Shown piece after piece: positions 1-64,000 of a DNA stretch of 64,000 bases. Both the position numbers and the translations under genes were made by a program. Under the pieces are notes generated by a model, which did no database searches, had not been told where the DNA came from, and saw only the letters and a list, made by a program, of their open reading frames with translations. The stretch lies in NCBI GenBank assembly GCA_964247055.1, contig OZ176052.1, positions 10,168,001 to 10,232,000 of the forward strand, written 5' to 3'. How positions within the stretch are numbered: the first letter of the stretch is position 1; each line of letters begins with the position of its first letter. The stretch is from Paragordius varius (taxonomy: Eukaryota; Animalia; Nematomorpha).

Positions 1-752
1 ATCGAACTAAAAGCTAGCCTATACTTTGAGGCATAACATTTTTTTCTAAACCAATATATTTCATATATAATCTATAAATAATAACATCTTCAATGTTAAT
101 TTGAATTAAGTTATCTTATCAATAAATTATATTAATTAGTATCTAAATAAAATATTCACCAACAATATATAAAACATTGGATACATATAAATTCAGTATT
201 CCAAATCGATCTTAGAACACAAATATGGCGTTATGAATAAGTAAACTATATTGTTGTTTTCATATTTTGTCAAGAACGTATGGTGGAATACAAAAATTTA
301 ACTTTCATAACCGCCGTATTTGTTGACACAAACATTATATATTATTTTAAAGCTAATATTTTTAATAGATATGAATCTTTTGAGGCATCATTAGATACAA
401 AGTCTCGAATAAATAAATTATAAGCATTTTGGCACCGAGTTTTCCTAGAACGGTATTTAAAGTATAAGTAAAAAAATTCAATTTTATTGAACATCATATT
501 GTCAACCCAAGAAAAATCTAGGTGGGAGCAAAAAATTTGCGTAATTCAATTATATGATATAACTTGAAACAAATGTAATATGGATATCAGCTGCAATTTA
601 TCAATATTTGTCCCCGATATGCATATTTCACGCAGATATAAGGATTTCATTAATTATGATTTTTATAATATTATAATTCGCATTTTTATTTTTATAAGAG
701 GGGAGGTGGAATAAGCATTTATTTTTCAATTCGATGGGGCGTGAACAAAAAT

Positions 753-768
753 AGGTTGGGAACCACTG
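753..768. mobile_element. Solitary hAT-type terminal inverted repeat end (AGGTTGGGAACCACTG)
   Basis: Reverse complement CAGTGGTTCCCAACCT resembles typical hAT MITE termini; no partner end was seen. Confidence 0.4.
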
Positions 769-983
769 GTTTAGAATGCTAAAAGATATTTATCCATATA
801 TAAAAGAATCCGTTCTTGACCGATTTGTGGAAAAGGGCGAATAACATAATTATATGTACCTCTTTGTCCTGAAATCAGAAAAATTATTTTAAATTAATAA
901 AAAAATATCTCTCTTTTTGGCGCAAAAACTCTTTGTCTTTTAATCAATAACAATATAGATTATAATCAGTTAAAAATATAAAT

Positions 984-1280
984 TTACTGGCATTTAGTCC
1001 ATTGTAAATTTTGTTCCAACGTACCAGGTACATGAACAACGTACAAAAGCCCTAATTGGGGATGTTCGAAACATTTGAAATTGTTAACATCAACGTGAAG
1101 GTTGCTATCTACATATCTTAAATCCAATAAAATAATCATAAATTACACAATAATTGTAACAAAAAGAATTTAAACATTGATTTTCACAAATATTGATATA
1201 AATAAACTGACCTGTTACAAGGAGATACATTTTGAAAGGCACGGGCATATTGTGGATGTCTGAGCCAATTCAACCATGTG
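984..1280 (-). CDS. Two terminal coding exons (TWLNWLRHPQYARAFQNVSPCN|SNLHVDVNNFKCFEHPQLGLLYVVHVPGTLEQNLQWTKCQ*), possibly the end of MALT1
   Basis: GC-elevated open segments 1280-~1211 and ~1105-984, joined by a GT(CAGT)...TAG intron in phase 2 and ending in TAA. Gene assignment is inference. Confidence 0.42.
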
Positions 1281-1690
1281 CTTGATAATAAGCATATAAA
1301 TTTAATCATATTCAGAAATTTTAATCCATTCAAAATGACATTATATATACGTAGATAAATCGTTTTAAATTAGATCCAGAAAAAGAAACAGCTTCAAGGT
1401 AATATTGAATTGATTATAAACATACAGTAATAAATTTAAACTAACGCCTATAAATCAATTTGCTCATGCTGATTATCATTAATTATTGTTTAAAGTTGAA
1501 TGTGAATTCGGAAGCCACATAATAAGCCAAAAATAATAAAAATTTGAATTTGATGGACGTTTTAAATATAATTCTAGGATAATATTGAATTTAGTAATTT
1601 TTAAGAGTGAAATATTAAAATTTACTCAAAAAATTTAAATTTTTCATACAAAAAATTTCATAATGCGAATACAACTATTTATTTTCAAAA

Positions 1691-2270
1691 TTAAGGTTTT
1701 GGGTGAGTAGGTCCACTGTACAAAAAAAAATATTTTAAAAAATACTTCATATATTCAGAATATCGGTAACATTCAGTTGGTGGCTGCCTGTCAATAGTAC
1801 ATGGGTTCAGAATACCATATCCAATAGCTTCTGATTGGTGATTAAGAAATAGAGCGAAAACGATTGAGATATAAAGCATTGTTATGGGATTCATAATGTG
1901 TAAGCTATACTAAAGCGTGCAAAGTAATAAATTAAAAATTGTAAAAAAACGATTTTAAAATCCAAATGATTTAAAAGGTTAAATATGTTTTAATTATAAT
2001 TCGTAATCTGATAAAAAATGACCTTTACTCACCATAAGACACACATTTGTGTCTGGATAATAATTGATGAGTACATATAGTTTCAAGGTTTCGGCAATAA
2101 ATTATAATTAATTAAATTACAATATATAAATTTTCAACATTTAACTTTCAAAAATTGATGTATGAGATGGTTAATTAATTATAAAAAATTTAATTAATAT
2201 TAACACACATCATTACTTATAGCTGTCACTTTGGAGAGTTGATATATCGATCAATAATTTCTCATTTGCT
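1691..2270 (-). CDS. Probable C-terminal Ig-like (Ig3) exons of the MALT1 gene, downstream of an in-frame TAA
   Basis: Exons 2270-2230, 2052-2033 and 1909-~1746 have GT/AG ends and read KANEKLLIDISTLQNTNVCLMYSLHIMNPITMLYISIVF, nearly colinear with human MALT1 KAHELPESMCLKFDCGVQIQLGFAAEFSNVMIIYTSIVY (from memory). The exact 3' end is unresolved. Confidence 0.62.
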
Positions 2271-2349
2271 CTATTGTATCCATAAAAAACTTATTACAAA
2301 TTTAGCGCAAATTAAATAATTTAAGGCAAAAAACAAAACGAATTCACTT

Positions 2350-5300
2350 TTATATATTTTTATCCAGTATGTGTTCATTTTCATCAGTGTCCTCCCATAT
2401 TTTATCGGCTAAGGAGAAATTTTTTGATAAATTTGACCGAATCTCTGGAAACTGATTATTTAACTGGGCCAAAGGCTCAGAAGCATAAACACTCAATCGT
2501 ACGCGTTTAAGTATGTCCTCGATAGGGCTGTCAGATTGAATGTGTTTAAGTAAATGTGTCATGTAAATACTGTGTGTATGTCCTTCTAATTCATACGCTT
2601 TTGCACTTGAACTGGTGGCATAACCAAAAATACAATTCCCATGGGATGAGGGATTGTTACTGGCAACTAACGTTTTGTTTGTAACACTGTTTTGTGTGTT
2701 TCACAATAAAGAATTGATTAATTGTTAAATTATGAAAAAATTAAAATTTATAAAGCAATAATACAATGTGCATAAAGATGCATTGCTAGTATTTCATTAA
2801 ATATCGAGAGACAGCATTGACTTTAAAGAGTGATATTATTAAATGATAATTAAGAAAAAGGGAAAAATGTTTTTTTTCATGCGACTGTATTGTAAATCCT
2901 GTCTGGCACATTAAATGAAACCAAATGTTAACTCATACTGTAAGAGATGATATAAAATAGAATGAACAAAGATTAGAAATATTACAAAAATTGAGATTAC
3001 CGAAGGGTTTGCGCATATTATATAGCTGTATATTTAAAGTGTAAATTATATAAGTGCATATAGTGTAAATTTAGTTAATTCATAATAATTCCGAAAAAAA
3101 ACAATTAGTAATTATTATTTTTTAAGTTTTTATAAGTAATGTATTAAATACCACAATTTTATATTTAATTTACGTTAAAATTACTCATTTTCCTCATTCG
3201 ATACGTTCGTTATGAACAAATCTTCATTTTGTTCTTCCAGTCGACAGATATCCAATATAAAGGTTATACATTCTGGATATTTTATAGGGTAGGCATTATG
3301 TTGGTGTTTTTGTTTAACTAACGCCATCGAACCCACGTTATTAAATACCTTGAGTATGTCTCTTTCGACACAAATGCATTTTTGCTGCCTAAAATTAATT
3401 ACAATAAAAATAGCAAAAATAAAAAAACATATTGCAATAATAATTTTATTTGTCGTAAAATTTATTCATAAATATGCATTATCTATTAGATAATATGAGA
3501 TTTCAAAAAATCTAATTAAGTTTAGTTAAAAATAAAAATTGCCAGAATTCAAATTATTTTACAAATAATTGTTTTTGCATTTATACCTTTTATTTTCATC
3601 GGTTCTCAAACAGTTATCGGTTAACTGTATTAAATTATTTTGTTCCAATATAGCATTCTCCGAGTGTTCGAATTTCTTCTTATTTTTGTTATCATTATCG
3701 TAGATAGGGACAAGATAACTTTCTCCATTTTTTTCGAAACCATGACCACCAAAATAAAAAACGATATAAACACGTGATCTGAATGATTTTGCGATACAAT
3801 GTGCTATAACTAATGTAAAATCTGTAATAGCTTTTACCATTGACTCGTATGTTAAGTTAGTGTACGCGTATATCTAAAATAGGTGTATTGGTAAATTCTT
3901 ATTATAATTAAATATATTAGCCCATAAAAAAATTTCCGGCAAATTGAATAAATAAAAAACATAATGTATCATTTAAATGGTTTAAAAACAATATTATTAT
4001 TTTGCTATAAACACGATGTTTTGTTAAATTATCATGATAATAATAAAATCTATAAATTTTTAACTACTTTGTTAAAAAATCCGAAATATAACAATTACCA
4101 TTTTGGTATTATAACAGTATTTGTACGCTTTTACACAATAAAATAGTCTCTATAAAAAAATTATTCAAAATCATTATAATAATTTAAGAAACATTTACCA
4201 TTTCTACGTTAAATAATTTAAAAAAATTATGTTAAAACCTCAAATCCCAAATCCTTCAAGTTTTGTGATAATTCTCCAATGTCATTCGCTACTGTTCCTA
4301 ATGAACTGTGGTTTGGCATATAATTATAATTTCCAATCAACAAAGCTATCTATATGGAAAATAAAAATATTAAAATATATGGTACCTTTGATGAAAATTA
4401 GTTTTCTAATGGTACAACCAAATTTTGAAAATATTTTTATAAACTTGGACGGTAATGCGAACAATTTTATTTTCTTTCAAATCATTTTCAAAAAATTTTA
4501 TTGGGTAAAATTCAAAGTTTTAAATAGACGTCATTAACTTTTACCATGCTGTACATATATTTATGGCTATAACGGAAAAAGCATTTTTATAATTTTGGTT
4601 TTTGGGAATAAACAATAGACTCCAATTTATTTTGATTAAATAAATTTATAAAATTGATATGAGGGAAAAAATTCACAATAAATATTTTAGTATAGCTATT
4701 GATGAAAGCACAGATATTAGTGTAGACATTGTAAATGTTAGCTATCATTTCAAAACATCAATGATATGACCTTTATATAAAATAACGATTAGGCGTAAAC
4801 CAGACGTGAAAAGTACCAATTCAATATCAAATGATATTTTTTAGGACGCAAATAATTACGGGCCATTATTATATTGAAATAGACGCCATCTATTTATAAA
4901 TTAATGAAGTGACAGGAAATAAAAGATATATATCAATGGTTTTTAAGCCATTGTTTATTATTCAATTATATCCCACATTAATGGGTTAATAGCTTTTGTA
5001 AAAATATAAGAAAAGTATTGTTTTCTTCTGGACAAATTAATTGAATGTGTTAAATTATCATTTACAAAAACAAATTGTATCCTAAGAAATTGATAGAAGA
5101 ACAATGGGTCAACCATTTCATTTAACCATTTCTTAACAATTCTTTCATCTAAGAAAATGTAATAACTCCATTTCATAAATCAACTAGCATGACAGAATAA
5201 CCGTCAAAAATATAATTTCTGTTGTAAAGTTCAAGTGCAGTACAATGATCGGTTAAAAATTATAAATACAACAAATTATACTAAATTAGTTTTTACCCAT

Positions 5301-8300
5301 TATTTATCATAACCAATTTTTAGTGTTTGATATGAATAGCTGATATTGTTAACTTTGATATACCTTAAGAAACACATTGTTGTATTTTAGCGAAAAAATA
5401 ATTATAATAAATTTTGTCTCAAATATATATACATATATATGTAATAACCTTATCAGTAGCTGTAAGTTGATAGTTTGAGTTCGAGTCCAAATCTAATACT
5501 ATTTCGGCGGGTTTTGACAGCACAGACCCAAAAGGATTAGAGACTCTACATTGATAAACGCCCGTGTCTACGCTTTCTTGCAAATTGACGAAACGTAATT
5601 CGTTTGAAGTTAAATTAGGGACGATCTTTTCATCATATTAAAAAATGTATAAATGTAATTAATAATTTAAACGTAGGCAGATTTTGAAATACCCCCCCAG
5701 TCATAAAAAACTTTTTAAAATAAGCAGCGCTTAAAAGTAGCTAATGCTAATTAACAAACTTTCCGATGCCTAAAATCCGTGTTTTTAAGATCTTAAAAGT
5801 TGTATTTCCTATGTAAAGATTACAAGTATTTTTTGTGGTATAAAAAATTAAATGACATAAAAATTAGTAGAATATTAAAAAAATAAGGATAAATTCAAAA
5901 ATGATAAGGATAACGAGCCAAATATTTTTAATGCAGTGAGGGTCAATACAAGTAAAGTCCAATGTGTATTCACAAAACCTTTTATAAATTTTAATGTTAA
6001 AATATACCGTGTTATTCTTATACCATTCATACGAGAGTGGAGTATCCCCTTTCGCTTTACAGGCCAAAATAATTGAACTGCCAATACGTAATTTAAGACT
6101 GGGTACTTGTGGATGATATGTTATATAAGGTTTGCGGCCAGAAACCCTATTAGGGTTAATTTGCAAGGGCTTTACTGATAGGTTATTATGCACCAAAGAT
6201 AAATTCCCAATAGATTGAGGAGGAGTGGAATCAATTTCATCATCTTTCATTTTTATGTTAACCTATTTAGATAAAATAAATGAATTGGGTTAGTTGGGTT
6301 AGATTGGTTATAAATACTCTCATGACCGTGATTGTGGCGCCCCTTATAAAATCAAACAGTCAATATAAACATATGATTAAAAAGTGATTACAATAGCATA
6401 ATGGATAAAACCTTAATATAATGGGAAGAATTTAAATTATTATTGATATTAGTACTATAATTCAGCAATAATTGAAGGAATTTATTAAAGTATGAGTTTT
6501 CGATTACTACAAGTAATCTTTGTCAAAAGTATTTTTTATAAATTTTTATTTATTGCTATAAATTTAGTAATTAAACTCTAAAAATAAATTGAATGGTTAA
6601 TATTATTTTATTTTGTCTAGTTACAACGCACAATTATATTTAAAGTAGTTATGACTGCTTATAACCATAAATAACTGCAATCATTAGCGGAAAAACCGGT
6701 AATTATTTTTTTACAGGTAAAAAACTCGGCTTACTGGTATCGATAATCACAAAGATTAAAATAAAGTGAAACTGTTATTTTTGTTTCATAAATACAATAA
6801 GTTTTTTTATATTTTTTAACACTAAAGAACAATATCAATGGTTAGGATGTTTTTTTTGAGATTGTCGAATGGGAAAAATATTAACTGTAGTAAGTTAACA
6901 TTGCTAGAAAGTTATTAATTATTGCCAAATAGTAAAAATATACCTGAGATTGACACGTCCAAACGACGCCAAAATCATTGAGAACTTTGCATTGGTAAAC
7001 GCCTTCATGAACGGCTTTCCTGCAGTTGGTGATAGTTAGGGTTGGAAAAGTGTAATCTTCCAATACAACGTGATCCTTGTACCATTGGAAGGAGAGATTA
7101 GGAAGGCCGATGGCATTACAACTATATATTTAATATTTGGATTTGCTTATATGTATACATGTGACATTTGGCTTTTCATGGAATTTAACCATTAATATAA
7201 GCCAACTATCAAAATTATTTGATAATTAAAATGTTAAATTCTTTGCCCTTTGTATTAAGACTATAGTATTTTGAGTTACTTATAAAAGATAAATATAAAT
7301 AATATTTTTTGTTTTGACTGTAATTTAAAAGGATATAGATAAAATTGATAAACTGAAGAAAATGACACATAATCTTATGCTTAAGCCATAACATTAAAAA
7401 TAAATATTAAAACCAAAAAAATATTTTAACAAATAATAAATGTAGGATTAAATTTTTATTGATTAGGTTACCATAAACTAAAATTTGGATTGAATATCCA
7501 GATTATAAGAGAGTAAAGGTTTTTCAAATCAGCAAATTATTTGTAACCTTTACTATTTTCCAGTATATTCATCGAATAGACTAACCTTTTTAAAAATACA
7601 TTATTAATGGATATAGTCTTAAACATAAAAATATCCTTCACGAAAATTTTTATAATGTCAATAAAAAAATTCTAATTAATCATAGTGGACAGATTGTTAT
7701 ATATTATTATAAAATAATATACGTCAATGTTAATGTATCCATTTCGGTAATGTTTAAATTAGCAATGGGATGTTTGATTATTCTTGGTGTTTGACCTTTG
7801 GATTTGGGTTGGACAATTGGTTGAGTCGTTTTTGGAGAACATACTTTAACAGCAGACCAATCGGAATATAGGGCATTCTTTATCCCACCATTATTAACGC
7901 GGCATATATAGAGGCCTTGATTTTCTATTCTTTACAACAAACATTGTAAAAGTCAATGCAAAAACTTTATGTTTTCAATAATCAATTCGGGTTGAGTTTG
8001 TCTAAACAACATATTTTTCTCCTTAAACCATTGATATTTTGGCAGAGGATAACCATCTGCGTGGCAACTTAATTTTAATGTTTCACCAACATTTATTTTT
8101 AACTTTGTTTCTGGCTGCTTTGCAATTTTTACTGGATCTAAAATAAGTTAAGCTAAACCTAAGTTTTTAAACATTAATAGAGGCGGAGCATATTCCAATT
8201 TTTCGAAGGCATCCAACATGTTTTCCAACGTTATATTAGCCTTTGAAAGCGTTTCAAATAGATTAAATGCGTCATTAGTTTGTATTTCAATACTTAAATA

Positions 8301-8444
8301 TAAAATCACTTACTAGTTATTTTTTAAATGCATTTTTAATCCATTTAATCTTTCGTGCTTATTTAAATACTTGCAAATTTGTAAAATTTGCGTTTGCGGT
8401 ATCTCGCTTATCAATGTGGTTAAAGGCAATTTATGCCGAATCAT
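2350..8444 (-). CDS. MALT1: MALT1-type (type 1) paracaspase: death domain, three Ig domains, caspase-like domain
   Basis: Phase-consistent 11-exon model: 8444-8314, 8292-8159, 8137-7966, 7929-7723, 7121-6944, 6262-6008, 5625-5449, 4349-4239, 3873-3587, 3388-3185, 2686-2350. Motifs: DD (TLISEIPQTQILQICKYLNK...TLENMLDAFEKLEY), three Ig folds (C..W.K..G.Y.C), ATDK|IALLIGN, catalytic His in FYFGGHGFE (~3743), catalytic Cys in FILDICR (~3245), CIFGYATS, PEIRSNLS; all match MALT1 motifs as recalled. Confidence 0.92.
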
Positions 8445-8496
8445 CTGTGGAACATCTGTTTTTCTTTCGTGGATAAAATATTTGGCTAAACTCAAA

Positions 8497-11400
8497 ATGC
8501 CTTCAATTATTAAAGCTGGCTATTTGAAACGATTTGACAATGCAAAAACTGGAATAAAAGCTATCCTTGGATTTGGTGGAAAAGATTGGAAAGAAGAATA
8601 TTTTGTGCTATATGATGATAGTACACTGGCGTGGTTTAAAAAGCGAGATTCAAAAAAGCCTGAAGGCAGTGTATTTATTAAGGCTGTGGCAAATTTAATG
8701 GCTTTTGGCGAGTTCACCAAAAATGTTAACCATTTTTTTATAATTAGGTACCAAATAGACCGGATTTACCTTCCGGAGGATTATATCGTAATCTCATGGC
8801 ATTTGGCCAAGACAGGAAACATGTTATATTTGCTCTTGCAAACGATGAAAATGACATGAAGTTTATATTTTATACATCTCATTTATTACATTTATTCTAT
8901 AGCTCCTGGGTCAATGCGATTGTTAGCACAGTAATCTTTTTATTATTTGTTTTATTATAAAAATAAAAAATGGATTTAAATTTATTATTTTTAGTTACCT
9001 CCATTGCCTCAACCCCCTCCCCCAACTAGTGCGGCAGATGCCGGAAAAGCTCCGATTGATTCAAATAAACCAGGTAAGTTTTAATTTTAGGTAATAAAAA
9101 TATGTCATACATTTAATTATTGTATGTATAAATAGGCAAAATTTGTCATTTATTAGGGTATATTAAATTAAGTTACAGGTAAGAATGGCTATATTATTTA
9201 TTTATTGTAAAAGATCCTTTTTTTTAAAAGAAATACGGTTAGTGGTTAACATGTGAATGAGGACTTCCGTGGTGAAGCATTTTTACCAGAGTAGTTTGGC
9301 CATTTGATCTTTGATTGTTCGTTAGTGAAACTATAGGTTTAAGTCTTTTTAGAATTAAAAAGAAAGCACCTTTTTCTTTTTGCCGACATTGTAATGTTTT
9401 CTATATGTCCTAAAGCATTCAGATTCTGTTTGTTTCACAATGACCAATTTTATTGTTTGAAAAAATAAATATTGCGAGTTTGGTTTGCGGAAACAAATTT
9501 TGATTATATTAATTTCATTATTTTGATTTGTAAAATTTATTTTTCGCGGTGTCGGCTGAGATTATTGAGGAGCTGGAAATTATAAGTATGGTATACATAA
9601 CTTAGTTTCACATTAATTATACTTTGAGATATTGAATTTTCATTAATATTTTATGATTAAATATTTATTTTACATAGAAAGCTTTATCAATCTAAATTTT
9701 TTATTATTTATCTTGTTAATCTATTATTTCTATTATTTTATTCAAAATTTCTTTTTTCAAAAATCTTATGCATTAAAATGCTTCATTTTCCAACTATTTC
9801 TACCAACTTCACTGTATAAATTTATAGCTTTCTCTAACATTTGACTAATAGGTAATTGTTTCAAGTTTATATAGCAGTGTGTTTGTAATTTTTGATTTAG
9901 CTTCACCGACATATGGACAAGGTCAAATTAAATTTTATTTCTTCGTCTTATAAAGTGGATTTTCGGTCCCAAATTTTGATTGGTCCTCGGGATAACATTT
10001 TTTAAATTAATTTAATAGGCAGATACATCTCCTGACAGATAAATTAATGTATATATAAAACAATTTAGATTTACTATTGTTTCCTTAAAAATACTCGTAT
10101 ACAGTAGCTAAGGCATCGAACTTATTTACTATGTGGGTAACCAAGGTTCGATGCCTTAAACTGCATTTATCATAATCACTGTTAGTTCTGGAAACGAGTG
10201 TTAAAGCTTTTATTTTTTTACAAAGTTTGACGTCTTTACCCTTTATTGAAAAGCAAAAAAAGAGACTTTAAAATGTCTATATGTTATGCATTTTTCCTGA
10301 TGATGGCTGTGTGCGAAATTTGATACTTCTAATTACAAACCTTCGTTTTTACCTATAGAATTACAATATACACATTAATGTGTGTCAATTCACATTGTTT
10401 TTAGCCAATTGACCATACAGTAGCATATGACTAAAAAACAATAAATGGGTGTTAATTTTTTTACTATCTCACAACATTAACTTTAATTTAATTATGGACC
10501 AAATTTGTTTTTACCCATACGCTACTTTTGAACCAATTGACCAAAAATAATATACCATTTACAGTTCAAATTCACTCTTAACAATTCGAGTTCAACCTAA
10601 AATAAATTGTGTTTTTTAATATTTAAAATTACCTATATATTTTATATTTTAAAAAATGAAATTCCGTTTACAATAAAGTATGCTATAAGAATATATTTTT
10701 ATTAATGATGAGTTATATTAGCCCAAAAACACAGTTTATCTTTAGGGTGATGAATTGTTCAAGTGTGAATTTGAATTGTAAATGGTATAACATAAATAAG
10801 CTGTATCACTCCATAATGCCTACAATCTATATTATCATTATCTAGGTGATGAAAAATTGGCTGGTGGTGGTGTTGGCGGAGCAGCAGCTGCTGCTGGAGC
10901 TGGAGCCGCTATGGGCGCTGCAGCCGGAGCTGCCTCAGGGCCACAACAGCCTCCACCATATCAAGCAGGCGGACCTCAACAACAATCATATGGTGGTGGT
11001 CATCCTCCTCCCCCCACTCATGGTGGCGGTGGTCCTACTGTAGTCATTGTAGATAGAGACCGTGGTGGTGGAGGTGGCGGAGGAGGCGGAGGATATGGAA
11101 GTGGAGGCGGTGGTGGAGGAGGAGGAGGAATGTTTGGTGGTGGTCGAGGAGGTGGTCCAGGCCTTGGAACGGGTTTATTGGGTGGAGCTTTGCTTGGCTA
11201 CGGTTTGAGTAGTTTAACGCGTCCCTTTGGCGGTTATGGCATGGGTATGGGATGGGGTGGTGGAGGATATCCCATGATGGGTGGCATGGGGGGAATGGGA
11301 GGTATGGGTGGATATGGTATGGGAGGAATGGGCGGATACGGAATGGATCCTTACGGTGGAATGGGTATGGGTGGCATGGGAGGAATTCAAGACAATGACA

Positions 11401-12193
11401 CCACCAACATTGTTAACAATTACAATTATGGTGGTGCTGGTGATTCAGGTGAAATACTTGCTTCTTTTTAAAATGATTTTACTTTTAATTTATTAATCTT
11501 ATTACTATGGTTATGTTGTAACCAGGGATGTATCTGACTGATTTAACTGTGAAGGTTGTTATAATAATGTCTGAAAAATTTAATCGTATGTTAGTTGCGA
11601 TAAAAATGTAAAATAATGGTTTAAAAATTAAGTAAAACTAGTCAGATCTTTATATTTTATCCAAATTTTTCTATTGTCATAAATTGGAAACACTACTAAA
11701 AGTATTTTGCATTTTTTGTATTAATTGCTACATTTCGTGACCGGTCTAACCCTTATTTTTTAACCGACCGACCAAAAAGAAGCATCTTAATTACACCACC
11801 TATTTTGTTGTTACTAATGCTTTAGGTGGACTCATGGGTGGTGATTATGGAAGTGGTGCCGGTTTTGGTGGTGGTGGCGCTGTTGGTGGGGGAAGCGATT
11901 TCTTTACCGACAACACGTACAATTCGGGCATTGGTGATTATGGAGGCGGTATGGATGATTACTCTGGTGGTGGGGGTCTCTTTGGTGGCGGAGACTCTGG
12001 CGGAGGTCTTTTTGGAGGTGGCGGCGGGGGCGGAAGTGATTTCTTTGGTGGAGGCGGTGATTTTGGCGGAGGGGGTGGCGGTCTTTTTGGTGGAGGAGGA
12101 GGTGGTGGAGATTTCTTTGGTGGTGGCGGAGGAGACTTTGGTGGAGGAGGTGGTTTCGGCGGTGGAGATTTTGGGGGCGGTGGAGACTTCTAA
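8497..12193 (+). CDS. Evectin/PLEKHB-like PH-domain protein with Pro-rich linker and long Gly/Met/Tyr-rich tail
   Basis: Exons 8497-8724, 8748-8860, 8903-8930, 8995-9073, 9901-9921, 10846-11448, 11826-12193. PH motif IIKAGYLKR...WKEEYFVLYDDSTLAWF...SWVNAI, then PPPY, GLGTGLLGGALLGYGL and terminal GGGDF repeats. Confidence 0.82.
10102..10163. mobile_element. Mini inverted-repeat element (~60 bp)
   Basis: 13-bp perfect IR TAAGGCATCGAAC/GTTCGATGCCTTA with outer CAGT/ACTG, inside a PH-gene intron. Confidence 0.45.
10551..10789. mobile_element. MITE family B, copy 1 (TIR TATACCATTTACAGTTCAAATTCAC)
   Basis: Inverted ends at 10551-10600 and 10740-10789; a homologous copy lies at 63432-63724. Confidence 0.75.
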
Positions 12194-14159
12194 AAGAACA
12201 AAAAATGGCACTCTCTTATACCTGGCACTGTGTCTCTTACTTGTCACATGCTTTATATATAAGTAGTATAGTATATAATGTGGATTATTAGTGCTTAATA
12301 TATTCCCCTAATTTATTATATTACATATATGTATCCTGTTCTATTAAATATGATTAAAATTGATTTTAGTTGAAGCTATTATTTAATTAACCACCCATAC
12401 AAAGTCATATACATGATTAGTAACGACAATATATTTTTTGTATAATTTGTGATTAATGCCCATATTTATTTATCAAATATTTGCATGCCTTAAATATTTT
12501 TAATACATTATATATTTATTGAAACACCTCGATATTTTTAATTATAATATACTTAGTTATATTTATTGAATTATGTAACATAGCTCTATGCAAAAGTGAT
12601 GTGCATAAATATAATTATTTTAAAATACTCTTGTTTTGTGCAATTGCTTTTTAATTGCTTAATTTTAGGAATATTTATATTCTATGCTTAACTAAGAATC
12701 TAGTCGAACCACCTATAATAAATGTGATTCCTAAATTTTGTATTTTATTTAAATATGGTTTTAAAAATTACATATTAATGTTAAGATAACTGGGATATGA
12801 AATTTACTTTTATATATATTGTGTTTTCTATATAAAGTTTTAATATACCAGGGAACCAAAAAATCCCGATGAAATATATTTTTTATATAACAATGTATCA
12901 GATTTATCATAGGGCTTTTGGTTTTAGCCCTTACGATTGATTTAATAAAGTTAATTACACTTTTGTGGTAACTGAATATCGAAAAATGGCGAAATATGCG
13001 CACATTTTGTTTAATAATTTTTTTTTGGAAAGCTTCATTCCAAAAACATCGCTAAAATATATTATAAACCACATATAAAGCTAAATCATTTTTTGATCTA
13101 TACGAGTTCCTCATTTAGAATAAACCCAAAAGACTGCTGAGATTGGGGGGATGAAAAAATTAATATATGCTAAATTTTGATATCAAAAATGGTTTTTGCG
13201 AAAAAAATGGATATTTTGCTTAAAATTTTAAATTTATAACAATATTAATTGAGCCTACTTCATACAATTTTGTTATGATGTTTGTTAGCTTTAAGATATA
13301 ATAAAAACACTTTATTATATAATTCGATTTTGCTGACCATTTCTATTATTTAAGAATTTTAGAGGTTACTTAAAGAAACCATCTATGTACAACATATTTT
13401 TTATTTAAAGTGACGAATTTTTTAAACAAATTCTGAGGTGATATAAATGTTGAATATCATCGAATTATATAAATATCTAAAAGAATTTATACCGTTTTCA
13501 TCATGCGTCAAAGTATGAAGTAAGCGTCAGCAAAATTTTGCTATATATATATACATATATATATTAATTAGCAAAAAATTTATTTTTTGGAAAAAAACTT
13601 GATGTCAGAATTTAGCATATACGCTTACCACAAAATCTCGGGAAACGTTTATTTTAAGAGGTATAACCCATTTAAGAAGGAAAAAATTGAAACTTTCAGA
13701 GCCTACACTATGCACACATATCATTTTGTCTAGTTTTTACCTTCAGATTTATCCGTAATAAATATACTATGTTTTAATGTTTCTAATATGTTTAGATATA
13801 TCGGTGAATTAATGTTATAAACGTGCAAACATTTTCACTAAAATTTCTTTAATATTTTTTATTATTAGTTTTAAACAGCTCTGGTGTTACAAATTCCTAT
13901 TTAAATTGAAAAACTAGATTGAATGTGTTGTACTTAAGTGTTAAAAAAAGGGCGCAAGTTTTGTCATTTTTTCATATAGGGAAGTTATCACAAAAGTGTA
14001 AATAATAATAATCGTACAAAACCAAAAGCACTATTAATCAATATTTATATTAACAGGACATATTTATGAACACTTTGTATATATAAAGATTTAATAAATT
14101 TAATGATAACTACAAAAATTTACTAAAACAAAATTTTAAGGAAAAACAAGTTTTTTTAA

Positions 14160-14825
14160 CATTTAGATACAACACATTCATTTCAGTACTTAGATTCAAA
14201 TGGTAGTTAGATATTCCAGGCTTGAACTAGATATTTCTAAAAATTAGGAAAAACATGGCAAAAATATGCACTTAAATAATATTAAGGAACCAAAATAATA
14301 AAAATTATATTCAATGAAGTAAACTGTCCCAATTTAAATTTATCCTTCTATCCTAATAAAAATATATAAATAAGCCAAAATGTCAAAATAAATCGTCGTA
14401 TTGAAAATGGATCCATGTTAAACTACTTCGACGCCATTTTTATTTTAATTTTTTTTTGCAAAACATCGTATTCATTTAATTTTAAAGGTAAATTTAATGC
14501 TAATTTTTTTATTTAAATTACATCTAACATTGATAGATTAGAAAAAGTGGTTTATTTTGTATTTTTTTCAATTTAGCCGATGCACACATGTTACGTTGAC
14601 TAAATTTTTACCATTGGGTTTTACATTAAAATGAGAAATATCAAGTAATTTTGAATAAAAATTTTTATTTATTTCGGTGTTTTAATGTTATATAACTGCA
14701 AAATTTTACCATGGTTTCGATTCCTTCCATATTTTTTAAAGTATTTAATTTTAAACAGGCCTGGGCTATCCAACTACCTCAATTTGAATCGAAAGACTGA
14801 AATGAATGTGTTGTATCCAAGGTGT
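14160..14825. mobile_element. MITE family A (~0.65 kb, ends ACAC(C)TTGGATACAACACATTCATTTCAG)
   Basis: 14162-14224 is an imperfect inverted copy of 14757-14822; homologous arms occur at 29412-29600 and 58281-58440. Confidence 0.68.
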
Positions 14826-15800
14826 ATCAAGAAAAGGGTGTAGCAGACCCACGTCGCCACTGTCCACAAAAGACGTCCCTTGCTGCCCTTCCATACACCA
14901 GTCAATGGTGGTTCAGTGACAGCCGTCTAGTTGCGTCGGGGGTCGGGTTGACTTCTAGGGATATAATGATAAGTTTATATAAAGATATGTATGAAATAAA
15001 ATGAAGATATATTTGGCATTTACAGGTAAATCCAATTGACTATATCCTATATATTTATACTAATGTTTAATAGATTTAATATTCTTTAAAATATAACGTA
15101 TGAAAATTCTAGCTTAATTCAACCGAGTGCATATTTATTATACTGTAGTATTTATCTTGTTTAATACGATTTATAAACCAATATTTAACTTTTACTAGTG
15201 GTATGTATTTCCGTTGTTAATAAAAAAGTATGAATTTTGGGCTTAGAATATAATAACCATATTTAAAAATGTAAATTAAAAATGGCGGCCAAGTAGTTTA
15301 ATATGCAACTTTAAAACTAAAATTAGATATTTTATTTACTTATATAGTTTATATAAAAATAGAAGCATATAATTAAATTGAAACCGTTTCTTTCAGAATT
15401 TTAATGAATATATCTACTAAATATTGTCTGGGTATCTAGCTACCCCAATTCAAATCGAAGTGTTTAAATATTATATTTTTATTTAAAAATCTCTCAATTT
15501 TGGCGCTTTCAATATCGGCAATTTTAACTCAGTCCAAAAACGTGAGAATTTTTACTACATACATTAAAATTAGATATTATCTTTTTTGGGTTTTTTATAT
15601 ATTTTGGAGTGCACACAAAAAATATCTATGATAGATAAATATTTCAAGATTTTTGGTAGGCTTACCAGTCATTCACCTTTAAATTCAATAAAAGAATTAT
15701 ATAAAAAATTGATTAAATACATAGCTCTTTTTATATCATAAAGCTCCTTCGCAAGGGTTTCTTTAGTGACGCTTGAAATTTAACATTAGTTTACATTTGT

Positions 15801-16028
15801 ATGATTGGTCAACATGATCCTCCTATAATAAAAAAATTTTCTAAACCCTTTTCGAAATGTTTGCAACAAGTTAATTAATAATTATTAATAGGCTATTATC
15901 TATGGTAGATGTATTATAAATTGTAAAGAAGAAATTAAAAAGGATTCGTGTGAAAAAGAATTTAAAAGCCTATTAGAGTGTATAAAGTTTATTATTTTAT
16001 TTATATTAATAGAAATCATCAAAAATAA
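15801..16028 (+). CDS. NDUFAF8: NDUFAF8 (C17orf89)-like small twin-Cys mitochondrial complex I assembly factor, ~59 aa
   Basis: Exons 15801-15869, 15892-15986, 16013-16028 (introns 22 and 26 nt) give MIGQHDPPIIKKFSKPFSKCLQQAIIYGRCIINCKEEIKKDSCEKEFKSLLECIRNHQK*, matching the family pattern C..A..YG.C....KD.C..EF..L..C. Missed by the ORF track. Confidence 0.8.
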
Positions 16029-16031
16029 TAA

Positions 16032-18303
16032 ATGGCCGAATTCGTTCAGCTTAATTTGGAACAAAGTCTTGATGAAATAGAACAGTTAAGAAGTTCTCTT
16101 ATTTTTACGACGAATGAATTGAAAATTATCATACAGACGCCGTGATTTTGAATATAAATTGAGACGTAAACAAAAAAGCTTAAAAGATTACATTGATTAT
16201 ATTGAATACGAAAAAAACATATTAGATTTAATAAGATATCGACATAATGATAAAATCAAAAACAGTAAACGTCGTAATACTCAACATAAAGAGAATTTAT
16301 TTGAACGCCAAATCACTAATAGAATTTTCAAACTTTATCGCGAATTACTTAAGCGGTATCCTCAATCTCTCGACACATGGACCTCATACGTAACTTTTGC
16401 AAAGTTTCGAGTATCTCACCTTGATGCTATGGAAAAAGTTTGTCGCAAACGATTAAATAAATCTGAGCATAGAAACTCGCAACGTTTACATGGTTTCGAA
16501 CGCAAGCTTGACCGAGTTATTCGATTAATTAGTCGAGCAGAAGAACGCGTTACAACCATTTATGCAAATATGATTGGACATCACGGGACAGTCTCATGGG
16601 TTTGGATCGATGCAGTATGGTGGCAATATAAAAGAGATGTGACATCCATAGACAAAGTTCGTACAATGATGCGAAAAGCACTGGAAGGATTTAAGGAATC
16701 CGAGGCAATTAATATCAAGCCAAACAATTGTAATTATTACAGTGATGAAATAAGTGATAGGGCTAAGTTATGGCTTGCATTTGTGACTATTGAATTACAT
16801 TATTATGGTAAGATGGTGTTGAGAAATAAAATTATAAACAACAGAAAGCAAAAAGAAGCGGATCAGCTTTCGAACCCTATAATAGACACGGATTTACCGG
16901 AAAATGACCACGCTCATGATGCTATCCAGAACACACCAATATTGCCTAGTCAACAAAATATTGATATGAATGATGAATCCTTAGCTACTAATTTTAAACT
17001 TTTGTGTGTTATTATAAAGCATGCAATTACATCTGAAATCCCACAAAATCCTTACTTTATATTGCAAATTTTGAAGATTGTTATGAAGCAAAAAGGTCGG
17101 AAGCAGTTGCTTGATTTTCTAACTGAAACTTTGCATAATCATCAAAATGAGTTTTCTTATACATTTGCCACTATATTATATTATTTTGAGGTGCCCGAAG
17201 TTTTATCAAAGCAAAAGATAACATCTTCGAGATTAAATTATTTATTGGAACTTATTGTTGAGGCCTTACACTCAAAAATATCACTTATCTCTATCCGTGA
17301 TGTTCAGTTTATACTCAATTTTATAAGCAAAAAATATCAACCAAACTCATTTGTTGTTATGGAAATTGATTTACATTTTATTTTACAAATTATACAGTCG
17401 CTAAACAATATTTTGGAGAAATTATGCAGTATGAAAATTGAAAAAAAGATGGCTAAAAATATATGGCTAGATATTCTTGTTTACATTCTCGAGATTTATA
17501 ATTCTTGTGGCGATGTTGCATTTCATCAGATTTATTTGGAAATATTAAATAAATTAACTCATTCTTTATATCCAAAAACTGCAAGATTTTGGGCTATGCG
17601 ACTTCAAACTTTCCTTGCACCTACAAATCCTGATCTCGTAACTTTCCATAAAGTATTCCAAGACGCTTTGGCTAAAGTTAAAGAAAAAAATTGCTTTATA
17701 ATATGGGATACTCTTTTATCATTTTATGAAAACATGAATATGCACAAGGAATACGATTCCACCATTGATAAGGCGTTCAAAACTTTAATTAACATTGACG
17801 TTTTGTGTGAAATTAAGGATAAATATGCAAAATTCCTGATTAACAGAATTAATTCTTTTGGGTCTATAGAATGCTCTTCCAACTCCGAATTCCAGCAAAC
17901 TATAGCAAATATGGTAAAAATAGGGGAATGTCAACCAACATTAGCTAAAACATACATTTGTATAATTGAATTTTTGCAAAATTATTTGACAACACTCACA
18001 CAACATGACAAAACAGGCAAAATTAATAATTATGATCAATCTGAGATTAATTTAGCCATAGATAAACTCATAAATTTTGCCCTTATAAGGCACGGTAAAG
18101 AAGAACCCTGCCTTTGGATACTTTATATAAAACGTCAGAAACAACTTTTCTCCCTTAAACTTTCAAGCCAATCTTCGTTTGGGATTGAAAAAAATGTTTC
18201 ATCTTTATCCACCATTTATGCGCAAGCTATTAAAACTTTACGACCGGAAAAAATGGATGATTTTATTACTTTGTATACTAATGTCACTATGTCTGTCAAT
18301 TAA
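16032..18303 (+). CDS. UTP6: U3 snoRNA-associated protein 6 (HAT repeats); intronless, with a frame break near codon 37
   Basis: MAEFVQLNLEQSLDEIEQL..IFTTNELK (frame 0) then DFEYKLRRK..KDYIDYIEYEKNILDLIRYR (+1 frame), LLKRYPQSLDTWTSYVTF, WVWIDAVWW, and a further ~714-codon open frame. Confidence 0.88.
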
Positions 18304-18602
18304 TTTATGCGAAATAAATTGATTTATATATGTATATTTTTATTTATATAGATTACTTAATTTAAATTAAATATACCTGTTACACTAAGTGCCAATTTAT
18401 TAACTTTGGATTTAATAATAATAAGATTTTCTTTTTTGATTCATTTTTTCTGGAGGGCTTATTATATGTAGTCATCAAATGAAATGTATATAAAAGAAGA
18501 TATAGTATAGTATTATAATATAATATATATTCGTATATTAGACGTAACGTACTTTATGTAATTTTTGTTTATCTTGAGTTACTTATATCCGATTTTTGAT
18601 GA

Positions 18603-21600
18603 ATGATGAATAAAATTATTGGACGAGTCTACAGAAATCTTATATCATCTACTGTTTGGTATTCACTTGCAATTTTTATTCTAACCATCATTCCCCATAT
18701 TCCATCTCAATGTCCCAAAGGTAATGCAACCCAATCCATTGTTTAATACTCTTTAATTCTACAATCGCCTTTTAGATATTATTGGTGTAAAAGAACTGGT
18801 TAAATATGCTTGTGATTGTCAAAATGGTGAAGAGTTACAGGTGAGAACTCGACAAGGTGCAGTATATACCATTAATACATCATTCAATACCAGCAATCAA
18901 GAATTTTCAGTTGAGTTTGGTAGGAGAAGGGCCAGTTTCAACGTTTATTCTCAATATCTTAATGGACCTAAAGCGGTTCGGGACAGAGTGTACACTATAT
19001 TCCCTCACACAGATGTTATGCTACTTAAGGAATTGAGTAATGCGTACGAAACGATTCGCATCAATTCAGATCTCACTGCCAATTTTTACATAAATCAGGG
19101 GCCTGTGGATGTGACCTTTTTCACCTTTGATGTGGCAACTAAAGCTTTGCTCAGTAAATGTATTGATACACCCAATTCAGATATTGTAGAAAAGTATATA
19201 ATATATATTATATTTTAATCTTTATTTCATGCGTTGATATTCACCAATATAGGATCGGTTTATCTGTACTGTGACCCAAAAAATAGCATTTGTTCTAAAA
19301 TAATTATTTTTTCATTTTTTAATTAAGTATTATGACTAGGTTTTTAAATTAACAAACGTAATGGCAACATTTATCTAATTATATTTCGATACATTTTAGA
19401 TTAATGTATATATCCATTTAATATGTAAATGCGCAGATCCTGGTTTGCTTTTAAATTGTTCTCTGGGTTTAGACAAACTCACCCTAAAAAGTTGCAAAAT
19501 TTTTCATATATTACTATTATCATACTTAAAAATATTTGAAATTTTTTTGCTACAATTACAACCATTAAAAAGATTCATTTCACCATAATAATTTTTTTAA
19601 ATAAACATGCGTCGATTTTTCTCAATTTTATATCAACAAGATTAATCCTATATTTAATTACCATTATTATGGTAGGTATTTAATCCATCAGGCCGAAATC
19701 TACCCTATGGAAATTAAATATAACTAATTTATTCGCCCTTTTTATATGTTTAGCTATTTGTTTCAATTCTTTCATATTCTTACCAAATTCTTTCTTAATA
19801 CAAGCCCTCCATTATAACATAGATCATAAATTTTTTCTTTTTCCTTCATCTTTTCCGACAAATCTTTTCATTAATCCATAATTTAAAGGATTAACTGCAA
19901 AGCTAATGCCATATTAATACAATATTATTTTTTAGTTCCTCGATAACTTTGCGTCATGGAAAATATGTATATTGCAAATCACGAAATTCTCAATCTATAT
20001 GCGGTAGATGTTCGATGCCGACTAGAAATGCCCGATCTGGTATATAAATATATTATTTTATTTTCGTGTCATATAACTAATTTTTTATGGGTTTATTGCT
20101 TTTAAAATTTTAAAATATAATTTACTACTCTGTTAATATTAATATTTTGTCATTAATAAAATAAAATAATTGTAAAGCCGTCACGAATCTACCCAATAGG
20201 TACTTACGAAATAGACACCCTTTTGATTTTCATTGGGTTTTTGAATCATTGACTCTTTTTTGTGAACGGGTCCAGCATAGAGATTTTCCGCCTCTATAAT
20301 CTTAATTAATTTATGCATGAAACATTTTTGTTAATTTAGATATCCGTTTAAATTTATTAGGCATTTTTAAATTTTATATAATTCAATTTTGTCATGCGTC
20401 TTTTATTGACATACAGAGCAGTTCCTTTTACGTGCAATAAAAATCAACAATACTCCCAAAAGAGGTGTTTTTGACACCAAGGTATGTTTTTTACAGTAAT
20501 AATAGAAAGAAAATAGTCGGCTCCTTCAGTGTTTGATTTCAGCTTTAATCATTACATTGTGCTGCTAAGAGTCGGATATTGCCGAGAATCAAAGTCTATA
20601 CCAAGTTAAATTTAATTATTTTTTTGTTTTGATATCAATTTTGTTTATATAAATTTATAAATTGGTAAAATTAAGTGAAAACACTAGTTGTCTGTGAAAT
20701 AATATAATTTGGTTCGTTTTTGTTATAAAATTAAACATTCTTGTGCGTACAGTTAGACCTCCAAATGCCAATGTAGATGGAAGTCAAGGAGTATCTGAGA
20801 CTCCTAGAGAAACCGAAACCTCGAAATTAAATGATTATGGTTTAAGTTTGCCGAGAAATAGTGTATGTGGAATCGATCGGAACTTTCGCGAACGCCAAGC
20901 CAGGACATTTGGTAAAAAACCTTCTTGGAGAATTTTGGGGGGCACAGCTGCGCAACCCAACTCATGGCTTTGGGTGGCCGCCTTGTACCATGATGTAGAT
21001 CAATTCTTTTGTGGGGGAACCATTTTATCTCCTGGCATTATTATCACTGCCGCACATTGTTTCATAAATTTTAGGTGAGTGAGATGAATTGTGATTAACA
21101 TTATCTTATATAATACTTAAAAAATATTTTTTTAAAACACCTGTCCCAGGGGTATTTTACAATTTGTCAGATAACAATCTATGCATATTTTTGGGGCGAT
21201 TTAATTTTGAGTAAAAAATACAAAAGTTTAACCCGTTACCACTCATTTCTGGTTATAAAATTTTCTTTCGCTCTGATTAATTTAATCTTTTTTACCCTTT
21301 TCCTAAATTATGTTTTTAAAGCGTCATAAAACACCATCGTGCCCTTTTGTAATTTATTTGGTGGTTTAGTTTTTTATTTGTTAGAGTGAGTTTATGGGCA
21401 CTCTAATCACATTTTTTAATTAGATAACATTTTTTATAGCAGAAGACTAGCAATTTTATGCTATCAATTATTTTTTATTCATATTTCCAAACATTGCTAA
21501 ATTACATGTGCAAAATGTCTTTTGTATAGGACAAAACGGGAGATTGATCGATTACGCGTCCGCGTTGGAAAGTATAATATAACTATTAAGGAGAATACGC

Positions 21601-23563
21601 AACAAAACCGAAGCATAAGCCAACTTATAATACACGAAGAATTCAATCGCGATCCTACAAGTACAAAAAATATAATAGTGATTTTTCATTGAAAATATAT
21701 TTTTCCTATATTCGAACTCTTAAAGGTTTTCTACCATTTATTTAAAAAAAAAATTGCCCGACCCGCTCCTCTCCCAAAAAACGGATAAAAATACAAAATT
21801 TATTATAATATTAAAAAAATCATAATCAATGAGATCCTTTTCTACTATTGTTGAAATATTTTTTTATACCGGGGACAAATCTTGATGCACCTGATATCTT
21901 CATTAACATTCAATTCGTTTCTAGTTTTATTTTTTAATAGATTTCTCCATATTTTTTGATCCCCCTAGATTTTTTAGGCCACCCTTAAGGGGCGTTGCCC
22001 TTCTTTTGAAAACCACTAAATGTTATTTTTATAAAATTTGCCTAAAATAATGTGCAGGGTGTTTTTGTCTATGTTTTCCATATAATATACGGTGAGATAC
22101 CAAATTTAAAAGAGTCTTCAGAATTTCGCCAATTTTCAGTGCATGTGTGATTGCGATCGAATTAATTTTTAAACATCAAATAATTAATTAGTAGCATTCC
22201 CTTTATCTTTTATTTTAACGCATTTAATTGATTCCCACAATTTAAGTGGGTTAATCAGAAAATCTTAAAACTTTTTTCCGATATTTTATTTATGTAACTA
22301 ATTTTGAAAGATGTAAATAAAAACTTATGGATAACTCATTCATAAATCTTGAAACAACATAGAGTGCCTTTTCCCTTAAATTTTGTTCGTTAAGCTTTCT
22401 AAGCAAAATGTTTATAATACAGTCGTGAAACTTATTAAATACCTCCAATACAAATTTTTAAATCAGTTACAATTTCATGGTTATCAAATAAAATCAGTAA
22501 TTATATTACTTTATAGATGAATACAAAAATGATATAGCCCTTGTTGTATTGCGAAAACCCTTAAAATTTAATAAAAATACCATTAATGTATGCCTCAACG
22601 ATGGATTTTACCCTATAAATGAATCACCGCAACCAGATTGTATTGTAACGGGATGGGGAAATATGGGTAATATATTTCTTTTTTTAACGATATATATTAC
22701 CTGATTTTTACCCATTAGAACGAAATGAAAAAAGTACCGTTTTACGACAATTGGACGTTAATCTAATTTCTCGAGAAGTTTGCAATGCTAAAAAATCAAT
22801 GAATAACAAAGTGATAGATGGGATGTTTTGTGCAGGATCCACAGAGGGAAAGGATGCTTGCGAGGTAAATTTCATGCAATGCAAAGTGGTACTAATCTAG
22901 TTAATAGAATTATTAAATATTGATATTGAAAGCCACATTAATTAAAAGTTTGGACCCTTTTTTGGAAAAATTAATATACATCTTGGAGATTTATGTTAAG
23001 ACAAAGTAATACCTGTTAATACCATCAACTACGAAATGTGGATAAATATCTAGTCTAATATATTTGGAAAAATGAATAATATAGTTTGTATATCAGGGCT
23101 TCGAATTGGTTCGAAAAAAGTAGAACCAGAACCAGTAGGGTTAGAACTAGAACCGGCCTGGCTTTTAAGAATTTAAAAATGGAACAGAATTATGGTTCCT
23201 AAAATTTCGAAACTGGAACCGTGGTTCCTAAAAATTAGAACCGAAACTGGGTTGGTTTTACCCCTAAAAAGTTCCTGCTTTAATTTCAGGAACCGGGTTC
23301 CGGTTCGAAACACTGGTTTATATGCGTTATATATTGCAGTTTTTCACATAAATATAATCAAGGGTGATAGTGGCGGACCCTTGCAATGCTTCAACAGGCA
23401 AGAGAAAAGATGGTATTTAACAGGGATTGTTAGTTGGGGCATAGGTTGTGGTCTACCAAACAAATATGGAGTTTATACTAATGTCAAAGAATTTTTACCT
23501 TGGATTAATGCCAAAATACGGGAATTACAACTCAATTCTTCTTTTTTATCGTATCAATTTTAA
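18603..23563 (+). CDS. Trypsin-like (S1A) serine protease with N-terminal hydrophobic segment and ~300-aa stem
   Basis: Ten phase-consistent exons: 18603-18720, 18776-19193, 19936-20039, 20417-20481, 20517-20604, 20753-21074, ~21530-21661, ~22518-22666, ~22720-22864, 23362-23563. Activation site R|ILGG, TAAHC, NDIAL, KDACE|GDSGGP, GIVSWG.GC, GVYTNV. Linkage of the first five exons to the protease is less certain than the catalytic domain. Confidence 0.9.
23094..23315. mobile_element. hAT-like MITE in the last protease intron
   Basis: Imperfect TIR CAGGGCTTCGAATTGG / CCGGTTCGAAACACTG; 8-bp flanks TTGTATAT/GTTTATAT (6/8 identical); many internal (A/G)GAACC motifs. Confidence 0.72.
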
Positions 23564-25253
23564 TTTTAAAACTCACTCACCATGTCATACAATTTTTTAC
23601 CAGTGTCGGTTGAAAATAATTGTTACGCAATGAATATATAATATCTTGTGAACACAAATTTGGAATAAATAAAGAGTATATCTAATTTAGGAGCCATTTA
23701 ATATTTTTTATATTTGAATATGAAATCATAGAATCCTAGGGACTCTTATATTTGAAGTCGTTAACTGGGATTTTCATTTTAGCGATTTTAATTTACAGTT
23801 TTTTTTATTATTGTTTAATTAATTATGATGTTGGCATTGTTGAAATATTTAAAAGTAAGGTAGAAAAAACCAATCTAATATAAAAAAATTGAATTATTAT
23901 ATATATTACAAGGAGGTATTGTTTATTATAAAAAATTAAAATGTACTATAATGTATCATAAATGTCTATCGTAACATTGCCACCTTAAAAGATATGACTT
24001 AACTTGTTCGGTAACAAGATTAAATATTACATATTTAAGAGAATATAATATAAAAGTAAAAATTGACCAAAGTACAAATCTCTCTCTTTTTTGGGCCATA
24101 AAGCTATTGTATTTTCTAAGAAAAAATTATAAAAGCATGTTTGCTTTTTCGCCTTTCCACGCTTAATGGTAATAAACCCGGCGGTTTAAACTGTTTTTCT
24201 CGGCAAACAAATTTTATATAAACAGCAATTATTAATAAATTGACTCTTACGTTTGTTCGAACGATTACATTAAAATTATTTTGCGCGTCCCCTTCAAGTA
24301 TTAAATATATGCTTAGTCATCATTGAATTTCAAAAGAACATGAGCTTTTGTATCAGCCTATAAGTCAAATATTATTTATTAAATAAAAGATGGCATATAT
24401 TTATATGATAGTCTTCTTTTATATATATAAAATATATTTTAATTAGTAGGGGAAGTAGTTGAGGTGGATTAACATTTTTTAATTAATTATTGAAGGCTTT
24501 GTCATATATATAGTGTACACTCATCACCAAAATAAATTATGGTAAGTGCCAATGGCTTATTATCCGCATCATGACCCTTTTTAATTAAGGAAATTTTTAT
24601 AAAAAATATCTCCCATTTAATTTTAATCAAAAAAATTTTAAAAAATATTATTTTATTACACTTCATGGTCACTTTTCCGCGATGACATATTGCGTTATTT
24701 TCATTTTCCAGAGCTCAATCTTATGAATAAACTGCTTTTTTGAAATATTATGGTTAAAATTTATACACAAACATTGTCCTCCTGTATTAGATAACAAAGC
24801 ATATCTTTTGACATATTTCTAGAGTCTAAAATTGGGACTGCTCACAAGAGTTAATTATTTACATTTTATAAAAATACATTTATTTACTAATTGTATTAAC
24901 GAAATGATGGCAAAGAAAATGTTTGAGATGATGATTATTTTACATTAAAAAAATTAATAATGCGCCCAAAAGGCTAAAGAAGCATATTTTTGAATTGGCC
25001 TAAAACCTTAAATAATATTTAAGATAATCGAATTTCAAAGCACTCAGCAATATAAAGACTACCACCCCAATTGGTCATAAAGTGATAAAAAAATACATTT
25101 TTTCGTCGTCGAATATTGTTTTCCAAAATTGCTCATAAAATCTATATAATAATGTTAATTTTTGACTTTAATACAATTTTCCCCTAGCATGAATGTCCAT
25201 AATATTACGAATGCGCCGAAAATAATCAGACTATTTTTTGATTAGCCTTGAAT

Positions 25254-25486
25254 CAGGGGTGGTCAACACAAATGGTTTCGCGGGCCACATTTTAGAATCG
25301 AAAAATCCAACGTGCCTTCGAAGAATATATGGAAGTTGACAAATATTTTATTACATTTCAAAAAACTGTAAAAATACTATTTATTTTATGCTAGTTCATT
25401 GTTAATATTTTATTTGAAACTTCTCGCGGGCTGAAAAAATATTTTGGAGGGCATGCGGCCCACGAACCGCGTGTTGGTCACCCCTG
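25254..25486. mobile_element. hAT-like MITE
   Basis: 16-bp TIR CAGGGGTGGTCAACAC / GTGTTGGTCACCCCTG, subterminal GCGGGCC motifs, degenerate 8-bp TSD (CCTTGAAT/CTCTAAAT). Confidence 0.8.
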
Positions 25487-28400
25487 CTCTAAATTAAGCC
25501 ACCCAATTGACATTTTTGAGAAAATAAGCCTCCAAAGATATATTTTAAAAGCAGTTTAAGTTATAAGAATATATATAATAAATATTAATGGTTTTAGATA
25601 TTTACCGTAGAAATACGCTTTATTTAAATAAGCCGCTGGGTATAGCTCGATCTGTAGAATCTACCACCGTATAAAAATAACGTGGCATTTTAATAACTTT
25701 TCGAAAACATATGGGACGATTTGAAAATGTTCAATTCCCCGCATAAAGGCAATGATATAATTAACTTCTGGATAGAAATCCACCTTATGTTAAATACGCA
25801 CCCTGATAAAAATAAATTGTTTTTAAATCTTTTTTCCCGAATTACCTATAAAACCATGTATATTTTTGAAATTAGCCCTTGAGTACAGGCCTACCCAATG
25901 TAAAATACGAATGCGCTTTTTCCGCCACACCCAACACAATAGCGTTTTAACAAAAAAACATAAAACATTTTTTAAGGCAATTTTTTGGAAAATTTATCAG
26001 CCATGTAAAGAATGGTGAAAGATAGTATAAAGGTATAGGTTATAATTAAACGCATTTATATTGCCTCAGTGTAGAATCGTTATATCCCCTCACTAATCGT
26101 GATTTAACGACTCCGAAAAACGTTGAGATTCACTCCAATTTGGTCTTTTACATTTCTAATGAATTTCTCATCACATCCAAACCACATTTTCTGAAACTGA
26201 AAGTCTCAGAGACGCATGACAGGGCATAGTCATAATGTGAATAATTTTATTTATTTAAACAATCTTTATTATGAATATTAGCCTTTGGAATAAAAAATAA
26301 ATCGAAAGGTAATTTATGTGCCAAAAATCGAAGCTGAAAACATGCGCGTTAATAAGCCGTCCAAAATAGACTTACTAGAATCCATATTTTTTCCTACTTT
26401 TTAAGTTAAAAGCTTTTGAAAATTTAAACAAAATGGGGGCTAATTCTTTATTTTTAAAATATAAATCACAGTCATTACCATTTGAGTTATTTGAGTCCAT
26501 TTGGTCTACCGTTTTTAACAGCATAAATATGGTAAACAATGTATTTAAAAGTCAAATTGCAGCATATTTTAAAAATCCCTTTTACTCGACCTTTGGGCTT
26601 TAACACTCCACTACCTTTTTGTGGTAATTTTATATTGCGCATTATAAACAAGTAAGAAATGCTTGTCAGAATTTTCCCGTCATTATTTTCCATAATTTTA
26701 ATCATATGTGTATATGGTAATAAAATGTATATAATTAATTTATTTAAGTCTACATTTTACCAGCAAACACTTGATTTTAATTTAAGTATCAGCTGTTCTT
26801 TTCAATTGTGTTTTGTAACTGTCCCAATTTTGGACTCTTGAAGTCACAAAATTATAAAATATAAGCTTTTTTCTAATACATCAGAATGTTTGATTTAAAT
26901 GTTAACTAAAATAAGTTTCAAAATTGTAGTTTATTTATAAAATTAAACTCTGGCATATAAAAATACGCCAAAAAGTGAACCAGGATAAAAAGTGAAGAAG
27001 TAACAAGGTGTTTACATCCTTTAATGGAGATCTTTACACCAATCAATTAGTATTTTTAAAACCGATAATATTGGGTAATTTAAACTCTTTAAAATATTGG
27101 GCAAATAATTTTTAAAAAATGCACAATTTTAAAAAATCTCTACTCAACTTTTAGCCGTAAAATATTTTGTTTTTTTTGTGAATTTCCTAATAAAATCGTA
27201 AATATGAATATTATATGTTAGATAAAGTAGCTTAAGTAATTAATTAAAATTTTGCAACAAATATATCATAAATATTTATAGTATGCTCTTTGTTTTGATG
27301 GGTTGTAAGTTATAAGGGTTTTTGTAGAGCAGCAGTGAAATGTTCGCGGGCCGCATCAATCAACACTTAATAAATAGAAAAACATAATTATAATTAAACA
27401 TATTATTACACAAATAATGCGCTAACATTTATTTCCACCCAGCCTTAAGGGAGAAAAAGAGCAATATACCCTAACTGGCATAACAAAATAAATGCTTGAT
27501 GTTAACTAAAAACAATATCTAAATATTGATTTCTTCAACAAGAAGGTATCTATATCTTGTATAGCCTCCACTAAAATGATATGTCTCGAGCATCCTTTAT
27601 TTTCATACGTAAAGAGATTAGTTGATTCTGCCGGAAGTTTGCTTTAAACTACATTTATTGATTAGGGAAAGACAATGCGATATAATTATTGTTCATGTAG
27701 AATATAGTGTGTGAATCTAAAGCGATTTATGATAATATACGATTAAAATTAAAGGCTTAATTTATAGCACGTGAATGGCTGGGTTTGCCAAAAAAAGGTC
27801 GTCAGGTATTTATGTTAAGGTAGCGTCGAAAATACCAGCCCCTCACTTCGGATCAAAAACAATTTTAACGCAAACATAGTTCATGGTCCTAGTTTTTTAA
27901 TCCAAAGATTTTAGTCTCGTTATGTTTTTATATGAAACTGCCTGATACGGAGAAAATATTGATTTGCATGACTCTTTTGCTCGATCAGTCTTGATAGGTG
28001 GATTATATGAATTATTATCGAATAAATTCATATAAATTATTACAGGGAGGTGACAACAGATTTTTGTTTCCTTATCGAGATAAAATTTTAAAAATCACTA
28101 GCCCTCTTAGCCCTTAGAAATGTCTGACTTTCTAATATATAAAAATTACCTGATCCTAACAGGCTTTTTAAATATAATTAGCACGGCAATTATCAATTAA
28201 ATATAAAAAGGTACCTAAAAAGATTTTTTGGTAATTAGGAATTAAGTAGAGTGGATACATCTTACATAAGCGCAAGCTAAAATAAAAAATTCCGTTTTAG
28301 GTTTATAAAAATAAAATTTTGTTACTTTCAGAAACTAAATATACAAATCTAATTACACATCCGTAATTATGTATTTGGGCCTTAAAGTTTTACGTTTATT

Positions 28401-28538
28401 TTTAATCACCTTTGGCGAAGAAAAAAGTTTTATTAAATCTTCCATACATAGCATATTCGCTCTATCCCATTTAACGATATTTACAATGTTACAAAGCTTC
28501 ATAGCAGCTCTGTAAATATGACACATGCTTAATTTCAT

Positions 28539-30815
28539 ATGGCCCTTATCGTCATTGTAGGGTATCCCTCAGGTTTGAAATCAACCTTTTCAGAAAAATT
28601 ATGCTATTTTTTGAAAACGGGAGAAAAGAAAAATGTTAAAATAATCTCCGATAATAATTTTATTGAAAATTACAACATTGTTTATTCTGGTAATTTTAAT
28701 CTATATTTAGATTTGAATCGAGAAAAGGAGTTGCGTCAGAGATTAAAATCTGAAGTTAGAAAGGAATTAAATGCTAATACGATTGTATTATTGGATGCAT
28801 TAAATTATATAAAAAGTAAATATTGAACAATTTTATAAGTCAAGGTTTTAGATATGAACTCTATTGTTTGACCAAATCTCAAAAATTAAAATATTGTGTG
28901 GTTTATTATTATATAAATTTAGATATTTTGTATGGTTGAAAAGCAGCAATGTATTGAATTAAATAATACGAAAAGATACGATGAAAAAACGTATATTGTC
29001 TGTAATTATTTGTAGTTTGCTTGATATATATGCCAGGTTTGAAGAACCGAATTTCAAAAATCGTTGGGACATGCCTCTCTACATAGTTAATCCATATAAA
29101 TCCGATATTAATTTTCATGAGATATATGATACTCTATTATCTGACAATAACAGTTCATTAAATCCAAATTTGGCCACAAAAAACGATTTGACTCCTCTAA
29201 ACCATTTACAGGATATTGATAATGTAACATCCTCAATAATAAAAGTAATTTTTTCTTTAATTTTTTTAAGTTTTCTTTTTTATGCCAAATATTCTGGCAA
29301 TTAAATTACTAAAAAAATTTGAATATTTTTTACCATTGTTTTTTGAATGAAGTTTGAACTTTTTTCCTCCATTAAAGTTGCGAATTTAAATGTTGTGATA
29401 GGTAGTTATTTAACACTTGGATACAACACATTCATTTCGGTCCTTCGTTTAAAATTGGGGCAGTTGGATACCTTAGGCCTGTTTAAAATTAAATTATTTA
29501 AGAAATTAGGAAGGAATCGAAACCATCGCAAAATTTTGCACTTATATAACATTAACAAACCGGAATATATAAAAAATTTTATTCAAAAATACTTGATAAT
29601 ACTTATTAGAAGCTAAAACCCAAAGGTAATTTAGTTAATGTGGTATATGAGCAATGGTTTATTGAAAACTAATATAAAATAAACCGATTTTTCTATTTTT
29701 ATCAATGTTAGCTCTAATTTAAATAAAAAATTACCTTTAATTTTACCCTTAAAATTTAATGAAGACGATATTTGCAAAAATTTTGGAAAATAAAAATGGC
29801 GTCGAAGTAGTTTGACATGGAACTTTTTTTTCAAAACAAAATTTTATTCGGATATTTTGGGCATATTTATATAAGTTTAATTAAGATAAAAGCAATTTAA
29901 ATTGGGACCTTTTCCTTCAGTAGTTTTTTAAAAATCCTAACTTTACCCCAATTTGAATCGAAATGTTAATATCTGCATTCTTAAGCTTCGCTCTGTCTGA
30001 TCAGGATTACGATTTTAAAATTTGACGTGTTATAAATAAGTTAAGAAATTTCTTTTAGTGATAACTTTGGGGGAACCATTATTCACATGATTTTAGAAGA
30101 TTATTTATCAATATGCATACATACTATGTTATAGCCTATTATATTTCAATATTTGCATCAGAGATGTTCTGCAAATCGAAACTTGCTTATAATCGATTAT
30201 TTATTTACGAATTAATCTTTAAAATGCATTTATACTTATTTGCTTAATGGGTTAAAAACAAAATTAAAAAACTTATAAAAATTATGTTTTACCTGATAAA
30301 AAAAAGTTTTTATTGTTTTTCAATTAAAATCTAGGGGTATTGCCTAAAATTAATTTTATAAAAAAATTATATGTAGCGATAATCTAAATATTGATAGAAT
30401 TTTCATCTTAGTGGTTATCAAAAATTCTGTTGGGAGTTTTTATGAGATAATGCCATCATTTTTTATAAATCTATAATATGTTCATAGAGACAGCATCAGA
30501 TCATTTTAGCGACCACAGTTTATTAAAATTCTTATTTCCTTTATTAGTTTTAATCAAATATTAATATGTTTATATTTTTTACAGAAAATTCAGGACAACA
30601 ATAAACCTGGAAATGTTATAGAATTCGAACTCAATTTACCAACCTTTACGATTGGCACAAAACCAATTTCACTAATAAAGTTGCACATTAGGCGTGAATT
30701 TTATAATATGTTAAGTACTCGATTTCCCACATCAAAAAATTATGAAAACCCTATGGATCACAATTTTATGATTAAACAAATATTTATACAGTATTTGTCA
30801 GAGAACTTGAAATAA
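28539..30815 (+). CDS. KTI12: KTI12, Elongator-associated P-loop protein
   Basis: MALIVIVGYPSGLKST, VYS|DLNREKELR, LLDALNYIK|SFRYELYCLTK, RFEEPNFKNRWDMPL; last exon ~30585-30815 (RREF...FIQYLSENLK*). Four introns of 21-29 nt and one of ~1.3 kb. Confidence 0.92.
29412..29990. mobile_element. MITE family A copy inside the long KTI12 intron
   Basis: 29417-29600 matches the reverse complement of 14640-14822; a degenerate opposite end lies near 29945-29965. Confidence 0.6.
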
Positions 30816-31142
30816 TCAATAAATATAACATTTTAACTTTAATTCTCCATAATATGCCATGTTCCTGCTTATTAATTCTTGTAAAACAATAATTGCTATT
30901 TATGTTTATACTAATAAATCGATTTCTTTGAAACCGAATCGTAAGGTACCATGACAAATTGTAGAAAAATGTTTACGACAAAAGTTTAAAAACTCAAACA
31001 TTAAGAATAAAATTTATTTATTGATATATAATTAAATTGATTCACATTCTTCAGTATAAAAATGATTTGTTTTCCTGAACAACATTTATAATATTTAAAA
31101 ACATTATTTATGTGCATGATTATTTTGTATAAAAGTAGTTTA

Positions 31143-34100
31143 TTACCATCTAACCCGTTCTTTATATTCAGTTTTAACGCTGAGTCGTTTCATAGATTCA
31201 TACCCAAGTATAATAAAAAAGGAATAAACAATGGATTGACTACAGCGGGCCGAAAGGCCCTTCTTAAATATGTTTAATCCTTCTTCATTCCATAACGTTT
31301 TAATGGTTGCTGGGTATGACATTCTACTAACCTATGAAACAAGGAATATAACATTTTAGTTTTACAGTAAAAAATAAAATTATAGGCACAAAGTGTAAAA
31401 ACATATTTTCTTAAAAGACCGCTATACTTTTTAAAACTTTTTTTTTGAATATAAAAGTCATCGTTTAAAACAGCACAAAGTATGAAATAGAGATGATCAA
31501 TTATATATTTAACCATTGTAATTGTATAGTTTAGATATGAAAAAAATTGTTTAAAAATATAAGGTGACTTTTGAAAGAAAATATTTATTTCATTAATTTT
31601 TTACGTTTTGTCTGTATAATTTCAATTTTTACGGTATTTACATTATTTTATAAATGTAAATTATTCTGAATACAATGGGTAATATTGATATTATTGAAAT
31701 TCCCAGTATATAAATTATATATACATTGAATTGGAGGCTGGAGAGCTTTTATTAAATACTTTATCCAGTCTTATAAGGCGTTTTTCCAGTTAATCAACTA
31801 TCTACATTAGGACACAACGTTTTTATTGACTGAAAAAATGTTTTGTTGGAAATTATTCAATAACTGTTTAGATTAAGAAGAATAAATGGATGATGGATAA
31901 TTTTAGGACTCCATATTCGGAGTTTTGTATCCACGAAGTAGTTTCCTCCATAAATTACGATCTTTACATTGTTCTGTGGAAAGGCTACGTTGATTCAAGC
32001 CCATTTTTATATTATCATTATAAGAAAAGAGTGGTCGTCCCTTTCTTCTATTGCCATCAACATTAATGTTATCAACAGTTTTTAAAGGATGGGTGGCGTC
32101 TCTTCTCTGAGTATGACCGTAGAGACGCAATCTGTTTGTTGAATTATATAATCGATTTTATCGTTTTCTTTAATGAAAATTGGTATTTCTGGTGTACGAA
32201 AGCAGCTTTTGAGGATTCGATTCTCACTGGTTAGGAGTTTTGTTTGATTTGTTTTGTTTAATGCCCAGGTTTCAGAACCATAGGTAAGAGCAGGTCTTAT
32301 TCCTGCCTTGTAAAGATACCATTTATTACGATTGTTAACATTTTTGTTTTGGAAAACATATTTAATTGATTATATTTTATCCAACCTTGTTGTATTCTTA
32401 TTTTGATAGCCTTTTGTGGGCTTCCCTGAGATGATATGACATCTCCTAGGTATACGAAAGAGTCAACCAATTCGATGTCATGTCCATCAATGTTAAGTAG
32501 CTTTGGTCGATTAAAATTTTTATTGCTTGGGTCTAAGCAATTTAAGCATTTAAAATTTATTACATTTGTTAACTTGTCTTTTATTTTAGAGCACTTTTTG
32601 TGTACCCACAATTGACATGATATGCATTTAATGGAATTTGAACGTACTTCCTTACTGCAAATGGAACAGGGGTATCTGGGTGTTTCACTTTCACCCGTTA
32701 TCATTATTTTTGTTTTTGTGGCGTTTATGATCATCCCATATTGTTCAAGGCATTTCTTCCACTTGGAAAATGTATTTACCAATTGATCCCATGATCGTGT
32801 CGTTATCACGAGGTCGTCGGCGAATAACATTTTCCAAGGGCATTCAGTTCTTATGTCTTGCGTTGCCGCATCCATTATAGTAATAAAAAGGAGTGGACTT
32901 AGGACTGAACCCTGATGTAGTCCAGCGTTTGTTGGGAAATTGTTTGTATTGCCAATATTGGTTTTAACGTTGGTTGTTGTATTTTTATAGAGTAGTAATA
33001 AAATTTGTATAGTATGTTCTTCTATTCCCTTTTTACGTAGTGCCCATTGAATTGTGGAGCGTGGTATTTGGTCAAACGCACGTTCCAGATCTACAAAGAC
33101 ATGGTATAGCTTTTGTTTCTTTTCCAGATATTTTTCTTGTAAGCGTCTTAGGATGAACAAGGGATCAATTGTGCTACTGTTTGGACAAAATGCAAACTGA
33201 TTCGAATCTAAGTTTATAAGTTTTCTCAGCTTGTTTTCTAAAATATTTTCGAATATTTTCAGTGTGTCCAGAAGTTTTAAAGGTCGGTAGGACGATGTTT
33301 TTAAACGATCGCCTTTATTTTTATAAATGGGGATTATTATGCTGTTCTTCCAATCGTTGGAAGTTTGGTTTGTAATTATTATTTGGTTAAAGAGTTTTGT
33401 CAGATACTCTGCAGTGTTTTTGATGGGTCGAATGAGGTCGACTGAAAGGCTGCTTGGACCTGGAGCTTTGTTACTTTTTAATTTATTGATTGCAGTTGTG
33501 ACTTCATCTATGGTGATTTCTTGTATGGGACCAGCTACTGGTGAAACTATGCTAATTTGTTTGGTCGGGTTTACTTGGTTGAGTTGTTTTTCTAAGTTCG
33601 TTTTCCAAATTTCTTTGACTTTCAAGGGATTCGTTATTATATTATCATTATCATTTTTAATACATTTTATGGTTTTAACATCTTTATTACTATTGTTAAG
33701 GTTTTTGAGTCTTTTAAAAATCGTTTGGTTTTTAAAGTTTTTTTCTAAATTTTCAGCGATTTTAACGGATTTTTCATTCATAGCGTGTCGAATGGCTTTT
33801 TGGACCTCTCGTTTTTTGTCATCATAAACTTTTTTATCATCATTATTTTTCGAGCTTTTCCACTTTTTATATGCTTCGCCTTTTTCACGCAACAATGGTT
33901 TTATTTCATTTTTCCACCATCAGCTTTTCCGTTGCCTCATTGGTTTAGTAAAGCCACAATGTATTTTAGCAGATGTTAGAATTGTGCGTTTGAAATTTTT
34001 CCATAGAGTTTCAACATTGTTTTGTTCGGGAATATGTAACTCTGTGTTTTTGGTATATTCGGTTAATAATTTTGAATCCTTTAACTTTGCTTTATTTATT

Positions 34101-37100
34101 TTTTGGGGTTGGAATGCGGTCTTACGGCTTTTCTCAATGATTAGAAATGCTGTTATTAGCTTGTGTTGATAGGAGGGTTGATAGTAAGTTTTGATGTTTG
34201 TTAAATGTTTCCTAATGTTTTTGGGAATCAATATGAAGTCTATCATAGATGAGTGATCACCAGAATTATAAGTTATGTGCTGGTTGCTTTTTTTCTTAAA
34301 ATGGGTATTTGCGACTATGAGTTGATTTGCAATGCAAAAGTCTAGCAAACTCTCGCCCATCTTATCGAGGGTTCCGACGCCATTTCCACCATGCACGCCA
34401 TGGTATTCATTACTGTCATTATTAATATGGCAATTAAAATCACCACCAACAAAGGTTTGTTCGCTAGAAGAAGTTTTGTTCATCAAATCATAGAGGGCTT
34501 CCCAATATTCGTTTTTTGATGCTTCGCTTAGACCAGATTGTGGTGCGTAAGTTGAAACTATATTTATTACATTATCATTCATCAATATTTTTATTTGAAT
34601 CATTCTTGGATTATGTCTTATTACATCAAATATGTTATCAAGATAGATGTTTTTAATGAAAATCGCAACACCACCTTGTCCCTTGTCATTTCCTTTATAG
34701 AATAATGTACAATCGTTTAAGTTTTTTAATCCCTCTCCTTTCATTCTGGCCTCTTGGATGCAACATATATCTATATTGTTATGGCTAAGAGTGTTTGTTA
34801 CCATTAATATTTTGTTAACTAGGGTACCCACATTCCATGTGGCAAATTTCAGAACTGTTTTATTATTATTACTAACGGTATTATTTATTTTCAGTTATTT
34901 TGGTAATTTTTATTATTTAAAGTTTATATCAAAAAATATAGGGTATAAAAGTGTAAATAGGAAATATTATCAAAATAATTATTATAAGTTGAATTATTAT
35001 TGTTATTTGAGATGTTGATAAGGTTTTAGTGTTCTTTCATATTCATATTATTATACTTCATGGTTTATTGAGGCAATTTTTTACGCATCACATGCCCTTG
35101 TGTACAACTAATGATTTTACAGATCATTAGAAAACTGCCTTTGCCGTTAGCGCATTTTCATGCCCCAGCCAACACCACGGGGAAGTGGCAATAGGACTTT
35201 GTTGGCCTAAGAAGAATAAATGCAAAAAAATTAAAAGGCATTTTCTCAAAAAAACAATACTTTTCAACCTTGAGTTTTACATGTCTCGAATTAAATATTT
35301 GATTTTCATAATTTACACTTCTATGCCCTATTTTGCAAATCAAAATAGTGTATGTTTTCTAACTCATGATTTTAAAATTTGTTTTATAAAAAAAATTGTC
35401 TAAGGTTGGTCAATTAGTGTCTATTTTTAGTATATATGAGTTTGTATAGATGACTTAAACTTATAAAATATATTATTACAAAAATATTTTTACATATATA
35501 CAATTTTTTACAAATTTACCTGTACACGGGCCCTTATGAGATCCAGAGGATTTGTGCAAAAAGCAGCAGTAATACCAGCAAAAGGTGCAGAAATGCATTG
35601 TAATAAGAGTAAGGGGACACCGTGTGAAGCGATTGAAGCTAAATAATCTAAAAAAAGATAAATACAAGTAAAATTTAAAGATTCATCCTTGATATTATTT
35701 AAATAATCTAAACTATATGATTACATTTTGAAATATAAACTATCTATTTACACCTCTATACTAACTTCGAAACCCAAAAGCTATATTTAAAAAGTAGTTA
35801 TGTTTTACTTCTAATATTTTACTGAAAGATAAAAAATCAGGCGTTTGTATTTTCACAAGCTCAATTTTTGCCTAAAACAGTATATAAAGCGCCGTTAAAT
35901 ACAGTATGAGTAAGTATACATTGCTAGAAAGTTATTAATTATCGAATAGTAAATACAACAAAGGGCAATATTATTGGCTAATAATAGTAAAAGTGAAAAA
36001 AATAACTATAACCCAATAATACTTCCCTTTTTTCTATTTACTATTTGGCAATAATTAATAACTTTCTAGCAATGTATACTTACTCATAACGCAATTAAAA
36101 TGTCAATTAATCAATTTAGTAAAAAACAGATGCTTATAAAATAGAACAAAATTACCAAATTTAAACAAAACGTTGATAATTACCATTTTGTTATGCTTTT
36201 TTGGTTAATATTTATTCAACATACTTATAGGGTAGCATTTGATATAGAATTTCGTAACTTTTAGATATAATTTTAAGGATTGCATTATAATAAAGATTAT
36301 TAGATTATTTAATAGTATATTCCAGTATTTTAGCTAATTAAAATAATAGATAAATATATCTAGCCAAAAATTTAGGAGAAGAGTTCAATATTGCTTTTCA
36401 AAAATATATCATCCGATTAAATCGGTTTTTTTCAAGTTTTTTTCCTCAATGACTTTTACCAGCATATCAAAATTAGATGCACACAATATAATAATATACA
36501 AGTACCTCTGGAAAAATATTTTTATTTAAAAATTAATCGGAGGATTTGTTATCATGGAACATGATTTACAACAATATAAAATCTATTATAATTCTTTATC
36601 AAAAAATAATGAAATATACTGCTGTAAGTTTGATAGGCTGACCACCAAATAGCAGAATTCGGAACGTAGCAAAGAAGGGAAGCAAAATATCCGCGATAAA
36701 ATCCAAACAAACCATCTTTCCTGTAAGAATTAAAGAAGAGAGCTAAATATATATCTCATAACATACTTGTAAATAGTAGACACAATAGCTTGAGTAAGAC
36801 CTTTTCGGTTAAATTCATATTTGTTTCCTAATTCCAAAGAATCTAAATGGTATATTTTTCCGAGGGGAACTTTGGATTTGGTTGATGAACCACCATAAAC
36901 CATCATGTGCTGCGATACTATGTCACAGGGTACTAAAATCGTTTGATTAACTAAAGATGCACATCCTCCTGCTATAAATGCTCTGTACTTTGTGTCTTGG
37001 ATGTTTGAATAGTTTTTTAAAATATGACGGGTTGTTTCATAAGACGTAATGTAAAAAAGGCCTGAGAGTAATTGAATAGAACTAATGATAAACCCCTTAT

Positions 37101-37335
37101 AAAGACCACCAAAACCTTCGTATTTTAGTATATTCTTATAGGCGTCCCAAGTGCCGCTATACATATCTTTTTGTTTCTGAACTTGTATTCGCGTTTTGAT
37201 GACACTTAATGGATACAGCATTGTGCGAACTCCAAATGAAGATAAAAATATTAAGGGATAAAATTTCTGTTTTTCCATCATATGCCATTCTATAGTGGTA
37301 AGTTTTCCTAGGTTTTCGTCTTGAAAATGATGCAT
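31143..37335 (-). CDS. SLC25A44: Mitochondrial carrier SLC25A44
   Basis: Exons 37335-36767, 36720-~36622, ~35637-35520, 31331-31143. TIEWHMMEKQKFYPL, YPLSVIKTRIQ, VPCDIVSQHMM, GFYRGYFASL.CYVPNSAIWW, TNPLDLIRARVQ, EEGLNIFKKGLSAR..GYESMKRLS...W*. Confidence 0.93.
31870..34900 (-). mobile_element. Near full-length RTE-clade non-LTR retrotransposon (APE + RT with inserted PHD finger), disrupted
   Basis: FATWNVGTL, QEARM, YAPQ, GGDFN, SMIDFI, SYQHKL (APE); GLHQGSVLSPLLF, LFADDL, FVYLG (RT); YGSETW, RLRLYGH, GRP, DRNLWR (RTE C-terminus). One in-frame TGA at 33920-33922 and frameshifts near 32340 and 32140. Lies in SLC25A44 intron 3. Confidence 0.95.
35905..36088. mobile_element. MITE family C (~38-bp perfect TIR TATGAGTAAGTATACATTGCTAGAAAGTTATTAATTAT) in SLC25A44 intron 2
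   Basis: Perfect inverted ends; a partial copy occurs at 6898-6936 just inside a MALT1 intron. Confidence 0.8.
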
Positions 37336-37989
37336 GCTTTTTGGGTTTATCACATTTGATATTAATCATATGAATGACCTTTGATTATCGCTTGATAATA
37401 TCATATGTGTTCTTTATTGAAATTTGGATTTTAGCTTTTCAAAATTATTGGTTATCCTTAATTGTTACCAATGATCTGTTTAAGGGCCTGGTTTTTCAAC
37501 CATCATTGATAACTATCACTCCTTTTGATTCGAAAAAATTTCAATCAGCATCTGCCTTTGGAGAATCTAGGATTTCTTGTGAAGGGTTCATTAGCAGCTA
37601 TAGTTGGCGAATGGATAGGACATTTTATAGTTTAATTGAGGGAATCCAAATTATTGTCAAATTTTGACTGGTTTAAAAGCTTGCATTTTTATTAGTTTTT
37701 TAGCTTTATCGTGCGTGGAGCTTTTATTTATGTAACGTGAAGGGTGGATTAGATAATAAAAATGCTTTAATAGCTAATCTCCGTATTAAAGTATCAGTTA
37801 AATTAGGAGTCTATCTTTTCACACCATACTAATGTTAACATTAATAAAGTTAACATTAATTTTGAGTAACATTTTAATTATATATATAAATTTATTTTTG
37901 AAAGTGTTGTCATTTCTTTCATTTTAGTTTCATATACGCGATTGTTTTACAAATTGCATGCCTTTGCAAATCAAAAGACTATTTCGGTG

Positions 37990-38530
37990 TCCCTGACCTA
38001 TGGAATCGCCTCTCTGGGCTTACGGAGTTCCATCTCCGCTTACAATTATTACTGATTGGTTGTTTCTAACAACTGGTTATAGCGCCAGATATACCCGCTT
38101 TATCATCTGTGTGAATGCAGGACCAAGGTGCACCACGCGGTGGAAGGACGTCCCATACTCCTGTATAGAAGCGAGACATGGCCGATGTCAGATTCAATCG
38201 AGAAAAAACTAATGAACATAGAAAAGCGGATGCTATTCGACCCCAATAAATCAAATTTAAATTTGCATCAACTGTACCAAATCGAACCTTTAAATCTTCT
38301 GCTTATAAAAAATAGGTTTAGATATTTCGGACACATCAAACGTGCTCCAGAAAAATGGACAAATAAAATTTTATCCCTACATCCCGAAGGTAACAATCGC
38401 AGGGGTACTTGGGAAAAAACTAATAATTATTTAAGTGATGCCAACATTGATGATAACAGTTGGTAGCGCAAATATTACAGACAGATTCTATACGGATACA
38501 ATGGCTAGCCATTACACAAAGACGATACAT
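37990..38530 (+). mobile_element. 5'-truncated RTE LINE fragment (second subfamily)
   Basis: RTKV...RPILLYRSETW...KKLMNIEKRML...NRFRYFGHIKR, matching the RTE C-terminal region; GC-elevated. Confidence 0.8.
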
Positions 38531-38889
38531 ATAAATATATAAATTTAGTTGTTAGCACAGGGGTAAAAATATTAGGTGTACATGTGTTATCTAAACATGA
38601 ATAATTTTTAAGGTTGTATAAATGGATACCGCTCATTAATGCTATTACCCTTAATGTAATGGAAAAAGGGTAATTATTTTTACAACCCTGTTTCAGATTA
38701 TGCAGTAATATCAGCTTTATTATTTTCGTTAGATTCCTCTAACTTCTTCGGTTCAACATAAAAATAAAATTAAAATAAAGATACACAATAAAATGTTCCA
38801 GTTCCAACTTTTTCAGATCACTTAATTCTAGTTCTAATTATCAAATTTTAAGTATTAATTTAATAACGCATATCACAGTTCTGGAAGAA

Positions 38890-39100
38890 ATTAATTTTTA
38901 TGCTATCAAACAGAGGCATCAACCTCGCAGCTATTCATTCAATCGGAAAAAATGGGCAGGTTAAAGTGGGCGAGCCACATACTTTGCAGAAAACCATCTA
39001 ATATTCTGCAAACAGCATGAAAAGCGGGCAGATTCCATATAACATATCTCCAAACGATTCTGGTGATCTGGCGCATAAATTGAAAAAGGTAGCCTATGAA
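38890..39100 (+). mobile_element. Highly degenerate LINE 3' remnant
   Basis: GRLKWASHIL.RK resembles the LINE RL.W.GH..R motif; in-frame stops present. Confidence 0.4.
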
Positions 39101-41778
39101 TGAGTGACGATGTTTTGAGCTAAGGGTGTTTACTATCATTTCCAAACATGGTCACCAATAAAAAATGCCTTATTAACCTTTCTGCGTCCACATTTAAATA
39201 TCGTCTATCCAAAATTTACAAATATTTTAGATTGTTATCCTGTATGCGCCAAAAAGGATCTAATCTTAGTTAAGTCGGCTATCTCTTGACAGGGCAAATA
39301 TATAAGTCAGTTTTTCAAAGCAATATGAAACTGTATGGCTGTGCCAAAAGATGGCAAGTTTATATTTATGGTCACATATATGTGAAAAGGAGTAAAAATT
39401 ATCAGTCAACATGTTCTATTTATTAGTAACAGGTTCCGGACCAATTTGTGAACTAAGATATCGGTTCCAATTTTATTATATTTTCTAGGTAACCATTTCC
39501 GAGTCTTTCTGCTAAATCGTGCTTTTATTGTTACCACTATTTTGAATAATGAAATCTCGTTAGTCAATTTTATCGGTCTTTGCCAATCATTTTTATATTA
39601 GCTTACTAATTGTTAAATTTTTTCCAAAACAATAAATTAGTGGAACTCAAAAAATTTGACGGCCAAATACAATATTTTTGTCCAAAGGGCAACACATCTA
39701 ACATCGACTAATACTGCATAACTGTTTCCAAATCAGTAAACCGAGATATTTCGCGAGTCGCGTATAAATTGGAGCTAAAATGTTTGTGCCATTTAGTTAA
39801 ACACAAATATTTTGATAATAACCTTCTTTAACAAATAAATCAACCTTTTTTAATATTAACCAACAATTTTTGATACTTCTGTTTATTTTAATGACAGGCC
39901 AATATCTAAATAGTGATATCTATATGTTTAACATATATTTAAATACGCCGCCTCGATTTAAGTTAAGGGAAAACAATATGGATAACTTTAGCACATTTTA
40001 TATTTTCATAATACCCTTTCCTTTGTTGTCATTAAATATTTTTTATTATTCGATTCATTATAATCAATAAATTTTTAAACAAGATGAGCATTATCAGTAT
40101 CGATGCATCAATGGAAAATCGGAAATTCTTCTCATAAAATAAAAATGATTGTATTATTGCGCAAATAAAAAATACCAACGAATTAATTTTTTAAATATGA
40201 AAAATAACAGTTAAAATTTTTTAATTATTATTATCTCTTAATCATTATAATAATTCATGGTCATAAAAAACACTTGTATACGGCCCGGCTGCGGGTTTAA
40301 GTACCACTGTAATAAATTGTTAAGAATTTTGTAGACAAGTATTTCTTTATATATGTTTTGTATCCATATAGTCATAAAATACTTATCCTGTTAATCTATA
40401 TGGCTACATGATTTTTCTATACTTTTTTCCTATTTTGGCTGCCCCATAAAATATCTATATTGATTTACAGAAAGAAATATAAGCGTTTGTGCCATATATT
40501 TTATATAACCAAATAATTTATACATTTGGATCGAAGCTTTATTTTACTCTATAATATCTTATATTCCTTTTTCTTATCCTAATCTGAGTTTCTTCTACCT
40601 TACAGTTCTAATCTTCGTCTGTTAAAATATGTTTTTAAAAATAAATATTTTTTCTATAGGCATTATTTTAATTTTTAAAAAGTAATGGTTGATTTGAAAA
40701 ATACTCATCCATCGGTAATATAATTTTTTCGGTGAAATGTAAAGGCTTAGTGTTAATACCCATAGTCACGGTGATATAATTTGACTGTTAATATGTATTA
40801 TTAATTTTAAATTATCATAGTAGCATGGGTTATATAATTTTATAGTTGTAAGTTGTGGCTAATTATTGAGAGTTAAAATAAATTGTCAAAAATAGAGGCT
40901 TGGGAACACAATTTAATTTTTTTTAAGTAATGGTTGATTGTTCGAATTGATATTAACATGGATAAAAATTTGATTGCTTGGTTAATAGATAAAGTATCAT
41001 GAATTATGACTTAACTTATTAAGTTGTAGTTTAGAGGAGGTTATTATATGTGGTAAATTATATAAGAAAATGAGTGAGAAATTTTAAAAATAGAGGCAGC
41101 ATTAAGAAGCTGACAGGATAGCGTTAATAAATTTGGTAAGTGGGAAATAGATCGAAAAGGTACAAGCAAAAAGAATCGGTCCAGATACCTTTCTAGTAGT
41201 TTTTTGCCCTAAACTTAATTTATATATTGCGCCAAATTTAGAAAAAAGAATGTAAATTTGTGAAAATAGAACCGATTTCTAATCCGATTATCAACCAATC
41301 ATAGGATATTTTTGATCAAATAATGAAAGACTATATTTTAACATTTATTAATTATTGGTATATACAAATTTATTAGTAAATATATATCATGTGTGGTATA
41401 TAATAATGGTAAATATAAAGTACCATATTTATAAACAATTGTTCGTCTATTATATGTTGTATTATAGAAGTTATTTATGAAGAAAGGACGCTAAACAAAA
41501 ATTTAGCAAACATACTTACATATATATATAAACAAAAATAAAAAAATATACAAGGTATTACATAATTATGAGTAGATCATTTTATATGATAGATGTAATG
41601 TGATAGATCTAAGCGTGAATATTTACTAATCGTACAAAATTTGTAGAAAAAACATGGATTAGATAGATTATTTATGATTCGGAGACATTTGGTTTAATAG
41701 GGATGCTTTTTAATCCATCGTAGTTTTAAGGTATGACTTTATTTAATAAAATTGGTGATTAAGCGTGCAAAAAAGAAT

Positions 41779-44255
<2,477 letters not shown>

Positions 44256-46585
44256 TTAAATAGTTTTAAATTTAGTAAAAAGGCGGCGGAAACACAATTA
44301 CAACAATATACGATATAAAAACATGGCCACCATAGTACAAATTATAAGAAACGTGATTATATACAGATTTTGATTGGTTAATATTTGTAAAACCTAACAA
44401 CCAATCTATAATTGTGTGTAAAAATAAAATCGGTAAAAGTCGATATGCATTTAAAATATCCTTTTGGCCACAGTTTCTTTACATTGTTTATTTACAACCA
44501 AAAACAAAAATATTTAAAACGAAGAAATAATGCACAGTTCCAACAACTAGCTATAAATGTGTTTATTCAAAACTTATGCGCATTAAAAAATGAACTGATA
44601 AATATTATATATATACATATACTAAAAAATCTTTGATTTTATCATGATGCTTATAGAGCTGGGGCTTACAAGAAAAAAAAGGCTATTTGCATTAGCATAT
44701 GATGCGCCAATTTTGCGATTGGTGCTTAAATATTTTTTTATGCTAAACATAAAAGATATATATATCTATCACAACAACACGCCTCTAAAAAATGAAAAAT
44801 TGGATTTTAATAAAAATATTACGATTATTTAAAACACATAAAATGCAAAATTGGGCTCAAAATAAATATAAAAAGGCAAAAAATATCAAACCAGCTTCGG
44901 AGATTGATACCCCCCATCTATCAAATATTACAGGATACTTGTTACCCTCAATTTTTTGAGCATTTGAGAAATGGCTCTGTATACTTTAAGCTTGATTTTT
45001 AAATTTACAAAATGTTAAGTTAATAATTTATTTTCTTGATAAAATATTGACATAAATTAAATCGCAATTTTACGACAGTTTTACTCATTTGTTCTCAACA
45101 AATTGCCATAACCGACATAAAATAAACCTTAAAACAATGACAATCCTTTTGTACATTTTATGACCACGGCTGTTATTTTTGCAGCCTATACATCTGATAA
45201 TGATTAACCATAATTATTTTTATTATTTATAATAAATTTAGAATGCTTATATTTCAGCCATATTGGTATCTACTTTATAATATTTTACTATAATATAATA
45301 GTTTGAGAATCTTTTTCTTATATAGCTTTCCTATATGGGGCGAAATATTAACAATAGAAAAAAACGCATTAATTGATTTTAAGTGATATTTTAGCAATAT
45401 TTTATAAATATATTGCATCCTACATAAGTATTATAATGTCTATTATTTTACTGCTGAAAATATTAGCCCCTTCAAAATTTTAATTAACAAGTATCAAAAA
45501 ACGGTAGATTTGTTGTCATTTGAGTTTCAGATCAAAGTAATTATCGAATACAAATCTGGATATACTTTAAGCGGTATCAAGCTGCGAGATTTCTAGAATA
45601 GTACGGCATGTTTTGCTTCCGGTCTGAATTAAATCATCATAAAACTTATAAAATAAGATATGTATTTATACGATAGATGATTGCTTTAGAGATATGTAAA
45701 TTGAATCAAAATTATTTCTGATTGTAATCAGTGAAATCTATTCATTTTTTTCATTGGAAATTTTTATGTGTAAAACAGCTTATAGTTGTGTTATTCAAAG
45801 CGAGTCCCGCCGGTTCTAAGGATTTTGTAAAGCATACCACTCTCTACGTAGGTCCGATGATCAGACTGTCATAAGCTTTTTGGTTGGTTAATAAAGGAAA
45901 AATGCATGCAATTGTGCAACAGTGACGGTTAAATCAGCAAAAAATGAGGAAGATTAGAACTTATAAGAGTATTATGCCGCTTAGGAGCACGACCGCTACT
46001 TTTTGAATAATTCAAAAGGCGACAATTTCGGATAATAAAAAATAAGTCTAAAATATGATAGAAGATTAAAAATATTATATAAGATGTTATTGATGAAAGT
46101 GGAATTATTCGTTTTATTTCGTCCAAATTGATATATAAATTTATTAACTATATATGTGTATCTTGACATTAGCAAAAAACCGTTTAAAATGCTTTCCGGT
46201 TCCAAAAATAAAAACATAATGTATTCACACAAATGACAAATTTCTTTTTTATATAAAAATGCACCTAGTATGTAGCATGTGTAAATTTTAAAAATGTGTA
46301 GATTAGATTATATTTCGATGATTTTAGTAGAACCAATGTAATTAATTTTAATTTTGATAAATTAGATATACCAAAAACCTCCATTTTTATATAAATTTTG
46401 AGCTCACTAAACTGCTTGCGTTAAAGTCATTTATCAGTAATAAATAGTATAAAATACAAAAAAAGACAAATTCGAAACTTACCAAAATAACGAACTTCAA
46501 CCCATAAATACTTCAGCAGCATCTAATTCCCATAGTTATAAAATATTTTGCAAACTGAGTCATACCATTTTTCAGTGAAAAACAA

Positions 46586-46740
46586 GATTTTTTCAAGCAA
46601 ACTAAACGCAACATTTTTTAAAGCAAACGCAACATTATTTCAAGCCAAGACAACATTATTCATTTAAATATTTTCAATTAAAGACAACATTTTTTAAGCC
46701 AAAGCAACAATTTTTATTAATTAAAGACAAATTTTATTTT
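46586..46740. repeat. Degenerate ~22-25-bp tandem repeat (AAGCAAACGCAACATTTT-like, ~6 units)
   Basis: Recurring AAG(C/A)...CAACATT(T/A)TT units. Confidence 0.45.
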
Positions 46741-46844
46741 ATGACAATTTATTAATAAGAGATTTAATTTTAAGTTAACAATTAGTTCATTTCTAGCGTT
46801 GAAAATTGATTTTTATTGTTTTACTAGTGTAAAGATCCACATAT

Positions 46845-47300
46845 CCTTATCCAGCAGCTATCATCAAAGAAACGTTTGACTAACATTTTTGCCTTTTAAC
46901 AGGGAATACGTGGAATCCTTATTGAATTTTTAGGGTCTTATACCTTGGGCGAAAAATAGAATCAAAAAGTATTTTTGTGGACTTTGTTTTTTAAAAAAAA
47001 TGGCATTTTACGGGGAAAGCAGTTAAAAAGAGATCCAAAATTAAGAAAGCGAGCCGACTATGTTCGGCGCAATCGAAAATATAAAAACAAAAATCATATT
47101 TGAAATTGAATGGTCCAACACGTTCTCCGGAAAATTGTCTCAAAGACACGATATTTGTGGACTTCTGGGTGGGCCCGAACTGGGGGCCTATTTCAAAAAA
47201 GGGCAAGCTATTGTCGGGGCATTTATTAATGATTATATTTTTCAATATTTGGATTTGAATGGGTCCACCGGTTTTCCGGAAACAGATCACAAAGCCAGCA
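46845..47300 (+). repeat. Dispersed ~460-bp non-coding repeat, copy 1 (unclassified)
   Basis: Reverse complement of 55700-56175; contains CCGGTTTTCCGG and GGGCCCGAACTGGGGGCC hairpins. Confidence 0.85.
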
Positions 47301-48138
47301 TTTCCATTTTTATAAATATATAGATATCAACATTTAATGGTAAAATGATTTAAAATATTAATTTTGCCAATAATATAATTGTTATCATTTATTTGTATTA
47401 TATAAAATAATCCTTTTAAGAACAACTATATTTTCATTAAACATATTTTAATGTAGTTTTTTTAATATTCTAGGTAGAATTACTAAAAAATGTTAATATT
47501 TTAAAAAAAATCTCGCCATGCTTTTGTTATATAAAGATCCATGTGAAGTAATACTATTAATTTATACCCAAATGTACTCGTTCTATAAAAATTATGTAAT
47601 GAGAATTTAATTAAGTTATATTAAACAGAAAGGAGATCGAAAAACAAAAAAATGTTAATTATCGATACCCAATTACCTATGTGTAAAAATTTACGGTATG
47701 AAAGTTATTATCACCCATATTGTTGGTGTTTACAAAAGTCTGCTTTACAAAATTTTAAAAAAATGCAAAAATAAGTTTCACTTGTTAATAATAATAACTG
47801 AACCAATATCATTTTTAATATTTTCAATAGTTCTAAATTTAGAGATTATGAAGCTCTATTAAAGGATTTAAAACTTTATTTATTTGCCAATTTTATACAT
47901 AGCATACATATTTTCCCAGTTTTAATTTTATCAATTATTGATCTAATTGAAGGTAAACTTTACCAATTTTGTTAAAAATATTTCGGAAACAGTCTTTAAA
48001 TATAGTCATATATCAAAAAGTATATCTTTACTCAACATTTTAATTTAAAATTAATTGCGAAAGCACTCAATTTTCCACCGTTATGATATACCGTTAAAAA
48101 GTTAAATCGATAACTTAATTTATTGTTTTATGTATATT

Positions 48139-48278
48139 ATCGGCCAATCAAGGCCAACGAAAAATTGCCTACATCTCGTAATAGAGTATGTGGCGGGGTA
48201 TTGGTTATAGTTTTCAACTAGCAATAACCGCACCTCGGTAAAACATCATTGGTTACGGTATCGCCACTGCGCAAAGTT
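48139..48278 (-). ncRNA. U4: U4 spliceosomal snRNA
   Basis: Reads AACTTTGCGCAGTGGCGATACCGTAACCAATGATGTTTTACCGAGGTGCGGTTATTGCTAGTTGAAAACT...CCAATACCCCGCC...GGCAATTTTTCG + 3' hairpin. U4/U6 stem II and stem I sequences and the k-turn stem match metazoan U4. Confidence 0.95.
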
Positions 48279-48521
48279 AATTCCTAACCAATACACATAC
48301 AATATATGGATTTCAATTATTTACGTATACAAGTCTTAGGAACCCAATATGTTTTTAAACAATAAATAATTTATTGAATATATATTTAAAAATGGTTATA
48401 AGTTACAAAGATATAAATTCAATAAAAAATGGTGGTTAAAAAATATTTCTCAGACATAAGATAAATGGGGTAGATAATATTAAAGCGCATTCTTTTTTTG
48501 TCTATTTGCATATGTGTTTTA

Positions 48522-51500
48522 TTACACATTTTTGGTGCGAGATTCAACTGCAAAACTATGTTTTATCACATTGTCGCTATTCATAAAATATATTTTTAAT
48601 TTCTTATCACATGTTACATCAAGGATTCCAAATCCACCCAATGACTCATCATAATATTTGTTAATACAAAGGGGGGACGATGTTCGATTTGTTTTTCGTT
48701 TAACATTTAATTTTGAGCCTGAACCAAAAACTGCATAGTTCAATGTACTGTTTGGTTCATATTGATCAATTAAATGCTATAAATAATTAAAAAAAAAAAA
48801 TTTTATAATAACTCAGGCACATTTACTTTCTTGCTGTTAACAAAAGAACAGGTAAAGGTATAAATATACATGTTTTTTACTACTCAAAAACGGAAAGGAA
48901 CATAAAAAAATACATATTTTTTATGTTTTTATAGCAAATATAACAAATATGTATTCTTATCAAGTTTTATGAAATAAGGAAATTACACATATATATTTTT
49001 TCTAATTAGTTTCAACAAAACGTTTTAAAACACAAGATAAATAATTTAATAATAGGTAACCTCCATAACGTGATCATGACCACTCAAATACAAACTGATC
49101 TTATATTTATGTAACAGAGGTCTTAAACGTTTAGCTAAACAGGGAGTTGGTCCATGTTTTGCAATGGAAAAAATAGGTTGATGTCCTGCCACTATGAGAA
49201 AATCGGCCCTAAAATATTTGAAAAATTTAATTTTTTAAAAAACAAAACCTAACTTCAAATGACCTAATATAATAGCGTATCGTTTGGTATAAAAAGTTGT
49301 CTAAAATTACAAACAAAATAAATGTTAAAATATGGAAAAAAGTGTTGAATTCAACCATTTGCTGTTGTTTTACCAAACGCTACTGTAATTAAAATGCAAT
49401 GTACAATTAAATTTTTCTTGATTGGTTATTAATAATATATGTACTTGTGGTCACTTTCCCTTAAAATATAGCACGTTAACTTTTTTAAAAAAAATATTAA
49501 AAAAAAATTCATAGATAATATAATTATTTTTGGTAATTTGCAACTGCTTATGTTTGCATACCTTGAATTGGCCAAAGTTTTTTCCAACCAATCCCAATGC
49601 GCCTTTTTATTGTAGGGGTTAAGATATTTACCATGTTCGCCACTTTTATTGACATACTTAGCCGTGGGACAAAGGACTTGAGTGTCAATGCTGACAACTT
49701 CAATGGATACGTTAACCAATTCAAGATTTTTTGGGCATATTAGTGATAAATCATGTCTCACATGGTAATACAAAGATGGATAAAACCTATTTCAATTAAA
49801 TTAAATGTTTACTATATTAACAGTAAAGAAACATTTTTTAATATTTTTACCATTTTTTGGATTTGTATGTCAATTGTGCCGTCATGTTTCCATAATGATC
49901 GTGTGACCCTGCTGTCATTAACCATGGTATGTTTAAGCCATCGTAATCATACAAATTTTCAAAAGACGTCTGTAAATGTTAAAAAAATTATGAAAAAAAA
50001 CTACAATTCCATAAATCTTAATAAAATGGTAAATATGATTTATAGATAGTTTGTATTTGATTTTTTTATTAATTGGTTAAAGTATCGATATCGTTTTTTT
50101 TACAAAATTATACCGCTTGATAAATCGACCCAAATTATAAAATTAAAGAAACTTGGAATCTAGGGTCATTTACATCTTTGACACCAATGGGGTAAATGTT
50201 ATCGCCTAATCCTATCAAAAATAGGGGACGATTTGCATCCGCAAAACTTCCCATGGCTTGGGCTACATCTCGACCGATTTTGGAGGTGTATGGTGGTTTA
50301 TTTTGTCCGCCCGTGTCTCCAATAGATAAAAATGTCAACAATAAATCACCTTAAAAGTATAAAAATTCAATTGAATTTCTCTATAAACATCTTCTTACAC
50401 TGGTATAAATTAGGCAGAAGAAAATTATTTTATCATTGATAAATTTGATTTCTTTTAAACAGATAAATTGTTTTAGGCAATCGAGCGGTGTTTTTTCTGA
50501 TTTCTATTGCTATGGCCACCAATGATTAAATTAGAATTGTTTTTGGCTCTGTTCCATCAATATATTTTAGAAAATCGTCTGGTCAATCTTTTTCCAGTGA
50601 CTTAAATTTTTTAGCAGAAGCGCATTTTACAGAATATGGAGTCATATTGAGCCCCTAATTCTAAAAAAGCCTGGACTAAAATTTTGCCTTTATACCGCAC
50701 ACCTAAATCATGATTGATATAACATGGTTGTGGCTTATCAGATTATTTTTTTGGGGTTAAAATGTCATTTTAGGAAAAGGGGGAGGGAACAGGTATGTAC
50801 ACGGGATAATATAAAAAATGACCCTGCTATGTGTAGCTTATTCATTAAAATACTTTGAATGGACCTATATGTTTTTCGAAATTTGTCTCAAATACGTAAC
50901 TTTTGAGAACATTGTTTTTTGAAAACCCTTTTTACTAAGGCTATTTCGCCTTATTTATGTGTGAATATTTTCCAATTTTACATTAAAAGAAACCTCTATG
51001 TTTTATGAATTATCAAAGTAACTTACATTATCATTATAGATTATTACCCTTGTCACGTAGTTCGGTTGATCCACCATCATTCGTACAATTTTCCGGACAT
51101 TTTGGGACAATAATACGTTTTGAATCTGTATAAGCAAATAATAACCTTATAAGTAATTTTTATGATTATAGAATATGATAAAAGTGTATCTTATACCATA
51201 AATGGGAGAAACAGTCCAAGAAGAATCTTGATTTAGTACTAATAAAATATGGGTATTATCAACAAGATACAAAAAGTATTTCTTTACACAATAATAAACG
51301 TCTTCACTATATTAATTTTTAAAAAAACTAGCTGATTTCAAATAGACATCATAATCGTTTTGCCTAATATATGGCATAATTTTTTTATACGGTAGTAAGA
51401 GCTATTATTGGCCATTTCGATATTTGAATTGACTAACAGGGAACGTAATTTAGATGTTTGTTGTTATGTATGATTTTTCATTTTTAATTAGTTACACATT

Positions 51501-51843
51501 TAGTCGAAATTGTGGATATAATAATATTATGTTGGCAATAATTTTCTTTTGAGCAATATAGCTAAACCCACAAATATGTGAATGACATATCTTTTTACCC
51601 AATTACAATACCAAAATGGCCAATAATAACTCTCGTTACTGTATCTGTAAAAAGTTTTTTTATGGTTAACAATAAAGTGATAAAAAAACATTTGACATGT
51701 CTAATAATATTCTAATAATATATTTTGACCTAACAACTACCTTCTCATTATAAAAATTATATAGCTTTTCAATCGATAAAATAACTTAGTTTAATATAAA
51801 ACATACCCACAGTTATGGATATCAGAAGGAACAAAATCCACAT
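48522..51843 (-). CDS. Tartrate-resistant / purple acid phosphatase (ACP5-like)
   Basis: SIGDTGG, LGDNIY, AGSHDH, SIDTQVL, HWDWLEKTL, VAGHQP, YLSGHDH, last exon to 48522. The model is solid from ~51300 to 48522; the signal-peptide exon MWILFLLISIT at 51843 is tentative. Confidence 0.88.
51388..51643. mobile_element. Tc1/mariner-type MITE in a phosphatase 5' intron
   Basis: Imperfect ~30-bp TIR TAC(A/G)GTA..GAG.TATTATTGGCCATTT at both ends, TA-flanked. Confidence 0.55.
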
Positions 51844-52507
51844 TGCCAAAAATGAATAAAGAAAAAGTAGTGTAGTTTAATTAGGAAATATTCACACATA
51901 AGCGCATATAATTGTAAGAATGCTGATTCATTTGCAGGCAATTATGTATAATGTGAATACTTGAGGGCAAACTCTCCAATCACACAAAATAATACACATG
52001 AATAAATTAAAAATGGGGGCCAATGTAAATATTTTTAAAAATATTTTTTTTGTTAAACCTCATTAAATTTAATAATCTTATGCCATGATACCTTGGAATA
52101 AAGTAGCAACATATAAATATCGATTTTATGTAAATTTTTTCGTTAACGACTTAATTTTCATAGTTATAATTGTATTTAGGGTTTAATATTTTTGATAATA
52201 AGCTTTTGGGCTGTGGGCGCCTACATTATTTAAAAATCATAATAGTTATGTATAAATGATGCAATGGCCTCTAACTACACTTTATAAAGAACCGCTTATA
52301 TTTTTTTATAATATTTTAACACAAAGTATACAAATCGGCTTTTAAACATTGATATTTTTGGGGATGTTTTTTTAATTATTGATGTATTATAAACATATAA
52401 ATATATTAACGTTGCCGGATAACAAATACCAAAATAATACAAATTAAACGGTTAATAAAAATAGTTACTGTGTAATAATTTAATACCGATTTAACCAAAT
52501 GAGGATG

Positions 52508-52745
52508 CAGCGGCGTAGCTAATGGGGGGGCTGATGCACCAGGAGCCATAGTTGAAGGGGCACCGAATTTTGAAAAAAATTAATTTTATTTCAAAAAAAT
52601 AGTATATAAAAGTTATTATTTTAAATTATATATAAAAATCACCCATTTATGAGTGGTCATGACGATAATTTGATTATTATTATAAAAACTGGAGGTTGTA
52701 TGGAGGGGGGCGCCATCACGGATTCATGCACCGGGCGCCAGAAAT
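52508..52745. mobile_element. hAT-like MITE remnant (5' end CAGCGGCGTAGC)
   Basis: GC-rich ends (GGGGCACC, GGGCGCC motifs) around an AT-rich core; the 3' TIR is not recognisable. Confidence 0.45.
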
Positions 52746-52749
52746 GCAA

Positions 52750-53890
52750 GGTAGGCTTTAAGACGTCAATGAAAAGTACGCAAACCTTACAGGTATTTTA
52801 TCTAACACTTAACTAACACCCACAATTTGTATTTCCCAAAAAACTGGTGACTTCCTTTATCATTCGGTAATCATATCAAATTTTGTGCGGGAACACGCAT
52901 TACCATAAGAAAAAAGGCTGTTGAAAGTTATTGTTTGTAAGTAAAAACAGATGGGGAGCATAATATATCGATTGACATATGTGAAACATGGTATTGAATA
53001 TTGAAAGTTATTAATTCGTGTAAAAGAGTGGGAGCTCTGGTAGACCACACAACTGAAAAAAAATGCAAAGGTTATTCGACTGAAAAACGAATATTGGCCG
53101 GAGGGGTTCACAAAAAAATCAATAGGTTTCAACTAGCAATGGGGATTAATATCGGTAAATGGGCTCCACACAATTTGAGTGAACGTCAAAACAAAATTTG
53201 CAAAGTACTAGCGAAATCCTGGTTTGCATAAAATTGGATCTGTGATGAGAAATGGCTATTTTATAAATCCAAATCGGAAAAATTGTAACTTTTGGCTCGC
53301 TACGCCCCATTAACACCAATGCCAAATCGCTTTAGCAGAAAAATGCGCTGCTGGCGGGACTAAAGCGGTATGAACTTTTAAGGTCCCGTGAAATTGTTAA
53401 TACGCAATACTATCGCTATCAAAGACCTAATTAAAACCTCCATTAATTCAAAAACTACCGGATTGAGTCATAAAATGGCAAGTGATTTTGTTACATGATA
53501 ATGCGTCTCACAGAGCAAAACAGTGAAAGTAACCTTAAATTGTTTCGATATGAAATTTTTCCTATCCGCTGAACTCTCCTAAGCTGGCGCCATCTGACTA
53601 TTTGCATCAGCACTTCATTAATTCCGAAGACGTCGCAATTGGCTTTACGAATGTTCTGCAATTAATTTGCCTCGGTATTTATATACTTACTGCCTGAGAG
53701 AGGGGCAAATGTGGAGAAGCCAATGGATAATATCTGGTATAAAATTAATAATTGATTTTATTTCAAAACTTTTATTAATGAACGGGTATAAATCAAAACG
53801 AATTGTTAGGAAAATCTCAAAGGTAGCTTTAATACAATCGACGCTTTCAGAGAAATGTAAATGACAATTTTTAATTGAAGGCCCATACTT
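52750..53890 (+). mobile_element. Degenerate mariner (DD34D-type) transposon
   Basis: GKWAPHNLSERQ, ICDEKWLFY, LLHDNA, NSPKLAPSDY in broken frames. Confidence 0.85.
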
Positions 53891-53929
53891 TCTACGGAAA
53901 ATGCCAACCTTTACATTTTTATCATATTA

Positions 53930-55066
53930 CAGTCATGTCTATATAGAATTGTCAGAAATTCGTATTTAAATGATTATAATTTTTTTTTAATTGTTTTGAT
54001 GTTTGATATGTCAACTTTCAACATGCGAATTTTTAAGCCTTAATATAATAATAGCCTATTTATTGTAAGAATTTTTAATTTATAATTAAATGTTGCAAAA
54101 TATTATTCTTGAACGTTTTATCTACAACATGCGCATGTAATTTATGATAACCAAGTTTGATATTTGTTTTCATTTTCTAGGGGTTTTTAACATGCACTTA
54201 AAATATAAACTAAACTCAAGCAGATGTCCATTTAATCTCTATATATATATATATATATATAAAGAAATAAATCATAAATCTAGAGTTATTTTAAAAAATT
54301 ATGAATATCAACGATAACCCATTATTTCTTCTTTGCTCGGCAGCTAGTGTACTTGAAGGTTTATATTAAAAAATAAAAATTCAGAACGAAATCCAATATT
54401 AAAGGAAAACATAGCTCCCTCAGTTTATACTAAGTTTAATAATAGTTTGCGATAATGCACCTATTCACAAAGCCGCGGTGGTATGTGAGCTAAGGAATAA
54501 AATTGTTTATTTACCTCCATATTCGCCACAACTGAATCCCATTGAATGTTTTTTTCATGAGATTAAACATCAATATGATAAAATACCCCGGTGTAGTACC
54601 CCTCTAGAGCAGCATAACAAAATTGCAACACTTTGCTAAGAGAGAAGGGAAAAAAATCTAAAAAAATTTATAATTCTTCACATATTTTGTTGGAATGTAT
54701 ACAAAGAAAACCCCTAGAAAATGAAAACAATTATAAATTTATTTAAATATTATAATTATCAAAAGATATTTTTATCTTTTAAATTATATTTTGGTTATGT
54801 GTGTTTAAACTCTGAGTTAATAAAATTTTATAATTAATATTTTACAAAAGATAAAAATTACAATATGCGCATGTTGTGCATCAAGAATAATATTTTGCAA
54901 TATCTTTTAATTATAAATTAAAAATTCTTACAATAAATAGGCTATTATTATTTTAAGGCTTAAAAATGCGCATGTTGAAAGTTGACATATCAAACATCAA
55001 AACAATTAAAAAAAAATTATAATCATTTAAATACGAATTTCTGACAATTCTATATAGACATGACTG
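53930..55066 (+). mobile_element. IS630/Tc1-type element with ~210-bp TIRs and a deleted transposase
   Basis: TA|CAGTCATGTCTATATAG ... CTATATAGACATGACTG|TA; internal IVCDNAPIHK...VYLPPYSPQLNPIECFF at ~54440-54560. Confidence 0.88.
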
Positions 55067-55699
55067 TAAGTGACAGATAGGGCAGAAGAATTTATTTTCT
55101 TAAGTAAAAATTACAAAATATTTTTGCTTGTTCTCAAACTTTGAGGAAATTTTTATTTTTGTGACAAATGATTTCTGAAAAATTGTATTTAATCGATTAA
55201 ATCCGTTTATAAATGATGAGCCAATGAAATTAATTGGAAGAAATTGATCGACCATGATCTGGAAATATAAATGGCCATAATTAAATTTTATTGAGTTAAA
55301 TATTTTCCAAAGTTATGATATTTTATCCAAGTGTGTATTTTACTTGGGTAATAGTTGTACTCAGGAGCTAAATTAAAAAGAGCATTTAACTATAATAAAC
55401 AAATTATTTGGAACCATTATGGATTTAATGTGGTCTCATGCCCCTTTAAAAAAAACGTAAGAAATATTTTTGGAGACTTGTTTTTTTGTGCAAAACGCTA
55501 ATTTTCCGGTGAATAAAAAAAATTCCACCATGATTGGCGCATTCACACATCCATAAAAAGTATCCATTATTATATTTCCGCCCTCAGATGATTTTAAAAC
55601 AAGTTTTGACTTTATTAAAAATCACGCTATATTTGTCGCATTTACACGCTTATAAATCTGATATGCAGAATAATCTATATATTTATAAAAATGGAAAGT

Positions 55700-56573
55700 G
55701 TGGCTTTGTGATCTGTTTCCGGAAAACCGGTAGATTCATTCAAATCCAAACATCAAAAAAATATAATTATTAATGCCCGACATTAGCTTCGCCCTTTTTT
55801 TGAAATAGGCCCCCAGTTCGGGCCCACCCCGTGTGTAAAACGGTTTTTTTTGAAAACAGAAGTCCACAAAAATCGTGTCTTTTAGACAATTTTTCGGAGA
55901 ACGTGTTGGACCATTCATTTTCAAATATGATGTTTGTTTATTTATTTTCGATTGCGCCGAACATAGTCGGCTCGCTTTTTTAATTTAGGCCCTCTTTTTA
56001 CCTGCTCCCCCCGTAAAATGCCACTGTTTTCAAAAAACAAAGTCCACAAAAATAAAGTTTTAAATCTATGTTTCGCCCAAGGTATGAAACCGTAAAAATT
56101 CAATAAATTCCACGTATTCCCTGTTAAAAAGCAAACATTTAAATCAAGCGTTTTTTTGATGATAGCTGCTGGGTAAGGAGCTACCCGCTAAATACTGATC
56201 CGTCATGTGGCCATGTGTTTCCGGAAAACCGGTAGACCCATTCGAATCCAAACATCGAAAAAATATAATCATTAATAAATGCCCCGACAATAGCTTCGCC
56301 CTTTTTTGAAATAGGCCCCCAATTCGGGCCCACACCGTGTGAAAAACGTTTTTTTTGAAAACAGAAGTCCACAAAAATCGTGTCTTTGAGACAATTTTCC
56401 GAAGAACGTGTTGGACCATTCATTTCAAATTTGTTTACTTATTTTCGATTGCGCCGAACATCGACTCGCTTTTTTAATTTAGGCCCTCTTTTTACCTGCC
56501 CCACCGTAAAATGCCACTTTTTTCAAAAAACAAAGTCCACAAAAATAATTTTTTAAATCTATTTTTCACCCAT
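55700..56573 (-). repeat. Dispersed ~460-bp repeat, two tandem copies (55700-56175, 56210-56573)
   Basis: Direct duplication visible, e.g. TTTCCGGAAAACCGGTAGA at ~55716 and ~56218; inverted relative to 46845-47300. Confidence 0.88.
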
Positions 56574-58280
56574 GTAAACAATATATTAGTATGAATGCAC
56601 CGTTTTAAAATTCCTATGAGATCACAGCTATTAAATAATGTTTCGAAATAATCCATATATGTGGATCATATTGTCCCTTTTTTCAAATACAGCACGAGAA
56701 CGCTAGTAATGTATAAAAGAATAAATATGCATAAATTTTGATATTTAAAATATCAAAATAAGACATTCAATTATCATGGATGTCCGAAAAAAACCGGGTC
56801 GTAATAATGATGTACTTTTTACCAATAATTTAGAAGTGCTATTAAAATACAATCTTTTTAATTTAGCAAGCCCAAGTTTTAAGCTTTTCAAATTGAGAGC
56901 AGCCATCTAGATGTTGTGAAAACCTAATAAAGAGCCAAAATATTAATCTATTTTTGTTATTATTTATACAAAATTTCGTAAAATATTATATATTTTTACT
57001 TATGTATTGAAAATTTTAAATCCAAAAATTTAAATATATATTTTTTCAAAAAAGAGTCATAATGCGGACAATGACTCATATATTTTTTTCACAACCGGCG
57101 TCATTATGGGGGAAGGTCCACTGTAGCCTTTTTGATAATACGCCTACCAAATTAAGTTATTCATCAAAAATAAAATATTGATGGAAATTAAATGAAAACT
57201 TTATTACCTTTTGGCGTAAATTTTATTCCTAAGTGAACTTAAATTCGTTTTCTATTATTTAATATATTGGGACAAATTTAATAATTAGAATTCAGGCTTC
57301 TTAGTCGCATTTTACAAAAAATATTTTAAAAATTATAACATTAAAAAATCCTCATCTTAAACATTTAGCCGCCTTTTACGCTACAATAATAGTGGCATAT
57401 GACATATTAATGAGAATTCATTTATAACTTTAAACTTTTTATTTTGATTATAGAACTTTTGATATTTTAAAATCAGCGTTATCCAGTTGGTCAAAAGTTT
57501 GCATCCAATTTTAGACAAGATTATACAAAATTAGACAATTAAAAGCCTTTACATATGTATAAGTTTGATGAACTATTAAAAATATTATTTTTTATAACGG
57601 ATTATAAGGTTAAAGCTCTTAGCAAAAATATCTCAACGGTATTATACACATAAAAATCAAAACGTAATAAAGTGTTAATACAAATTCAGTTAATGTATTA
57701 ATATTTAATATTAAATCTATTAAGTTGGACAACGAACTTTTTACTACTAATTATAACTGGTGATATTTATAAAGGGGAGTTCCTTTTTTACTGTCCGGGT
57801 AATTGTTTTTGCAAAACAATTTTGATTCCCGCTTTATTGTTTCTATAAAAAGAACATTAATTAAATTTACATATATTATTATAATTGGAAGACAATGCGA
57901 AAAGAGTATAACTAAAATTTGATTGTGCGCCATTCTGTAATATAAATAACAAGTTTTTTGTTAAAAATACATATAAAAATAAAAAATGAAAAAATCATTT
58001 TATAAAACCGGTTGAAACCAAGGTTCCGATTCTAAAGAAAATAATGCCAGTTCAACGATAATGGTTACGTCAATCTGCTCCTCACACAACGCAGTAATTA
58101 TTAAAAAGAATAATTATGGATAGAATAGGCCCTGAACTTTTTGATTTAAAAAAGTGGTTATAAGCACATTTGATTTTTACACTGAATACAAATTATGTTA
58201 ACATTTTTTTAAAATGAAAATTGACGATTATCCATAATATACAATGTCGAATATATTAAATGTTAAAAAAATTATATATA

Positions 58281-58440
58281 TATCAGTCCTTCAATTCGAA
58301 TTGGAGTCGTTGGATAGCCAAGGCTTGATAAAAATAAAATATTTTAAAATATTGGAATTAAAATTGAACCATGGCAAAAGTTTGCACTCATATAACATGA
58401 ACCAAAATATAAAAAAAATCATTTTTAAAATACCTAATAT
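58281..58440. mobile_element. MITE family A arm
   Basis: TCAGTCCTTC..TTGGATAGCCAAGGC...GAACCATGGCAAAAGTTTGCAC matches the 14640-14810 and 29430-29550 copies. Confidence 0.55.
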
Positions 58441-59272
58441 TATCTATTGAGATCTAAATCAAGTAAAAATTTACCAAAAAATGACATGTGTGCTTAAACT
58501 AAATAAAAATAATGCAGATTAAAGCACTTTTCTGTTTATAGGACAACATAAGAGATGTTCATATAATTAATTATTTTTTTGTTAATTTTAACAGTATCTT
58601 CTGCATTTTTGGCATTTTAATTACCCAATATTTAATAAATTTATCATGCCGTAGATGAAAAAACACTATTTAAATAAAAATGACGACAAAATATTTTGAT
58701 GTGGAACTTTTTTTACAAAACAAAATTTATTAATTTATTTAGAATTGGAGGATAAATTAAAATTGGCACCGGCCGCTTTAATAGCTTTTACTAATATCAT
58801 TAAATTAGTTTCGGGTAACCAGATATCTCCATTTTGAACGAAGAGTAAGCTGTTAAAAGAGTAAATATACGCGGCAATATTTTTAACCCATAACCATTAT
58901 TTACTGCAGTAGCTTTTTTAAGTATATGAATTATATTTTGGTGACGTGACTATCATACCTTTTAAGGATCAAAACAAGCGGCAATCCTCTACATTATGTT
59001 AAATTTTTTGACTATAAAATATAAATTTTTAGGAACTTTTAAATTCCAAAACTTAGTCATGATTTTAATATATTTTTACAATAATTTTATTTTAATTTAT
59101 GAGTTAAAAAACTTTCGATTACTAATTATATCGTTTAAATAATTATTTTTTAATTAAGTTCATGACTAATTTTATGAAAAAGACCAAGAGTTATGTATAA
59201 AAGATGTTTTTGTGTTATAGCGCAAATATATTGATCCACTGTTTTTCCATATGTGCCTTGCCTTATTATTAG

Positions 59273-62200
59273 ATGATAGCGCATCAAGCCCCTTCTGACT
59301 TAATACGAAATAATCCCCATGCCGATTTTGAATTAATTCAGAAGGTGGGAAGCGGGACTTATGGGGAAGTCTATAAAGTAATTCTAAATATCTATTTACA
59401 GGGCATTAATATGCACACTTCTGAATTAGCAGCCATAAAAATTGTTAAACTGGATCAAAGTATTTTATTATTTAATATAAGATGATGATTTAAAGTCGAT
59501 TCAGCAAGAAATTATGATGATGAAAGAATGTAAGCATCCAAATATAGTTGCATATATGGAAAGCTATATAAGGTATAATTATTTTATTTATTTTTTAGGC
59601 GAGACAAGCTTTGGATTTGTATGGAATATTGTGGTGGTGGATCCTTACAAGATATATATCACTGTAATAATACTGAAATATTTAGTTTCTTTATTGATAA
59701 GCTCTAAATATTTTTATATTGTAGTAATTGGTTGTCTGAATGAATCACAAATTGCGTATGTTTGTCGAGAAACTCTTAAGGGTCTTTATTACTTACATAG
59801 CCGAGGCAAAATGCACAGGGATATAAAAGTACATATTTTTTTTTCTTGCTGATCTTTATCTTATTATTTAAATCTTCCTAAAAAATATTAATCTATTTTT
59901 AACATATTCACATATATAGGGTGCAAACATTTTGTTAACCGACCAAGGAGATGTAAAGTTGGGTATAATATTTATAAATTATTCTTTAATATCTGGAAAA
60001 AGAAAATATTTTTTTTATTGTTTTAACATATATATATTTTGAATAATATATAGAAAAAGGATGTATCTTACGTTTTTTTGGATTATGGTCAAAGATTTAT
60101 TTGCAATAAAATTGATGTATATATAGATATATGATCAATAAGTTGTTAAATTTTACGATTTATTATTTTGTTAGTTTTCAACGCTTAGCCTTTTTTATAT
60201 TTTATTAAAGCAGGAAGGAGCAATATTTTTTCTAAAAAAATATGACCTTTATAATTATTGTAATTCTGTAAATAAATTCAAGCTGATTTCGGTGTCTCTG
60301 CTCAAATAACCCAAACCATTTGCAAAAGAAAATCCTTCATTGGCACACCTTATTGGTATACTATTAAATTTAATTTAATTTTTTTATAATAATTATTAAT
60401 TATTTGGATAATTGCAAAGTTAAACCTTTAACTTTGATTTTATTTATGATTATGTATTACCCCTGTTATCATAAATTAAATAGTATATGCGTTTATATTT
60501 TTAAGTTCGGTAAATTTTTTAATGATACTATATGTTTTATTTGGTGATACAGCTGAGTTTTAAAACGTGTTACAATTTTTAAAATAAAAGATGATATTTT
60601 TTAAAAAATTAGTATTTATTTTTATATTCAACTAATAGACATAATATTGTCGATATTAGATTTTGGATGCGCTTATAATATAAGATTTCGGTTTAAAAAC
60701 AAAAAATATTATTAAATATACCTGTTTCACCATATTTTTTTTTTATAAAATTTAGCGTTTTTTTTACTATTTAAAAAGTCCTTAAATTTAAAATTATTTT
60801 ACATCGATTTGTAGGATGGCCCCCGAAGTTGCCGCGGTGGAACGCAAAGGCGGTTATAACCAACAATGTGATATCTGGGCCGTTGGCATTACCGCTATTG
60901 AATTAGCTGAACTCCAACCCCCTATGTTTGAATTACATCCTATGCGGTAAAAAATACATTATTTTTTAGCTTCTTTACTACTCGTTTTTGTGTCATTTTT
61001 TTAATATTAGGTTAATCATCCGATATGATAATGTATTTTGTAGTAAACATTACAAAGGCAAAGTGTAAAAAACTAAATTAAAAATTTATTTATATAAGAA
61101 AACTATATTTAGACCTTGTTTTTATACCTATCGTTTTGGGTTTGCGAATTCAGGAATAGAGCCGTAAATTGGTAACACACTTAATTATATATTCAACCAT
61201 TGTAATCATTTAGCTCTAGATAAAATCGCAAAAAATATTTTATTATAAATATTAGTCTTTTTCATGTTTTTACTTTCTTTGTAATTTTAATTTTCACTGC
61301 ATATATTTTGAGTTTTTTCTTTACCTTATGTATAAATACTATTATTATATGATGATGAATAATTTTTTGCATATATATTTATTTAGGGCCCTTTTCCTCA
61401 TGTCCAAAAGTGGGTTCAAACCACCGACACTTAAAAACAAAATGAAATGGTAAATATAGAACTTCGTTTTTATTTACAAAAATATCATACATATATTTTT
61501 AAATGTTAAATATACTAAATACTTTTTTTGTTTTTTTTGTTACTATACAAAAATATTAAAAATAATAAATTAAAAACAATAATTGTGTTGGATTCCCACT
61601 AAACACCATATTTAAAATTAAAATACACTTTTTATAAAACATTGTTTTGATGTTCAGGTCCGTTGTATTTCAGAACTTTATCAAAGTTGCCTTGACCAAA
61701 AACCCACGTAAAAGACCCTCCGCCGACAAGTTATTAACGGTAATTTATTATTCGCAAATACAATGTATATAATCTTTATGTAACAGCTTACAGTCAAAAT
61801 ATTAGATTTTGGATCCTTATTTATTATTCTTATTGTAAAAATATATCTAGTTGATTTTAAAAATTTATAATCATTTTACAGTGTATTTATTATATTACAT
61901 TGCTAATTTTTCATTTAATGTTGTTAGCATTTATGGGAAACAGCAATATTATTATATGCATAATCTTTGCTTATTACACTATAATAGGGCAATTCGCAAT
62001 ACAATATATCAAAAAAGAAAGGAAATATTGTTTATTTAACATTTTGTTGCTTTTTCCATTCACTATTGTGTTGCATATTGCTAAATATAGTGTTAAATAA
62101 GCAACCATTAAAAAATATATTTTTTTCTAATCACCAACTTTAAAGCAAAAATATTTTTGTAAAAACTATTTGGCAACATTTATGATTAAATATTTTTATC

Positions 62201-63380
62201 CATGTTTTAGCATTCATTTGTACGGAATCCAAGCCTAAGTAATCGCCTGGGCCGTGATTTATTAGATCGTGTTAATAATCCTTCAAGGAAACAATCAGCA
62301 ATACCAACTCAAACTCCAGAACCCAAATCTGATATCCTTACCGGTTCTGGTAAAAATGGTAAATTTTGATGTTAATTTTTTCAGTTTATTTTGGAGATTG
62401 TTGATAATTTATATTTTTTAACTTTCAGTAGTACTCAAATCGCGGCCCTAAATTAATTATTTTTATTATTAGTGTAAATATTTGCGAATGTTTTAAACAG
62501 TTATAAACTTTCTATCAGTATCATATTGTGCACGACCCTTGCGACAAACGGCCCTTTAACTTTGTTTGGTGACCGTTTGAGGGTGGCTAAAATTCTAATT
62601 ATATGTTATTCAGTCGGTTTTTTTCGAATATAAGGAAGTCAAATTTTAAAATATTTGTGGGTAATGCGATGAAACTCTAGCTTGTATTCATGGGAAAATA
62701 GTTTTGACAAGACGATTTTTAACTTAGAATGTTGATTGAGGTGGGGGGGAAGCAATATAATAATAACATTTAAAGAGGCAAATAATTCACAGTGTTTTGA
62801 TATGTTTATAACCAAATCTTTGCAGAGTGAATAAGAGTTACAATTTTTATTAAAATAAAAGAGAAATTAAATATATTATTATTTGTATTAAATGGTCAAT
62901 ATATATATGACTTTTTATCTTATTTCAACAGAATCACTTTCAACTTCAACCCAATTAAATGATCAACCACACCACCAATTAGACCCTAAACAACTAATAG
63001 AAAGTAGAAGTCCCAAATTACGACAACCTATAATGGGTTTACCTCCTAGACCGATGCAATCGCCAGCCCTATATAAAGTTCGACATACCACTACCAATGA
63101 TGTTTCTGAACTAATTGAAAAACAAAATAATCAAACACCAAATAATACCAATTTTAACTCTAGTGATAATTCAATTGTTCATCAAATGAATATTTTACCT
63201 GTCAAAGATTTAAATTCTGCTATAATTGAGGGAAGTAATAAGGAAATTCCCCAAAATAGACACAGTTTTAATGGGAATTGGTGTACTCAGCCAAATGAAA
63301 TAAACAACAATTATAATGGTCAAGTTTTGAAAAATAGTGGTGATATAGTAATACCTGAAATGATGGATAATAAGGTTAAT
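59273..63380 (+). CDS. GCK-I STE20 kinase, MAP4K3/MAP4K5 (happyhour)-like; 5' part only, continues beyond the window
   Basis: [44 protein letters not shown]|GANILL, DFGVSAQ, FIGTPYW|[43 protein letters not shown]|[20 protein letters not shown]. The C-terminal CNH domain was not reached. Confidence 0.95.
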
Positions 63381-63431
63381 TATTGTTTATATTTAATTTA
63401 AAAGAGATATATCAAATATTGCTAAATTTTG

Positions 63432-63724
63432 TATACCATTTACAGTTCAAATTCACCCTTGAACAATTCAAATTCACCCTAAAAATAAAATATGTGTTTT
63501 CGAACTAATATAACTCATTATTATTTTAAAATATAACTTTATGGCATAATTAATTATTTTTTTCAGTATTATTTAATTTAAAACAAAATTTTATTTTATA
63601 AAAATATATTAAAATATAGGTAATTTTAATCTTAAAAAACATATTATTTATTTGAGGGCGAATTTGAATTGTTCAAGGGTGAATTTGAATTGTTTAAGGG
63701 TAAATTTGAACTGTAAATGGTATA
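63432..63724. mobile_element. MITE family B, copy 2, in a MAP4K intron
   Basis: TATACCATTTACAGTTCAAATTCACCC ... GAATTTGAACTGTAAATGGTATA with ~19-bp subterminal repeats. Confidence 0.8.
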
Positions 63725-64000
63725 TTATACTAGAATTTAATTCACATTTGAACACTATATATTCATATTTAACCATTTTTAATTTTAATTACTCTCAATT
63801 AAATTCTCCCCTCAATGCTTACAGATTCACCCTTAAACATTTTTGAATGGTTATTTTGATCATATGCTATTTAACACAAATTTTTTTATATAATTGAGAT
63901 TAAATACTTGTGTTGACCATAATTTAACCAATTTTTGCTTTTGCACTTTATTCTCTTTTATTATGATTTATTTCAAATATAAATATTTTTTTAGCTATTC

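Follow-up and report, generated by a model that had tools for sequence, protein, structure and literature searches.

The window analysed here is a 64-kb stretch of DNA from the hairworm Paragordius varius, AT-rich throughout (25-38% GC), in which long ORFs are scarce and widely spaced. Exons of the Ig, PH, trypsin and mitochondrial-carrier types are dispersed through the 64 kb, together with a LINE-type element that codes for a reverse transcriptase with endonuclease. On the forward strand of this sparsely occupied DNA two genes follow each other almost without interruption: a small three-exon gene with a twin-CX9C pattern (15801-16028) and the larger gene that we assign to UTP6 (16032-18303).

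The small gene consists of 59 codons split by two micro-introns of 22 and 26 nt. Exon 1 (15801..15869) holds 23 codons, the ATG and 22 more, and carries at 15858 the first cysteine of the twin-CX9C pattern. Micro-intron 1 (15870..15891; 22 nt, GT-AG, 9% GC) follows, and its retention would introduce an in-frame TAA. Helix 1 ends in exon 2 (15892..15986; 95 nt) with Tyr-Gly-Arg-Cys, and the loop and the complete second C-x9-C follow in the same exon. Micro-intron 2 (15987..16012; 26 nt, GT-AG with the AG at 16011-12, 8% GC) separates it from exon 3 (16013..16028), whose 16 nt comprise the last base of a Lys codon, Asn-His-Gln-Lys and the stop codon at 16026-28, so that the exon ends CAA AAA TAA. 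If micro-intron 2 were retained, the small ORF would extend to the TAG at 16078-80, overlapping UTP6 by 49 nt.

The cysteine codons lie at 15858, 15910, 15949 and 15979, with an additional one at 15922. The second pair (15949 to 15979) spans 30 nt, and the first (15858 to 15910) spans 30 nt plus the 22-nt intron. Since 15858 + 30 + 22 = 15910, the exact twin CX9C arises only after removal of that intron, the unspliced DNA being without the complete pattern. Exons 1 and 2 have 24-29% GC, as against 8-9% for the introns. Both micro-introns bear the signature GTTWAT...TAATAG, of which the window contains four copies where shuffles predict 1.2; two of the four are the small-gene introns, 117 nt apart. 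A ciliate-type code or a compact protist genome, two options prompted by the 22-nt introns, were discarded because of the animal domains and the LINE-type element present in the window.

The stop codon of the small ORF (TAA, 16026-28) is followed by a second TAA (16029..16031), in frame with both ORFs, which constitutes the entire spacer, and then by the ATG GCC GAA of UTP6, which starts at 16032. The initial annotation had placed the end of the small ORF 3 nt ahead of the UTP6 ATG, and exons, introns, stop codon and ATG were all confirmed in the sequence. On the same strand and 3 nt apart, the two ORFs leave no space between them for a terminator or a promoter. With long ORFs few and a LINE-type element present, general crowding does not explain this spacer. 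Hence, given a spacer of 3 nt in a region of widely spaced ORFs, the small gene and UTP6 must share or overlap a transcript, if both are expressed.

Nature of the small gene

A twin-CX9C pattern alone is not rare in DNA of this composition. Dinucleotide shuffles of the window, in which stop-free patterns were counted and one GT-AG intron of 20-28 nt was allowed, gave about 0.28 chance occurrences per 64 kb on both strands. It is the strand and the position relative to a known start that make the difference, the chance that a pattern falls on the same strand and no more than about 100 nt from a particular start codon being of the order of 2e-4. The intron-dependent spacing of the cysteines, the matched intron signatures and the low GC content of the introns argue that the small ORF is, with high probability, a real spliced twin-CX9C gene.

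The opposite reading would be that the small ORF is no working gene, having arisen by chance, being a copy in decay or acting just as a regulatory uORF of UTP6, with the working NDUFAF8 located elsewhere. We consider this very unlikely. It would agree with the chance frequency per window given above, with the failure of either exon to yield a significant sequence match and with the lack of a counterpart beside the UTP6 gene of the horsehair worm Gordionus. However, it would leave as coincidences a correct ATG, a basic lead-in of 19 residues, a spacing that becomes exact only by removal of a micro-sized intron, the matching signatures of the two introns, a Tyr at position -3 of the second Cys and a Phe in helix 2; these features, combined with position and strand, put chance at about 1e-4 or less.

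NDUFAF8 (C17orf89) is a complex I assembly factor that stabilises NDUFAF5; the published protein has 74 residues, with four cysteines in twin CX9C on two helices, preceded by a lead-in of about 19 basic residues, none acidic, that forms a weak matrix-targeting signal (PMC7042492, PMC10174193). In the human protein Tyr32, near Cys35, is part of the MIA40 recognition signal (PMC10174193), and Phe55 in helix 2 is invariant (PMC7042492, PMC10174193). The Paragordius protein resembles it in its small size, in its twin CX9C made of four cysteines in two pairs, and in a Tyr located three residues ahead of the second Cys, within the Tyr-Gly-Arg-Cys of exon 2. Its helix 2 reads Cys-x-Lys-Glu-Phe-x-x-Leu-x-x-Cys and thus has a Phe four residues past the third Cys, the place that Phe55 presumably occupies in the human protein. 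About half of the 22 core positions are presumably identical to human NDUFAF8, which amounts to support at the level of features; the six published aromatic positions agree with the human sequence used for this count. The two proteins differ in that the Paragordius one has 59 residues instead of 74, a fifth Cys and one acidic residue in the lead-in, whose 19 residues before the first Cys include 4 Lys, 1 His and 1 Asp.

Neither Pfam, at E values up to 10, nor the PDB gave any match to the exons of the small gene searched separately, and exon 2, continued into intron 2 as one stop-free stretch (region 1-40), found no homologue sharing three words. The look-alikes of exon 2 in the ESM Atlas were generic CHCH/Cx9C clusters, with a best score of 0.87, and are to be taken as a lead only. 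Of the NDUFAF8-like gene called in the initial annotation, the spliced twin-CX9C gene is sustained by its spacing and introns, whereas the NDUFAF8 label received no support from the exon-wise profile searches, which make a weak test. Judged by its features, the small gene plausibly encodes NDUFAF8.

UTP6 and its frame break

UTP6 is distributed over two frames of the forward strand. Frame A (16032..16136) encodes residues 1-35, colinear with residues 1-35 of human and Gordionus UTP6, and frame B (16135..18303) runs from Arg-Arg-Arg-Asp-Phe-Glu-Tyr-Lys-Leu onward to the stop codon at 18301-03, with no further introns. Aligned Met to Met with residues 1-35 of human UTP6, frame A gave an E value of 0.65, weak when taken alone; over its first 34 residues the identity to the start of Gordionus UTP6 is 62%. 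Frame B aligns with residues 36-118 of the human protein and, by a C-terminal stretch, with residues 397-482. With phmmer, human UTP6 was matched at an E value of 5.6e-10 and yeast Utp6 chains at about 1e-9. The sole close relative among 1.84 billion representative proteins is that of the horsehair worm Gordionus sp. m RMFG-2023, a protein named UTP6 homolog by NCBI, with an E value of 1.3e-43 and, across residues 1-706, 33% identity; the species analysed here has no protein of its own in these collections. The Pfam family U3_assoc_6 (PF08640) is divided between the frames, its positions 1-27 falling in frame A and 38-76 in frame B, with each half scoring under the family cut-off (20.1 and 19.8 bits versus 24.7). 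A word-sharing homologue search with the large exon gave no match, its word filter being too coarse for a fast-evolving protein.

By homology, the gene at 16032-18303 can be firmly identified as UTP6. This had been the assignment of the initial annotation, and the phmmer matches to human and yeast, as well as the full-length match to Gordionus UTP6, bear it out. Moreover, the homology to the N-termini of human and Gordionus UTP6 indicates that UTP6 truly begins with the ATG at 16032.

The passage from one frame to the other occurs at 16134..16137, where the last codon of frame A is CAG (16134-36) and the first of frame B is AGA (16135-37). Relative to Gordionus there is a deficit of 2 nt, and the gap of the DNA alignment falls exactly there. 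Beyond the CAG, frame A runs into a TGA at 16143-45; the coordinate 16145, which had earlier been taken for an ordinary exon end, is in fact the end of this TGA and marks the frame break of UTP6. An error of assembly or a recent indel, an intron of 52 nt or one of 22 nt can all account for the break. The 52-nt GT-AG candidate (16085..16136) would bring frames A and B together at the cost of residues 19-35, Gln18 being re-formed as CAA across the junction. It resembles a difference between two isoforms of Gordionus UTP6, in which X2 lacks, with respect to X1, an in-frame GT-AG segment of 51 nt (L001:10035-10085, where L001 is the locus taken from OX940786.2). In that locus the gene (10001-12280) is one uninterrupted ORF. 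The 22-nt GT-AG candidate micro-intron (16142..16163) would also restore the frame, but with loss of the conserved Asp-Phe-Glu-Tyr-Lys-Leu segment, and is the least likely rescue.

Two solutions were rejected. An exon ending at the TGA (16143-45), combined with a 22-nt intron, would delete the conserved Asp-Phe-Glu-Tyr-Lys-Leu. A +1 ribosomal frameshift at CCG-TGA-T is at odds with the three Arg codons that frame B has before that stop and that match the three Arg of Gordionus; this match places the shift of frame at or before 16137.

Expression of the pair

Considering that (i) the small gene is most probably real; (ii) the first methionine of UTP6 lies at 16032, and (iii) the window is not compact, we propose a bicistronic mRNA from which UTP6 would be translated by termination-reinitiation. 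This is our best guess, to which we give slightly less than even confidence, the single transcript and the mode of UTP6 translation being what we infer. In the model, the small twin-CX9C gene and UTP6 would be transcribed as a single unit under the control of sequence upstream of 15801, and removal of the two micro-introns would produce the mature bicistronic mRNA. Ribosomes would translate the small ORF and terminate at the TAA (16026-28), after which a fraction of them would resume at the UTP6 AUG, 3 nt downstream. Past the stop codon of the small ORF there is no intron, barring a real rescue intron at the frame break, and a message with no intron past the stop does not trigger junction-dependent mRNA decay.

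The first AUG of the small ORF lies in a weak context, with T at -3, so leaky scanning past it may contribute some UTP6. Leaky scanning operates at the bicistronic loci of green algae, where one AUG restored in ORF 1 reduced ORF 2 to background, and inter-ORF distances of a few bases favour reinitiation (PMC11291117). The Paragordius pair is like the algal loci, whose ORFs may even overlap, in its short inter-ORF distance and in the weak start of its first ORF, and differs from them in that the exons of the small ORF contain four out-of-frame ATGs, at 15814, 15857, 15902 and 15909. Each of these opens just 4-9 codons, as read by eye. Taken with the algal result, the four ATGs make pure leaky scanning unlikely.

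Termination-reinitiation at stop-start junctions is used by the M1/BM2 genes of influenza B virus and the VP1/VP2 genes of caliciviruses, and the Paragordius locus shares with them stop and restart codons that lie a few bases apart. It differs from them in that the mRNA would be cellular, with a first ORF of 59 codons, and in that no motif of the UGGGA type, which in caliciviruses is complementary to 18S RNA, was seen by eye in the approximately 90 nt preceding the restart. Folding of the junction RNA was no better than that of shuffles (z = -0.99). Both the missing motif and the absence of structure beyond that of shuffles count against the bicistronic proposal, and 59 codons is long for a first ORF if reinitiation is to be efficient.

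Two hexamers near the junction also disfavour the proposal, since they would permit two separate, overlapping mRNAs. One is a TATAAA at 15981, inside the small gene. The other is an AATAAA (16027..16032), formed by TAA-TAA-A(TG), which is a possible poly(A) signal of the small gene. In such an arrangement transcription of UTP6 would start within the small gene, for instance near 16012, some 30 nt past the TATAAA, and the mRNA of the small gene would be cleaved about 15-30 nt past the AATAAA, that is, inside the first codons of UTP6. The annotation of Gordionus UTP6 as a gene on its own, for which an upstream partner is dispensable, is in keeping with this reading. However, both hexamers are common in DNA of 27% GC, AATAAA occurring 2.75 times per kb on the forward strand, and a promoter inside a coding exon of another gene would be unexpected where neighbours lie kilobases apart. 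We regard two overlapping mRNAs as rather unlikely.

The acceptor of micro-intron 2, whose AG lies 19 nt ahead of the UTP6 ATG, offers two further routes. In one, the genes would share a promoter and be separated by alternative splicing: a donor in the leader (e.g. the GT at 15789, GTTTAC), joined to the acceptor at 16012, would skip the small ORF, and the resulting UTP6 mRNA would be monocistronic, with a leader of 19 nt past the junction, whereas full splicing of the micro-introns would give the mRNA of the small protein. Inspection by eye located GTs before the first ATG, at 15789 and at 15766 (GTGACG), but these candidate donors are without any mark of use, and this route seems to us decidedly unlikely.

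In the other route, the pair would be a trans-spliced operon of nematode type, with a spliced leader (SL) joined to the downstream message at 16013 and polyadenylation of the upstream one close by. Nematodes, the sister group of the hairworms, use an SL system; their operons, of the SL2 type or of an SL1 type that has no intercistronic spacer, pack together same-strand genes of unrelated function, as is the case here, and the acceptor at 16012 is a good one. The Paragordius locus differs from these operons in that its sole acceptor near the UTP6 ATG is located inside the small ORF, before its stop, which would make the two products mutually exclusive from one pre-mRNA. Its 3-nt spacer is, furthermore, unlike the roughly 100 nt found in SL2 operons. 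A search of the window with Rfam detected U4 only and no SL RNA family, a result that says little about the whole genome, and a full-text search of the literature retrieved no paper pairing hairworms or Nematomorpha with trans-splicing or a spliced leader. On balance, an SL operon is highly improbable.

The pair in relatives and among known systems

Synteny in relatives, to which the initial annotation had looked for the pairing, did not bear it out in Gordionus sp. m, the one relative found. No CX9C ORF exists there within 10 kb of UTP6 on either strand, UTP6 was the only gene shared when the ORF fragments of the window were compared with the Gordionus locus, and the exon peptides of the small gene gave noise only against that locus. 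This absence suggests that the pairing is lineage-specific, gained in Paragordius or lost in Gordionus. It also counts against the bicistronic proposal, to the extent that the arrangement would be no old conserved unit, and argues against an old, deep functional link of complex I assembly with the SSU processome.

In humans, dicistronic mRNAs whose first ORF encodes a small protein are established, among them MIURF-MIEF1, PYURF-PIGY, ASDURF-ASNSD1 and STREMI-SLC35A4, and at least two of the upstream proteins, those of the MIEF1 and SLC35A4 cases, are mitochondrial (PMC13303939). As in these pairs, a small ORF in the Paragordius locus precedes, on one strand, a longer housekeeping ORF that is unrelated to it, both of conserved types. 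In contrast to them, its spacer is only 3 nt, and the pair is known here from genomic sequence. Neither NDUFAF8 nor UTP6 is mentioned in the text of PMC13303939. The small gene and UTP6 would thus be a plausible addition to the known animal dicistronic pairs of a small and a large ORF.

If one mRNA makes both proteins, the few animal dicistronic genes that code for two conserved proteins would be joined by another pair, from a phylum not yet among them, and the 3-nt spacer would indicate translational coupling over leaky scanning. It would also give a handle on the origin of polycistronic expression in a lineage beside the nematodes. A broader reading would be that horsehair worms routinely make small, often mitochondrial, proteins from bicistronic mRNAs by stop-start reinitiation, the units being still made and unmade, as the presence of the NDUFAF8-UTP6 pair here and its absence from Gordionus would suggest. 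This we hold to be doubtful; if true, it would constitute a translation-coupled counterpart to the operons of nematodes, the sister phylum of the hairworms. Small genes with introns of 22-26 nt that lie inside the leader of another gene escape standard gene finders, so that gene losses reported in hairworm genomes may be, in part, artefacts of annotation.

The junction between the small gene and UTP6

The twin-CX9C, NDUFAF8-like gene and UTP6 meet at positions 16026-16034 of the window, where TAA TAA ATG is read in a single frame and the triplets jointly form the motif AATAAA. Nine bases thus hold two consecutive stop codons, a possible poly(A) signal and the start codon of UTP6, all overlapping.

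The UTP6 reading frame and its counterpart in Gordionus

The UTP6 reading frame is broken at window positions 16134-16145, where CAGA is 2 nt short relative to Gordionus and is followed by TGA. The frame can be restored by an indel, by a candidate 52-nt GT-AG intron (16085-16136) or by a candidate 22-nt GT-AG intron (16142-16163). Two isoforms of UTP6, of 759 and 742 amino acids, are annotated in Gordionus, and they are separated by the in-frame GT-AG removal of 51 nt within the first coding stretch (10035-10085 of the Gordionus locus), through which part of the U3_assoc_6 domain is lost. This removal and the candidate 52-nt intron lie in the same region of UTP6.

Intron types and other elements in the window

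Both micro-introns of the small gene carry the signature GTTWAT...TAATAG, which the window matches at just two further places, 14054 (- strand, 24 nt) and 54423 (+ strand, 23 nt). Ordinary long introns occur alongside micro-introns in this window, since a trypsin-family protease domain (20743-23563, + strand) has its beginning in one ORF and its end in another, with 2.1 kb between them.

The - strand also carries a full-length U4 spliceosomal snRNA gene (48143-48278; 107 bits, E 2e-23) and LINE-type retrotransposon ORFs (32297-34831) encoding an endonuclease (Exo_endo_phos) and then a reverse transcriptase, which ends in a PHD/C1-like zinc finger.
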